From Candidatus Pacearchaeota archaeon (lineage in GTDB: Archaea; Nanobdellota; Nanobdellia; Pacearchaeales; JAPDKA01): a DNA stretch of 51,807 bases. The position numbers and the translations under genes were made by a program. Shown here piece by piece: positions 1-51,807 of the stretch (within the stretch, counting starts at the first letter, position 1; the number at the start of each line of letters is the position of its first letter). The notes beneath the pieces are model-generated. The model was not told the DNA's origin. It saw nothing but the letters and a program-made list of their open reading frames with translations, and did not search any database. The DNA lies in assembly GCA_038817835.1 (NCBI GenBank), contig JAWAZI010000005.1, forward strand, positions 1 to 51,807, in the 5' to 3' direction.

Positions 1-689
1 ATTAAAAATAAAGAAATAAAACTTCTTATATTTTCTTTACTTTGAGATATTTTATTATATATATCAATAGCATCATTAAAAGTTAATGGAATATCATAAT
101 TCAAATCTTTAAACTTTTCAAAATTTTGGAAAAAATATGTAAAAAATAAATCTTCAGGATTTACTGTAAATAGTATTGGAATATCCTCCAATAATTTTGG
201 TAAAGGAGTACCACTATATAAAGCATTATTTAAAAAATCTTTTACCCTATTTACACAATCATTAAAATTTGAATATTTCCAATTGAGTTTTGCAATTATA
301 ACTTTGATATTAAAGTGATAGTTATCTCTAATTTCTTCTTCCCATTCTTCTAAAATTTCTTTATTTTCTTTATATTTTTTATATAAATTTTGAATAATTG
401 CAGTGAATAAAGCTTCTTTTGCATTTTTTCCACTTAAACCTTTCACATAAAATTTTTTTTCTTCAGATTTAGGATGTGAAAAATAAACTTTTATTTCTTT
501 ATCATTATAAATAATTTCTTCCTCAACCCTTTCAGAAATTTTATTAATAATTTCTTCAATATTTATCTTTTTTTGTGTTTGTTGTTGTGTTGTTTTAATA
601 TTTTTTGAAGTTTGGTCAGTATTAATTTGTTGAGTATTAATAGGATTAACTAATGAAATTAACATGAACAAAGGTAATAATTTTCTCAT
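1..689 (-). CDS. Hypothetical secreted/membrane-anchored protein, runs off the left edge (partial, >229 aa); not in ORF track
   Basis: ATG at 689-687 (minus), open frame to position 1 by manual translation: MRKLLPLFMLISLVNPINTQQINTDQTSKNIKTTQQQTQKKINIEEII...; short hydrophobic N-terminus then Q/T/N-rich linker; TTTATAAA box at 720-713. Confidence 0.75.
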   Translation of the reverse strand, partial: MRKLLPLFMLISLVNPINTQQINTDQTSKNIKTTQQQTQKKINIEEIINKISERVEEEIIYNDKEIKVYFSHPKSEEKKFYVKGLSGKNAKEALFTAIIQNLYKKYKENKEILEEWEEEIRDNYHFNIKVIIAKLNWKYSNFNDCVNRVKDFLNNALYSGTPLPKLLEDIPILFTVNPEDLFFTYFFQNFEKFKDLNYDIPLTFNDAIDIYNKISQSKENIRSFISLFL

Positions 690-712
690 AATTTTTTATT
701 TTTTATTTTTTA

Positions 713-780
713 TTTATAAAATTTTTCTCAAAAAATTTTTACCAATTAATAATAAATTCCTAGTTAATAAAATTTATAAA
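713..780. promoter_or_regulatory. Divergent archaeal promoters: two palindromic TTTATAAA TATA boxes (713-720 and 773-780)
   Basis: Boxes lie 23 nt and 20 nt before the ATGs at 689 (-) and 801 (+); AT-rich background lowers specificity. Confidence 0.5.
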
Positions 781-800
781 TTTTTTTGATTTTTTAAAGG

Positions 801-1988
801 ATGAGATTATTAAAATATTTGCTACCTTTATTTTTAATTAATCAACAATTTGACTTATTTTCACAACAATTTAAAATAGGAGAATATAAAAAAACAACTG
901 TCGATACTTTATCTAAGAAAGTAGAAGTGAAGGGTGATAAATTTAAAATAAAAGAATATAAAATAAAAAAAACAACAAAAGAAGAAACAAAAGAAACAGT
1001 AAAAACAGAATCAAAATTAGAAAAACCTAAAACATTAAAATTTTCTTTTGTTTCTACATTAGGAAAAATTGATGTTGAATATAATAAAGAAAAAGATGAT
1101 TATATAATATATAACGATATTCCAGATCCTACAAAAAGAGAAGCATGTTTTATACTTTCTTTTAGAGATTTTATAAATGAGATGTACTCAGGTAATTTAG
1201 AAAGAAAAATAATGGAAATTCAAAATATCATAGATGAAAGTGTAGAAGGATTGATTATAGCAAGAAATATTGGATATGGTTTTAGAGAACTTGGTCATAT
1301 GGTAGCTGTAAATATTTTGGCAGGTGGTTTAAGTGGGAAAGAAAATAAAAAATTTTTACAACAAATAGGAAGTAATTTTGTTGCAGGAATAGTTAATGAT
1401 ATTGCCACATACTATAAAATATCATCAAATACATTAGAAGGAAAAATAATAGCAGAAATAATTAAAGTTTGTTCTTCTCTTTATTTATCAAGAGATAAAA
1501 TTTCTGATAAAAAACAAGCAATAGTTGAGGATATGAGAGCAAGCCTTTATGCAGAAGTAGCAATGGCAAAAAAAATGCTTGATAAAGCATATGAGCATTA
1601 TAAAAATGCATTAAAAACAAATGATTATAGAGAATGGAGAGAAGCATATTATAATTTTAGAGATGCAAGTGTAAGAGCAAGAAGCGTTTTAGCTGGATGG
1701 GTATATCTTGAGGAAGAAAACTTTAGTGATCAAATTGCAAATGCTTTTGGAGAGATTGTAGGATCTTTTATAAAGAAGAATTTAGGTGAAAAAGAAAAAT
1801 CATGGTTAGAATTTTTTGATGCTCTACAAAGCTTTTCTCAAGTTTTTTCTGATCCTATAGAAGAAAGAAAAAGAGATATAGAAACAATTTTCAAATCAAC
1901 ATATGTTGGAGAAGCAATTAAGCTTATACAAAGAGAAGCAAAAGATGCTGAAACAATTTTTTGGAAAGTTGATAGATATATGCAATAA
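801..1988 (+). CDS. Hypothetical secreted protein (395 aa), K/E/T-rich linker then predicted helical body
   Basis: N-terminus MRLLKYLLPLFLIN; imperfect repeat FKIGEYKKTT / FKIKEYKIKKTT; no family recognised. Confidence 0.8.
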   Translation: MRLLKYLLPLFLINQQFDLFSQQFKIGEYKKTTVDTLSKKVEVKGDKFKIKEYKIKKTTKEETKETVKTESKLEKPKTLKFSFVSTLGKIDVEYNKEKDDYIIYNDIPDPTKREACFILSFRDFINEMYSGNLERKIMEIQNIIDESVEGLIIARNIGYGFRELGHMVAVNILAGGLSGKENKKFLQQIGSNFVAGIVNDIATYYKISSNTLEGKIIAEIIKVCSSLYLSRDKISDKKQAIVEDMRASLYAEVAMAKKMLDKAYEHYKNALKTNDYREWREAYYNFRDASVRARSVLAGWVYLEEENFSDQIANAFGEIVGSFIKKNLGEKEKSWLEFFDALQSFSQVFSDPIEERKRDIETIFKSTYVGEAIKLIQREAKDAETIFWKVDRYMQ

Positions 1989-2018
1989 TTTTTTATAATC
2001 ATTAAATTTTTTATTTAA

Positions 2019-2513
2019 ATGAAAAAAGCAATAGAAATAAGCTTTGGTTTTATTTTTTCTTTAATTATTGTTGCAATTACAATTTTTGTTGCTGTTTGGG
2101 CAATAAAACAATTTATTGATATTAGAGATAGAACAGCAATTCAAGCAGGAATAAAAGATATAGAAACTACTATAAAAGATATATTTTTTGTTACAGAAGC
2201 AAGAGAAACTAAAAGTTTTTATTTTCCTTCTGCTGTTGAATATATTTGCTTTATTAATTATTCTTCTATGAATAATTTGAATCAATATATAAGATCAGAG
2301 CTAAATAAATATGGAAGTTCTTCACTAAATAAAAATAATCTTTTTATTATTCCTTATAAAACTAAATTAAAATATAAAGTTCAAGGATCTTATTTAATAA
2401 AATGTGGAGAAGTTAATTGTTTAAAGTTAATTAATAGCATATGCTTTAAAAATATAAATAATAAAGTTAAAATCACATTTAGAAAAGATGCCGAGGGAAT
2501 TTACATTGAATAA
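2019..2513 (+). CDS. Class III signal peptide (type IV pilin-like) protein
   Basis: MKKA|IEISFGFIFSLIIVAITIFVAVWAI: basic residues, small residue, then long hydrophobic helix. Confidence 0.65.
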   Translation: MKKAIEISFGFIFSLIIVAITIFVAVWAIKQFIDIRDRTAIQAGIKDIETTIKDIFFVTEARETKSFYFPSAVEYICFINYSSMNNLNQYIRSELNKYGSSSLNKNNLFIIPYKTKLKYKVQGSYLIKCGEVNCLKLINSICFKNINNKVKITFRKDAEGIYIE

Positions 2514-3354
2514 AAAATCACAAATGCAGCAATTTGCTTGGATTTTTAGTATAATTGTTGGAGCATTAATTTTATTTTTTGCATTCTTTTTTGTTTCTCA
2601 ATATTCAAAGCAAATAGCTATACCTACAAAACAAATAACATTAGAAAAAAGTTTAGACTTATTACTTGAACCTTTCTCTGCAATTGGTAGTCTAGCAGAG
2701 ATGAGAGCAGAAATAATTGAATTGCCTAAAGATATTTATGTAGAAATTAATTGTAATGAAGATTATAATGAAATAAAAGCAAGAGAAATTAGTCATAAAA
2801 ATTTTGATATAACTCAAAAAGTTTATGAGAAATATATATTTACAAAAAAAATAAATACAAAATCTAAAACAAAATTTTTTGCATTTTCTTTGCCAATAGA
2901 AATTCCTTTTTATGTAGCTACAGCAACTGTAATTGTAACTAATGATACATGTGTTAGCAGTTTGCCATATCAATACAGAGAAAATTTAAAAGAAATTTAT
3001 GATTTAGTAAAAGATAAAGTTGATACTAAGATAGAATTTGATTGTAGCACTATTAATAATCCATATATTGATTTTGATGGAATTGCTGTTGCTTATTTAT
3101 TTTCAGATTTAAATAATTTTGATTGTAATTTGGATAGAATTTTGAGAAGAGCAATAAATATTGCTGAAATATATAAAGAAAAAGCAATGTTAATGCAAGC
3201 TAAAGGTTGTAACATGAAAAATGTAATTTATGCTTTAGATAATTATATAAATGCTATAAAAAATTTTAAATTGAATAAGCAAAACTTTTTATCATCAATA
3301 AATGAACTTAACAATGCAAATTCAGAGTTAAGTCCAGAATGTAGTTTATTTTAA
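2488..3354 (+). CDS. Class III signal peptide (pilin-like) protein; start could be TTG at 2506
   Basis: NKKS|QMQQFAWIFSIIVGALILFFAFFFV; several Cys in soluble part. Confidence 0.65.
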   Translation: MPREFTLNKKSQMQQFAWIFSIIVGALILFFAFFFVSQYSKQIAIPTKQITLEKSLDLLLEPFSAIGSLAEMRAEIIELPKDIYVEINCNEDYNEIKAREISHKNFDITQKVYEKYIFTKKINTKSKTKFFAFSLPIEIPFYVATATVIVTNDTCVSSLPYQYRENLKEIYDLVKDKVDTKIEFDCSTINNPYIDFDGIAVAYLFSDLNNFDCNLDRILRRAINIAEIYKEKAMLMQAKGCNMKNVIYALDNYINAIKNFKLNKQNFLSSINELNNANSELSPECSLF

Positions 3355-3852
3355 ATGAAATCCCAAATTCATATTCAAGAAATGGCATTTGTTTTAGTAG
3401 CATTAATTTTACTTTTTGCTTTAGTTATGTTAACTTTTGCAATGTTTCAAACAGCAAAAACTAAACAATTAGCAAAATCTTTACAAAGGGAAAAAATAGT
3501 TTCTATGCTTGATAGTATTGCAAATATGCCGGAATTTTCTTGTAAAAAAGCTTATTGCTTAGATGAAGAAAAAATTATTGCTTATATAGAAAAAGCTGAT
3601 AAAAAAATATATAAAAATTTATGGGAAAAATCTAAAATTGCTTTGATAAAAGTTGAGAGAGTATATCCAAATATAGAAGGAAAATGTAATAAATCAAATT
3701 ATCCAAATTGTAAAACTTATATAATATATGATTCTGGAAAAAATTATGAAGCATACTCAACATTTATGCCTTTATGTTATTATGATTACGAATTTGGATC
3801 TACAAGATGTGATATTGCAAAATTAATTGTTGGTTTTGAAATACCAAAATGA
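3355..3852 (+). CDS. Class III signal peptide (pilin-like) protein
   Basis: MKS|QIHIQEMAFVLVALILLFALVMLTF; six Cys in likely pairs. Confidence 0.65.
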   Translation: MKSQIHIQEMAFVLVALILLFALVMLTFAMFQTAKTKQLAKSLQREKIVSMLDSIANMPEFSCKKAYCLDEEKIIAYIEKADKKIYKNLWEKSKIALIKVERVYPNIEGKCNKSNYPNCKTYIIYDSGKNYEAYSTFMPLCYYDYEFGSTRCDIAKLIVGFEIPK

Positions 3853-4340
3853 TATCAAAAAAATCACAACATGAGGTTTTTGGATTTGTTATAATTATTT
3901 TATTAATCATAATAATTGGTACTCTAATTTTTTCTTTTTCATTTCATAGAACATTATCAAAACCAAAATACTATGAAGATATAAGAATTAATGATTTAAT
4001 GAACTCTATTATGTATTTTTCAACTTCTTGTGGATATAGAGATGTTAAGGAAGTTATAGGTTTATGTTATAATGATCAAAAATGTGATAGCAAAAGTGCA
4101 TGTGAATATTTAACTCAATTATTAGGAGAAATTTTAAATTCAACATTAGGAAAAGAGAGAGATTATGGGGATGTTATAGGATATCAACTTATTTCTGAAG
4201 ATGGAAAAATTAATATTACTGCTGGTAAGCAGCAAGGCAATTTAATTGTTTCAAAATATTATGTACCAATATATCAGGAAAATAAGATAGAAAATTTAGA
4301 GATAACTCTTTATTTATATTTTGGAAAAATTAAAGATTAA
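3849..4340 (+). CDS. Class III signal peptide (pilin-like) protein
   Basis: SKKS|QHEVFGFVIIILLIIIIGTLIF; ATGA overlap with upstream gene. Confidence 0.65.
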   Translation: MISKKSQHEVFGFVIIILLIIIIGTLIFSFSFHRTLSKPKYYEDIRINDLMNSIMYFSTSCGYRDVKEVIGLCYNDQKCDSKSACEYLTQLLGEILNSTLGKERDYGDVIGYQLISEDGKINITAGKQQGNLIVSKYYVPIYQENKIENLEITLYLYFGKIKD

Positions 4341-5205
4341 AAATATCAACTAATATTTTTGGTTTATCTTTAACTAATATTGTTGTCTCAAATTGGCCAA
4401 CTTTAGCTTTAGTTTTTTCAATGAGTTGTGGATAATTATATAAAATATCTTGTGATTTAAAATAATTTAATGCAAGCAAATAATTTTGAAATTTTACCCA
4501 TCTCTCGCTAAATGGTAAACCATTAAAATTATTTTTTATAAATTCATAAACTTCTCTATATAATCTAACTTTTTTTTCTTTTTTTAGAATCCATATACTA
4601 CTTCTTTCTCCATCTATAACATAACCGCTTGCATTTTTTAAAGTTGCAAAAGGTTCTATAGCAATTACTTCATTTTCGTAAATTTTAGTTGTTTCATAAT
4701 TATTATAATTTGGTATACTTTTTCCAGTATGTAATTTATTTTTTTCAATACAATGACCCATTAAATTATATATTGGTTTTAATCCATATTCTTTTATTTT
4801 TTCTTCAATTATTTTTCCAATTTCATAAACTTGAATATTTGGTTTAATTATTTTTATTGCACTTTTTAGAGCATTTTTACATGCTTGAATTATTTTTTTA
4901 TTTTCTTCATTTTTGGCTAGGTCAATACTTATTGCTGCATCAGTAATATTTCCATTATAATTAATACCTATATCAATTTTTATTAAACCATGACATATAT
5001 TTTTATCATTTTCAAATGCACTATAATGTGCAGCTATTTCATTAATACTTAAATTTACAGGAAAAGCAAGTTTTGCATTTTGTTTTCTAACAAATTCCTC
5101 AATTTTTTCTGTTACATCAATTAATGGAATACCATTTTTTACTATATTTTTTGCATAGCTCAAAGTTTTTTCTAGAATTTTTCCAGATTTTATTAACTCT
5201 TTCAT
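4330..5205 (-). CDS. map: Methionine aminopeptidase, type II
   Basis: FPVNLSINEIAAHY, IKIDIG, DAA, GH, AIEPF metal/substrate motifs; 291 aa. Confidence 0.95.
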   Translation of the reverse strand: MKELIKSGKILEKTLSYAKNIVKNGIPLIDVTEKIEEFVRKQNAKLAFPVNLSINEIAAHYSAFENDKNICHGLIKIDIGINYNGNITDAAISIDLAKNEENKKIIQACKNALKSAIKIIKPNIQVYEIGKIIEEKIKEYGLKPIYNLMGHCIEKNKLHTGKSIPNYNNYETTKIYENEVIAIEPFATLKNASGYVIDGERSSIWILKKEKKVRLYREVYEFIKNNFNGLPFSERWVKFQNYLLALNYFKSQDILYNYPQLIEKTKAKVGQFETTILVKDKPKILVDIFNL

Positions 5206-6902
5206 TTTTTTCTTAAATTTTTATACATTTTATAAATTAAAAAACCAACAATAAATAGACAAATGAGTAATATTAAAATAATAAACCATAAACAACACAT
5301 TACTTTATATTTTATTTTTTCTATTGGTAAAATTTTGATTAGAGTAGGTAATTCCTCAACTTCTATTCCTATTTTTTTGTAAAATAATTTTGTATTATTT
5401 TGAAAATAAATACTAATATAAAAATCATATATTCCTTTCTTTGTAGATTTGTTATTTATTATTTTTATTGGTATTTTAATTTCTTTTTCTTTTTTTAAGT
5501 CTCCTAAGTAATATTCAAAATTCTCTAAATAAAAATATTGTGGCCAGTTATTTTCAATCTTTAAAAAAGAGTTATTATAATCTTCTAAAGGAAAGAAATT
5601 TATTTCTATTAAAAATTCATCACCTTGATATATTTTTTGTGGAGCTAAGATAAATAATTCATATCCCTTTACACTTACAAGTTCTTTTATTATACATTCT
5701 CTAATTCCACCAACTCCACCACCTCCTCCTCCACCAGGAGCAATATATTCACAAACACAATAGATAAATTTATCCTTAGACCACTCACTACAACTTTGGT
5801 ATTCATCACAACTTCTTACACCCCATTCGATAATTTGGGTTGTTGTGAAAGATAATGTTTTTGGGCTTGTTGCATTTTTATCTATAATTATATTATTAAT
5901 CATAAATTCATCGTGACATTTGTTCCCTTCTTCATCATATTCTTCTGATTCCCAAGAAAATGTTATAGAAGGAGCATTACAAATATTTTCTATTTTTTTA
6001 ATATTAGGCTTTGAGCATGGTTTATTTATTATGTTAAAACTATCACTACTCCAATCACTACATTCCCAAAAATCACATGCTCTAACTTTCCATTCATGAT
6101 AGCCATAACTAATTCCCTCCACAATTTGAGGACTTGTAACATTTTTTCTTATTTCACCATCTATCATAAAATCATAAAAAACAATATCCCCATCAGGATC
6201 TGTTACATTTATCCATTCAAATATTAATATATTACTATTATTATCAGGTTGATCAATTAATGTTGGTTTAGGTGGGGGACTATTTATAATTGTAAAATTA
6301 TCTAAAGAGATATCAGAACAACAAAAATTATTACATGTTCTTACACCCCAAAGATGAAATCCAAAAGGTAAATTTAATTTTATTATAGGAGGCTCTATAG
6401 GAAACTCCCAATCCCCATCCAAATAAAACATATCATATGTTGTTAGATTATTTTCATCTATTCCAGAAGTCCAATTAAATAGAATTGAATATGTTTTATT
6501 TGATGGATGGAAATTACTAATATTTTGAAGTATAGGTTGTGTAGGTGCTAAACATAATGTTACATTAACGAATGCTACCATGTAAGCATCAGCTTTCCCA
6601 TTATTTGAACCAAACCAGTTATCTTTTTTTGCATTTACATCAACATCTCCAAAAGGTTCTAGGGCTAAGTTAGTTACTACATAATAACCATTACTTTGAC
6701 TATAAGTTTGTTTTATACAATATTGTGGTGGTGCATTGCAGTTTCTTACAGCTATAGTTACTAATACATCTGAAGCATATGAACCATTTGGGTAAAATAT
6801 ATATCCTTCTACAGTTCCTAAATAAATTTGTGCATTTACTTTAGATAAAAGTAAAAAAATAAAAAATAAAAAAATAACTATCAATATATTTATTTTTTTC
6901 AT
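5202..6902 (-). CDS. Cys-rich cell-surface glycoprotein/adhesin-like: signal peptide, three Fn3/Ig-like repeats, poly-Gly linker, Ig-like domain, C-terminal TM anchor
   Basis: Repeats end WGVRTCNNFCCSD / WKVRACDFWECSDW / WGVRSCDEYQSCSEW; GGGGGGG linker; 14 N-x-S/T sequons counted; hydrophobic C-terminus with basic tail. Confidence 0.7.
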   Translation of the reverse strand: MKKINILIVIFLFFIFLLLSKVNAQIYLGTVEGYIFYPNGSYASDVLVTIAVRNCNAPPQYCIKQTYSQSNGYYVVTNLALEPFGDVDVNAKKDNWFGSNNGKADAYMVAFVNVTLCLAPTQPILQNISNFHPSNKTYSILFNWTSGIDENNLTTYDMFYLDGDWEFPIEPPIIKLNLPFGFHLWGVRTCNNFCCSDISLDNFTIINSPPPKPTLIDQPDNNSNILIFEWINVTDPDGDIVFYDFMIDGEIRKNVTSPQIVEGISYGYHEWKVRACDFWECSDWSSDSFNIINKPCSKPNIKKIENICNAPSITFSWESEEYDEEGNKCHDEFMINNIIIDKNATSPKTLSFTTTQIIEWGVRSCDEYQSCSEWSKDKFIYCVCEYIAPGGGGGGGVGGIRECIIKELVSVKGYELFILAPQKIYQGDEFLIEINFFPLEDYNNSFLKIENNWPQYFYLENFEYYLGDLKKEKEIKIPIKIINNKSTKKGIYDFYISIYFQNNTKLFYKKIGIEVEELPTLIKILPIEKIKYKVMCCLWFIILILLICLFIVGFLIYKMYKNLRKK

Positions 6903-6906
6903 TTTA

Positions 6907-7524
6907 TTATATAAGTTCTGTTCTATTATAATAAAGAGTATGATTTAAATAAGAGTAAATGAACTGACCTTCTCCACTAAAAATTTTTGTGAAAGGATTT
7001 ATATAAGCTCTTGGACTATAAATATCAAATTCTTGTTTTTGTTTATTCCATTTCATTAAAAACCTATGTTTATTTGGATTGAAATATTTTACTATATCTG
7101 TTGAAAATTCATATGGCCAAGAAGGAGAACACCATCCTTCAAACATATTTATTTCAATGTTTTCATTAATTTTTCCGTTGTATCCTATGTAAGATTCATT
7201 TTCTACTAATATGAAATAACTTTCATTTAATTGAGTATATTCAAATGGATTTGTAATTGCTCTAGGACTATAAACTTCAAACTCTGAATAACTTCCGTTC
7301 CATTTCCATCTTAATATAAATCTAAATTTTGTTTGATTAAAATTAAAAATTTCTTCAACATGACCAGTTTTATTAATACAAACAGATACAAGATTCCAAC
7401 CAGGTTTAAGATTTAAACTGCATCTTGGAAGTATATTTATGTTTATCATCCCTTCTTCTGCATAAGAATATGAAAAAAGATAAATGAAAATAATAAAAAA
7501 TATTATTATTTTTACTCCTATCAT
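6907..7524 (-). CDS. Secreted surface protein with two internal GW(N/C) repeats; start revised to 7524
   Basis: MIGVKIIIFFIIFIYLFSYSYA signal; LNLKPGWNLVS...YSPRAITNPF and INMFEGWCSPS...YSPRAYINPF; 6 sequons; ATG at 7524 gives ATGA-type overlap with upstream stop at 7521. Confidence 0.7.
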   Translation of the reverse strand: MIGVKIIIFFIIFIYLFSYSYAEEGMININILPRCSLNLKPGWNLVSVCINKTGHVEEIFNFNQTKFRFILRWKWNGSYSEFEVYSPRAITNPFEYTQLNESYFILVENESYIGYNGKINENIEINMFEGWCSPSWPYEFSTDIVKYFNPNKHRFLMKWNKQKQEFDIYSPRAYINPFTKIFSGEGQFIYSYLNHTLYYNRTELI

Positions 7525-7958
7525 TTTATCCTTCTTTCTTTTGGAACATAATTTTTCATTTTTCCATTTTTTACATAACCACATCCAATTAAATCGTTAT
7601 TAAATTTTAAAATAAAAAAACCATTTATATCTTTTTTGATTTCTATATCTTCTCCTTTAAACCATTTATTAGCTTGAATTTCATCTATTTCAATAAAATT
7701 TTTTATTTTTTCCTTAAATAATTGACAAGCATCAAAACTTAATCTAATACCATTTTTTTCTATTTTTCCTAAATAGAATCCTAAAACATTTGTTATATCT
7801 TGAAAATTTTTTATTATTTTTTCTTTATCTTTTGTGATTATGTTTATTTTATCACCATTTCTAAAAAATAGATAATTAGAAAAATCTTTTTTGTTAAATC
7901 CATATATTTTCAAAAAATTTAAAATTCTTTTCTTTTCTTTTTTAGTTATTATTTTCAT
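7521..7958 (-). CDS. NIP7/PUA-like RNA-binding partner of the m5C methyltransferase
   Basis: GFYLGKIEKNGIRLSFD and DLIGCG...NYVPKER pattern; coupled to upstream RsmB/NOP2 gene. Confidence 0.7.
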   Translation of the reverse strand: MKIITKKEKKRILNFLKIYGFNKKDFSNYLFFRNGDKINIITKDKEKIIKNFQDITNVLGFYLGKIEKNGIRLSFDACQLFKEKIKNFIEIDEIQANKWFKGEDIEIKKDINGFFILKFNNDLIGCGYVKNGKMKNYVPKERRIK

Positions 7959-8962
7959 TTTTCCATTTTTATTTTAGCTATAAAAAATCCTTCACTATCA
8001 AAATCTATTGGTAATATTCTTATTGCTTTTTTTAATTCTTTATTATATATGTTGCTATTCCATCTAGTTAATCCATTTCTTGTTTTTATTTTTAATTTTA
8101 TTTTTTCCAATTTTATTGGAAATCTTTTTAATGCATAGTCGATAACTTCTTCATTTTCTTCAGGAGAAATAGTACAAGTACTATAAACTAAAATACCATT
8201 ATTATCTAAAATTTCTAGAGCATTTCTTATTATAGATTTTTGTATCTTACTAAGCCTTAAACTCAATTTTTTGTTCCATGTTTTAAATATTGATAAGTTT
8301 TTTCTTATAGTTCCTTCATTACTACATGGAGCATCAACAAGAATATATTCAAATTTTATTTTTTTATTTTTACATATCTTACTCAATTTTTGAATTGGCA
8401 TTGATGTTACTAGACAATTTGTTACTCCACACCTTTGCAAATTACTAATTAATGCTATATTCCTCTCCCAAGAAATGTCATTAGCTAATATCAAGCCTTT
8501 ATTATTCATTAATGCTGCAATATGTGTCGTTTTACTTCCAGGAGCAGCACAACAATCTAGCACTGTAGAATTTTTTTCTGGCATTAAAATTTTTCCTGGT
8601 AACATTGAACTTAAAGATTGTACATAATAATAGCCCAATCTATGCTCTAATGCGTTTCCAAGTTTTCCAGCATCAAGTTTAGTTTTTATAACAAAAGCTT
8701 CTTCTAAATTATTTTTTTTTAAATTTTCTATTTCCCATTTCTCACTTAATCTTTTTTCTAATTCATCTATAGAAATTTTTAATGTATTAGCTCTTATGCT
8801 AAATAACATTGGCTCATAACATTTATCAAAAAATTTTTCTATTTCTTTTTTATTTTTTAATAGCTTATATATTTTCAAAAAAAATTCATATTTTGGTTTA
8901 TATTTTTGTTGTTTATATTTTTCTAATATTTTTTCATATAACTCATACATTCTAAAATTCAA
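7955..8962 (-). CDS. RsmB/NOL1/NOP2/Sun family RNA m5C methyltransferase
   Basis: YYVQSLSS, LDCCAAPGSKT, ILVDAPCS, VYSTCT with both catalytic Cys; GFFIA. Confidence 0.93.
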   Translation of the reverse strand: MNFRMYELYEKILEKYKQQKYKPKYEFFLKIYKLLKNKKEIEKFFDKCYEPMLFSIRANTLKISIDELEKRLSEKWEIENLKKNNLEEAFVIKTKLDAGKLGNALEHRLGYYYVQSLSSMLPGKILMPEKNSTVLDCCAAPGSKTTHIAALMNNKGLILANDISWERNIALISNLQRCGVTNCLVTSMPIQKLSKICKNKKIKFEYILVDAPCSNEGTIRKNLSIFKTWNKKLSLRLSKIQKSIIRNALEILDNNGILVYSTCTISPEENEEVIDYALKRFPIKLEKIKLKIKTRNGLTRWNSNIYNKELKKAIRILPIDFDSEGFFIAKIKMEK

Positions 8963-11411
8963 GTAATTTTTTTTGTTTTTTTCCTTCTATAATGTCTTTT
9001 GATGTTATTCCAAAGATAGAGAAAATACTCTCAATAGCAGGAACAATTTGATTATTTATATAATAATTTACATCATATTCTTTATTTTCAACTTCAGAAG
9101 GCATTTTAACTTTTTCTCTTATTTTTGCTTTTTCAGATTTTTCACATACCACCCATTCTATTAAACTTCCAGCCCTTACTGGAATTCCTGCTTTTTGCAT
9201 TCTTCTTGCAATTTCTACATGTGGGGTATGTGCTTCATATTCTTCAATTTCTTTTTTTAATTGACTTCTTATTATAAGATCTTTAACATCAATCTCTTTT
9301 TTTCTTAATTTTTTTATAATATCTTCAACATAACTTAATGCTTTTTCATATTTTCCTTCTTTGAGTATGCTCTCTATAACATAATTTTGTACTTTTTTTG
9401 CTAAATCACACCAATCTCTTCTTACAGTTTCAAATCCCCTTATTTTTAGCTCATTTTTTTCATTTATCATTGCATATTTTTTCTTTGCACCAATTTCTCC
9501 TTTCCTTGTTGTAACAAAAATTACTCTTTTGTAAAAATCTTCAAGTTCAAGTTCCATATCTTTTGGTAGTTCTTCATTAACTTTTTTTAACCATTTTATT
9601 GCAGATTCTTTTGTTTTTTCTTTTAATAAAACAGCTAAACTATCAGTATCAGCATATATAACATCAAAATTTTCTTTTTTTGCTTTTTTTATCATTTCAC
9701 TTATATGCCATCTACCCAATGCAGTAACACTAGCTGCACATTCTCTGCTATAATATCTTGCTCCAAAAAAACCAAAATAACCATAATGTGCATTTGCTAA
9801 TGTTTTTAATGCCAAATCCCTAGCTTCTAAAAATGGATTGGGATTTTTCTTTTTTTCTTCCTTTACTTTTTTTCTAGTTTCTATAAGCCTTTTTAATAAT
9901 ATAGGTATAAATCCAGGATCTTCTTCAAAATAAAATTTAACTTTTTTTCCATCAAGTTCAAATTCTGGTGTTGAGTATTTTGTTTTTTTATTTGTTATTG
10001 TTCCTGGACTAATATTATAGCTAATTATAATACTCGGATATAGACTTCTAAAGTCAAACATAGCTATATTCTCATATATGCCGGGCTTAGGTTCAAGTAC
10101 AAATGCTCCTACATATTTTGGCATTAACTTTCTTTTTTCAATAACATCACTAAAAGGCCTATGCTCTATAATTTCATCAAACTCTTTTAAATTATGTATA
10201 ATATAATATTCAACAAGCTGACTATAACTGCTTCTAGTTGTTACTTCTAGAGGTTCTTTAACTATTCTACTTAACTCTAGCATTTGTGGCCAAAGTTTAT
10301 GGAATATTTTATAAACTAGGATAGAATCTTGTAAATTATATTCTGCAAATTTTTTTAATTCTTTATGATTTTTTATAACTTCAAAATCTATCTTTATTTT
10401 TTCTTCTCCTATCAATTCTTTTGCTACAGTATTTAATGTTAAAGTTTCTGTTTTTAGAGATGGTGCAACAAAATTTTCTATAAATCTAAATAAATCTATA
10501 TGGGCTATTCCGCCTTTGCTTTCTGCACTACTAATTTTTCCTTTTTTTAATGTTATCTCACTTTCATCTAAGCTTAGAGTTAGCTTTATTTTATGTTTTT
10601 TTGATCTTGCTTTTAAGTATGGCATATCAAAACCATCAGAGAAATAACCAACAATATAGTCTGGTTTTTCTTTTTTTACAATTTCTATAAATTTTTTTAT
10701 TAGTTCTTCTTCATTTTTAACAAATTCTATCCATTTATCTTCTGTTTCAAATTTTTTTGATGTTAAAACTTTTTTTATATTATCATTATAAATACTTATC
10801 ATAACTATTTCTCCTTTTCCAACTTCGAATTCTGTTGCTTCTATATCAAAAGCAAGAATTTTTGGTTGATAATTATCATCATTAATTTTTTTTATTTCTT
10901 TTAAAAATCCAAAAATATCTACTGAAGGTTTTTTTATTTTTTTTGTTATTTCATTTTCTTCAATTTCGGCTTGATAATAATATAATGGTTGAATATCTTT
11001 TTCTATGATATAATGGGTAATAAAATTTATATCATCATGCTTATGTTCGTGCTCTTTGATCCCTTTTAAAACTTTTATTCTATCTTTTAAAGGAATTATA
11101 TCTTTATGATTGTATGTATATATTTTTAATGCTTTAACTTTTTTTCCATTTAAATTTTTTTCAACAAACTCAACTTTTTTTGGCTTAACAATTCTTTTTG
11201 CATGTTCAAAACTAATTGATTTTATCTCATTAATCAAATTTTCTATTTCTTTTTCTTTCAATTTTTCATCAATTAAATGATAATAATATTTTTCACATTC
11301 ATCAATTATACAAACTATTTTGTTATCCTTAGTTCTTCCCCATAATCTTATATAGTCAATATTATCAATATCAATATAATCTATTTGAGTTATAAAAAAT
11401 TCAACTTTCAT
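8952..11411 (-). CDS. polB: Family B DNA polymerase, intein-free
   Basis: Exo AFDIE, FDMPYL, YNLQD; pol DFRSLYPSII, KTLANAHYGY, YADTDS; C-terminal PIP-like QKKLLEF. Confidence 0.97.
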   Translation of the reverse strand: MKVEFFITQIDYIDIDNIDYIRLWGRTKDNKIVCIIDECEKYYYHLIDEKLKEKEIENLINEIKSISFEHAKRIVKPKKVEFVEKNLNGKKVKALKIYTYNHKDIIPLKDRIKVLKGIKEHEHKHDDINFITHYIIEKDIQPLYYYQAEIEENEITKKIKKPSVDIFGFLKEIKKINDDNYQPKILAFDIEATEFEVGKGEIVMISIYNDNIKKVLTSKKFETEDKWIEFVKNEEELIKKFIEIVKKEKPDYIVGYFSDGFDMPYLKARSKKHKIKLTLSLDESEITLKKGKISSAESKGGIAHIDLFRFIENFVAPSLKTETLTLNTVAKELIGEEKIKIDFEVIKNHKELKKFAEYNLQDSILVYKIFHKLWPQMLELSRIVKEPLEVTTRSSYSQLVEYYIIHNLKEFDEIIEHRPFSDVIEKRKLMPKYVGAFVLEPKPGIYENIAMFDFRSLYPSIIISYNISPGTITNKKTKYSTPEFELDGKKVKFYFEEDPGFIPILLKRLIETRKKVKEEKKKNPNPFLEARDLALKTLANAHYGYFGFFGARYYSRECAASVTALGRWHISEMIKKAKKENFDVIYADTDSLAVLLKEKTKESAIKWLKKVNEELPKDMELELEDFYKRVIFVTTRKGEIGAKKKYAMINEKNELKIRGFETVRRDWCDLAKKVQNYVIESILKEGKYEKALSYVEDIIKKLRKKEIDVKDLIIRSQLKKEIEEYEAHTPHVEIARRMQKAGIPVRAGSLIEWVVCEKSEKAKIREKVKMPSEVENKEYDVNYYINNQIVPAIESIFSIFGITSKDIIEGKKQKKLLEF

Positions 11412-11680
11412 ATTAAAAAATATCTTAAAATTTTAAATATTTTATTTTATAACAAAATCGAAAAATTTAATTATCATCAAACAAATAAATCTCAAAGAAT
11501 TAAATCCTAATCCAAAATTATTTGAAGTTTATTATATCAATCAAATCATTAAAATCAATATAAAGTTTTCTATCTTGTATTCAAATTTTTAACTTTTTAA
11601 ATTTAGTTTGAATGATTATTCTCATAACTATTTTTTAGAATCTTAAAAAAATATAAAAATAATAAGGTTATTAAAAATTA

Positions 11681-12709
11681 ATGGGTGTTGACATAGGCAA
11701 GATTGTGCCAAAGCATGAAGTAAGTTTAGATTCTTTAAATGGAAAGATAATTGTTATAGATGCCTTTAATGCTTTATATCAATTTCTTGCTAATATAAGA
11801 CAACCAGATGGAACTCCTTTAATGGATAGAAAAGGCAATATAACAAGTCATTTGAGTGGACTTTATTATAGAACTTTAAATCTTTTAATGAAAGGTATAA
11901 AGCCAGTATTTGTTTTTGATGGCAAAAGTCCAGAGGAAAAATATGCAGAAAAAGAAAAAAGAGAAAAAATGAAAGAAGAAGCAAGAAAGAAATATTTAGA
12001 AGCTATAGAAAAAGAAGAACTCGAAGAAGCAGCAAAATATGCTAAGCAAACAATAAAATTAACCAAAGATATGGTTGATGAATCTAAAGAATTAATTGAA
12101 GCTATAGGATTAAGCTATATTCAAGCTCCTAGTGAGGGGGAAGCACAAGCAGCTTATATGGCAAAAGTAGATAAAAATATTTATGCAATAGCAAGTCAAG
12201 ATTATGATTCATTACTTTTTGGAGCTCCGAGAATAGTGAGAAATTTAACATTAGCAAAAAAAAGAAAATTAGCTAGTGGTGCAACAATGCCAATAAATCC
12301 TGAAATTATAGAACTTGATGAGGTTTTAAATTTTTTACAAATAGATTTAGATAGACTTATTTGTTTAGGTATTATAGTTGGTACAGATTTTAATCCTGGC
12401 ATAAAAGGGATTGGTCCTAAAAAAGCTTTAAGGATAGTACATCAATTTAAAGCACCTATTCAAATTTTTAATTATATAGAAAAAAATTATGGATTAGATT
12501 TTGATTGGCAAAATATTTTTGAAATTTTTAAGAAACCAAATGTTAATAAAAATTTTAGTTATTCATTCAAAAAACCAAATAAAGAAAAAATAATAGAAAT
12601 TTTATGTGAGAATCATGATTTTTCTGAGGAAAGAGTAGTTCATGCATTGGAAAAGTTAGAAAAATCTAAAGAAGAATCAACTCAAGAAAGTTTAAAGAAG
12701 TGGTTTTAG
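11681..12709 (+). CDS. fen: Flap endonuclease 1
   Basis: IDAFNALYQFL, PVFVFDG, APSEGEAQAA, SQDYDSLLFG, GTDFNPGIKGIGPK; PIP box QESLKKWF. Confidence 0.97.
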   Translation: MGVDIGKIVPKHEVSLDSLNGKIIVIDAFNALYQFLANIRQPDGTPLMDRKGNITSHLSGLYYRTLNLLMKGIKPVFVFDGKSPEEKYAEKEKREKMKEEARKKYLEAIEKEELEEAAKYAKQTIKLTKDMVDESKELIEAIGLSYIQAPSEGEAQAAYMAKVDKNIYAIASQDYDSLLFGAPRIVRNLTLAKKRKLASGATMPINPEIIELDEVLNFLQIDLDRLICLGIIVGTDFNPGIKGIGPKKALRIVHQFKAPIQIFNYIEKNYGLDFDWQNIFEIFKKPNVNKNFSYSFKKPNKEKIIEILCENHDFSEERVVHALEKLEKSKEESTQESLKKWF

Positions 12710-13249
12710 AGAAACAAAAAAATAATTTCTATAAGGATAAATATTCAATTTTATTTTTAATTCATTTGCAACTATTTTTAAAACTTCTGCTTGATATTTA
12801 TTTAAAGAATTAAATATATATTGATTTTTTCTTTTTTTTGAGATAATACACATTCCATCAAAAATACCTTTTGCAAAATCATGATTTATATATTTTTCTA
12901 ATTTTGAGGCATTATTTTTAAAACCAATATTTTTTAGAAAATCTCCAAGCTCTTTACAGCTTTTATAAATATAATAACCTCTCAAGTTAAATTCTTTTTC
13001 ATTTATTTTAATTTTTTTCTCTTTATTATTTTTTATTTTTACTTCTATATCAAAATTATTTTCTAATAAACTTTTTATTTCATATATAATATTATTAAAT
13101 TTTTCTTTACAATAAATCTCTAATACCGAATCTTTTCTATTTTTTATTTTATCTTTTTTATCTACTAAATTACCAAAAATAACGAGTAAACCAAATAATT
13201 TTCCAAAATTATAATCAAATTTTAGAATTTTTATATGGATTTTTTCCAT
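12692..13249 (-). CDS. Stand-alone LAGLIDADG/DOD-fold protein with degenerate catalytic motifs
   Basis: FGKLFGLLVIFGNL and DFAKGIFDGMCII resemble the two LAGLIDADG helices about 100 aa apart; SLNKYQAEVLKIVANELKI resembles DOD block H. Confidence 0.55.
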   Translation of the reverse strand: MEKIHIKILKFDYNFGKLFGLLVIFGNLVDKKDKIKNRKDSVLEIYCKEKFNNIIYEIKSLLENNFDIEVKIKNNKEKKIKINEKEFNLRGYYIYKSCKELGDFLKNIGFKNNASKLEKYINHDFAKGIFDGMCIISKKRKNQYIFNSLNKYQAEVLKIVANELKIKLNIYPYRNYFFVSLKPLL

Positions 13250-13285
13250 ATAATATTTAAAAATTTTAATTTTTTATTTTTTACA

Positions 13286-14077
13286 ATGTATGAACAAATT
13301 GGAAATATTGCTTTATTGAATGTTAAAGGAAAAAATATAAAAGAGATAAAAAAAATTGCAAAGGAAATTTTAAAGAAGAATAAAAATATAAAAACAGTTT
13401 TAATTAAAGAGGAAAAATTTAAGGGTAGATTAAGAAAAGCTAAATATAAAGTTATTGAAGGAGAGAAAAATTTTGAGACATTATATAGAGAAAATGGTTG
13501 CACTTTTAAGCTAAATCTTAAAGACGTTTATTTTTCTTCAAGACTTGCAACAAATAGGCTATGGGTAGCAAAAAAAATTTTCGATTTAATTAAAATAAAA
13601 AAAATTAAGAATCCAAAAATTCTTGTATGTTTTTCTGGTATTGGAATTTATGGAATTGTTATAGCAAAATTTCTAAAACAAAATAATATAGATTATAAAA
13701 TTACTATGGTTGAAATAAATAAAAAAGCAAACAAATATGCATTAGAAAATATTTCACTTAATAAGCTTGAGAATATAAAAGTTTTGCAAGGAGATGTAAA
13801 AAAAATATTGCCTCAACTTGAAAAATTTAATTTTATAATTATGCCAAGACCAAAGATTGGTTATGATTTTTTTAAAGAAGCTTTTATAAATGCAAGGAAA
13901 GGCAGTATAATTTTTTATTTTGATTTTATTAATGAGGAAGAAATAAATAATGAAAAAATAAAGCTTGAAGAAAAATCAAAAAAATTAAATAAAAAAATAA
14001 AAATTTTAGAAATAAAAAAAGCAGGACAAATTGGAGTGAGAAAATGGCGTATTGTTACAGTTTTTGAAGTAAAATAA
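13286..14077 (+). CDS. trm5: Trm5/Met10+-like tRNA methyltransferase (Trm5a/Taw22-like, no D1 domain); start revised to 13286
   Basis: YEQIGNIA, YRENGCTF, VYFSSRL, CFSGIG SAM motif, VEIN, IMPRPK. Confidence 0.75.
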   Translation: MYEQIGNIALLNVKGKNIKEIKKIAKEILKKNKNIKTVLIKEEKFKGRLRKAKYKVIEGEKNFETLYRENGCTFKLNLKDVYFSSRLATNRLWVAKKIFDLIKIKKIKNPKILVCFSGIGIYGIVIAKFLKQNNIDYKITMVEINKKANKYALENISLNKLENIKVLQGDVKKILPQLEKFNFIIMPRPKIGYDFFKEAFINARKGSIIFYFDFINEEEINNEKIKLEEKSKKLNKKIKILEIKKAGQIGVRKWRIVTVFEVK

Positions 14078-14080
14078 AAT

Positions 14081-15388
14081 TTATTCTCTTTTTTCAATTT
14101 TTACTGAAGTAGGAGATTCGCCACCATGCCAAGTAAAACGTGGCCTAATTCTAATGCTATAAATTCTTTCACTATTATCATCTAAAACTATAGCAGATCC
14201 TCTATAGCGTGGCAAATTATTCATATAAGCTATAATATCCTCAGCAAGATAACTTTGCATTATTTCACTTAAAGCATCTAAATCAGGCTTTGCAGTGAGT
14301 CTATGGCTTATTATTATATCAGCTTGAGTTATTGCATCACTATGCAGTTTTCCTGGTTGTTGTGTTGCAAAAACAATGCTTATGCCAGGCTGTCTTCCTT
14401 CTCGCAAAAGCTGTATTAAAGCATCTGTTGCAGCTGTCTTGCCTTCTTTAGGCAAAAATTCATGCATTTCATCAATAAATATCCAAACAAGTGGAAGTTC
14501 TCTTTTTTTAAAAGCCAAATATTCCATACCTTTTCTAACAGCTTCAATTTCTTCAAGCTTTCTTGCAAGCATTCTTTCATTAAAAAGCTTTTTGCATATA
14601 AGACCTATAACAAGAGCCCTAACATTATAAACACCAACACTACTATACATACTTAAATCAATTACAGTTGTTGTTCCAGCTTCGATTAATTCTCTTGTTG
14701 TTGTTGCTTTCTCATTTTTGCTTGCAAATATACCCCAAGCTTTTGCAGAATTAAAAAGATTTATTGCAGCAAGCTTATGTTGATTTTCTACTTCGCTATC
14801 TGATTTTATTTCTTCAATTATATCGTCGATATCGTAATTTTCTTTTTCTTTTTTTAGTTTTATTATTGCTTTTTGTATTGCTATACCAACAGGATCAATA
14901 AAACTTAAATTAAAAGTTATTAACCAATCTTCATGACTAACATCAGGGACGCTTAAAGCAAATGGTAATATTTTGCCTATACCTTTTTTAATAAATTCAT
15001 CGTAATAAGTATATGGCACAAAAACTCTAACTGGCAAATTTTTTGGTTTTAATTGCCATTCTCTAAGCAAATCAACTTCTTTATCATTTCTATAAGCCAT
15101 GCTCCAGTAAATTCCCATTGTATCAAAAATAAGTGGTGCTATATTTTCTTTAACTTCAGGAGGCATATCTGTTATACCTTCTGCAATAACACCAAGAGTA
15201 TAACTTTTTCCACTCCCACGCTTACCGCAAACCATAATAACATGATTTCTTGCAATATCAAGAAATACAGGATTGCTTAAATTAACAAGATGTTCCATTT
15301 TAACCCAAAGTTTGCCAATAGGAATTAACCCTTTATCACCAAATATTTTTTTATCTTCTTCACTTCTTCCTATCCATATATCGGGCAT
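14081..15388 (-). CDS. HerA/FtsK superfamily (DUF87-like) P-loop ATPase
   Basis: Walker A GKRGSGKS, FDTMGIY, Walker B WIFIDEMH, REGRQPGISIVFATQQP. Confidence 0.85.
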   Translation of the reverse strand: MPDIWIGRSEEDKKIFGDKGLIPIGKLWVKMEHLVNLSNPVFLDIARNHVIMVCGKRGSGKSYTLGVIAEGITDMPPEVKENIAPLIFDTMGIYWSMAYRNDKEVDLLREWQLKPKNLPVRVFVPYTYYDEFIKKGIGKILPFALSVPDVSHEDWLITFNLSFIDPVGIAIQKAIIKLKKEKENYDIDDIIEEIKSDSEVENQHKLAAINLFNSAKAWGIFASKNEKATTTRELIEAGTTTVIDLSMYSSVGVYNVRALVIGLICKKLFNERMLARKLEEIEAVRKGMEYLAFKKRELPLVWIFIDEMHEFLPKEGKTAATDALIQLLREGRQPGISIVFATQQPGKLHSDAITQADIIISHRLTAKPDLDALSEIMQSYLAEDIIAYMNNLPRYRGSAIVLDDNSERIYSIRIRPRFTWHGGESPTSVKIEKRE

Positions 15389-15389
15389 A

Positions 15390-15929
15390 TTATTTTTTTC
15401 TTTTTATCTTTAAATTTTTAATTATTAATGCTATTCCATAACCTATAAAACATCCAACAAAAAAATCACTAAAATAATGATAACCAAAATATATTCTTGA
15501 TATACCAATAATTAAACTTATTATTAGCCAAATATAATAAAAATTATTTGATAAAAATGGTAATAAACTAAACATTATCGCTGAATGAGCACTAGGAAAA
15601 GATTTTCCAATATAAAATCCTTCAATAGGCCTTTCTCTTGATATTAAAAATTTTATCAAAAATACAATAATAATCGTTAATAATAAACTTATTGTCTCTT
15701 TCTTAAGTTTGCTTCTTTTTTTTCTATTTAAATAACTAAAACAAGCTAAAATCAATATAATTAAAGTTATATAGCTATATTGTTCTTTGAATGGAATTAG
15801 TAATATATCTAGAAATTTTATTTTTGTGAATTTTAAATTATCTAAAAATAAAAAAGATATTATTGCTAAAATTAACGTAGAGATTAAAATTACCAAATCC
15901 CTTTCTTTTAAAAACTTTAAAAATTTCAT
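15390..15929 (-). CDS. PAP2 family membrane phosphatase (lipid-pyrophosphate phosphatase-like)
   Basis: KFLISRERP, SFPSAHS, SRIYFGYHYFSD; several TM helices. Confidence 0.9.
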   Translation of the reverse strand: MKFLKFLKERDLVILISTLILAIISFLFLDNLKFTKIKFLDILLIPFKEQYSYITLIILILACFSYLNRKKRSKLKKETISLLLTIIIVFLIKFLISRERPIEGFYIGKSFPSAHSAIMFSLLPFLSNNFYYIWLIISLIIGISRIYFGYHYFSDFFVGCFIGYGIALIIKNLKIKRKK

Positions 15930-15973
15930 AATATTGAAAACAAACTTTTAAATAAAAATTTTTTTAATAAACT

Positions 15974-16906
15974 ATGGGATGCATATATTGCAATAATAAT
16001 CCTGTATATATAGATATTAGTGGTAAGAAATTTTGTGGGAAGCATTTTATTAGATTATATGAAAAAAAAATAATAAGGACTATAAATAAATTTAAACTAA
16101 TAAACAAAAATGATAAAATAATTGTTGCTGTTTCTGGTGGTAAAGATAGTATGGCACTATTTTATTTTTTATCAAATTATTGTAAAGAAAGAAATATAGA
16201 TATTCAAGCACTAACAATTGATGAGGGAATAAAAGAAGAAAATAAAAAAATTTCATATATAAAAAAATATGCTAAAGATTTTGGAGTTAGATTAAATATT
16301 AAAAGCTATAAAGATGAATTTGGTTTTAGTTTAGATGATATTGCTAAATTAATAAAAGAGAAGAAAATTAATTATACTACTTGCTATGTTTGTGGTGTTT
16401 TGAGAAGATGGCTAATAAACAAATATGCTTTTAAACTTGGAGCAACAAAATTAGCTACAGGACATTGTCTCAATGATGAAGCCCAAACAGTAATAATAAA
16501 TTTTCTGAAAGGTAATGCATCTTTACTTGCTAGAGGAGGAGTTTTATCAGGCATTAAAACTAGAAAAAAATTTGTTCAAAGAATAAAACCATTATATTTT
16601 TGTAGTGAAAAAGAAAATAATATTTATTGTTCATTAAAAAAAATAAATACTATAACAGGAAAATGTAAATATATTAATAGTTATAGATTAAATGTTAGAA
16701 ATTTTTTAAATGATTTTGAAGAGAAACATAGAGGAACTTATTATGCTATAATTAATACATATCTTGAAATTTTACCTTTATTAAAAACAAAATATAAAGA
16801 TGAATCAGAAGAATTAAATTATTGTTCTATTTGTGATTTTCCTTCTTCTGGAGAAATTTGTAGTGCATGTAAATTAATTAACGAAATTAAAAAATATATA
16901 AAATAG
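15974..16906 (+). CDS. TtuA/NcsA (Ncs6) family tRNA 2-thiouridine synthetase
   Basis: N-terminal CxxC..CxxH Zn finger, PP-loop SGGKDS, CYVCGVLRR, GHCLNDE, RIKPL, C-terminal CSIC..CSAC. Confidence 0.9.
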   Translation: MGCIYCNNNPVYIDISGKKFCGKHFIRLYEKKIIRTINKFKLINKNDKIIVAVSGGKDSMALFYFLSNYCKERNIDIQALTIDEGIKEENKKISYIKKYAKDFGVRLNIKSYKDEFGFSLDDIAKLIKEKKINYTTCYVCGVLRRWLINKYAFKLGATKLATGHCLNDEAQTVIINFLKGNASLLARGGVLSGIKTRKKFVQRIKPLYFCSEKENNIYCSLKKINTITGKCKYINSYRLNVRNFLNDFEEKHRGTYYAIINTYLEILPLLKTKYKDESEELNYCSICDFPSSGEICSACKLINEIKKYIK

Positions 16907-16940
16907 AAATATTTTTAAATCGAGATTTTTTTCATAAAAA

Positions 16941-18329
16941 ATGAAGAAATATGTTAATAAAGTACTTTTAGCTTTAGCTATATTGATTTTTATTAGTTTA
17001 ATTATATTTATAATTTTCAAACTTTCTTCACAAAAAACAGGAACTAAGCAAGAAACATTGCTTTATACTGTTGAATATTCTATATATGTAGATGGCCAAG
17101 TTTATGATAATGGAATAAAAAGCTTTCTTGATGGGGAAGCAACAAGTAGTTTTGGATTTAAAAAAAATATTGATGATTTATTCATAGATGTTTCTAATGG
17201 AAAAGAATTTAATATTAGTTTAAAAGCTAGTGAAGCTTATGGAGAATATGACGAAAGTTTAAGAGAAATTGTTGAAGCCACAATTAAACAAAAGAGAATT
17301 TTAGAAATTCCATTTAGAGATAACATGACAAGAGATGAATTTATTGAAAATTTTAATTCAGAACCATTAGTCAATCATAGTTATGAAACTATTCTTTTTC
17401 CAATAAAAGTAATTTCTGTTAAAGAGGGTATAGTTGAATATGTTTTTGATGTTAAGATTGGAGATAAAACAAATAAAAATGAACTTGGTTTTTGGTTCGA
17501 TGTTGCAGATATTGATGAAGAAAAAAATATATTAAAATTAAGAATGAATAATGAAAATAAACAAATTCCAGAACCAAATGGTTATGGTTTATTAAATATT
17601 TCTATTGATGAAGATTATATTTATTTTACTTTAATACCAAAGTTAAATGAAGAAATAGAATGGAATAATAAATTTGGTAGAGTTGTAAGTTTTAATGATA
17701 GTTTTATAGTTTTAGATAATAATCATCCTCTTGCAGGAAAAGATATAGTTTTATATATAAAAATATTAAATATATCAAAACAAGGTTTTGTTTTTGATGT
17801 TTTCATAATGAGTTATTGTCCATTTGGTATCCAATTTGTTAAAGCTTTATTACCAGTTTGGAGAGAATTTAAAGATATTGCAGATATAAATGTTAGATTT
17901 GTTAGTTATACTATGCATGGACAAAAAGAGGAAGAAGAAAATAAAAGAATGATTTGTATAAGAGAAGAAGAAAAAAATAAATTTATAGATTATTTAGATT
18001 GTTTTACTCTATCAGCAGATGCTGAAACTTGTATGAGAAAAGCTAATATAAATATAAAAAAGATTAATGAGTGTATGGAAAAAAGAGCTAAGAAATATCT
18101 AGATTATGATGCAGAGTTAAATAAAAAATATAAAGTTCTTGGTAGTCCAACAGTAGTAATAAATGGAAAAATAGTAGAAGTTTCAAGGAGTCCAGCTGCA
18201 ATTGCTAGAGTTATATGTAGTTATTTCAAGGAAAAACCTAAAGAATGTTCATTAGAATTTTCAGAACAAATTGCTTCTCCTGGATTTGGTAGTGGTATTG
18301 GTAATAATGTAGGAGGAAGTTGTAGATAA
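16941..18329 (+). CDS. Membrane-anchored fusion: long-type FKBP/SlyD-like PPIase with large insert + thioredoxin-fold (GILT/DsbA-like) domain
   Basis: N-terminal TM; SEAYGE and DNNHPLAGKDI FKBP hallmarks about 190 aa apart; FIMSYCPFG, HGQKEEEENKRMIC, GSPTVVING. Confidence 0.7.
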   Translation: MKKYVNKVLLALAILIFISLIIFIIFKLSSQKTGTKQETLLYTVEYSIYVDGQVYDNGIKSFLDGEATSSFGFKKNIDDLFIDVSNGKEFNISLKASEAYGEYDESLREIVEATIKQKRILEIPFRDNMTRDEFIENFNSEPLVNHSYETILFPIKVISVKEGIVEYVFDVKIGDKTNKNELGFWFDVADIDEEKNILKLRMNNENKQIPEPNGYGLLNISIDEDYIYFTLIPKLNEEIEWNNKFGRVVSFNDSFIVLDNNHPLAGKDIVLYIKILNISKQGFVFDVFIMSYCPFGIQFVKALLPVWREFKDIADINVRFVSYTMHGQKEEEENKRMICIREEEKNKFIDYLDCFTLSADAETCMRKANINIKKINECMEKRAKKYLDYDAELNKKYKVLGSPTVVINGKIVEVSRSPAAIARVICSYFKEKPKECSLEFSEQIASPGFGSGIGNNVGGSCR

Positions 18330-18348
18330 AATTTTATTATTTTTAAAT

Positions 18349-21300
18349 ATGGAATTTGAATATAAAGGACTTTGTCCAAATTGCAATAATACTATAAGTT
18401 CTAAAAGATTAGAGAAAGGCTTACCATGTGAAATTTGTTTGCCAGATAATTCAAAAAAAATTAGAGAAGGTTTTATTACTAGATTAGCTTTAAGAAACAA
18501 AAATTTGGAAGAAATCGAGAAAATTTTTCAGAAAATTTTGAAAACTAACATGTGGGCTTTGCAAAGGTTCTGGGCAAGAAGATTTCTAGAAGGAGAGAGT
18601 TTTGCTTTGATTACTCCTACAGGAAGTGGAAAAACTACTATGCAAATTATACTAAGCTTGTATGCTTCATCAAAAATGAATAAAAGATGTTTAATAATTT
18701 TACCAACAAGCATTCTTGTGCATCAGGTTAGCGAGAAATTAAAAAATTTTAAAGAAAGCCTTAACTTGCAATTAGAAATAGCATTTTATCATAGCATGCT
18801 AACAAAGAAACAAAAAGAAGAACAGCTTAAAAAAATGGAAAAAGCTCAAATAATAGTTACTACTCACTTAAGCATAATGAAAAAGAAAGAAATAAACTCA
18901 CAAAATATTGATTTAGTTTTTGTTGATGATGTTGATAGTTTTCTTAAGAGAAGTAAAAGCGTTATGTACGTTTTTAAAATGCTAAAATTGCCAAGAAAAA
19001 TTAAAAATATAATTCTAAAAGTTTATGAAAAGAAAATCGAGCTGAAAGATGCTTTGCAAAAAATAGAAAAAATGAAAAGCAAAGAAGAAATCAAATGCCA
19101 AGTTATAGTAAGCGGTGCCACTCCGAGAGGAAAAAGAACTAGAAGCATTCTTATTTTGACTAGGCTTTTTGGCTTTACTTTGGGAGGAAAGTTTGAATTT
19201 GGAAGAAAAATCCTAGATGCTTACCTTAAGCCAAAAAAATCTTTTGAAGAAGAGGTTTTAGAAATAATTAAAAAAGTTGGTGGAGGAGCTTTAATTTTTG
19301 TTCCTTCTGAGAAAGGAAGTAATTTTGCAGAAAGTTTAGAAAAATATCTTCAAGAAAAAAACATAAAAGCAAGAGCTTTTCTCAAGCCAAATAAAAAATA
19401 CTTTGAAATGTTTGATAAAGGCGAGCTTGATTGTTTAATAGGAATGGCAACTATAAGAAGCCCTTTAGTTAGAGGAATAGATTTACCTCATAGGATAAGA
19501 TATGCTATTTTTGTAGGCATTCCAAAGTTTTTGATAAGAATTAACATTCAGGAATTTCATCCTACAAAATGGCTTATGCTTTTGAATAATATTTCTCATG
19601 CAATAGGAGAAAATTATAAGAAAGAATTTGAGATTTTAGTTCAAAAATTAGCTAAAATTAAAACTTTAACATCAGAACAATTGAAAATTATTAGAGAAGC
19701 TATCAGAGATAATAAAAAATTAGAAGGTTTTCTTGAATATGCAAGAGAAATTGCTTTAAGAGGAATGGATTTCTTTCAAAAAATACTCAAAGATCAAAAC
19801 ATAATTAAAGCATTAAAAGAATCTCCTACGATATCTTTTGGAATTGAGAAAAATGAATATTATTTTTTAGTAGTCGATGAAATTGCCTATATTCAAGCAA
19901 GCGGAAGAACAAGTAGACTTTACATAGGAGGCTTAACAAAAGGATTAAGCATTGTTATTATAGATGATGAAAAAGCATTTAATAACCTTAAAAAAGAGCT
20001 TAGCTACTTTGAAGATATAGAGTGGAAAAATTTTGAAGAAATTGATTTGCCTTCTTTGATAAGAGAAATAGACGAAGATAGAGAAAATGTCTTGCTAGCA
20101 CAAGAAGGTAAACTTAAAGTTGAGGAGAGAATTTCTCTTTCAACTATTCTTTTCATAGTGGAATCGCCAAACAAAGCAAGGACTATAGCAAGATACTTTG
20201 GAAGACCTTTCAGAAAAAATATTGAAGATTTGAAAACTTTTGAAGTTTTTATAGAGAATTCTTTAGCTATAATAACAGCAAGTAAAGGTCATATTACTGA
20301 TTTAGATTTAGTTGAAGGTTTGTTTGGAGTTAAAGTTAATAACGATTTTGTTCCTGTTTATAGAGCAATCAAAAAATGTAGATACTGTGGGAAAGAAGTT
20401 GAAAATGATGCTTGCCCTATTTGCAATAAAAAAGATTTTATTAGCTCTGAGCCAAGAATTAAAGTTTTAAGGAGAATTGCAAGCTTAGTTGATAAAGTAG
20501 TAATAGGCACAGATCCTGATGCTGAAGGAGAAAAAATAGCTTTTGATTTGTATCTTTTGCTTAAACCATTTAATCAAAACATCAAAAGAGCAAGGTTTCA
20601 TGAAGTTACAAAAAAAGGAATAATTAACAGTTTAAAAAATTTAGAGGATTTTGATCTTAAGCTAGTAGAAGCACAGGTTGTGAGAAGAATTCAAGATAGA
20701 TGGATAGGTTTCAGCATAAGCCCTGTGCTTTGGAAAGTTTTCAATAATAATAAACTTTCAGCAGGTAGGGTTCAAACTCCTGTTTTAGGTTGGATATATG
20801 AAAGAACTAAAAAGTTGAAGGAAAAACAAGAGTTAATAAACGTTATTTTAAAGAATGGTCTAAAACTTTCTTTCAAGGGTGAGCTTGGAACATTGAAAAA
20901 AATTTTGAAAAACAGAGTTGCAGATATTCTTAAAGTAGAAAGAAAAGTAGAGGAAATTAACCCATATCCTCCTTTCACAACAGATACTTTAATTTCAGCG
21001 CTCACTTCTTCATTAAAAATTGATGCAAATGAAGCTATGAAAATAGCTCAAAAACTTTTCGAGAGCGGTTTAATAACTTATCACAGAACTAATAGCACTA
21101 CTGTAAGCAGCACCGGAATAGCGATAGCGAAAGATTATATCTCTTCAAAATTTGGAGAGCACTTTGTTAAAGAAAGAAGATGGCAAACTGAAGGGGCTCA
21201 TGAATGTATTAGACCAACAAAAGCTATAGATTTGGAAAGATTGAGAAGCATGATAGCTCTTAAAACGATTAGAGTTGCTTTAAGTGAGCAAGAGCTTAAA

Positions 21301-21879
21301 GCTTATGATATAATTTTCAAAAGATTTATAGCAAGTCAAATGAAAGCTACGAAGGTAGAAAAGGTTTATATAAAAGTGTTAATAGCAGGAAAAGAAATGG
21401 ACTTCGAGTTTTTAACAAGGGTATTGGAGCATGGTTTTTCAAAGATTGCTCCTATTTATACAAAAGAAATCCCAGAAGTTAAAGAAGGAAAACAATGGAT
21501 TTCCTTTGTTAGAAGAAAGGTTGTTCAAGCTTATTATCCGTTTACTTATTCCGAAATAGTTTCTATGATGAAAGAAAAAGGTATAGGAAGACCTTCAACT
21601 TATGCCAAAATTTTGGAAATTTTGAAGAAAAGAGAATATGTTAAAGAAATTAATAAAAGGCTTGTTTCAACTTTGCTTGGTGCAAGAGTTTATTTCTTCT
21701 TGAGAGAAAAATATGGAAAATATCTAAATGAAGAATTGACAAAGATTTTAGAAGAAAGAATGGATAAGATCGAAAAAGGTGAAGCCAAAGCTCAAGAAGT
21801 TATAAAAGAATTTTTTACAGAAGTTAATGAAATAATGAAAAATGCTATGAAAAAAGGTGTAAGATATAATATAAATTAA
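18349..21879 (+). CDS. rgy: Reverse gyrase
   Basis: N-terminal CxxC..CxxC, Walker A TPTGSGKTT, DDVD, QASGRTSR, Toprim IVESPNKA, second Zn finger CRYC..CPIC, DPDAEGE, LSAGRVQTP, catalytic ITYHRT, GIGRPSTYA; 1176 aa. Confidence 0.97.
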   Translation: MEFEYKGLCPNCNNTISSKRLEKGLPCEICLPDNSKKIREGFITRLALRNKNLEEIEKIFQKILKTNMWALQRFWARRFLEGESFALITPTGSGKTTMQIILSLYASSKMNKRCLIILPTSILVHQVSEKLKNFKESLNLQLEIAFYHSMLTKKQKEEQLKKMEKAQIIVTTHLSIMKKKEINSQNIDLVFVDDVDSFLKRSKSVMYVFKMLKLPRKIKNIILKVYEKKIELKDALQKIEKMKSKEEIKCQVIVSGATPRGKRTRSILILTRLFGFTLGGKFEFGRKILDAYLKPKKSFEEEVLEIIKKVGGGALIFVPSEKGSNFAESLEKYLQEKNIKARAFLKPNKKYFEMFDKGELDCLIGMATIRSPLVRGIDLPHRIRYAIFVGIPKFLIRINIQEFHPTKWLMLLNNISHAIGENYKKEFEILVQKLAKIKTLTSEQLKIIREAIRDNKKLEGFLEYAREIALRGMDFFQKILKDQNIIKALKESPTISFGIEKNEYYFLVVDEIAYIQASGRTSRLYIGGLTKGLSIVIIDDEKAFNNLKKELSYFEDIEWKNFEEIDLPSLIREIDEDRENVLLAQEGKLKVEERISLSTILFIVESPNKARTIARYFGRPFRKNIEDLKTFEVFIENSLAIITASKGHITDLDLVEGLFGVKVNNDFVPVYRAIKKCRYCGKEVENDACPICNKKDFISSEPRIKVLRRIASLVDKVVIGTDPDAEGEKIAFDLYLLLKPFNQNIKRARFHEVTKKGIINSLKNLEDFDLKLVEAQVVRRIQDRWIGFSISPVLWKVFNNNKLSAGRVQTPVLGWIYERTKKLKEKQELINVILKNGLKLSFKGELGTLKKILKNRVADILKVERKVEEINPYPPFTTDTLISALTSSLKIDANEAMKIAQKLFESGLITYHRTNSTTVSSTGIAIAKDYISSKFGEHFVKERRWQTEGAHECIRPTKAIDLERLRSMIALKTIRVALSEQELKAYDIIFKRFIASQMKATKVEKVYIKVLIAGKEMDFEFLTRVLEHGFSKIAPIYTKEIPEVKEGKQWISFVRRKVVQAYYPFTYSEIVSMMKEKGIGRPSTYAKILEILKKREYVKEINKRLVSTLLGARVYFFLREKYGKYLNEELTKILEERMDKIEKGEAKAQEVIKEFFTEVNEIMKNAMKKGVRYNIN

Positions 21880-21910
21880 AGTTCTTTATAATAAATTATT
21901 AAAAATTAAA

Positions 21911-21983
21911 TGCGCCGGCCGGGATTTGAACCCGGGTCTGGAGCGTGGCAGGCTCCTGTCCTACCAGACTAGACTACCGGCGC
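21911..21983 (-). tRNA. tRNA-Gly(GCC), no intron, CCA not encoded
   Basis: Minus strand GCGCCGG...GGAGC-CTGCCAC-GCTCC...GGTTCAAATCC...CCGGCGC-A. Confidence 0.97.
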
Positions 21984-21984
21984 A

Positions 21985-22242
21985 TTAAATTTTTATTTCT
22001 TCTTCAGATTTTTTTAATATTAATTTAAAGATAACATCTCCGAATACTTTCCTTCCACAGTCATCACATATTTCTATTATTCTGTTAACTTCTTTGCCGC
22101 AGTAATTACATTTTCTTACATTTTCTTTTCTTTTATTATTAAATATTTCTTCATATCTCTCTCCCCAAATCTTTTTTCCACAATCTTTACAAATTTCTAT
22201 GTTGCTTTCAATTTCTTTATTACAATATAAACACTTTTTCAT
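21985..22242 (-). CDS. Small protein of two tandem CxxC-x10-CxxC zinc-ribbon repeats
   Basis: KCLYCNKEIESNIEICKDCGKKIWG / KCNYCGKEVNRIIEICDDCGRKVFG. Confidence 0.8.
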   Translation of the reverse strand: MKKCLYCNKEIESNIEICKDCGKKIWGERYEEIFNNKRKENVRKCNYCGKEVNRIIEICDDCGRKVFGDVIFKLILKKSEEEIKI

Positions 22243-22267
22243 TTTTTTCTAAATTTTATTTATTTTA

Positions 22268-22340
22268 TGGGCCCGCCAGGATTCGAACCTGGGATCTCTG
22301 CCTCGTAAGGGCAGCGTCGTAACCACTAGACCACGGGCCC
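22268..22340 (-). tRNA. tRNA-Val(TAC), no intron, CCA not encoded
   Basis: Minus strand GGGCCCG...CTGCC-CTTACGA-GGCAG...GGTTCGAATCC...CGGGCCC-A. Confidence 0.97.
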
Positions 22341-22376
22341 TGCTATATTTTTAATAATCTTTAAATTTTTAAAAAT

Positions 22377-23147
22377 TTATTCTAAAATTTCAATCTCTTC
22401 AAGAGATTTTAAAAAGATCTCAGGTTTATTTTTGTAAATTTCTACTTTTCCTTTTACTTTTACTTCTTTTTTCTCATAAATTTTTAAATTTTGATTAGAG
22501 AAATTTAATATTGCTACAAAACAATTATATGGATATTTTCCTTCAAAATTTAGATAAGTTTTATTTTTTGTAATATAAACCTCAAAAATTCTTCCATATA
22601 AAGTTACTTCTTTTCCAACAAAATTTATCGCATTACATACATGATAGTCATTCCATTTACAACCTATTTTATTTTTTCTACTTAATTCCTCAGATTTTAT
22701 AAAAATTTCACTATATTCATCATCACTGACTCTTGCTATAGCATATCCTTCTTGAATCATTTTTAAATTTATATTTTCTCCATTTAAAATTATATATCTT
22801 AAACTTCTGTTATAAGCATCAACATCTTTATCAAAGTATTCCCCAATTACTTCTTTGTTAAGTAAAATTTCTTCAAGTCTATATTTTGCAGCATAATAAC
22901 ATTTTTCATTTTTTTCATCAGCATCAATTCCATTAAGCCTTATTACTTTTCCATTAGCTATTATAGTATCACCATCAATTATTTTTGTAACAAACAAAAT
23001 TTCAGTATTTTTTACTTTTTCATTTTTTATTTCTTTTATAGAATATGCATGAAAATTTTCTTTATTTTCTTTATTATGAAAAAATAAAAAATAAACAAAA
23101 ATTAAAGCAATAATTATTATTAAAATCAATAAAAAATTTTTTCTCAT
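22377..23147 (-). CDS. Membrane-anchored thermonuclease (SNase-like) with C-terminal OB-fold-like domain
   Basis: N-terminal TM; IIDGDT, IRLNGIDADE, DAYNRSLRY, GYA; C-terminal VGKEVTLYG..YLNF..VKGKVEIYKNKPEI. Confidence 0.88.
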   Translation of the reverse strand: MRKNFLLILIIIIALIFVYFLFFHNKENKENFHAYSIKEIKNEKVKNTEILFVTKIIDGDTIIANGKVIRLNGIDADEKNEKCYYAAKYRLEEILLNKEVIGEYFDKDVDAYNRSLRYIILNGENINLKMIQEGYAIARVSDDEYSEIFIKSEELSRKNKIGCKWNDYHVCNAINFVGKEVTLYGRIFEVYITKNKTYLNFEGKYPYNCFVAILNFSNQNLKIYEKKEVKVKGKVEIYKNKPEIFLKSLEEIEILE

Positions 23148-23764
23148 TTTTTTTCTAGTTTTACAAGCAAAATTAAATTTTTGTTTTTTATTTCTTTTAA
23201 TATTCTAAATCCATATTTTTTAAATAGTTTTTTCAATTCTGACATTGTGAAAAAATAATAATAACGCCAATATTTCTTTCCTTTAACTTGCCATGGTATG
23301 TAGTTATATTTCTTTTTACTTTTTTTGTTCCAAACAGATATTAAAGCTAATCCACCATTCTTTAGAACTCTTCTCATTTCTTTTATACATTCTATTTGCT
23401 TTTTTTTATTTAGATGATGTAAAGTTGCAATATTTAATATATAATCAAAACTATTATCTTTAAAAGGTAATTTTTCTGCTCTTGCTTTTTTTAATTTAAC
23501 TTTAAAATTATATTTTTTGCAATATTTTTTAGCATATTTTAACATTTCTTTTGAGAAATCTATTCCATAACATTCAAAATTTTTTTCACCAAAAGTTCTA
23601 AGATTTCTACAATTACCACAACCTATTTCGAGAATTTTTCCTTTTTTTAATTTTGCTAACTTTTCTATTTCTTTGCTTACGTCTTCAAATTGTTTTTGTC
23701 TAAAATGGTACCATTGCTCTGCAATGGCATCCCATACTTTTTCTTGATCTTTAATCATTTTCAA
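23144..23764 (-). CDS. Class I SAM methyltransferase, Trm9/ALKBH8-like
   Basis: VWDAIAEQW, LEIGCGNCRN, GIDFS, IATLHHL, ALISVW, IPW..RYYYFF..EL; start may be the Met at 23758. Confidence 0.75.
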   Translation of the reverse strand: MKMIKDQEKVWDAIAEQWYHFRQKQFEDVSKEIEKLAKLKKGKILEIGCGNCRNLRTFGEKNFECYGIDFSKEMLKYAKKYCKKYNFKVKLKKARAEKLPFKDNSFDYILNIATLHHLNKKKQIECIKEMRRVLKNGGLALISVWNKKSKKKYNYIPWQVKGKKYWRYYYFFTMSELKKLFKKYGFRILKEIKNKNLILLVKLEKK

Positions 23765-23799
23765 CTATAATATTTAAAATTTAAAATCTTTATTTTAAA

Positions 23800-25152
23800 A
23801 TGAAGAAACCAACAAGAAGCATTAGTGGAGTAACTCCCATTACTGTAGTTGTAAAACCAAAAAAATGTAATCATGGAACTTGCTTATATTGCCCAACTTT
23901 AGGAGTTCCACAATCTTATACTCCAAAAAGCCCAGCAATTATGAGGGCTAAAGCATTAAATTATGATCCATATAAGCAAGTAAAAGCTAGACTTAAAGCA
24001 TTAAAGTTAATGAAACATCCTATAGATAAAATAGAATTAATTATCATTGGTGGAACATTTTTAGAATATCCTATTGATTATCAATATAATTTTATTAAAT
24101 CATGCTATAATGCTTTAAATAACAAAATAAGTAAAACTCTCTCTGAAGCAAAGAAACTTAATGAGAAATCTAAACATAGATGTGTTGCTTTATGTATTGA
24201 AACTAGACCAGATGTTTGTAGTAAAGAAGATATAAATAGAATGCTAGATTATGGTTGTACTCGTGTAGAGCTTGGTGTACAGGCCATAGATGATGAAATA
24301 TATAAATTAATTAATCGTGGTCATGAAGTAAAAGATGTTATTCGTGCTACAAAATTATTAAAAGATTCTGCTTTTAAAGTTGGTTATCATATAATGCCAG
24401 GTTTGCCAGGATCAAATTTCGAGAAAGATATAAAAATGTTTAAGAAGTTATTTTATTCTCAGAATTTTAGACCAGATCAATTAAAGATTTATCCTTGTCA
24501 AGTTATTAAAGGAAGTGGGCTTGAGGAAATGTATAATAAAGGCTTATATAAACCTTATTCAAATGAAGATTTAATAAAACTTTTGATAGAATTCAAAAAA
24601 ATAGTTCCTCGTTACTGTAGAATTATGCGTGTTATGAGGGTAGTTCCTAAAGATTTTTTAGTTGCAGGAACAACATTGATAAATTTGAGAGATATAATAG
24701 CAAAAGAAATGCAGAAACAAGGATTGAGATGCAAATGCATTAGATGCAGAGAAGTAGGATTTGCATTATTAAAAAATAAAAAAATTAATGAAGAATTAAG
24801 ATTAAATATCATTAAATATAATGCTTCAAATGGTAAAGAATTTTTTGTAGAAGTTATAAATAATGATGATATAATATTTGGATTAATTCGTTTGAGAATA
24901 CCAAATAAAAATAAAGAATTACTCATAAGAGAACTTCATGTTTATGGTCCATCATTAGAAATAGGAAAAAAATGCGAGAATGCAGTACAGCATAAAGGTA
25001 TAGGAAAATGGCTTATGAAAAAAGCAGAAGAAATTGCTATAAAAAATAAATGTAAAAAAATAAAAATTATTTCTGGAGTTGGAGTTAGAGAATATTATAG
25101 AAATTTAGGTTATATTCTTGAGGAAAATTATATGGTAAAATACATATCTTAA
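23800..25152 (+). CDS. elp3: Elp3 radical SAM/KAT tRNA U34 carboxymethyltransferase
   Basis: RSISGV, CNHGTCLYCP, GGTF, IETRPD, VELGVQ, HIMPGLP, LKIYP, RELHVYG, QHKGIG. Confidence 0.95.
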   Translation: MKKPTRSISGVTPITVVVKPKKCNHGTCLYCPTLGVPQSYTPKSPAIMRAKALNYDPYKQVKARLKALKLMKHPIDKIELIIIGGTFLEYPIDYQYNFIKSCYNALNNKISKTLSEAKKLNEKSKHRCVALCIETRPDVCSKEDINRMLDYGCTRVELGVQAIDDEIYKLINRGHEVKDVIRATKLLKDSAFKVGYHIMPGLPGSNFEKDIKMFKKLFYSQNFRPDQLKIYPCQVIKGSGLEEMYNKGLYKPYSNEDLIKLLIEFKKIVPRYCRIMRVMRVVPKDFLVAGTTLINLRDIIAKEMQKQGLRCKCIRCREVGFALLKNKKINEELRLNIIKYNASNGKEFFVEVINNDDIIFGLIRLRIPNKNKELLIRELHVYGPSLEIGKKCENAVQHKGIGKWLMKKAEEIAIKNKCKKIKIISGVGVREYYRNLGYILEENYMVKYIS

Positions 25153-25186
25153 AAAAATTTAAAAATATTAATTTAAAATTTATTTA

Positions 25187-25384
25187 ATGATAATCCCAAT
25201 TAGATGCTTTAGTTGTGGTAAACCAATAGCACATTTATGGAACAAATTTAAGGAGAGAGTCGAAAAAGGAGAAAAAGCAGAAAAAGTTTTGGATGATTTA
25301 GGATTAAAGAGATATTGTTGCAGGCAAATGTTTTTAGGACATGAAGATTATATACATTTAGTTGCAAAATTCAAAAAATTTTAA
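25187..25384 (+). CDS. rpo10: RNA polymerase subunit Rpo10 (N)
   Basis: MIIPIRCFSCGK...RYCCR. Confidence 0.97.
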   Translation: MIIPIRCFSCGKPIAHLWNKFKERVEKGEKAEKVLDDLGLKRYCCRQMFLGHEDYIHLVAKFKKF

Positions 25385-25686
25385 TTTTTAAACTTAAATC
25401 TTCTTTTACTTTTACAATAAAAACAAGTAAACACAATAAAACCTTTAACAATTCTTTTTGTTGCTGTTTTTCCAATTATAAAAGGCATAAAACATTTTTT
25501 ACAGTAGCCTTGTCTTATATCTTTTGGAAGTTTAACTTTTACATGTTTTTTTATTGCTCTTATTTGTTTTATATAACTTCTTGCTCTTTCTGGGTTTATG
25601 GTGGCTATATTTAGAGCTTCATTCCATAAATTATTAATACTAATTAAAGCATTTTCTTTTACATCTTTTTTTGTAGGTTTTTTCAT
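25381..25686 (-). CDS. rnp4: RNase P protein component 4 (Rpp21)
   Basis: ERARSY, YCKKC...TCFYC Zn ribbon, KRRF; 101 aa. Confidence 0.85.
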   Translation of the reverse strand: MKKPTKKDVKENALISINNLWNEALNIATINPERARSYIKQIRAIKKHVKVKLPKDIRQGYCKKCFMPFIIGKTATKRIVKGFIVFTCFYCKSKRRFKFKN

Positions 25687-26654
25687 TCAAATAATTGACT
25701 TAAAGATTGTTGTGTATATATTCTAAAAATTGCTTCTGCAAAAAGATCGGTTAGATCAACTATTTCAAGATAATTATTATTTATATTTCTTGTATTACTA
25801 ATAAAAAATTTATCAAAATATGGTTTTAATTTTTCTACACCTTCACTAAATATTGCATGAGTTGCATAAGCAAATATTTTATTTGCTCCATTTTTTCTTA
25901 AAGTTTCTGAAGCATTTATTAAAGTATTTCCAGAATCTACAATATCATCTACAATCAATACATTTTTATCTTTTACATTTCCAACAAGTTTATATTCACT
26001 TATTTCTCCTTCTTTTGGTCTATGTTTATAACTAAAAACTAATTCTGAATTTTTGTTAAATTCTTTTGTAAATCTCTTTAAAAATGCTTTTGCTCTTTCT
26101 ACACCACCAACATCAGGACTCATAATAACTAAATTATCTTGCATTTCAGGATATTTATTAAATATATATCTTATTGCATAAGGAAATGAGTATAAATTAT
26201 CTAGAGGAATATTATAAAATCCTTGAATTTGTGGGGCATGCAAATCTACAGTTATAACTCTATCAGCATATAAGCTAATAACATCAGCAACAACTTTTGC
26301 ATTTATTGCTACTCTACTTTCATCTTTTCTATCTTGACGTGAAAAAAGTAAATATGGCAAAACATCGATAACTTTTTTTGCAGAAGCATATTTTAATGCA
26401 TAATTGGTTAATGCTAACTGAGTGAACCATTCTACTGGCTTTATTGAACTATCATGAATAAAAAAGCATTGTTTTTCTCTTACATTTTCCTCTATTTTTA
26501 CTTTAATTTCACAATCTCTAAATTTAGTTATTTTTATTCCTATAAGTTGAACTTTTTCATTTAATTTTTCTTCAACTTTTTCATGAATTGATTTTATAAA
26601 TTTAAAATTTTCTTTTAAATTTCCAATAATACATATATCTTCTAATTTTTTCAT
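25683..26654 (-). CDS. prs: Ribose-phosphate pyrophosphokinase
   Basis: PYLLFSRQDRK, VDLHAPQIQGFY, SPDVGG, IVDDIVDSGNTL, ATHAIFS. Confidence 0.95.
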   Translation of the reverse strand: MKKLEDICIIGNLKENFKFIKSIHEKVEEKLNEKVQLIGIKITKFRDCEIKVKIEENVREKQCFFIHDSSIKPVEWFTQLALTNYALKYASAKKVIDVLPYLLFSRQDRKDESRVAINAKVVADVISLYADRVITVDLHAPQIQGFYNIPLDNLYSFPYAIRYIFNKYPEMQDNLVIMSPDVGGVERAKAFLKRFTKEFNKNSELVFSYKHRPKEGEISEYKLVGNVKDKNVLIVDDIVDSGNTLINASETLRKNGANKIFAYATHAIFSEGVEKLKPYFDKFFISNTRNINNNYLEIVDLTDLFAEAIFRIYTQQSLSQLFE

Positions 26655-26749
26655 AAAAAGATGATAATTTTATATTAAAAATTTTTTCTATTGAAAATTG
26701 AATTATTTTTAATAAAAAATTTTAAAAATTTTTAAAATATAATAAATTT

Positions 26750-26861
26750 GAAGATGGCCATAGGCTGGTGGAAACGCCTGTTCCCATTCCGAACACAGAA
26801 GCTAAGCACCAGCCGTTGTGGATTGTACTGCTGAAGAGTGGGAACTCCACAAGCCATCTTC
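26750..26861 (+). rRNA. rrf: 5S rRNA, unlinked, 112 nt
   Basis: Helix I GAAGATGGC/GCCATCTTC; helix II GCTGGTG/CACCAGC; conserved CCCATTCCGAACAC loop; GTA/GAA loop E-like motif. Confidence 0.93.
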
Positions 26862-27204
26862 ATTTTATTAAATATTTTATCTCAATTTCTTTAATTTTAT
26901 TCTCTAATTCATTTTTCTGAGTATATGGAGAAAGACGGAAAAGAGGATAAAGATAAGATGCTATTTCAGTAGGTAAAATTTGATTTGAAGCTAATATCTC
27001 CCTTTTTGATTTTATAGATACTTCAATCATTGGAAAATGATAAATAAAATGCTTATTATTTTTTTCGATTATTCCTTTATATATTATTCTTCCTTCATAG
27101 TTCTCAAATAAAGCTCCAAGATTTGGATTATCTTTATCTTTTATAACTAAATAACTTCCACATAGAATATTATTAAAAGCTTTTTTAACTAGTCTCTCTT
27201 TCAT
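26860..27204 (-). CDS. Hypothetical protein (114 aa)
   Basis: ORF fills the gap between 5S and tRNA-Met; no motif recognised; TGA overlaps the 5S 3' end. Confidence 0.6.
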   Translation of the reverse strand: MKERLVKKAFNNILCGSYLVIKDKDNPNLGALFENYEGRIIYKGIIEKNNKHFIYHFPMIEVSIKSKREILASNQILPTEIASYLYPLFRLSPYTQKNELENKIKEIEIKYLIK

Positions 27205-27263
27205 AATTTTATCAAATGCAAAAATTAATAAAAATTTTTGTTATTACTATTAATAGATATATT

Positions 27264-27335
27264 GCCCCGGTAGCTCAGTGGTAGAGCGCCGCTCTCATAA
27301 GGCGGTAGTCGTGGGTTCGAATCCCACCCGGGGCA
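27264..27335 (+). tRNA. tRNA with CAT anticodon, probably elongator tRNA-Met (Ile2 not excluded)
   Basis: GCCCCGG...CCGCT-CTCATAA-GGCGG...GTGGGTTCGAATCCCAC-CCGGGGC-A; lacks initiator A1-U72 and the GGG/CCC anticodon stem. Confidence 0.9.
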
Positions 27336-27380
27336 TAATTATATCTAAGATATATTATATCCTAAAGCATAAAATATAAA

Positions 27381-27406
27381 ATAATAAAATAAAAAAGAAA
27401 GAAAAA
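27381..27406 (-). terminator. Oligo(T)-rich tract after albA, candidate intrinsic terminator
   Basis: Minus strand TTTTTCTTTCTTTTTTATTTTATT directly after the stop codon. Confidence 0.4.
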
Positions 27407-27700
27407 TTACTTCTTTGCTAGTACTATGTCGATTGTACTTACATTTACTTTTTTTCCTTCTTTATTTTCAAATTCTTCACTGTCAATTTTTATATCTTTT
27501 ATATAAACTCCTTGCTCTTTCAAAAACCTCTTTGTTATTACTTCAGCAACATCTACAGCTCTACTTATAAATTTACCTCTTGCTTTTATTGTAACTTCTT
27601 TTGCATTTTGGTTTGTGAATTGCATCACAACACCAGTTACATAGTTCATAAATGGTTTGTTTCCTACAAAGATTACATGTTCATTTGTTTTTCCTACCAT
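27407..27700 (-). CDS. albA: Chromatin/RNA-binding protein Alba
   Basis: [36 protein letters not shown]. Confidence 0.96.
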
Positions 27701-27706
27701 TTTAAC

Positions 27707-27919
27707 TTATTTTAAATTTAGTTTAGCATTACTAATTTTTTCTTTCTTTTTTATTCTTACTATATATCCTGCAATAGTATTTCTTAATTTTTTACTTAAT
27801 TTAATATTTTTATCTATTATTTCTTTATTTTTATTGAAATCTGTAGTAAATTCATCACCATAAGCCTTGATAAGCTGCATTGCTGTTTTTTTTACAAGCC
27901 CTGTTTTAATTCTACCCAT
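27707..27919 (-). CDS. rps17e: 30S ribosomal protein S17e
   Basis: MGRIKT...FTTDFNKNK...SKKLRNTIAGY. Confidence 0.96.
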   Translation of the reverse strand: MGRIKTGLVKKTAMQLIKAYGDEFTTDFNKNKEIIDKNIKLSKKLRNTIAGYIVRIKKKEKISNAKLNLK

Positions 27920-27989
27920 TTAAAATTTAAATAAAATATTTTTTAAACTTTATGATTAAAATTTTTAAAGGATTTTTAATAATTAAAAT

Positions 27990-29924
27990 ATGCTAATTTT
28001 ATTGTTCATATTTTTAGTTATTTTAATTAGCTTAATATTTGTTATATTTTTAATAGCTAGAATTATTAAATTTAGTACAGGAAAAAAAGAAATTCAAGAT
28101 ATATCTAATTTTATAAAAAAAGGAGCAATAACATTCCTTAATCAGCAATACTTAATTTTAATCCCATTTATAATTATTATTGCAATACTTCTTTCAATTT
28201 TAGATTATAAATTAGCCATTACTTTTATTTTTGGTGCTATATTTTCTATTATCGCTGGAAATATTGGAATGAGAATAGCAACTTCTGCAAATGGTAGAGC
28301 AGCAAATGCATGTAATAAAAATATTAGTGAAGGTTTTAAGATAGCTTTTTATGGCGGCTCTGTAATGGGTTTTTTTGTTGTTAGTTTAGGTTTATTTGGC
28401 ATAGCTATTTTTTATTTAATCTTTAAAGATCCAAATATACTTTATGGTTTTGGTTTTGGAGCAAGCAGTATAGCATTGTTTGCTAGAGTTGGCGGCGGCA
28501 TTTATACTAAAGCAGCAGATGTTGGTGCTGATTTAGTTGGAAAAGTTGAAGCAGGAATTCCTGAAGATGATCCAAGAAATCCAGCAGTAATTGCTGATAA
28601 TGTTGGAGATAATGTTGGAGATATTGCTGGTATGGGAGCAGATTTATTCGAGAGCTATGTAGATAGTATAATTGCTGCAATGGTTTTAGGAACTTTTATA
28701 AATATTAATGCTGTAATTTTTCCTTTATTACTTGCTTCAGCCGGCATAATAGCCAGTTTAATTGGTTTCTTTTTTGTTAGAGGAGATAATGTTAGTAAAG
28801 CAATGAATAAAGGTATTTTTGTTTCTGCTTTTATTTTCTTAATACTTTCTTTTATATTATCTTCTCTATATTTAAATACTAAAATATTTTATGCTATTAT
28901 TTCAGGATTAGTTGCAGGATTATTGATAGGACTATTAACAGAGTTTTATACTAGCTATAAATTTTGGCCAACAAGAAAAATTGCAAAAGCTTCTACAACT
29001 GGAGCTGGAACAAATTTAATTACAGGAATTAGTGTAGCTATGCAATCTATTTTGTGGCCAATAATATTTATTTCTTTAGCAATAATAATATCTTTTTTTA
29101 CTAATGGTTTATATGGAATTGCAATTTCTGCAGTTGGAATGCTTGCTACTTTAGCTATAACACTTGCTTCAGATTGTTATGGACCAATAGCTGATAACGC
29201 TGCGGGAATAGCTGAAATGGCAAAATTAGGAAAACAAGCTAGAACTAGAGCAGAATTTTTAGATGCAATTGGTAATACTACAGCAGCTATTGGAAAAGGT
29301 TTTGCAATAGGAAGCGCTGCTTTAACAGCATTAGCTTTGTTTGTTAGTTTTAGTAACATAGCTAATCTAAAAGCAATTGATATAAATAATCCATTAGTTG
29401 TTGTGGGTTTGTTTATAGGTTGCTTAATGCCATTCTTATTTTCTAGTTTTACTTTAAATGCAGTTAGTAATGCTGCTTTTAAAGTAGTTGAGGAAGTTAG
29501 AAAACAATGGAAAGATAAAGATATAAGGCTAGGCAAAAAGAAACCAGATTATAATAGATGTATTTCAATAACTACAAGAGCTGCACTAAAAAATATGATA
29601 ATTCCAAGTTTGTTAGCATTGATAGTTCCAATCATTATTGGATTTATTTTAGGTTTTGAATCTCTTGCAGGATTATTAGCTGGCTCAGTTGCTTCAAGTT
29701 TTGTTCTTGCAATTTTTATGGCAAATAGTGGTGGGGCATGGGATAATGCAAAAAAATACATTGAAGCAGGAAATTATGGAGGAAAAAATAGTGATGCTCA
29801 TAAAGCAGCAGTTATTGGAGATACCGTTGGTGATCCATTGAAAGATACAAGTGGACCAAGTTTAAATATATTAATAAAATTAATGAGTATTGTTAGCATA
29901 ATATTTGCTATTCTGGCTAAATAG
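27990..29924 (+). CDS. hppA: Membrane ion-translocating pyrophosphatase, K+-dependent, probably Na+-pumping
   Basis: [75 protein letters not shown]. Confidence 0.95.
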
Positions 29925-29984
29925 TTACTACTTTAAAATAATAATAAAAGAAAAATTTTTAAATTAAAATTTCTTTATATAATT

Positions 29985-30689
29985 ATGAGAAAATTATTAT
30001 TGCTTTATAGTTTGATATTTAATTTTATATTTAATAATTGGGATTCTAATTTTAATAGCAACTATAATATTTCAAAACAAAATTATAAATTAGAAAAAAA
30101 AGAAGAAAATTTGAAAATTAATTATTATTTTCCTGGAGATGAAAAAGTTATTTATAATGACGTAATCAATAATATTAAAAAAAATGAAAGAATAATTTTG
30201 CAAGATATTATAAAAAAAGAGAAAAAATTAGAAAAATATAAAAAAATAATAGATAAAACTTGCAAAGAAGAGTGGGAAAAATATCTGATACAATCTTTAA
30301 TTATGGTAGAAAGTGGTGGAAATGAAAAAGCAAAAAGTAAAAAGGGAGCAATAGGTTTAATGCAATTAATGCCATGCTTAATTGAAAAATATAAAATTAA
30401 TTTAAATAAAGCTTATGATCCAAAAATAAATATTAATATAGGTTATCAAGAGCTAATAAATTTAATTGATAAATATGGAAATCTTTATTTAGCATTAAGT
30501 GCTTATAATTGTGGAGAAAATAAATTAAAAAAAATTATAAAAAAATACGGAAAAGATTGGGATGTTATAAAATATAAATTACCTAAACAAACTTATGCTT
30601 ATGTTGTAAAAGTATTAAGTAGATATTATCTTAAATATAATAATAATTTAAAATATGTTTTAGATTCTATTAACTTAAAAATTTATTAA
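29985..30689 (+). CDS. Lytic transglycosylase (SLT domain) with N-terminal signal/anchor
   Basis: IMVESGG (catalytic Glu), SKKGAIGLMQLMP, NINIGYQEL, LALSAYNCGE, LPKQTYAYVVKV. Confidence 0.9.
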   Translation: MRKLLLLYSLIFNFIFNNWDSNFNSNYNISKQNYKLEKKEENLKINYYFPGDEKVIYNDVINNIKKNERIILQDIIKKEKKLEKYKKIIDKTCKEEWEKYLIQSLIMVESGGNEKAKSKKGAIGLMQLMPCLIEKYKINLNKAYDPKININIGYQELINLIDKYGNLYLALSAYNCGENKLKKIIKKYGKDWDVIKYKLPKQTYAYVVKVLSRYYLKYNNNLKYVLDSINLKIY

Positions 30690-30744
30690 AAAAATTTTTA
30701 AATTCTATAATTTTTAAATTTTATTTAAATTTAAATTTATAAAA

Positions 30745-31146
30745 ATGGATAAACAAACAGCAAAAACTTTAGTTTTAGTAATAGCTATACTATATTTTAT
30801 ATTTGCACTAATATCATTAATTGCAGCAATTGTATTTTTTTTAGGAGGAAAGTTTGTTGCATCTTTGATACCTATACCTGGAGGAAAAGCATTGATAGGA
30901 GCTATATCAATAATTTTAGGGATAGTATTTTTAATTGGTGCAGCAATTGATTTATTTGTAGGAATTGGTTTATTAAGATATAACAATGTTGCAAGAATAG
31001 TAGCAATAGTATTTAGTGTTTTAGGCATAATAATGGCAATACCATCAGTAATTTATGGAATTGGAATAATTTCACTGATAATAAATGGAGGGATATTTTA
31101 TTTATTGACATTCCAAAAAGAAGTTGTAGATTTGTTTAGAAAATAA
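30745..31146 (+). CDS. Small 4-TM membrane protein of unknown function
   Basis: Four hydrophobic segments; GIGLLRYNNVARIVAI. Confidence 0.75.
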   Translation: MDKQTAKTLVLVIAILYFIFALISLIAAIVFFLGGKFVASLIPIPGGKALIGAISIILGIVFLIGAAIDLFVGIGLLRYNNVARIVAIVFSVLGIIMAIPSVIYGIGIISLIINGGIFYLLTFQKEVVDLFRK

Positions 31147-31195
31147 TTTCTTTTTTATTTTTAAAAAATTTTAAATTTTTATTTTATTATTTTTT

Positions 31196-32380
31196 ATGCA
31201 ACTTAAGCATTTTCCATTTAGATATTTAAAAATTCCAAAAGAATATAAAAATTTACCAAAATCAATAAAAATAGCATCACTAATTTTTTTTATTTATAAT
31301 CTTGGTTGGGGTATTGTTACAGCTTATTATGCTATTTATCTAAAAAATGTTTTAGGTAGTTATTATAATATTGGTTATATTATAGGAGTTTATCATCTTA
31401 CTTGCATTATAACAAGTTTTGTATTTAGTGTTTTACTTGATAAAATTAATAAGAGAAAAATTATAAGGTTAATTTTGATTTTTTATTTTCCATTTAGTTA
31501 TATATTCTTAAAAATTTCTACATTAATTATGTTTTTATTTTTTGTTATATATCATGGTTTTATTGCAACTGCTCTTTGGATTTCAGGAGAAGCTTATATA
31601 AGAAAACATTCACCAAAAAATAGAGCAATTGAGAGCATTGCTTATTTTGATTTATCTTATTTTATTTCTTTAATTATAGGTTGTTTTTTAGGAGTATTTT
31701 TAATTAGTATCTATAAATTTAATATTTTTTATTCTATATCATTTTTTGCATTTATTGCATTTTTATTTACTATCTTTCTTCCAGATAAAGAAAAAACTTT
31801 TGTTAACATAAATATATTTAAAGAAATTAAAAAAGAAATTAAAAATATAAAAAATAATAAAAGGTTAAAACAATTAGGATTTATCTTATTTTTATTTATA
31901 TTTATTCAAGGAATAGCAGGTTTAATAATTCCTTTATTTTTAAATGAGATGAAAGTAGAACTTTATCAAATCGGAATTATAGTAGCTATAAGTTATTTAC
32001 CTTTTTTATGTGAAGGATTTTTTGCTTTATTAAAAAAAAGAAAACAAGTTGTTATGACTGCAATATTTTCTTTATTTTTATTTTTTTCACTATTATTTTT
32101 TATAAAAAATATATTTATAATTTTCATAATAAATTTGTTAATATCAATTTGTTTTTCTGCAATTATGCCAATTCTTGCAGGAAATCTTACAGAAGCGATG
32201 CCAAAAGAAAGAATGGGGGAGCTAAGTGGATTTGTATTTGTTGTTAGGAATATAGGATTTGGAGTTTCAGGATTAGTTAGTGGATTTATAGCTTCTTCTC
32301 TTGGATTAAATTTTAATTTTGCTTTTTCTGCGTTAGTTAGTATTGTTCTTTTGTATTTATCATCTAAAACAAAATTTTAA
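31196..32380 (+). CDS. Major facilitator superfamily transporter
   Basis: 394 aa, about 12 TM; LLDKINKRK (motif A-like); PKNRA and PKERMGE loops. Confidence 0.88.
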   Translation: MQLKHFPFRYLKIPKEYKNLPKSIKIASLIFFIYNLGWGIVTAYYAIYLKNVLGSYYNIGYIIGVYHLTCIITSFVFSVLLDKINKRKIIRLILIFYFPFSYIFLKISTLIMFLFFVIYHGFIATALWISGEAYIRKHSPKNRAIESIAYFDLSYFISLIIGCFLGVFLISIYKFNIFYSISFFAFIAFLFTIFLPDKEKTFVNINIFKEIKKEIKNIKNNKRLKQLGFILFLFIFIQGIAGLIIPLFLNEMKVELYQIGIIVAISYLPFLCEGFFALLKKRKQVVMTAIFSLFLFFSLLFFIKNIFIIFIINLLISICFSAIMPILAGNLTEAMPKERMGELSGFVFVVRNIGFGVSGLVSGFIASSLGLNFNFAFSALVSIVLLYLSSKTKF

Positions 32381-32404
32381 AATTTTCAAAATTTTTAATA
32401 TTGA

Positions 32405-32821
32405 ATGTCATATAAATTTTTAGAACATACTGCAGATGCTTTATTTGAAGTTAATGCTAAAAATATAGAGAAAATATTTATTGATGCTGCTAAAGCTTTA
32501 ACAGAAATTCAAGTTAATATAAAAAAAGTTAAAAGAAAGGAAAAATATGAAATAAATATTAAAGATAAAGATATAGAGCAATTATTATTTAATTGGTTAT
32601 CTGAGTTGATATTTGTTAAAGATACAAAACAATTAATATTTAGTAAATTTGATGTAAAAATAGAGAAAAATGATTATTATATTTTAAAAGCAATTTGTTA
32701 TGGAGAAAAAATAAACCCAAAACAAGAACCAAAAGCTGATGCAAAAGCAATAACAATGCATGAATTTAAATTATGGAAAGAAAATTCTATATGGAAGGCA
32801 AGAGTTTTGGTTGATATTTAA
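32405..32821 (+). CDS. Archease (RtcB cofactor)
   Basis: YKFLEHTAD, LLFNWLSEL, AKAITMH, VLVDI. Confidence 0.95.
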   Translation: MSYKFLEHTADALFEVNAKNIEKIFIDAAKALTEIQVNIKKVKRKEKYEINIKDKDIEQLLFNWLSELIFVKDTKQLIFSKFDVKIEKNDYYILKAICYGEKINPKQEPKADAKAITMHEFKLWKENSIWKARVLVDI

Positions 32822-33555
32822 ATTGTTTTTTTTATTAGTTCTTGCATATCACTTATGAATATATCTGCTTTTTTTATAATTTCATCTAATAGTTTGCCAT
32901 CTATTTCTTTTATTTCATTATGTTCAAATTTTTTATAAGTTTCATAAATTAATTTAAAAGCATCTAATGTTTTTTTACTTATTAATCTCTTTTTAAAAAA
33001 TTGTTTTTCTAACAAATTTGGAATTTGTTTTGGGACAATAAAATATATATTTTTTGCAATTAATGCAGCTTCTGCGGCATCTATTACTGCACTATATATC
33101 ATTGATAAAACCTCTATTTTTATATTTTTTATTTCTATATTATTTATTCTAACTTGATTCATAAGTTTAAATAATGCTTCTTTTGTTCCTCTTATTTCAC
33201 CTTTATCAATAAGTTTTTTTATAGGTTTTAAGAAATTTGATGGATCATATAAACATTTAGCTTTTTTTATTTCTAAGAAAACATCAATTTTATTTTCTAA
33301 AATTTCATCATAGTATTCTGTTATTGGTTTTATAATAATATGTATTGGTTTTTTTGCTTCTTTTTTTATTTTTATACAAATTTTAGTTAAATAATCTTTT
33401 ATTTTTTCTATTTTTTCTTTTTTTGTTTTTAGATCATCAACCAAAACAACGAATAAATCTTCTCCTTCTATACTTAAAAGCCATATGGCCTTTATTTCTT
33501 TTTTATATTTTTTTAATATTAATTCTTTAAAGTTTTCTATAACTTTTTCTTTCAT
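32818..33555 (-). CDS. Degenerate minimal nucleotidyltransferase (MNT)-like + HEPN-like domain protein
   Basis: IKAIWLL..DLFVVLVDD lacks GS and DxD; LYDPSNF hinge; YSAVIDAAEAALIAK...YKKFEH HEPN-like helices. Confidence 0.6.
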   Translation of the reverse strand: MKEKVIENFKELILKKYKKEIKAIWLLSIEGEDLFVVLVDDLKTKKEKIEKIKDYLTKICIKIKKEAKKPIHIIIKPITEYYDEILENKIDVFLEIKKAKCLYDPSNFLKPIKKLIDKGEIRGTKEALFKLMNQVRINNIEIKNIKIEVLSMIYSAVIDAAEAALIAKNIYFIVPKQIPNLLEKQFFKKRLISKKTLDAFKLIYETYKKFEHNEIKEIDGKLLDEIIKKADIFISDMQELIKKTI

Positions 33556-34592
33556 TTTTTTTGTAAAATTTCATTTATTGCTGCTTCAAGCATTTTTATA
33601 TAAATTTTATCTATCTCTTCTTCTATTTCTTTTTTTTCTTTTACTAATTTATACATTTTTTTTATAATTTCATAATGTTGTCTCTCAATTAAATTTGTAT
33701 CTACAAAATATTTTTTAAAAAGTTCTATTTTTTCTTTTTCATCTTTTGGTATTTCTTTTATTTTTAGAGATAATGCAGAATCACATAATTTTATAATGTA
33801 ATCATAACTTTCTTTTATTTCTTTTTCTCTAATTTTTTTCTCTAATTTTATTATTATATCCTCACTTACTCTTATATAATAGGATACTCTTTTACTCCAT
33901 AAATCTATCTCGCTTGCTTTAAACTCACTCATAGTACCTTTTGCAATTTTTTCATTTATTTTAATTAGTTCATCATACCATTCAATAAATATATCACTGA
34001 TTCCCAATTCATTTTTATTTTTTATTAGCATATCTCTAGTTTCATTTGCAGAAACTGTATAAATTGAGAGAAAACTTAGCATAATTTGACTTGCAGTTGT
34101 CATGGTATTTAATAATAACCATGCAGCTTTAGCTAATTCATTTCTTACAGAAATAAATCTTTCAACAGCCCTTGTTATTAATTTTTCTACTTTTAGATCT
34201 ATAGAGTATAGTTTACTTTTCCTTAATAATTTTTTTATTGTTTTTATAAATTCTGTATTATCATAAAGAATAATACTATCTTTTAAAGCAGATATGGCCC
34301 ATGGTTCACCTTCTTTAATTAATTTCCACCATAAACTTATCGGTTTTGGTGGTTGGAAATGTAATATCAATTCTTCTTTTTTTGCTTTTGTAGTTATTAA
34401 TTCTTGGAAAAAATTTATTTTTTCTAATTCAGGATTTTCTAGGCTATCATCATAAATAACTAATATATCAATATCATGTCCTTTTTGTATTCCTTTTCTT
34501 ACAGAACTTCCATAAATAAAAATTGATCTAACACTATTAATCTTTTTTAATGGAGCTACTAAATTGTCGATTTTTTGTTTTAATTCTTGCAT
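33552..34592 (-). CDS. Pol beta-family minimal nucleotidyltransferase + HEPN-like domain(s)
   Basis: FIYGSSVR..HDIDILVIYDD intact MNT motif; LYDNTEF hinge; two helical HEPN-like segments without a clear Rx4-6H. Confidence 0.75.
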   Translation of the reverse strand: MQELKQKIDNLVAPLKKINSVRSIFIYGSSVRKGIQKGHDIDILVIYDDSLENPELEKINFFQELITTKAKKEELILHFQPPKPISLWWKLIKEGEPWAISALKDSIILYDNTEFIKTIKKLLRKSKLYSIDLKVEKLITRAVERFISVRNELAKAAWLLLNTMTTASQIMLSFLSIYTVSANETRDMLIKNKNELGISDIFIEWYDELIKINEKIAKGTMSEFKASEIDLWSKRVSYYIRVSEDIIIKLEKKIREKEIKESYDYIIKLCDSALSLKIKEIPKDEKEKIELFKKYFVDTNLIERQHYEIIKKMYKLVKEKKEIEEEIDKIYIKMLEAAINEILQKK

Positions 34593-34823
34593 TAATTTTT
34601 TAATTTTTATCTTATTTAAATTTTTTGAAAAATTTTTTATTTTTTTAAGTTAATAAATTTAAGTTAATAAGTTAATTATAAATATAAAATATAAATTAAT
34701 AAAATTCAGGCTATAGCAATCACGAAATAACTTGAGAATTTATCTATTCCTACTTTAATTTTTTATTCTTATTTTATTTAAATTTCAAACTTAACTTTTT
34801 AAATTTAAAAAATTTTATTTATA

Positions 34824-36524
34824 ATGGCTATTGAATTTTCTTTTTTAAATTTGACACAGACTCAATCAATTTTGATAACAATTTCTTTAATTATAATTGT
34901 CTCAGCAATTTTATCATATATATCATATTTGTTGAGACAAAATTTAATTATAGCTTATATTTTAACTGGTATTATTCTAGGCCCTTTAGTTTTTGGTTTA
35001 ATTAAAGATAAAATCTTAATTAATGGACTTGCCGAGATTGGTATAACTTTTTTATTATTTATTGCAGGATTAGAGTTTAGTATTAAAAAATTAAAGGAAA
35101 TTGCTAAAACTTCTATTATAACTGGATTAATTCAAGTAATTGGAGTTAGTATTTTAACTTTTTTTGTTTTATTTTTATTTGGTTTTAATAAAATTGAAGC
35201 AATTCTTTTGGGATTTATAATTTCATTTAGTTCTACAGTTGTTGTAATTAAAATACTTTCAGATAAAAATGAGTTGGATAGTTTACAAGGAAAGATAGTA
35301 GTTGGTATCATGCTAGTTCAAGATATTATAGCTTTAATTATTTTAGGAATTTTATCTAAAAATATTTCATCAATTTTTATAAATTTTGTAAAATTAATTT
35401 TTATTTCTTTATTTGCTCTTTTTATTAATATTATAACAAAACCAATAATAAAAAAATCTTCTTCTTCATCAGAGCTTTTATTTGTTATTTCATTAGCTTT
35501 TCTTTTTTTATTTGTTTCAATTACTTATTTTTTAGAATTATCAATAGGAATAGGTGCTTTTTTAGCTGGGATAATTTTAGCAAATACTCCTTACAAAATT
35601 GATATTGCAACAAAAATAAAATATTTGAGAGATTTTTTTTCAATTATTTTCTTTGTTTTTATAGGTTTATGGTTGACAAATATATCTAAAAATATTTTAA
35701 TTTTGACAATTCCAATATTTTTTATTTTATTATTTTTTGAGCCTATATTAACAGCTATAATTTTAAGGTTTAATGGATATAAAATTAATAGTTCACTTGA
35801 TATAGGTTTTTCTTTTGCTCAAATTAGCGAGTTTAGTTTAATAATTATTTTATATTCTTTAAATTTAGGTATAGTTTCACAAAAATCTTTTGAGTTAATA
35901 ATTTTAATTGCAGTTATCTCAATTGCTTTAACCCCATATACTATGAAACTTTCAAAATTATTCTATAAGCCATTTAAAATTTTTGATGAGCTGAAGATAC
36001 CATTTGTTGAAGATATTGGATATTTAACTAAAGGTAAGAAAACAGTATTAATTATAGGTTGTCATAGGATGGGATCAATTTATGTTAAAGAATTAGAGAA
36101 AATAAAAGATAGATTAATTGTTATAGACTTTAATCCAGATATAATTAAAGCATTAGAAAGAAAAAATATCTCTGCAGTTTATGGTGACGTTTCTAATATA
36201 GAAATATTCGAAAAACCACAATTAAAGAATCAATTATTAAATTTACGTGTTGTTATATCTACAATACCAATAAAAGAAATAAATGAAAAAATTATTGAAT
36301 ACTTTAAAAAATTAAATAAAAATATTTTCATAGCTGTAACTTCCAATAGAATAGATGATTCTCTTGAACTTTATGATAAAGGAGCAGATTTTGTTATAAT
36401 GCCTTTAGTGATGTCAGCAATGCATAGTATTGATATGATAAAAAAATTAACTAAAAAACAATTTAAAAAATTAAAGAAAGAGCAAATAGAAATTTTAAAA
36501 GAAATACATAAAATTCTATATTAA
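34824..36524 (+). CDS. CPA2 cation:proton antiporter with C-terminal RCK/TrkA-N domain (Kef-like)
   Basis: FSSTVVVIKIL, LVQD, LGAF-like IGAFLAG, QISEFS; IIGCHRMG, VIDFNP, YGD. Confidence 0.92.
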   Translation: MAIEFSFLNLTQTQSILITISLIIIVSAILSYISYLLRQNLIIAYILTGIILGPLVFGLIKDKILINGLAEIGITFLLFIAGLEFSIKKLKEIAKTSIITGLIQVIGVSILTFFVLFLFGFNKIEAILLGFIISFSSTVVVIKILSDKNELDSLQGKIVVGIMLVQDIIALIILGILSKNISSIFINFVKLIFISLFALFINIITKPIIKKSSSSSELLFVISLAFLFLFVSITYFLELSIGIGAFLAGIILANTPYKIDIATKIKYLRDFFSIIFFVFIGLWLTNISKNILILTIPIFFILLFFEPILTAIILRFNGYKINSSLDIGFSFAQISEFSLIIILYSLNLGIVSQKSFELIILIAVISIALTPYTMKLSKLFYKPFKIFDELKIPFVEDIGYLTKGKKTVLIIGCHRMGSIYVKELEKIKDRLIVIDFNPDIIKALERKNISAVYGDVSNIEIFEKPQLKNQLLNLRVVISTIPIKEINEKIIEYFKKLNKNIFIAVTSNRIDDSLELYDKGADFVIMPLVMSAMHSIDMIKKLTKKQFKKLKKEQIEILKEIHKILY

Positions 36525-36554
36525 AATTTAAAAATAATTTTTATATTTTTTAGT

Positions 36555-38021
36555 ATGGTGAGTGAAGATAAATTAAAAATTATAAAAAAAATTTCAGATA
36601 CTGTTTGGGAAATTCCAAAAAGTTATAAAGGTTTTATGAGGGTTCCTGGAAGAATAATTGCTAATCAAAAATTGCTCTTAGAGATGGACGATGCTGTTAT
36701 TGAACAAACAGCAAATGTAGCATCTTTGCCAGGAATTGTTGGTTATAGCTTTGCAATGCCAGATGCCCATTGGGGATATGGTTTTCCTATTGGTGGTGTT
36801 GCAGCTTTTGATGTTAATAATGGTGGAGTAATAAGTCCTGGTGGTATAGGTTTTGATATTAATTGTGGTATGAGATTAGTTAGAACTGATCTAACAATTG
36901 ATGATGTTAAACCTAAAATTAAAGAATTAATAGATAATTTATTTGAGAGAGTTCCATGTGGGGTTGGTAGTAAAGGATTTTTAAAACTTAATAAGCAAGA
37001 ATTTAAACAACTTTGTGAAGAAGGGGCTTTATGGATAGTAGATAAAGGTTTTGGTTGGAAAGAAGATTTGGAAACAACTGAGGAAAATGGTTGTATGGAA
37101 GGAGCAGATGCTAATAAAGTTAGTGAAAAAGCAATAGAGAGAGGCATAGACCAAGTTGGTACTCTTGGTAGTGGAAATCATTATTTAGAAATTCAATGGT
37201 TAAAACCAGAAAATATTTTTGATGAAAAACTAGCTAAAAAATGGGGACTTTTTCCAAATCAAGTTGTTATTATGTTTCATTGTGGCTCTAGAGGTTTTGG
37301 GCATCAAGTTGCAAGTGATTATTTACAAATATTTTTGAGAGTTATGGAAAGTAAATATGGAATAAAAATATTAGATAGAGAACTTGCAGCAGCTCCTTTT
37401 TATAGTAAGGAAGGACAAGATTATTTTGCTGCAATGAAATGTGCAATGAATATGAGTTTTGCAAATAGACAATTAATTTTGCATAGAATTAGAGAAGTTT
37501 TTGAGAAAGTTTTTAAAAAAGATGCTGAAAGTTTAGGAATAAAGCAAGTTTATGATGTTGCTCATAATTCTGCAAAATTAGAAAAGCATGAATATAATGG
37601 AAATAAAATTGATTTACTAGTGCATAGAAAAGGAGCAACAAGAGCTTTTGTTGCAGGAATGAAAGAAATTCCGAAAAAATATATTGATGATGGGCAGCCA
37701 GTAATTATAGGTGGTTCTATGGAAACAGGGAGCTATTTGCTAGTTGCTTTACCAAAAGCAAAAGAAACTTTTTATAGTACTGCACATGGTTCTGGAAGAA
37801 CTATGAGTAGAGAAAAAGCAAAGAAAATTGTAAAAGGAAAAGAATTAATTGAGAAATTAGAAAAAAGAGGAATTTATGTTAGAGCTGTTAGTTATTCTGG
37901 TGTAGCAGAGGAAGCAGGATTAGCTTATAAAAATATTGATGAAGTTGCAGAAGTTACAGAACTTGCAGGAATAAGTAAAAGAATAGCCAAGCTTATACCT
38001 ATAGGAAATATAAAAGGTTAA
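36555..38021 (+). CDS. rtcB: RNA-splicing/repair ligase RtcB
   Basis: MPDAHWGYGFPIG, DINCG, GSGNHY, HCGSRG, YDVAHN, HRKGAT, HGSGR; no intein. Confidence 0.97.
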   Translation: MVSEDKLKIIKKISDTVWEIPKSYKGFMRVPGRIIANQKLLLEMDDAVIEQTANVASLPGIVGYSFAMPDAHWGYGFPIGGVAAFDVNNGGVISPGGIGFDINCGMRLVRTDLTIDDVKPKIKELIDNLFERVPCGVGSKGFLKLNKQEFKQLCEEGALWIVDKGFGWKEDLETTEENGCMEGADANKVSEKAIERGIDQVGTLGSGNHYLEIQWLKPENIFDEKLAKKWGLFPNQVVIMFHCGSRGFGHQVASDYLQIFLRVMESKYGIKILDRELAAAPFYSKEGQDYFAAMKCAMNMSFANRQLILHRIREVFEKVFKKDAESLGIKQVYDVAHNSAKLEKHEYNGNKIDLLVHRKGATRAFVAGMKEIPKKYIDDGQPVIIGGSMETGSYLLVALPKAKETFYSTAHGSGRTMSREKAKKIVKGKELIEKLEKRGIYVRAVSYSGVAEEAGLAYKNIDEVAEVTELAGISKRIAKLIPIGNIKG

Positions 38022-38025
38022 TAAT

Positions 38026-38181
38026 TTATCTTGTCCACTTTAATTTTTTAGGATTTCTTCCAAGAAAAAAATTTTTTCTACATTTACTAGAGCAAAACCA
38101 CATTACCTTACCATCTTTTTTAACATACATTAATCCATAACCTTTTCTTATTTCTTTATTACAAAAAATACATTTTGCCAT
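38026..38181 (-). CDS. rpl24e: 50S ribosomal protein L24e (51 aa); not in ORF track
   Basis: Manual translation MAKCIFCNKEIRKGYGLMYVKKDGKVMWFCSSKCRKNFFLGRNPKKLKWTR*. Confidence 0.95.
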   Translation of the reverse strand: MAKCIFCNKEIRKGYGLMYVKKDGKVMWFCSSKCRKNFFLGRNPKKLKWTR

Positions 38182-38183
38182 AT

Positions 38184-38435
38184 TTAAGTTTGTATACCTT
38201 TAGTTATTTTACTTTTTATTTTTCTAGCTTCAATTTCAGTTTCTCTTAACATTAATATATCTTTTAATTGTACTGGTCCCTTAACATTTCTTCTTATTAA
38301 ATTACCTTTATTTGGTCCTGCAAGAATTCTTACGCGGACTTGAGTTAGTTCACCTCTAAAACCAGTTCTTCCTATAATTTCCTCTACAATTGCTGGATAT
38401 GATTCTTCAATTTTCTTTTTTTCTTCTTTTTTCAT
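38184..38435 (-). CDS. rps28e: 30S ribosomal protein S28e
   Basis: [31 protein letters not shown]. Confidence 0.96.
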
Positions 38436-38445
38436 CTAGAAAAAT

Positions 38446-38760
38446 TTAAATTTTTTTGAGAAATTCATTAACTATATCTTCTGCTTTTCCAAAATCAATC
38501 ACTGCTATACTTGAAGCTGCAACATTTAATCCTGCTGCAATTCCAAGTTTGTCTTTACTATCAACTTCAATACACTTTATCCCTTTTTCCTTACATAAAA
38601 TTGGTATATGCTGAACAATTTCTTTAGGATTTACATCTTTTGCATAGAATACTAATTTAGCTATATTTCTTTCTATTGCTTTTGTAGTTTCATTGCTACC
38701 TTTTTTTATTTTTCCTCCAGCTTTTCTTATTTCTTCAATTATTTCATATACAGACACCAT
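38446..38760 (-). CDS. rpl7ae: 50S ribosomal protein L7Ae
   Basis: IKKGSNETTKAIER, AKDVNP, LGIAAGL; precedes S28e-L24e. Confidence 0.95.
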   Translation of the reverse strand: MVSVYEIIEEIRKAGGKIKKGSNETTKAIERNIAKLVFYAKDVNPKEIVQHIPILCKEKGIKCIEVDSKDKLGIAAGLNVAASSIAVIDFGKAEDIVNEFLKKI

Positions 38761-38875
38761 TTTCTATATTTTTCAGTATTTATCTATTTTTAAAAAATAT
38801 AGATTTAAAAATATTTTGTTAATAAAAAATTAAAAAAATTTAAAATTTAAATTTTATTAAGTTTGAAATAAAATA

Positions 38876-40090
38876 ATGAGGGTAATAAGATGTAAACTTT
38901 GTAATCAATTAGGGCATAAAACTTATGAATGCCCTATTGCTAGGGAGTTTTATAAATATAATCCAAAGATTGGTTATAGTTTTTCTGGATCAAGTCCTCC
39001 AGAAATTTTTGTTGGTAGATATGGATATCCAAATGTTTTTGTTGGCATTCTTGCTCCAAATGAGTATGGTGAAACTGAAAAATTTAGCATGCCAGAACTT
39101 TGGTTTAAATATGGTTTTAACATTAAAGATATATTAGAACATAGGAGTAAATTAATTTATTCTAGAATAATTGTTAATATAAAAAATAAAAAAAATAAAA
39201 ATCTCGAAGTAATGCAAGAAATTTCTCTTTCATCTAGACATGTTGATGCAAGTTTTGAGTTAGAGAAAAAACCAAAAAATAAGATAATAACAAATTCTTT
39301 TTGGCCTATTATTGGGAATCCAGCCTCTTTGAAGCAAGTAAAGCTTGAAAGTAATCCAAAGGTTGAGAGAAAAGTTGAATATCTTATTGAAGATTATGAT
39401 ATTAAAGCGAGTGATGCTATTTTAGAACTTTATAAAGCAAAAATAAATATAAGCACAATAATAAAAATTTTGACTGCAGGACTTTTAGGCTTAAAAATTC
39501 AGAGAAAACTTGTACCAACTAGATGGGCTGTAACCACAGTTGATGATATAATAAGTAAAAAAATTATTGAGAAAATTAAAAATTATAAAATTATTAATGA
39601 GTTTAGAGTTTTTTATGCAGAATATTTAGGAAATCATTATGAAATAATTCTATTTCCAACAAATTGGAGTTTTGAAGTTATTGAAGCAAAAATGCAAGAG
39701 CATTTATGGAATAAAGATTGTCCATTTATAGCAGTTGATTATGAAAATTATTTTGGAAGAAAAAAATATGCAAGTAATGTTACAGGAGCTTATTATGCTA
39801 ATAGACTTGCTGTTGCTGAATATTTGGAAAAAATAAAGAGGCAAGCAGCAGCATTAATTTTAAGAGAAGTTAAACCAAGCTATTATGCTCCTTGTGGTGT
39901 TGGAATTTTAAGAGAGGCATGCAGATATGCTTTAAGCAAAAAGGCAGAAATTTTTGATAGTTTGGAGGAAGCATTAGAAAGAGTTTCTGAAAGAATGGAA
40001 CTCGATATAAAAATTTTTGTTAATAATAGTTGGTTAATAAAAAAATTTAAGGAACAAAAAAGCTTAAAATATTTTACCAAAAAATTTTAA
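38876..40090 (+). CDS. nreA: PCNA-interacting DNA repair protein Nre
   Basis: GSSPPEIFVGRYGYP, RKLVPTRWAVT, YLGNHY, GAYYANRLAV, YYAPCGV; C-terminal PIP QKSLKYF. Confidence 0.9.
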   Translation: MRVIRCKLCNQLGHKTYECPIAREFYKYNPKIGYSFSGSSPPEIFVGRYGYPNVFVGILAPNEYGETEKFSMPELWFKYGFNIKDILEHRSKLIYSRIIVNIKNKKNKNLEVMQEISLSSRHVDASFELEKKPKNKIITNSFWPIIGNPASLKQVKLESNPKVERKVEYLIEDYDIKASDAILELYKAKINISTIIKILTAGLLGLKIQRKLVPTRWAVTTVDDIISKKIIEKIKNYKIINEFRVFYAEYLGNHYEIILFPTNWSFEVIEAKMQEHLWNKDCPFIAVDYENYFGRKKYASNVTGAYYANRLAVAEYLEKIKRQAAALILREVKPSYYAPCGVGILREACRYALSKKAEIFDSLEEALERVSERMELDIKIFVNNSWLIKKFKEQKSLKYFTKKF

Positions 40091-40129
40091 AAATAGAGTA
40101 ACATATAAAATAAAAAGAGAAATTTTAAA

Positions 40130-40852
40130 ATGGTAGATGCTGAATTTCAAGGACAATTGATGGGATATGATAGGGCTAGTACTTTATTCAGCCCAGAAGG
40201 AAGGATTTTTCAAGTTGAATATGCAGAGAAAACTGTTAGATTAGGTGCAAGTAGTATAGGTTTTATTTGCAAAGATGGTGTTGCTATTGTTGCAGATAAA
40301 AGATTAATAGATCCTCTTTTAGTTGGCAAATCTATTTTTAAAATTCATGAAATTGATGATCACATAATTGCAAGTTTTGCAGGAATTTTGTCTGATGGCA
40401 GGATTTTAATAGAAAGAGCTCAATTATATGCACAACAACATAAAGTTACTTATAATGAAGATATAGATGTTGAAAGTGTTGCAAGAGATATTGCAAATAT
40501 AAAACAAGCTTATACTCAATATGGGGGAGTAAGACCTTTTGGTGTTGAGATAATTTTTGCTGGAATAAATGTTGATGGAAGTAAAAAACTTTATGTTACA
40601 GATGTTACTGGCAATTATAATGCTTATAAAGCTATTGCAATAGGAGAAAATGATGAAAAAATTAAAGAAATTTTAAGAAAAGAATATAGAGAAGATATGA
40701 CAATAAAAGATGCTATAAAATTAGCAATAAAAATTTTCAAAAAATTTCTTGGGAAAGATTTTAATTACGAAAGATTAGATATTGCTTATATTGATGAAAA
40801 AAGAAAAGTAAAAAGAATTAGCCCAAAAGAAGCTGAAGAAAATTTTAAATGA
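40130..40852 (+). CDS. psmA: Proteasome alpha subunit
   Basis: GYDRASTLFSPEGRIFQVEYA, GGVRPFGV. Confidence 0.97.
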   Translation: MVDAEFQGQLMGYDRASTLFSPEGRIFQVEYAEKTVRLGASSIGFICKDGVAIVADKRLIDPLLVGKSIFKIHEIDDHIIASFAGILSDGRILIERAQLYAQQHKVTYNEDIDVESVARDIANIKQAYTQYGGVRPFGVEIIFAGINVDGSKKLYVTDVTGNYNAYKAIAIGENDEKIKEILRKEYREDMTIKDAIKLAIKIFKKFLGKDFNYERLDIAYIDEKRKVKRISPKEAEENFK

Positions 40853-41559
40853 GAAGTGTAGCTAGATTAAAAAAATTAAATAAAGATTTTGAAATAATTC
40901 TTGAAGATGTAGAGAAAGCATTAGAACTAAAAGAAAAACTAGGAAAGATAGATGATAAATATTTTATTGAGCAAATGCGTTTACTTAGCCCTAGTTTAAT
41001 GGTTTTTATTGATGAAAAAAAAGGATTGAAACCAACAAAGCAAGATCTTGAACAAGCTTTTGGTACAACAGATTTTTTTAAAATTGCAAAAGAGATATTG
41101 AAAGATGGAGAAATAGTTTTGCCTGCAGAATATAGAAAAAAAATTAGAGAAGAAAAATTAAAACAAGTAATAGCTTGGCTTTCAAGAAATGCCATAGATC
41201 CTAGAACAAAATCTTTACATACTCCAGAAAGAATAGAAGCAGCAATAAAACAAGCAGGAATTAAGATTGATGAGTTTAAACCAGTTGAATTACAAATGCA
41301 TACCATAATAAATCAATTAAGTAGAATATTACCTATAAAAATTGAAATTAGGAAAATAGAAATAACAATTCCTTCAATGTTTACTGGGAAAGCTTATAAT
41401 TTAATATCAAAATTTAATAAAATTAGTGAGGAATGGTTAGATGATGGAAGTTTAAAAGTTATTTTGACTTTACCTTCAGCATTAATGCCTGAATTTTTTG
41501 ATAAGCTAAATAAAACAACAAGTGGAACTGCATTAACAAAAGATCTTGGTGAAGTTTAA
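40849..41559 (+). CDS. SBDS/SDO1 ribosome maturation factor
   Basis: ARLKK..FEI, AFGTTD, IDPRTKSLHTPERIE; between psmA and rrp4. Confidence 0.93.
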   Translation: MRSVARLKKLNKDFEIILEDVEKALELKEKLGKIDDKYFIEQMRLLSPSLMVFIDEKKGLKPTKQDLEQAFGTTDFFKIAKEILKDGEIVLPAEYRKKIREEKLKQVIAWLSRNAIDPRTKSLHTPERIEAAIKQAGIKIDEFKPVELQMHTIINQLSRILPIKIEIRKIEITIPSMFTGKAYNLISKFNKISEEWLDDGSLKVILTLPSALMPEFFDKLNKTTSGTALTKDLGEV

Positions 41560-41645
41560 TTTTTTTATTTTCCATAAAATTTAAAAATATTCAAATTATT
41601 AAAAAGAGATTGGAGAAGAAAAAATAAATATTTATTAATTAACAT

Positions 41646-42332
41646 ATGGAAGAGATTAAAGAAAAAACAGAAAGAAGGGTTGTAGTTCCTGGAGAAATTG
41701 TTGTTAGTGGTTATGAGTATTTGCCATCTGAAGGTTGTATAAGAGAAGAAGAAAATATTATAGCTATAAGATATGGATTAGTTAATATAGAGAATAATTT
41801 AGTAAAAATAATTCCTTTGACAGGAGTTTATATTCCAAGAGTTGGAAATATAGTAATAGGACAAATAAAAGATATTGTTTTTAATGGTTGGATTGTAGAT
41901 ATATTTGCTCCACATTTGGCTTTTTTAGGAATAAATGAGTGTAATACATTTATAGATAAAGAAGACCTATCCGCTTACTATGATGTTAATGATATAATTA
42001 TAGCTAAAATAAAAGCTATACAACCAAGAGCAATAACATTAACATTAAAAGAAAGAGGATTGGGAAAAATAAGTGAAGGTTTACTAATTAAGGTTGGTCC
42101 TGCAAAAGTTCCGAGGATAATTGGTAAGGCTGGAAGTATGATAAATACAATAAAAGAAGCAACAAATGCTAAAATAATAGTTGGGCAGAATGGATTAATA
42201 TGGATTAAAGCTGATGAGATGGAGAAAGAACTTGCAGCTAAAGAAGCAATTGAACTTATTGCAGAAAATCCTTTATTAGATGGATTAACAGAAAAAATAA
42301 AAAAATTTTTAGAAGAAAAATTAAAAAAATAA
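41646..42332 (+). CDS. rrp4: Exosome RNA-binding subunit Rrp4
   Basis: VVPGE, YIPRVG S1 domain, KVPRIIGKAGSM KH domain, GQNGLIW. Confidence 0.95.
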   Translation: MEEIKEKTERRVVVPGEIVVSGYEYLPSEGCIREEENIIAIRYGLVNIENNLVKIIPLTGVYIPRVGNIVIGQIKDIVFNGWIVDIFAPHLAFLGINECNTFIDKEDLSAYYDVNDIIIAKIKAIQPRAITLTLKERGLGKISEGLLIKVGPAKVPRIIGKAGSMINTIKEATNAKIIVGQNGLIWIKADEMEKELAAKEAIELIAENPLLDGLTEKIKKFLEEKLKK

Positions 42333-42333
42333 A

Positions 42334-43047
42334 ATGGTATATGAAAAAAGATTTGATGGTAGAAATTTTGATGAATTAAGACCTATAAGAGCAGAAGTTG
42401 GAGTAATAAATAATGCTGATGGTTCAGCTTTATTTGGTTTTGGTGATACAATTGCTATTGCAGCTGTTTATGGGCCAAGACAACTTTATCCTCAACATTT
42501 ACAAAATCCTGAAAGAGCATTATTGAGATGTTATTATGATATGTTATCCTTTAGTGTAGCTGAAAGAAAAAAACCAGGTCCTTCTAGAAGAACAATAGAG
42601 ATAAGTGATGTAACAACAAAAGCTTTAATGCCAGCTTTGATGCTTGAAAAATTTCAAAACTGTGTTATAGATGTTTATATTCAAATAATTCAAGCAAATG
42701 CTTCTACAAGAACAGCAGGTATTAATGCTGCGAGTATGGCATTAGCTCATGCTGGTCTACCAATGAAAGATCTTGTTGTTAGTCTTTCTTGTGGGAAAGT
42801 TGGGGATAAATTGGTTTTAGATTTAATAAAAGAAGAAGAAGATTATAAAGAAAATGGAAAAAAAATGGCTACAGATATTGCTTTAGCAATGCTTGCAAAA
42901 ACAAAGAAAATATGTTTATTGCAATTAGATGGAGATATAAAGAAAGATGAACTTTTAAAAGTTTTAAATATGGCTAAAAAGGCTACTAATCAAATATATC
43001 AAGCACAAGTTAAAGCATTAAAAGAAATAAAATTTAAGCAAATATAA
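42334..43047 (+). CDS. rrp41: Exosome core subunit Rrp41
   Basis: RFDGRNFDELRPI, ADGSA, VYGPR, SRRTIE; QANASTR variant of QADAGTR. Confidence 0.95.
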   Translation: MVYEKRFDGRNFDELRPIRAEVGVINNADGSALFGFGDTIAIAAVYGPRQLYPQHLQNPERALLRCYYDMLSFSVAERKKPGPSRRTIEISDVTTKALMPALMLEKFQNCVIDVYIQIIQANASTRTAGINAASMALAHAGLPMKDLVVSLSCGKVGDKLVLDLIKEEEDYKENGKKMATDIALAMLAKTKKICLLQLDGDIKKDELLKVLNMAKKATNQIYQAQVKALKEIKFKQI

Positions 43048-43048
43048 A

Positions 43049-43867
43049 ATGGAAGTATCAAGGGTGATGAAAAAAACTTTAATAGAGTTAATTAAACAAA
43101 ATAAAAGATTAGATAATAGAAAGCTAGATGAATTTAGAGATATAAATGTAACTTTAAATGTAAGTAAAAAAAGTGAAGGAAGTGCAATGGTTGAAATAGG
43201 AAAAACAAAAGTTATTGCTGGTGTTAAAATAGATATAGCAACCCCTTTTCAAGATTCTCCAGATGAAGGAATACTTATTGTTAATGCAGAGTTTTTACCT
43301 TTAGCTTATAGTGAATTTGAAGCTGGTCCTCCAGGAACAGAGGCCATAGAATTAGCTAGAATTGTTGATAGAGGAATAAGAGAAAGTAATTTTATAGATT
43401 TAAAGAAATTATGTTTAGAAAAAGATAAGTGGGTATATGAAATTTTTATTGATATTTATATTTTAAATCATGATGGAAATTTAATTGATGCAAGTTTTCT
43501 TGCTAGTGTTGCTGCTTTATTAAATGCTTTTCTACCAAAAATAGAAAAAAAAGATGATGGCTATAAAGTTATATATGGAGAAAAAACTAATGAAAAAATA
43601 CCTTTAAAAGAAGAAATTCCATGCTTAATTACTGCTTATAAATTAGGAGATATAATTTTTTTTGATCCAAATTTAATAGAGGAAAATGCATCTGAAGCAT
43701 TGGTTAGTGTAGTTTATACTTTTAATAAAGAATCAAGAATCCATGCTTTACAAAAATTGGGAGAAGGAATTATTGATGAGAAGGAAATAGAAGAAATACT
43801 AGCAAGAAGTGAAATTATTGGTAGAAATTTGATAAAAAATTTTTTAAGTAAAATAAAGAATTTATAA
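43049..43867 (+). CDS. rrp42: Exosome core subunit Rrp42
   Basis: [33 protein letters not shown]. Confidence 0.95.
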
Positions 43868-43868
43868 A

Positions 43869-44216
43869 ATGGAAAAAGAAAATTACACAAAATATGAAAT
43901 TGCAAGAATTATAGCTGCTAGAGCTTTGCAATTATCTATGAATGCCCCAATATTATTAAAAATACCAAAAGAAAAATTAGAAGAAATTAATTACGATGTA
44001 ATAAAAATTGCTGAGATGGAATTTAATGCAGGAGTACTACCTTTTACAATTAGAAGACCACTTCCTATAAAACAAAAATTAGAGAAAATTAAAGAAGAAA
44101 TTGGAGAAATAGAAGAATATCCAGAAGAAGCTGTAGAGGAAATGCTTGAAACTGTTGTGGAAGAAGAAGTAGAAGAAGAAATTAAAGAAATAGCGGAGGG
44201 AACATATGAAGAATAA
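43869..44216 (+). CDS. rpo6: RNA polymerase subunit Rpo6 (K) with acidic C-terminal tail
   Basis: [30 protein letters not shown]; E-rich last 35 aa. Confidence 0.93.
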
Positions 44217-44221
44217 TTTTT

Positions 44222-45436
44222 ATGAATATAAACTGGATAAAAGCTCATAAAATTTTAGACTCAAGAGGGAAAGAAACAATAGAAGTAATTATAAATTTAG
44301 ATAATAAAATTTTTAAAGCATCAGCTCCAAGTGGAACTTCTAAAAGTAAAAAAGAAGTTAGAGATTTTTCTTTTAAAGGCATTAATTATAGTATAGAACT
44401 TATAGAAAAAATTGGTAAAGAAATAATTGATTATGGCATTAAAATTAATGAATTCAATGATTTAAAAAAAGTTGAAGATATAATAAAAAAGTATGATCCA
44501 ACTAATGATCTTCATATTATAGGTGGTAATGCAGTTTATGCTTTAGAAGCAGCATTAATTAAATCTTTTTCAAGTGCAAATAATATTGATGTTTGGAGAT
44601 TTTTATCAGATAGTAAGATAAAGCCCAATATAAGGCCTATAGGAAATTGTATTGGGGGTGGAAAACATACAGAAATTTCAAATAAGCCCGAATTTCAAGA
44701 ATTTTTAGTTATACCTAAAACAAAAAAATTTTTTGAATCATGCTTTATAATGAATCAAGCTTATAAAAAAGCTAAAGAGATTCTAGAAAGGATGAATAAA
44801 TTTGTTGGATTAACAATAGAGAATTCTTTAGTTGCGAAGATGAATAATGAGGAAATATTAGATTTACTTATAGAAGTTAAAGAAAATATTAAAGAAAATT
44901 TTGATATAAGCTTAGATATTGGCATAGATGTTGCTGCAAATAATTTTTTTGTTAATAATGTTTATGAGTATAAAACTAAAATGCAAAAATTAAGTGCATC
45001 TAGACAGTTAGAATATATTTACAATTTAATAAAAAAATATAATTTGTTTTATGTTGAGGATCCTTTTCATGAAGATGATTTTGAAAGTTTTGGAAAACTA
45101 TTAAAATTAACTAACTCTCTTATTGTTGGTGATGATCTAACTGCTACAAATCATGAAATAATAAAAAAAGCTATAGAAAAAAAAGCAATTAATGCTGTTA
45201 TAATTAAACCAAATCAAGTAGGAAGTTTAATAAAAACAAAAATGGCTGTTGATATTGCAAAAAAATATGGTATTAATTGCATAATAAGCCATAGAAGTGG
45301 AGAAACTATGGATGATTTTATAGCAGATTTAGCAATTGCTTGGAAAATTCCATTTATAAAAACAGGAATAATTGGGAAAGAGAGAGAAATTAAATTGAGG
45401 AGAATAATAAATATAGAAAAAATATTAAATTTTTAA
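44222..45436 (+). CDS. eno: Enolase, divergent
   Basis: ILDSRG, APSGTS, GGGKH, QEF, DVAA, VEDPF, VGDDL, IKPNQVG, SHRSGET, IKTG. Confidence 0.9.
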   Translation: MNINWIKAHKILDSRGKETIEVIINLDNKIFKASAPSGTSKSKKEVRDFSFKGINYSIELIEKIGKEIIDYGIKINEFNDLKKVEDIIKKYDPTNDLHIIGGNAVYALEAALIKSFSSANNIDVWRFLSDSKIKPNIRPIGNCIGGGKHTEISNKPEFQEFLVIPKTKKFFESCFIMNQAYKKAKEILERMNKFVGLTIENSLVAKMNNEEILDLLIEVKENIKENFDISLDIGIDVAANNFFVNNVYEYKTKMQKLSASRQLEYIYNLIKKYNLFYVEDPFHEDDFESFGKLLKLTNSLIVGDDLTATNHEIIKKAIEKKAINAVIIKPNQVGSLIKTKMAVDIAKKYGINCIISHRSGETMDDFIADLAIAWKIPFIKTGIIGKEREIKLRRIINIEKILNF

Positions 45437-45457
45437 AATATAGAAATATTATTTATT

Positions 45458-46321
45458 ATGCTTGAATTTTTGATAAATCCAAAAAAAGCTGAGAAAAAAC
45501 CTTGGGAAATGTTTTTTATAGGCTTATTATATTCTAGTTTGTCAATTTTATTAGCAAATTTTATTTTTGCAAAAAATGAAATTTTTAATAAATATTTAAG
45601 TATATTTATTATACTTTTTACAGTTATGTTCTGTTTGCCATTTGTTTATTATTTGATTTTATATGAAGAAAAAAAAGATATAAAAATAAAAAAAGAAAGA
45701 AAAATACTTAAAGAGCATGGTAAAGCTATTTTTGCTTTTATTTTTTTATTTTTTGGTTTAACTTTAGGATTTGCTTTTTTTTCTTTTGTTTTACCAAGAG
45801 ATATTGCAAAATTAAATTTTGAAAGTCAAATGAATACTTATTGTAGTATTAATATGCCTTATGATATAAAAAGTTGTATAGATTATTTAAGTGAAGGAAA
45901 AATTTATTTATTAAGGCCAAATTTTTCTTTTTCTTTAATTAATAGATTTTTTTCTATTTTTATTAACAATCTTTTTGTTTTATTTTTTTGTTTATTTTTT
46001 AGTTTTGTTTTTGGTGCAGGTGCAATTTTTATAATTGCATGGAATGCTAGTGTTTTGGGTGTTGCTATTTCAAGCTTAGCCAAAACTAAAAATTTTGGCT
46101 TAGCAATTTTGCATTATAGCTTGCATGGAATTCCTGAAATGGCTGCTTATTTTGTTGGAGCCCTTGCTGGAGGAATAATAAGTGCTTCAGTAATACGACA
46201 TGATTATAAAAGTAAAGAATTTTGGATTATATTGCAGGATAGTATTGATTTAATTATAATATCAATTTTATTACTTATAATAGCAGCTTTGATAGAAATT
46301 TTTATAAGCCCATTTATCTAG
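45458..46321 (+). CDS. SpoIIM/DUF95 family membrane protein
   Basis: IFINNL, WNASVLG, HGIPEMAAY, AALIE. Confidence 0.8.
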   Translation: MLEFLINPKKAEKKPWEMFFIGLLYSSLSILLANFIFAKNEIFNKYLSIFIILFTVMFCLPFVYYLILYEEKKDIKIKKERKILKEHGKAIFAFIFLFFGLTLGFAFFSFVLPRDIAKLNFESQMNTYCSINMPYDIKSCIDYLSEGKIYLLRPNFSFSLINRFFSIFINNLFVLFFCLFFSFVFGAGAIFIIAWNASVLGVAISSLAKTKNFGLAILHYSLHGIPEMAAYFVGALAGGIISASVIRHDYKSKEFWIILQDSIDLIIISILLLIIAALIEIFISPFI

Positions 46322-46328
46322 AATTTTT

Positions 46329-47315
46329 ATGGAAATATTTATATCATTGATTATTTTTATTATTTCTTTTTTCTCTTGTTTTTTATTAACAAATATATGG
46401 ATAAAATTAGCTAAAAAAAATAATTTAGTTGGCAAAGATATGAATAAATTTGATAAGCCATTAATTCCAGAAGCAGGTGGAATAGCAGTAGTTTCAAGCA
46501 TTATTTTATGTATATTAATTTATATATTTTTGAAAGTATTTATATTTAAAACACAAACACATCTAATAGAAGTATTAACTTTAATTATTACATTACTTCT
46601 TGCTTGTTTTATAGGTTTTGTTGATGATATTTTGGGATGGAAAAAAGGATTAGGTGGATGGAAAAAAATTTTATTTACAATTCCTATTGCTATTCCTCTA
46701 GCAGTTATAAATGCTGGACATTCTATAATAAATATACCTTTCTTCGGCAATATAAATTTTGGTTTAATTTATCCATTAATTCTTATACCTTTAGCTATTA
46801 TAGTAACAACAAACGCTTATAATATGCTTGCAGGTTATAATGGATTAGAAGCAGGATTAGGAATTATAATTTTTATTGTTTATGGCATAATAGCTTTAAA
46901 AACTAATCAATTTTGGCTTGCTTTAATTGCAGGGATAATTATTTTTTCTTTGATAGCATTTTTAATTTTTAATTTTTATCCTGCAAAAGTTTTTCCAGGA
47001 GATAGTTTAACATTGCCATTAGGCTCTCTTGTTGGTATTTTTTCTATTTTGGGGAATATGGAAAGAATTGGAATTATTTTGTTTATTCCTTTTATCATAG
47101 AAGGAATCCTAAAAGCAAGAAGTAATTTTAAAGCAGAAAATTTTGGCTTGCCTCAAAAAGATAATACTTTAAAAATGCCTTATAAAAAAATTTATAGTTT
47201 AACCCACTTAAGTTTATTTTTATTAAATAAATTTAAAAAACCAAGAGAAATTGATGTTGTGATTAGTATTTATATATTTGAGATTATTTTTGCTATTATT
47301 GCTTTATTAATTTAA
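46329..47315 (+). CDS. Polyprenyl-phosphate GlcNAc-1-phosphate transferase (GPT/AglH/MraY-like, GT4 Pfam)
   Basis: GKDMNK, PEAGG, GFVDDIL, NAYNMLAGYNGLE, FYPAKVFPGD. Confidence 0.9.
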   Translation: MEIFISLIIFIISFFSCFLLTNIWIKLAKKNNLVGKDMNKFDKPLIPEAGGIAVVSSIILCILIYIFLKVFIFKTQTHLIEVLTLIITLLLACFIGFVDDILGWKKGLGGWKKILFTIPIAIPLAVINAGHSIINIPFFGNINFGLIYPLILIPLAIIVTTNAYNMLAGYNGLEAGLGIIIFIVYGIIALKTNQFWLALIAGIIIFSLIAFLIFNFYPAKVFPGDSLTLPLGSLVGIFSILGNMERIGIILFIPFIIEGILKARSNFKAENFGLPQKDNTLKMPYKKIYSLTHLSLFLLNKFKKPREIDVVISIYIFEIIFAIIALLI

Positions 47316-47345
47316 AATTTTTAAAATTTAAAAAATTAGAAAAAA

Positions 47346-50207
47346 ATGCAAGAAAGTCAAGAAGAAACAAAAACTAATGAAAAAATTGAAAGTGAAGAAA
47401 AAATAGAAAAAGCAGAAAAAATAGAAATTAAAGAAGAAAAAAGTGGGGAAGAAAAAACTAAAGAAGAAAAAATCGAAATAAAAGAAAGAAAAGAAAATAA
47501 ATTAGAAATAATAAAAAATTTTTTAAAAAGATTTCAAACAATTAAGCCTAGTTATTTTTTTATATTGTTATTAATTTTAATAATTGGATTTACAATTTAT
47601 ATTAGAACCCAAAATATTCCTTATTTGAAGGATGTAACAACAGGAAATTATACTCTTGGTCCTGATCTTGATCCTTTTCTTTATTTAAGACATGCTCATG
47701 AAATTGTTGCAGGTAAGCTACAAGATCCCGATATGATGAGAGCAGCTCCTTTAGGCTGTAGTAATTATGCTAAAACAAACTTGATGCCGTGGGCAATTGT
47801 TGCAATTTATAAACTATTAGATATTTTTTTTGAACCACCAACAGCTAGCATAGAGTTTGCTGCAATAATAGCTCCTGTAATTTTTTTCTCGCTAACTTTG
47901 ATTGTTTTCTTTTTATTTGTTAGACAAGTATTTAAGCCTATAACAACGAAAAATAAAGCAAATGCAATTGCTTTAATTGCAACAGCTTTTTATGCTTTTA
48001 TGCCAGCTATGCTACATAGAACAACTGCAGGAATTCCAGAAATAGAAAGCTTAGGCATGCTTTGGTTTTGGCTTGCATTTTTATTTTTTACACTTGCATG
48101 GCAAGATATAAATTTAAAAAAACAAATAGTTTATAGTATTCTTTCAGGAATTTTTACTGGTTTAATGATTTATACTTGGGGTGGTTTTAGATATATTTTT
48201 ATGACTTTTAGTTTAGCAACATTTTTAATATTTTTATTCCAGAAAGATAAATCGAAGAATTTAATAATATATAGCTTTTGGATTATTCCAGCTTTAATTT
48301 TTTCATTACTAAAGTTTGGAATTAAAATAACTTTAACAAATATAACTGATACTGGTTTAGCAATAGGAGTATTTATTTTATTAATTTTTGATACAGCATT
48401 AAATAAAACAAAAGTTTATGAAAAAATTAAAAAAATAAAATTGCCAGAGAGTATTATTAGCATTATTATTCTTTTATTTTTTGGAATTTTACTTTTATTA
48501 ATTTTAAATCCATCTTCATTAATAAAAATTCCATCAAGAATTATTGAAGGAATGCTTTATCCTTTTGGTAGAGGGAGAATAGGCTTAACTGTTGCAGAAA
48601 ATCAAGCCCCATATATTAGAGATGCAATTAATCATTTTGGTTTTTTATTTTTTATTTTTATTTTTGGTATTTTATTTATGTTTTATGAAGCAACAAGACA
48701 TTTCAATAAAAAAGAAAAAATTTTGTTGAATACTTTTTTTATAATTTATATTATTACATTTATTTTTTCAAGAATATCAGAAGATAGCATATTAAATGGA
48801 ACAAATTTCATCTCTATATTTTTATATTTTTCTGGCTTAATAATTTTTTTAATATTTTTGATTTTTACATATATAAATTCTTATAGAAAAGAAGATGAAA
48901 AAACAGTAGAAGATTTTAAAGCTATTAGCTTTTCTTATTTTTTAATATTAGCTTTTTCATTTTGGATGATGATAAGCTTGAGAGGAGCAATTAGACTTTT
49001 TTTTATAGTTTCACCAATGTTAATTTTACATTCTTCATTTTTATTCATTAAATGTTTTGATAAAATAAAATCTAAAGATGAATTTGAAAAATTTTTATGG
49101 TATTTTATTACAATTATAATTGCAATTTTTTTAATTTTAACTTTAATTTCCTATGTTAAAGCAACAAAATATGAAGCTAGAGCAACTGTACCATATGGCT
49201 ATTATCAACAATGGCAAAAAGCAATGGCCTGGGTTAGAGAAAATACTCCTGAAGATGCAATATTTACGCATTGGTGGGACTATGGCTATTGGGTTCAAAC
49301 AATTGGCGAGAGAGCAACTGTTCTTGATGGCGGCCATCCTGTAAACTTTTGGGATCATTTAATGGGTAGAGAAGTTTTAACAACTCCAGAGCCAGTCACA
49401 GCTTTACAATTTATGAAAGCACATAATGTTTCATATCTGCTTCTCGATCCAACTGATATAGGAAAATATGCTGCATTTAGTAGCATAGGCTCTGATGCAA
49501 GTGGTAAAGATAGATATAGCTATATACCAACTTTTATCATGGATGAAAGACTTACTGAAGAAAAGAGAAACTCAACAACTTATACTTTTATTGGAGGCTC
49601 ATTGCTTGATGATGAATTAATAATTAATGACACAATACTTCCTGCTTTTTCTCATAATGCTATTATTGGTGGATTTAAATTGTCTATCGAAGAAGGAATA
49701 ATTAAACAACCAGAAATTTTAATTGTTTATAGAGGAAAATTAATAAAATTAAATTTAAGATATCTTTATTATAATAAAGAGCTATATGATTTTGGTAGTG
49801 GTTTAGAAGGAATACTTTATATTATTCCATATTTCGACGGAGCTAAAATAAATAATATTGGAGCAGCACTATGGCTAAGCCCAAAAGTTGCAAGAGGCTT
49901 GTTTGCAAGGCTTTATTTGCTTAATGAAACTTTTAATAACAGCATTGTTCTTGCCCATCAGCAAGACGATTTAATAGTCGAGCAGCTTAAGCAACAAGTT
50001 AGCTTGAATAATGATATAATTTTGTTTAGAGGCTCATTGCTTGGGCCTATTAAAATTTTTAAGGTGAATTATCCTGAAAATATCAAGTTTTATAAAGAAT
50101 ATTTATTAACTAATGAACAATTTGGATGGAATGAAATCACTGGCCCTTTTGCACCATTCGATAATTTAACTAAAAATGAAAATAGCATTATTTCATCCTT
50201 GGCTTAA
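47346..50207 (+). CDS. aglB: Oligosaccharyltransferase AglB/STT3
   Basis: DLDPFLY, PEIES, TVAENQ, WWDYGYW, DGGH; E/K-rich cytoplasmic N-terminus. Confidence 0.95.
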   Translation: MQESQEETKTNEKIESEEKIEKAEKIEIKEEKSGEEKTKEEKIEIKERKENKLEIIKNFLKRFQTIKPSYFFILLLILIIGFTIYIRTQNIPYLKDVTTGNYTLGPDLDPFLYLRHAHEIVAGKLQDPDMMRAAPLGCSNYAKTNLMPWAIVAIYKLLDIFFEPPTASIEFAAIIAPVIFFSLTLIVFFLFVRQVFKPITTKNKANAIALIATAFYAFMPAMLHRTTAGIPEIESLGMLWFWLAFLFFTLAWQDINLKKQIVYSILSGIFTGLMIYTWGGFRYIFMTFSLATFLIFLFQKDKSKNLIIYSFWIIPALIFSLLKFGIKITLTNITDTGLAIGVFILLIFDTALNKTKVYEKIKKIKLPESIISIIILLFFGILLLLILNPSSLIKIPSRIIEGMLYPFGRGRIGLTVAENQAPYIRDAINHFGFLFFIFIFGILFMFYEATRHFNKKEKILLNTFFIIYIITFIFSRISEDSILNGTNFISIFLYFSGLIIFLIFLIFTYINSYRKEDEKTVEDFKAISFSYFLILAFSFWMMISLRGAIRLFFIVSPMLILHSSFLFIKCFDKIKSKDEFEKFLWYFITIIIAIFLILTLISYVKATKYEARATVPYGYYQQWQKAMAWVRENTPEDAIFTHWWDYGYWVQTIGERATVLDGGHPVNFWDHLMGREVLTTPEPVTALQFMKAHNVSYLLLDPTDIGKYAAFSSIGSDASGKDRYSYIPTFIMDERLTEEKRNSTTYTFIGGSLLDDELIINDTILPAFSHNAIIGGFKLSIEEGIIKQPEILIVYRGKLIKLNLRYLYYNKELYDFGSGLEGILYIIPYFDGAKINNIGAALWLSPKVARGLFARLYLLNETFNNSIVLAHQQDDLIVEQLKQQVSLNNDIILFRGSLLGPIKIFKVNYPENIKFYKEYLLTNEQFGWNEITGPFAPFDNLTKNENSIISSLA

Positions 50208-51327
50208 AAGTAAAGGTGGCGCAGAAAGAGTTATATTGGAATTTCTAAAAAATACAAAACATGATGTGGAAGTTTATACTTGGATTTATGATAGAGAAAA
50301 TACATTCGATGAATTTAAAAAATTTAAAATAAATGTTATTGCACCAAAATTTGCTAAAAAACTTTCTAGGTATTATATTTTAAGAGGTTTATTTTTTTTT
50401 ATGGCTTTATTTTCAAAGATTCCTTTAGAGAAATATGATGCTTTTTTAATTTCAACTGGTGGATTAGCAGAATTTGTCACATTTAAAAATTATATACCAA
50501 ATAGAACATATGCTTATGTCCATACAATTTTAAGAGCAGCTTATAAAGAAGATATAAAATGGAATTTAAAATATAGATACAAAAATCCATTTAGTAAATT
50601 AGTTTATTTACTAGCTGCATATATTTACAAATTTTTTGAAAAAAAAGCATGGAAAAGAATCGATGTTGTTATTTTTAATTCTGAACTTAGTTTAAAAAGA
50701 GCAAGAGAGCATAATTTGATCAAAGGAAAAAAAGTGTACATAGTATATCCGCCAGTTAATATAGAAAAATTTAGAAAAATAAAAGTAAAAAGAGGCAATT
50801 TTTTTCTTTATCCAGCAAGATTTAATATGAGTAAAAGACAAGATATTTTACTTAAAGCTTGGGAAAGATTTGTTAAAAAATATCCAAATTACAAACTTAT
50901 ACTTGTTGGAAATATTGAAAATAAAAAATATTTTGAAAAAATTAAAAAATTAGTCAAAAATACAAAAAATGTTGAAATTAAGATTAATATATCTGATGAA
51001 GAACTATTAGAGCTATATGCTAATTGTCTTGCTGTAATTTTTGTTCCTTTTATGGAAGATTTTGGTATTGTTCCTTTTGAAACTGTTGCTGCTGGAAAAC
51101 CATTAATTGCTGTTAATAAAGGAGGATATGTGAATCTAATAAAAAAATATTATAACTCAAATACTGTTTGGATAAAAGAAAATGAAAAAAATTTTGTAGA
51201 AAATATAATGGAAAGTTTAGAAAAATTCTTTAAAAAAAATCCTATTGGAAAAAAAATTTCTTTAATAGAAATAAATGATAAAAATTTTGCAAAAAAAATT
51301 GACTATATTTTAGAATGTAAAATTTAG
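50176..51327 (+). CDS. GT4 (GT-B) glycosyltransferase
   Basis: GGAERV, VYPPV, KRQD, EDFGIVPFE..AAGKP. Confidence 0.92.
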   Translation: MKIALFHPWLKSKGGAERVILEFLKNTKHDVEVYTWIYDRENTFDEFKKFKINVIAPKFAKKLSRYYILRGLFFFMALFSKIPLEKYDAFLISTGGLAEFVTFKNYIPNRTYAYVHTILRAAYKEDIKWNLKYRYKNPFSKLVYLLAAYIYKFFEKKAWKRIDVVIFNSELSLKRAREHNLIKGKKVYIVYPPVNIEKFRKIKVKRGNFFLYPARFNMSKRQDILLKAWERFVKKYPNYKLILVGNIENKKYFEKIKKLVKNTKNVEIKINISDEELLELYANCLAVIFVPFMEDFGIVPFETVAAGKPLIAVNKGGYVNLIKKYYNSNTVWIKENEKNFVENIMESLEKFFKKNPIGKKISLIEINDKNFAKKIDYILECKI

Positions 51328-51336
51328 TTTTAAAAA

Positions 51337-51807
51337 ATGAAAATTTTAATGGTAAATGATATGATAGAATTTATAGGAGGAGCAGAAACATATTTTCATA
51401 ATTTAAGTAAATCATTAAATGAAAAAGGATGTGAAATAATAACTTTATCTGAAGAACCAAAGAAGCAAGAAAATTTTAGTTATATAAAAAAACAATATTA
51501 TTCCAAAATGTATCCTGATAGAAAATTTAAATATGCTATATCGAGATTTTGGAATATTTATGCTAGGAGAAAGATGAAAGAAATTATTAAAATCGAAGAC
51601 CCAGATATTGTTCATTTTCATAATGTTTTTTCTAGGCTTTCCCCTTCAGTTATTTTTGAAGCAACAAAATATAAACCAACAGTAATAACAATTCATGACA
51701 CTAGATTTGATTGTCCAAATTTTATGTATTTGGATAAAAACTTCAATGTATGCAATAGAACTTTTGGATTTAAATGCTTATTGGCTAGAGATGTATCTTT
51801 ACATATC
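51337..51807 (+). CDS. GT4 glycosyltransferase, N-terminal part (truncated by window end); not in ORF track
   Basis: Manual translation MKILMVNDMIEFIGGAETY...PDIVHFHN...TIHD..CP. Confidence 0.85.
   Translation, partial: MKILMVNDMIEFIGGAETYFHNLSKSLNEKGCEIITLSEEPKKQENFSYIKKQYYSKMYPDRKFKYAISRFWNIYARRKMKEIIKIEDPDIVHFHNVFSRLSPSVIFEATKYKPTVITIHDTRFDCPNFMYLDKNFNVCNRTFGFKCLLARDVSLHI

Follow-up and report, generated by a model that had tools for sequence, protein, structure and literature searches.

Proteins with a lytic transglycosylase domain have been described repeatedly in archaea of the Pacearchaeota and Woesearchaeota. Large extracellular proteins of this kind (fam00969, up to ~3000 aa) were reported from both groups and proposed to serve in attachment to bacterial walls (Castelle 2021; PMC8204110), in a paper that cites Rinke 2013 and Castelle 2015 for earlier observations. 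GH23 genes in Woesearchaeota led to a 'vampiristic' model (Vigneron 2022; PMC9723730), a 2024 study of vent chimneys found a GH23 murein transglycosylase in many Pacearchaeota genomes and speculated on bacterial symbiosis (PMC11537232), and an oxygen-deficient-zone survey makes the same SLT observation. Indeed, the inference of a bacterial target in Pacearchaeota/Woesearchaeota is already in print (PMC8204110, PMC9723730, PMC11537232, PMC10936187). A first reading of the locus described here, made from the DNA letters and referred to below as the original prediction, noted that peptidoglycan hydrolases of archaea were not unprecedented, and the archaeal enzymes Woldo and Danwoldo (Halogranum salarium) do kill bacteria experimentally (Strock et al. 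2025; PMC12352652). The same authors found such enzymes to be prominent in Nanoarchaeota; they analysed modular enzymes only and assayed haloarchaeal M23 peptidases, so that single-domain enzymes like the one considered here were excluded from the survey and no DPANN enzyme was among those assayed (PMC12352652). A GH25 muramidase transferred to Aciduliprofundum has also been described (Metcalf 2014, as cited in PMC12352652). The cultivated DPANN hosts cited in these papers are all archaea (PMC8204110, PMC9723730, PMC11537232, PMC12352652).

The window analysed here, 51,807 nt long, is an entire contig (C5) of a Candidatus Pacearchaeota archaeon genome of 572 kb in 22 contigs (86.6% complete, 1.6% contamination). 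An ORF on its forward strand (29985–30689, start codon ATG) encodes a 234-aa protein that the original prediction took to be an exported lytic transglycosylase, and this identity is upheld: the Pfam SLT domain (PF01464) is matched over residues 88–190 at E=1.3e-25 (89.6 bits; cut-off 21.3), the same locus was found with 91.2 bits by a whole-genome SLT search, and the closest fold matches are to lytic transglycosylases. Neither a second domain nor a peptidoglycan-binding module (LysM, SPOR or PG_binding) was detected in the protein by Pfam. With the fam00969 proteins it shares the phylum, the SLT/GH23 domain, a predicted extracellular location and a proposed role in binding or degrading bacterial walls (PMC8204110), but those proteins are large, whereas the present one is a small single domain in a conserved housekeeping neighbourhood. 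With Woldo/Danwoldo and the Aciduliprofundum GH25 enzyme it would share the type, namely an exported murein-cleaving enzyme of bacterial ancestry in archaea that lack murein, although those enzymes belong to the M23 peptidases or to GH25, carry wall-binding modules and occur patchily, in many cases on plasmids.

The SLT motifs, predicted to be intact, were all located on the forward strand. Motif I (GAA AGT, 30309–30314) encodes the putative catalytic Glu109 and Ser110, which sit within 'MVESGG'; it is followed by motif II, GLMQ (residues 124–127, 30354–30365), motif III, AYNCG (residues 173–177, 30501–30515), and motif IV, TYAYV (residues 203–207, 30591–30605). In an alignment of the protein with 58 homologues (A1), residues E109, S110, S118, G121, G124, Q127, L128, Y174 and G177 are invariant and T203 is nearly so, and the segment around E109 is matched in the alignment by 'ARQESAWN' in Slt70 (1qsa), where the active-site Glu of that enzyme lies. 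The signal-like N-terminus has likewise held up, in that residues 1–17 (29985–30035) consist of MRK and a 13-residue hydrophobic core (residues 4–16), with an Asn-rich polar stretch after it. A core of this length fits the h-region of a Sec signal better than a membrane helix; a Cys lipobox is lacking at the N-terminus (Cys occurs only at positions 93, 131 and 176), and a class-III (pilin) Gly/Ala cleavage motif is absent there. Judged by hydropathy and conservation, the N-terminus thus fits a Sec-type export signal, and an equivalent basic-then-hydrophobic start is present in two orthologues (L014 and L015, described below) and in every one of the 26 small archaeal SLT proteins whose N-terminus is complete. 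Lipobox-like signals of the L-x-x-C kind, for example FLIGGC, IIAGC, FLIGC and LISC, are found in several of the small proteins (related-genome loci L023, L024, L037, L038 and L042). Between the signal and the catalytic domain lies an Asn/Lys-rich low-complexity linker (residues 18–53, 30036–30143) that is poorly conserved and gapped among orthologues. An unusual positive charge was considered as a wall-binding feature and dismissed, the net charge per residue being only at the 85th percentile of a Lys-rich proteome.

A ColabFold (AlphaFold) model built from the 59-sequence alignment (mean pLDDT 86.1, pTM 0.76) shows a lysozyme-like, all-helical catalytic domain at residues 54–230 (30144–30674), about as long as the whole of MltE, with pLDDT of 94–98 over residues 60–220; the linker is of low confidence and, at residues 31–46 (pLDDT <50), unstructured in the model. 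In a Foldseek search of the PDB the best 46 matches were all lytic transglycosylases at probability 1.00, with Pseudomonas aeruginosa Slt (6fc4, E=8.7e-6) and Escherichia coli Slt70 at the top, MltE, MltD, MltC, MltF and Cj0843 among the other top matches and goose-type lysozyme lower down. A sequence search of the PDB gave MltD (8rhe, 6.6e-7), Slt70 (1qsa, 1.5e-5) and the SLT domain of a phage tape-measure protein (9b45). The NCBIfam scores all lie below the family cut-offs (BB0259, 56.7 bits against 234; MltD, 41.2 against 508; Slt70, 36.6 against 536; EmtA, NF012014, 23.7 against 233; MltC, 18.4 against 375; IagB, 16.5 against 208). Membership in the MltE/EmtA subfamily (1C) was rejected on a score far under the cut-off and the want of a lipoprotein signal, and membership in the Slt70 (1A), MltD (1D) or MltC (1B) subfamilies on low scores together with the lack of a U/L superhelix, LysM modules or DUF3393. 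We therefore place the protein as a family-1 SLT (GH23) enzyme outside the named subfamilies.

In architecture, with a signal, a short linker and a catalytic domain, the protein most resembles MltE. Like E. coli MltE/EmtA (2y8p, 3t36, 6ghz), it is a minimal single-domain protein in the range of ~190–230 aa with an N-terminal targeting signal and the shared catalytic Glu-Ser pair; the model aligns with MltE over ~180–190 columns (TM 0.54–0.56 normalised to MltE), and its open groove suggests endolytic cleavage. Identity to MltE is however only 20–23%, the lipobox Cys is missing, so that the protein is no lipoprotein, and MltE works from the outer membrane on the cell's own sacculus, whereas the Pacearchaeote has no sacculus. 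Slt70 and P. aeruginosa Slt (1A; 1qsa, 5ohu) and MltD (1D; 8rhe) are the best matches of the catalytic domain in sequence and fold and have the same four motifs, but the Pacearchaeote protein has neither superhelical U and L domains, as in Slt70, nor LysM modules, as in MltD. The same domain occurs in lytic tail proteins, tape-measure proteins and endolysins of phages (phrog_2013, phrog_669; 9b45), where it serves to pierce another cell's wall from the outside; unlike phage lysins, the present gene is chromosomal and syntenic, its contig has no phage genes, and no close relative lies on viral contigs.

The host was predicted to be an archaeon without phage or conjugation genes near the transglycosylase gene, and the gene content of the window agrees on both counts. 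Archaeal housekeeping genes found on it include those for replication and repair (reverse gyrase, a family-B DNA polymerase (PolB), Nre and FEN1), for RNA and translation (RtcB, archease, an Elp3-like protein, Trm5/Tyw2, RNase P Rpr2, L7Ae, SBDS, exosome Rrp4/Rrp41/Rrp42 and RpoK) and for other functions (proteasome alpha, enolase, and an AglH-like GT4 protein with STT3/AglB), and the closest named match of RtcB, at 78% identity, is annotated as Candidatus Pacearchaeota archaeon. No phage, plasmid or conjugation genes are present on the 51.8-kb contig, no relatives of the SLT gene were found on viral contigs (IMG/VR), and the PHROG matches (phrog_2013 and phrog_669) are confined to the SLT domain. 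On these grounds a phage endolysin or virion-associated lysin was rejected. A transglycosylase serving a T4SS, T3SS, flagellar or pilus cluster (of the VirB1, IagB/IpgF or BB0259/FlgJ type) was also rejected, as no such cluster adjoins the gene. The composition, predicted to match the host, does so at third codon positions: genome GC is 24.7%, and the GC3 of the gene (10.2%) is at the 43rd percentile among the genome's ORFs, though its overall GC (18.0%) is at the 5th. With GC3 matching the genome, the low GC is attributable to a Lys/Asn/Ile-rich composition and not to foreign origin.

The genes around the SLT gene encode an H+-PPase, an MFS transporter, archease, a nucleotidyltransferase, a Na+/H+ exchanger and RtcB. 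Four independent assemblies from other samples (L013, L014, L015 and L016) share the order H+-PPase–SLT–MFS–archease; in full, the shared order is H+-PPase, SLT, variable small genes, MFS transporter, archease, orf245, nucleotidyltransferase, Na+/H+ exchanger and RtcB, and in L015 the genes for Alba and ribosomal protein S17e are immediately upstream of the block. The SLT proteins of these assemblies are about 100% (L013), 55% (L014) and 42% (L015 and L016) identical to that of the window. L013, which represents the same population, differs from the window at 2 of 8125 nt (positions 30245 and 33535), one difference being non-synonymous in the SLT gene (K87N, in the helix that precedes the catalytic domain). 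The syntenic orthologues are limited to metagenome assemblies: when 301 genomes of the order were searched at the protein level, the only matches were distant SLT paralogues (24–39% identity), none of them beside an H+-PPase gene. Because the gene order is shared by independent assemblies and GC3 equals that of the genome, misassembly, contamination and recent transfer of the SLT gene are excluded. The gene is vertically inherited and holds a fixed place among housekeeping genes in at least three lineages that have diverged from one another.

Within this neighbourhood the SLT gene evolves rapidly. Against L014, the neighbouring proteins are 72–91% identical, compared with 55% for the SLT protein and 59% for the adjoining membrane protein. 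By the Nei–Gojobori method, dN/dS of the SLT gene is 0.48 against L014 and 0.81 against L015, compared with 0.15–0.31 for the neighbours, all rough values with dS near saturation. The SLT gene is clearly under purifying selection, with the block VESGxNEKAxSKKG…QL…AYNxGE retained in all three orthologues; the gene changes two to three times faster than its neighbours, as is usual for surface or interaction proteins. In L015 motif IV is lost and the DPxxNI block is partly degraded, and constraint may be relaxed in that part of the clade, the higher dN/dS there being subject to the same saturation. The AT-rich spacer of 60 nt between the H+-PPase and SLT genes (29925–29984, forward strand) is a likely promoter region for the SLT gene itself, although TATA-like runs are ubiquitous at this GC. 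Downstream, on the same strand, an ORF (30745–31146) encodes a multi-pass membrane protein of 133 aa with no Pfam, PHROG or meaningful NCBIfam match. It evolves as fast as the SLT gene (dN/dS 0.45 against L014) and also lies beside it in L014, whereas two opposite-strand ORFs take its place in L015. With neither a family match nor conservation in L015, it was rejected as a holin-like partner.

The presence of an SLT enzyme in an archaeon, which the original prediction treated as a surprise, is less unusual than was supposed. SLT domains are found in 38 of the 61 genomes of the order, the close relatives (28 of 42 genera), and, in a sample drawn from the whole phylum, in 194 of 401 genomes (151 of 281 genera). 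The archaeal SLT open frames are of two sizes, small (200–430 aa) and giant (2000–3100 aa, with 2000–2800 aa among the close relatives), and the window's own genome has the one SLT match and no giant SLT protein. Outside the phylum, the closest named relatives are bacteria of many phyla at ~30–45% domain identity. A domain tree of 115 sequences and 121 columns is weak (57 of 112 forks unsupported) and does not allow a bacterial donor to be named. Within this weak tree the archaeal sequences cluster, with 6 label changes against 28.8 in shuffled trees; the window protein and two syntenic orthologues belong to a group totalling 16 archaeal and 3 bacterial sequences, in which small and giant forms are mixed. 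Constraining the archaea to one clade gave a likelihood 58 lnL better than that of the free search (p-AU 0.97), a result that long branches or AT-driven composition could mimic, and is compatible with a single old acquisition of the archaeal SLT domains.

No homologue of a Mur ligase (Mur_ligase_M) was found in the 87%-complete genome, in a search whose control, run on 14 reference genomes, gave a match in 13, three archaea among them. It follows that neither murein nor pseudomurein is made by the cell, and that an exported SLT enzyme must act on the material of other cells; remodelling of the cell's own wall was rejected for the same reason. The genome encodes a second murein hydrolase, an Amidase_2 protein (C2, 70708–71046; E=1.1e-30), and glycan cleavage together with removal of stem peptides would make a complete wall-opening pair. 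The means of using the products appear to be missing: neither AnmK nor LdcA was found in the 87%-complete genome, and the syntenic MFS protein, considered as an AmpG-type anhydro-muropeptide permease, was rejected because its NCBIfam matches are to generic drug/H+ antiporters and Tet-like proteins only and not to AmpG. The canonical route of anhydro-muropeptide use thus seems to be absent from the genome as assembled. The original prediction had the enzyme used to breach, attach to or feed on bacteria. An external bacterial target is the most economical reading of a genome with an Amidase_2 protein and no Mur ligase; feeding fares worse, given the missing canonical route.

Our current working hypothesis is that the protein, a family-1 (GH23) lytic transglycosylase of a single domain, is exported by the Sec route and attacks the peptidoglycan of bacteria outside the cell that makes it. 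The MurNAc-beta-1,4-GlcNAc bond would be cut with Glu109 as the only acid/base catalyst, leaving a 1,6-anhydro-MurNAc end, and cleavage would probably be endolytic, as in MltE, because no accessory domains close the groove. Together with the Amidase_2 amidase, the enzyme would most likely bring about a local opening of the bacterial sacculus where the host-dependent Pacearchaeote touches a bacterial partner. We regard it as highly likely that the exported enzyme acts on bacterial murein. That the enzyme breaches the wall at a contact site, and does not serve to kill competitors or to scavenge, is a more tentative proposal that we consider quite possible, while the hypothesis taken as a whole, from export through bacterial peptidoglycan to opening at the contact site, is in our judgement the probable explanation.

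Several other explanations were weighed against it. The enzyme might be a secreted antibacterial weapon of the bacteriocin type, lysing competing or threatening bacteria and having no part in host attachment. Other archaeal peptidoglycan hydrolases do kill bacteria experimentally (PMC12352652), the protein has an export signal and no evident membrane anchor beyond the 13-residue core, and the fast evolution of the gene is of the sort seen in arms races. Hydrolases of the weapon type have, however, a patchy distribution, with frequent gain and loss and often a location on plasmids (PMC12352652), and a diffusible weapon is less likely because the SLT gene is embedded among core genes and vertically inherited; moreover, lytic transglycosylases alone reach the Gram-negative sacculus poorly, and an organism with a 572-kb, host-dependent genome makes an unlikely free competitor. 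We consider a weapon rather unlikely. Scavenging, in which the transglycosylase and the amidase would digest the murein of dead or living bacteria for amino sugars and amino acids, accords with a reduced, dependent genome, with a membrane-anchored staphylococcal-nuclease homologue on the same contig (22377–23147) and with the stem peptides that Amidase_2 would release, and peptidoglycan has been proposed as an amino-acid source for Pacearchaeota in the chimney study (PMC11537232). Set against this are the absence of AnmK and LdcA from the 87%-complete genome and an MFS protein that is not AmpG-like; breaching is favoured over muropeptide feeding because the canonical product-use route is missing, and we hold scavenging to be quite unlikely.

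GH23 also includes a chitinase, and the SLT fold may have been re-purposed to act on a beta-1,4 GlcNAc glycan other than murein, either chitin-like or part of the envelope of an archaeal host. Solved lytic transglycosylases bind chito-oligosaccharides (4hjy, 8rhi, 7lam), the known DPANN hosts are archaea, and the archaeal branches of the domain tree are long and strongly diverged. Yet all residues typical of the murein-specific family-1 enzymes are retained, the closest matches, in sequence as in fold, are without exception murein enzymes, and the same genome encodes a murein-specific amidase, so that a non-murein substrate appears improbable. SLT domains are present in about half of a phylum whose only cultivated relatives have archaea as hosts, so that the domains might have a target other than murein altogether. 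The resulting proposal that this small, fast-evolving and core-embedded enzyme has been turned to cutting a GlcNAc glycan of an archaeal host envelope, or some other non-murein polymer, is in our view decidedly improbable; if true, it would mean a new GH23 substrate class and a new mechanism of archaeon-to-archaeon attachment. Finally, the SLT family is overwhelmingly bacterial and its nearest named members outside the phylum are bacteria, as would be expected of a bacterial contaminant, a misassembly or a recent arrival on a mobile element. The gene nevertheless occurs in the same order in each of four independent assemblies, with Alba, S17e, H+-PPase and archease genes on its flanks, its GC3 equals that of the genome, the contig is devoid of mobile-element genes and no viral relative was found; an enzyme for remodelling the cell's own wall, in turn, is at odds with the lack of a Mur ligase. 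The probability of any of these origins or of that role is negligible.

To our knowledge, no one has yet shown whether Pacearchaeota/Woesearchaeota live on bacteria, an idea that rests largely on transglycosylase genes, and we know of no bacterial partner for any Pacearchaeote. With the class of enzyme and the inference drawn from it both in print, the locus on its own adds little. What is new here is modest, namely a small, single-domain, vertically inherited and fast-evolving SLT form in a genome without the giant form. The published giants, at up to ~3000 aa, are hard to express, whereas an enzyme of 234 aa with an obvious control mutant at Glu109 and two natural orthologues is a practical candidate for the first biochemistry of a DPANN SLT protein. 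If DPANN SLT domains cut bacterial murein, this would support cross-domain episymbiosis or predation by very abundant archaea.

Other features of the contig deserve brief mention. The staphylococcal-nuclease homologue (22377–23147, reverse strand; SNase, 2.7e-13) begins with MRK and a hydrophobic anchor of ~20 residues, and may act at the cell surface to scavenge nucleotides, in keeping with dependence on a host. RtcB (36555–38021, forward strand) has a few Pacearchaeota-like matches at 78–83% identity, and the next matches, at ~70%, are annotated as bacterial (cyanobacteria, Acidobacteriota and Deltaproteobacteria); either very strong conservation of RtcB or its transfer between domains may account for these bacterial-annotated relatives. 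A 5S rRNA gene (26750–26862) lies beside a tRNA-Met gene (27263–27336), both on the forward strand, and stands alone, linked to no 16S or 23S gene on this contig. An N-glycosylation cluster occupies the contig end (45458–51807, forward strand) and comprises a SpoIIM-family membrane protein, a GT4 protein (PF00953, AglH/MraY-like), a 953-aa STT3/AglB and two GT1/GT4 glycosyltransferases, the last of which is cut by the contig end. The reverse gyrase (18349–21879, forward strand) is full-length, with zf_Rg, helicase, Toprim and topo IA domains in 1176 aa. Only 2 of 61 related genomes carry a full-length reverse gyrase, this genome and one of the same family (G002, 42% identity), the remainder matching the topo IA half only, and its presence hints at a thermophilic lineage.

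Follow-up and report, generated by a model that had tools for sequence, protein, structure and literature searches.

The adjacent genes A and B probably encode partner subunits of a single asymmetric nucleotidyltransferase (NTase) complex, and their location between the genes for archease and the RNA ligase RtcB probably reflects ancestral synteny; to this reading as a whole we assign a probability of roughly 0.6. Both genes lie in the window that was analyzed, a 51,807-nucleotide stretch of DNA from a Candidatus Pacearchaeota archaeon (contig JAWAZI010000005.1), and both products consist of a Pol-beta minimal NTase (MNT) domain fused to a HEPN-T (UPF0332) domain. Few two-gene modules are more abundant in archaea than MNT-HEPN, and almost all work has concerned its toxin-antitoxin form. 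New here are the reciprocal pattern of motif loss across lineages, the natural A-B fusions and the membership of both genes in a family of four subfamilies.

Results

The features of the locus are collected in Table 1. The overlap of the two genes by ATGA, in which the stop codon of A coincides with the start codon of B, was read straight from the sequence; the overlap of the B stop with the archease stop and the position of rtcB one gene away were likewise evident from the sequence and the open reading frames, as the original prediction had described. No RNA gene was found by Rfam or ARAGORN in the intergenic region upstream of A.

Table 1. Coordinates of genes A and B, their domains and motifs, and the flanking features
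Feature	Position	Strand	Description and basis
Archease	32405..32821	+	Pfam 4e-39; convergent with B
Gene B	32818..33555	-	245 aa; ORF call; pseudo-MNT + HEPN-T; predicted non-catalytic partner subunit
B HEPN-T domain, aa ~125-244	32824..33183	-	Foldseek, profile comparison
B YKKFEH motif	32920..32937	-	Translation; Y207, K208 and E211 invariant; H212 in 13/16
B degenerate NTase-like N-domain, aa 1-118	33202..33555	-	Alignments, hhalign
Gene A	33552..34592	-	346 aa; ORF call; active-type MNT + HEPN-T + second partial HEPN repeat; predicted catalytic subunit
A C-terminal tail, aa 251-346, second partial HEPN-like repeat	33555..33842	-	Common to D- and X-type paralogs
A first HEPN-like helical domain, aa ~131-250	33843..34202	-	Family alignment; AF2 helices
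A His-motif position NEKIAKGT, Lys218 instead of His	33933..33956	-	Family alignment, translation
A NTase signature GSx10DxD, GSSVRKGIQKGHDID	34467..34511	-	Translation; G28, S29, H39, D40 and D42 invariant
AT-rich divergent intergenic region, A / Kef-type gene	34593..34823		Sequence
Kef-type Na/H exchanger with TrkA_N	34824..36524	+	Pfam
RtcB RNA ligase (housekeeping tRNA-splicing ligase)	36555..38021	+	Pfam 4e-168

The proposed paralogy of A and B was borne out when a profile of 15 A homologs was aligned with a profile of 11 B homologs (hhalign 97.4%, E 1e-11, 239 columns, residues 3-250 of A against 2-244 of B); BLASTP alone gave a weak match (E 1e-4 over 87 aa). Identity ranged from 46 to 100% among the aligned A homologs and from 37 to 72% among those of B, in which 31 columns were invariant.

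The A protein matched the Pfam models Polbeta (PF18765; 3e-8, 34.1 bits against a cut-off of 26.9) and NTP_transf_2 (PF01909; 4e-7, 30.9 bits against a cut-off of 21). Translation, alignment and domain searches confirmed that it has an intact NTase site, no HEPN histidine and an additional HEPN-like tail. In a profile search against 77 sequences only, residues ~260-330 of A matched the second half of the family HEPN-like domain; domain i-E values lay between 7e-5 and 3e-3 for the majority of the 17 A-type proteins and were weaker for four. Moreover, second-domain matches to positions ~170-240 of the C-family profile were present in A, X and D proteins. A Foldseek search with the AF2 model of A (pLDDT 84.7) retrieved ANT(9), KNTase, AadA, HalB and MntA (E 6e-5 to 1e-3). 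The third metal-binding carboxylate of Pol-beta NTases was not found in A; its position, estimated by spacing against other NTases and not by structure, would be that of the invariant H78/Q80, and the conserved DD at residues 48-49 might stand in for it.

Homolog alignments and hhalign showed that B, which had no Pfam match, contains neither GS nor DxD. The GS is deleted, and at the DxD position there is a gapped, poorly aligned E-D-L with an invariant E32 close by. The N-domain of B still matched the NTase domains of the C, A and D types (hhalign 97-99%), and B is, judged from its sequence, a pseudo-enzyme with the NTase fold retained. The alignments and the translation also agreed with the claim that B has lost the NTase motif and kept the His of KKFEH at the HEPN-motif position. 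Of the 16 B-type proteins, two have Tyr in place of H212, and in the decayed G225 pair it is Phe. The YKKFEH motif aligns with the R-K-x-F-E-H-G (Rx4H) of D and X paralogs and with the R...DY motif of AF0298. The canonical Rx4H form, as R-K-x-F-E-H, is retained by the X paralogs and by many D paralogs and not by A or B, and the Arg column was always Tyr, Phe or Trp in the B-type proteins and fusion B halves examined.

The C-terminal domains had been predicted to be of the HEPN type, and both a four-helix fold and profile similarity were found in support. With the AF2 model of B (pLDDT 83.7), Foldseek retrieved 3c18, MntA and the HEPN protein AF0298 (2hsb, TMt 0.71), and the HEPN-domain profile A3 matched 2hsb (E 2e-3) and 9xbd_A (E 0.016). 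Of 26 family members, 4 matched Pfam HEPN (PF05168; lowest E 6.9e-5), B itself not being among them, and the JGI label UPF0332 is carried by homologs that include the B homolog P0024.

Across lineages the two motifs were distributed reciprocally. The NTase signature GSx8-14DxD was present in 17 of 18 A-type and in 0 of 16 B-type proteins, and [YF]KxxE[HY] in 15 of 16 B-type and in 0 of 18 A-type proteins; the sole exception was the G225 pair, in which both sites are gone together. In the family tree A and B each formed a single clade (SH-aLRT 100), which indicates that the partnership is old. The two genes were adjacent and on the same strand in all of the at least 13 lineages examined, where they overlapped by as much as 26 nt or were separated by up to 30 nt, and they stayed together in G269/G102, where the order is reversed to B then A.

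Natural fusions of the two proteins were detected by a B-profile search of 1.84 billion representatives, which yielded at least 11 clusters of A-B proteins of 596-633 aa, one of them named Candidatus Nanohaloarchaea. In the fusions, the N-terminal half aligns with the A profile throughout its length (in P0153, residues 6-352 with 404 bits) and the C-terminal half with the B profile (in P0153, residues 371-611 with 234 bits); the B half was degenerate in all five fusion sequences read. On this pattern we define an A-B two-module MNT-HEPN family, in which an A-type protein with its NTase site intact is either paired or fused with a B-type protein that has lost the site and bears [YFW]KxxE[HY]; the two genes of the window conform to this definition. 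The A/B pair is the split form of this single-chain A-B protein of other DPANN archaea, and a single asymmetric complex of A and B is strongly suggested because other archaea make both as one fused protein. Together with the reciprocal motif loss and the pairing despite the order swap, the fusions sustain the original view of A and B as complementary partners. It could still be argued that there is no partnership and that B is a decaying NTase duplicate behind A, since its catalytic motifs are lost and the G225 pair has decayed further. Nevertheless, B is conserved, forms an old clade of its own, is intact also in the remaining pair-bearing genomes, stays beside A after the order swap and is joined to A in frame in the fusion clusters, and such decay is very improbable indeed.

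The surroundings of the pair were compared in the same way. Archease and rtcB flank the pair in G000, G301, G302, L019, L020, L005/6, L007/8 and L001/2, which belong to one subclade and may include some identical lineages. The pair is unlinked in seven pair lineages (G218/L003, G168, G146, G269, G102, G225 and L021) and in three fusion loci (L060-L062), and in G146, G269, G102 and G225 archease and rtcB form a separate adjacent operon elsewhere. The expectation that homolog pairs would be tied to rtcB and archease was therefore realized in one subclade only. In this clade A and B are encoded antisense to archease as well as to rtcB. Between A and rtcB there is a variable slot, which the Kef-type gene fills in the window; relatives carry an NTPase, a DHH-CBS protein or two small genes there, or no gene at all. 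A gene for an unrelated MFS transporter adjoins archease and is retained in the clade with equal stability. Since the junction between A and rtcB takes unrelated insertions and the MFS gene is equally conserved, the arrangement points to block synteny.

These observations bear on the proposal that A/B is an accessory of RtcB and archease, which would tail or trim RNA 3' ends or cleave RNA to religatable 2',3'-cyclic phosphate ends. The A proteins of the linked loci are only 50-78% identical, and a functional basis is still conceivable for an order RtcB-A-B-archease that has lasted while the proteins diverged to 50% identity. Furthermore, there is a precedent in RlaP (PF10127), which is found in bacterial rtcB operons and extends the 3' ends of damaged RNA by 1-2 NMP (PMC12776372); like A/B, it combines an NTase with a C-terminal helical domain and is encoded beside rtcB. 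However, RlaP is co-oriented within the rtcB operons of many bacteria, whereas A/B is antisense and linked in one subclade only, and neither A nor B gave a match to PF10127 at E <= 1. The Rx4-6H catalytic motif of HEPN RNases was found in neither protein: every B-type protein has an aromatic residue in the Arg column, and A lacks the His, which makes the metal-independent HEPN RNase role of the original prediction unlikely. With the pair also unlinked in so many lineages, we regard a role beside RtcB and archease as unlikely. The story of RNA damage and repair drawn from this adjacency is attractive yet unsupported, and it is removed here.

A and B belong to a family of four subfamilies, which also comprises a C type of ~270 aa and a D type of ~600 aa. 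The family was matched in 260 of the 301 genomes of the archaeal class and is near-universal in it, and the C- and D-type paralogs are near-universal core genes. The A/B pair itself has a patchy distribution, in about 7 of the 301 genomes sampled, a pattern that an accessory or selfish module would show as well. The C, D and X paralogs share the MNT-HEPN core with A/B and are annotated just as 'nucleotidyltransferase domain-containing protein / UPF0332'; they are single genes and near-universal, whereas A/B is patchy, split or fused, and shows reciprocal site loss. The D paralog, in which a degenerate NTase-like domain is fused to an active NTase-HEPN-HEPN' unit, resembles A/B in combining dead and live NTase domains with a second HEPN repeat, and represents an independent analogue of the pair.

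Discussion

The preferred reading of A and B as one asymmetric complex can be put as follows. A fused MNT-HEPN protein would have diverged into two copies that form a heterodimer whose translation is probably coupled through ATGA. A would be the sole working NTP-binding and catalytic centre, with its GSx10DxD, and B would supply the HEPN-face residues Tyr207, Lys208, Glu211 and His212 that are lost from A. The active site of kanamycin nucleotidyltransferase (KNTase) is built in part by the partner subunit through its helical domain, and by analogy with such dimers the residues of B may complete or regulate the active site of A in trans, which would make it a composite site. Alternatively, the invariant Tyr207 of B may be an acceptor that is nucleotidylated by A. 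The present location would go back to one ancestral antisense insertion into an archease-rtcB operon, followed by synteny in one subclade, and would imply no common pathway.

The closest structures and profiles are those of MntA/HepT and other MNT/HEPN complexes (7ae9, 6m6u and 9xbd), which gave the top matches of both halves in sequence and in fold and share with A/B the Pol-beta minimal NTase with GSx10DxD and the four-helix HEPN-T/UPF0332 domain. In HepT/MntA the MNT acts on its HEPN partner within one complex, and a type VII-like toxin-antitoxin or defence module can be envisaged in which B would be a HEPN toxin silenced through AMPylation by A, as in HepT/MntA or FhepTA. [quoted passage not shown] In FhepTA of Shewanella, MNT and HEPN lie on one chain as they do in A and B, and the MNT is proposed to exert control by modifying its own chain (PMC13000451). 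However, FhepTA is an active Rx4-6H RNase carried on mobile elements, whereas A/B is an active/dead pair that lacks the Arg and is chromosomal and syntenic. B-type proteins also lack a Tyr two residues past the His, and the NCBIfam MntA model NF047752 scored 15.9 bits against a cut-off of 60. Moreover, A and B (245-346 aa) are two to three times the size of the toxin-antitoxin components (MNT ~100-140 aa, HEPN ~120-150 aa), each chain has both domains, one NTase is dead, and the neighbourhood is stable and of a housekeeping kind, with no signs of mobile elements seen. The original prediction had already set the pair apart from a classic two-small-gene toxin-antitoxin module, and the finding that both genes are MNT+HEPN fusions upholds this. 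Given also that the C and D paralogs are core genes, a toxin-antitoxin or defence role is distinctly improbable.

A KNTase/ANT-like enzyme for small molecules, such as an antibiotic or a metabolite, was considered as well; B would be the second subunit of such a dimer. The best full-length fold matches of A in Foldseek were ANT(9), ANT(4')/KNTase, AadA and LinB, a weak NCBIfam ANT(9) match was obtained (E 5e-6), and the MFS transporter is a conserved neighbour in the linked clade. KNTase/ANT(4'), ANT(9), AadA, LinB and HalB are, like A and B, single chains of an NTase and a HEPN-like helical domain. However, they are homodimers or single enzymes in which both sites are active, whereas A/B looks like an obligate enzyme/pseudo-enzyme pair with an extra HEPN repeat in A. 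The similarity to ANT enzymes is one of shared fold only: the ANT(9) model NF012212 scored 26.1 bits against a cut-off of 340, other ANT models scored lower, and no small-molecule ligand was indicated. The retention of three or four paralogs by host-dependent DPANN archaea whose genomes measure 0.6 Mb argues, in addition, for a cellular macromolecular substrate, and we judge a small-molecule role hardly more than a slim prospect.

The near-universal C and D core paralogs are in keeping with the account that Anantharaman et al. 2013 (PMC3710099) gave of 'domesticated' MNT-HEPN enzymes. The locus may be viewed as such a domesticated form, with a clean reciprocal loss of catalytic signatures and with fusions that tie the two genes together, and the asymmetric A/B complex lends itself to direct tests of how an enzyme/pseudo-enzyme pair evolves from a homodimer. 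The larger gap concerns the three to four paralogs retained by genome-reduced DPANN archaea, one of which is kept at 53-79% identity class-wide. A bolder and rather doubtful extension is that A/B and the ~600-aa D type together represent a class of asymmetric live/dead MNT-HEPN NTases with a core housekeeping function in Nanoarchaeia-type DPANN and RNA or protein as the substrate. The Tyr-Lys-x-x-Glu-His face of B would then be a half-site in trans or a nucleotidylated switch, and the pair might have been recruited to RtcB and archease in the clade of the window. The G225 pair shows that the scaffold can outlast both sites, so a non-enzymatic role is possible.

Assignment of A and B to the MNT-HEPN family

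Proteins A and B were only weakly similar by pairwise BLASTP (E 1e-4), and a profile of 15 A homologs aligned with a profile of 11 B homologs over 239 columns that covered all of B (97.4% probability, E 1e-11). A Pol-beta NTase domain was found in A above the Pfam thresholds. Searched directly against Pfam, NCBIfam and PDB sequences, B by itself gave no meaningful match, and none at all in Pfam; the fold and family of B were assigned from profiles and fold comparison only. The AF2 models of A and B were confident within domains (pLDDT 84.7 and 83.7, respectively), and their pTM of about 0.48 reflected free domain orientation. The top fold matches of A were the two-domain enzymes ANT(9), KNTase/ANT(4'), AadA, LinB and HalB together with the MntA antitoxin (E 6e-5 to 1e-3). 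A small-molecule enzyme of the ANT type, as such matches would suggest, was considered improbable, since the likeness is confined to the level of the fold. The top fold matches of B were the NTase-like structure 3c18, MntA and the HEPN protein AF0298 (2hsb, TM 0.71 on target). Moreover, the best PDB match of the A profile was the NTase chain of the MNT/HEPN complex 9xbd (E 3e-3), and the profile of the family's C-terminal domain matched 2hsb (E 2e-3) and the HEPN chain of 9xbd (E 0.016). PF05168 (HEPN) was matched by 4 of 26 family members (best E 6.9e-5), homologs carry the JGI label 'predicted nucleotidyltransferase / UPF0332', and PADLOC gave only weak matches to the N-domain. Profile matches, folds, HEPN matches and JGI labels thus identified both A and B as fused MNT + HEPN-T proteins, in agreement with the original prediction.

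In A, the residues G28-S29...H39-D40-I-D42 were retained, every one of them invariant, and B had a deletion at the GS position and E-D-L in place of D-x-D. The HEPN domain of B carried Y207-K208-K-F-E211-H212, at columns where the X-type and many D-type paralogs of the same family have R-K-x-F-E-H-G (canonical Rx4H); these columns of the B, X and D types aligned with the R...DY motif of AF0298. The corresponding stretch of A, N-E-K-I-A-K218-G-T, was without His. The latter half of the HEPN-like domain was matched again by the last ~95 residues of A and by the tails of X and D; several E-values for these tail repeats came from a 77-sequence database and represent pairwise-level evidence only.

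A and B as probable partners in one complex

The A and B genes were adjacent and on the same strand in every lineage found, overlapping by at most 26 nt or separated by at most 30 nt. Their signatures were reciprocal. GSx8-14DxD was present in 17 of 18 A-type proteins and [YF]KxxE[HY] in none of the 18, and the reverse pattern was found in 15 of 16 B-type proteins. The sole exception on either side was a single pair, in genome G225, which had lost both signatures.

Furthermore, when 1.84 billion representative proteins were searched with the B profile, at least 11 clusters were detected whose members, 596-633 aa long, matched B in their C-terminal halves; one of these clusters is from Candidatus Nanohaloarchaea. 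The N-terminal halves of these proteins matched the A profile end to end, tail included; in fusion P0153 (621 aa), the A profile scored 404 bits over residues 6-352 and the B profile 234 bits over 371-611. The B halves of the five fusion sequences read had [YW]KxxE[HY] and no GS/DxD. By the Rosetta-stone argument, such natural fusions are strong evidence for one A/B complex. The D paralog, which combines an inactive with an active NTase domain in a single polypeptide, is an independent analogue of the A-B fusion. On sequence grounds, it is well supported that A and B form one complex, and the fusions and reciprocal motifs, as new evidence, strengthened the earlier proposal of a complementary heterodimer. 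The conservation of B and the A-B fusions ruled out B as a decaying duplicate. The locus is a variant of already known MNT-HEPN modules.

In the proposed mechanism, A and B would assemble as an asymmetric heterodimer, in which A would provide a predicted nucleotidyl-transfer centre of putative chemistry and substrate and B a conserved site on the HEPN face. This B site may complete a composite active site in trans, a model based on the KNTase dimer. Alternatively, B may itself be nucleotidylated, its invariant Tyr207 being the candidate acceptor, by analogy with the modification of HepT by MntA (PMC7641770, PMC13000451). The His expected at the HEPN-motif position of B was indeed present (H212), but the Arg of the motif is replaced by Tyr. 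Since this Arg is absent in all B-type proteins, canonical HEPN RNase activity of B appears unlikely and the original prediction was not borne out on this point. In agreement with this, Anantharaman et al. (2013) describe MNT-fused HEPN domains as usually inactive and 'domesticated' for substrate-binding or regulatory roles (PMC3710099). The missing Arg, the protein sizes, a sub-threshold MntA score (15.9 bits vs 60) and a stable housekeeping setting likewise argue against A/B being a true toxin-antitoxin, which we regard as quite unlikely.

Several further features of the pairs were observed. In G269 (L017) and G102, the order was B then A with the pair still adjacent; the A type was short (253 aa) and without the second HEPN repeat, and the pair was flanked by two genes that, judged by eye from their N-terminal sequences, resembled GatE and AspRS. 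In the G225 pair (L018), the A-like protein was without GS/DxD and the B-like protein had FNDYEF instead of YKxxEH, which suggests that the two sites were lost together, or a scaffold with a non-enzymatic role. A PIN-T2SSE-KH-type ATPase gene was located immediately upstream of the fusion in L061, and in L062 a similar upstream position was occupied by a gene that is truncated at the contig end and matched KH_1 only weakly.

Organization of the locus and linkage to RtcB and archease

The window lies in a Pacearchaeota-type DPANN genome of 0.57 Mb with a GC of ~24%. The sequence ATGA is common to the stop of A (TGA) and the start of B (ATG), the stop codons of archease and B overlap, and an AT-rich spacer of 231 nt lies between A and the Kef-type gene. 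No RNA gene was found in or adjoining the A/B locus with Rfam and ARAGORN, and base composition gave no sign of recent transfer (GC 0.21 over the pair vs 0.20-0.29 nearby).

Coordinates of the A/B locus, paralogs and neighbouring features (window positions unless a contig is named; G, genomes of the archaeal class; L, loci or contigs)
Feature	Position	Strand	Remark
Gene A, 346 aa	33552-34592	minus	
Gene B, 245 aa	32818-33555	minus	downstream of A
Archease	32405-32821		convergent with B; Pfam 4e-39
Kef-type Na/H exchanger	34824-36524		divergent from A
RtcB	36555-38021		beyond Kef-type gene; Pfam 4e-168
rtcB-A junction	34593-36554		
C-type paralog, 269 aa	G000:C2 (L011:1480-2289)	minus	NTase+HEPN, both signatures present
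D-type paralog, 600 aa	G000:C4 (L013:2745-4547)	minus	
B-A pair, G269	G269:C1, 6301-7865		
B-A pair, G102	G102:C9:3611-5007		
G225 pair	G225:C20:714-2385		
RtcB frame, G225	G225:C9:1555-4356		984 aa
Cas4/PDDEXK-like gene	L005:11759-12430		
Cas4/PDDEXK-like gene	L020:7176-7838		
ATPase gene upstream of fusion	L061:5770-7572		
Truncated gene upstream of fusion	L062:1-621		
Family gene with AP_endonuc_2-like neighbour	L009:7009-9236		

The order RtcB - [variable gene(s)] - A - B - archease - MFS transporter was found in the window's genome (G000), in L019, L007/8, L020, L005/6 and L001/2 (A identity 78%, 56%, 55%, 54% and 50%, respectively), and in G301 and G302 of the window's family; some of these contigs may represent the same lineages as G301/G302. 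The pair was unlinked in G218 (same family, = L003/4), G168, G146, G269, G102, G225 and L021, and neither rtcB nor archease occurred within 8 kb at the three fusion loci examined. Archease and rtcB were directly adjacent and co-oriented in G146, G269, G102, G225 and G228. In the most parsimonious history, the A/B pair was inserted once, in antisense orientation, into an archease-rtcB operon in the ancestor of one subclade; unrelated genes (Kef, NTPase, DHH-CBS, small genes) were then inserted on the side of rtcB, and later the order was lost, as in G168, which kept the far-side synteny SpoIIM-enolase-Rpb6-exosome with archease 47 kb away.

The original prediction had linked the pair to RNA repair with RtcB and archease, for which RlaP (PF10127) is a real precedent as an RtcB-associated NTase (PMC12776372). 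However, A has no PF10127 match, so that membership of RlaP was rejected, and it is not co-oriented with rtcB. An unrelated MFS gene was conserved equally well beside archease; adjacency at this locus therefore measures block synteny and is weak evidence for function. With the pair unlinked elsewhere, a repair function was not substantiated and seems unlikely.

The rtcB-A junction was an insertion hot spot. The same slot held a Kef-type exchanger in the window and L019, NTPase_1 in L001, DHH-CBS-DHHA2 in L007, two small genes (one MamF-like) in L020 and nothing in L005. In L005 and L020, a Cas4/PDDEXK-like gene followed the MFS transporter beside the archease block, and the sequence covered around them contained no further called cas genes. 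The Pfam match of the long RtcB frame in G225 was split (positions 1-64 and 49-426), and this rtcB probably contains an intein.

The wider DPANN family

Two-domain relatives were found in 260 of the 301 genomes of the class by the A profile search. In the shared-core tree, A, B, C and D+X formed separate clades (SH-aLRT 100, 100, 91 and 83, respectively), which places the A/B split before the divergence of the families and orders carrying the pair. An origin of B by fission of a D-like gene was rejected, because the dead N-domain of B was no closer to that of D than to active domains and the tree separated B from D. A role as CCA-adding enzyme was also rejected: a normal CCA enzyme of class I (PF09249, E 1e-35) is encoded in the genome, although CCA is not encoded in its tRNA genes.

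In the D type, a degenerate NTase-like domain is combined with an active-type NTase, a HEPN domain, a further HEPN repeat and a tail. This type is a strongly conserved DPANN core protein; its homologs, which number more than 4,489 at 53-79% identity, come from Pacearchaeota, Woesearchaeota and Nanoarchaeia and are all annotated merely as 'nucleotidyltransferase domain-containing'. Its R-K-x-F-E-H (Rx4H) was kept in many orders, with Tyr for Arg in the window's order.

Immediately upstream of the C-type gene is a 451-aa ORF that, on visual inspection, resembles an AP_endonuc_2/xylose-isomerase-like TIM barrel, and the X-type homolog P0028 is likewise preceded by a called AP_endonuc_2 gene (G000:C2 and L009). 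Another lies 4.7 kb from the Nanohaloarchaea fusion (L062); an AP_endonuc_2-like protein may be a conserved partner of the MNT-HEPN family.
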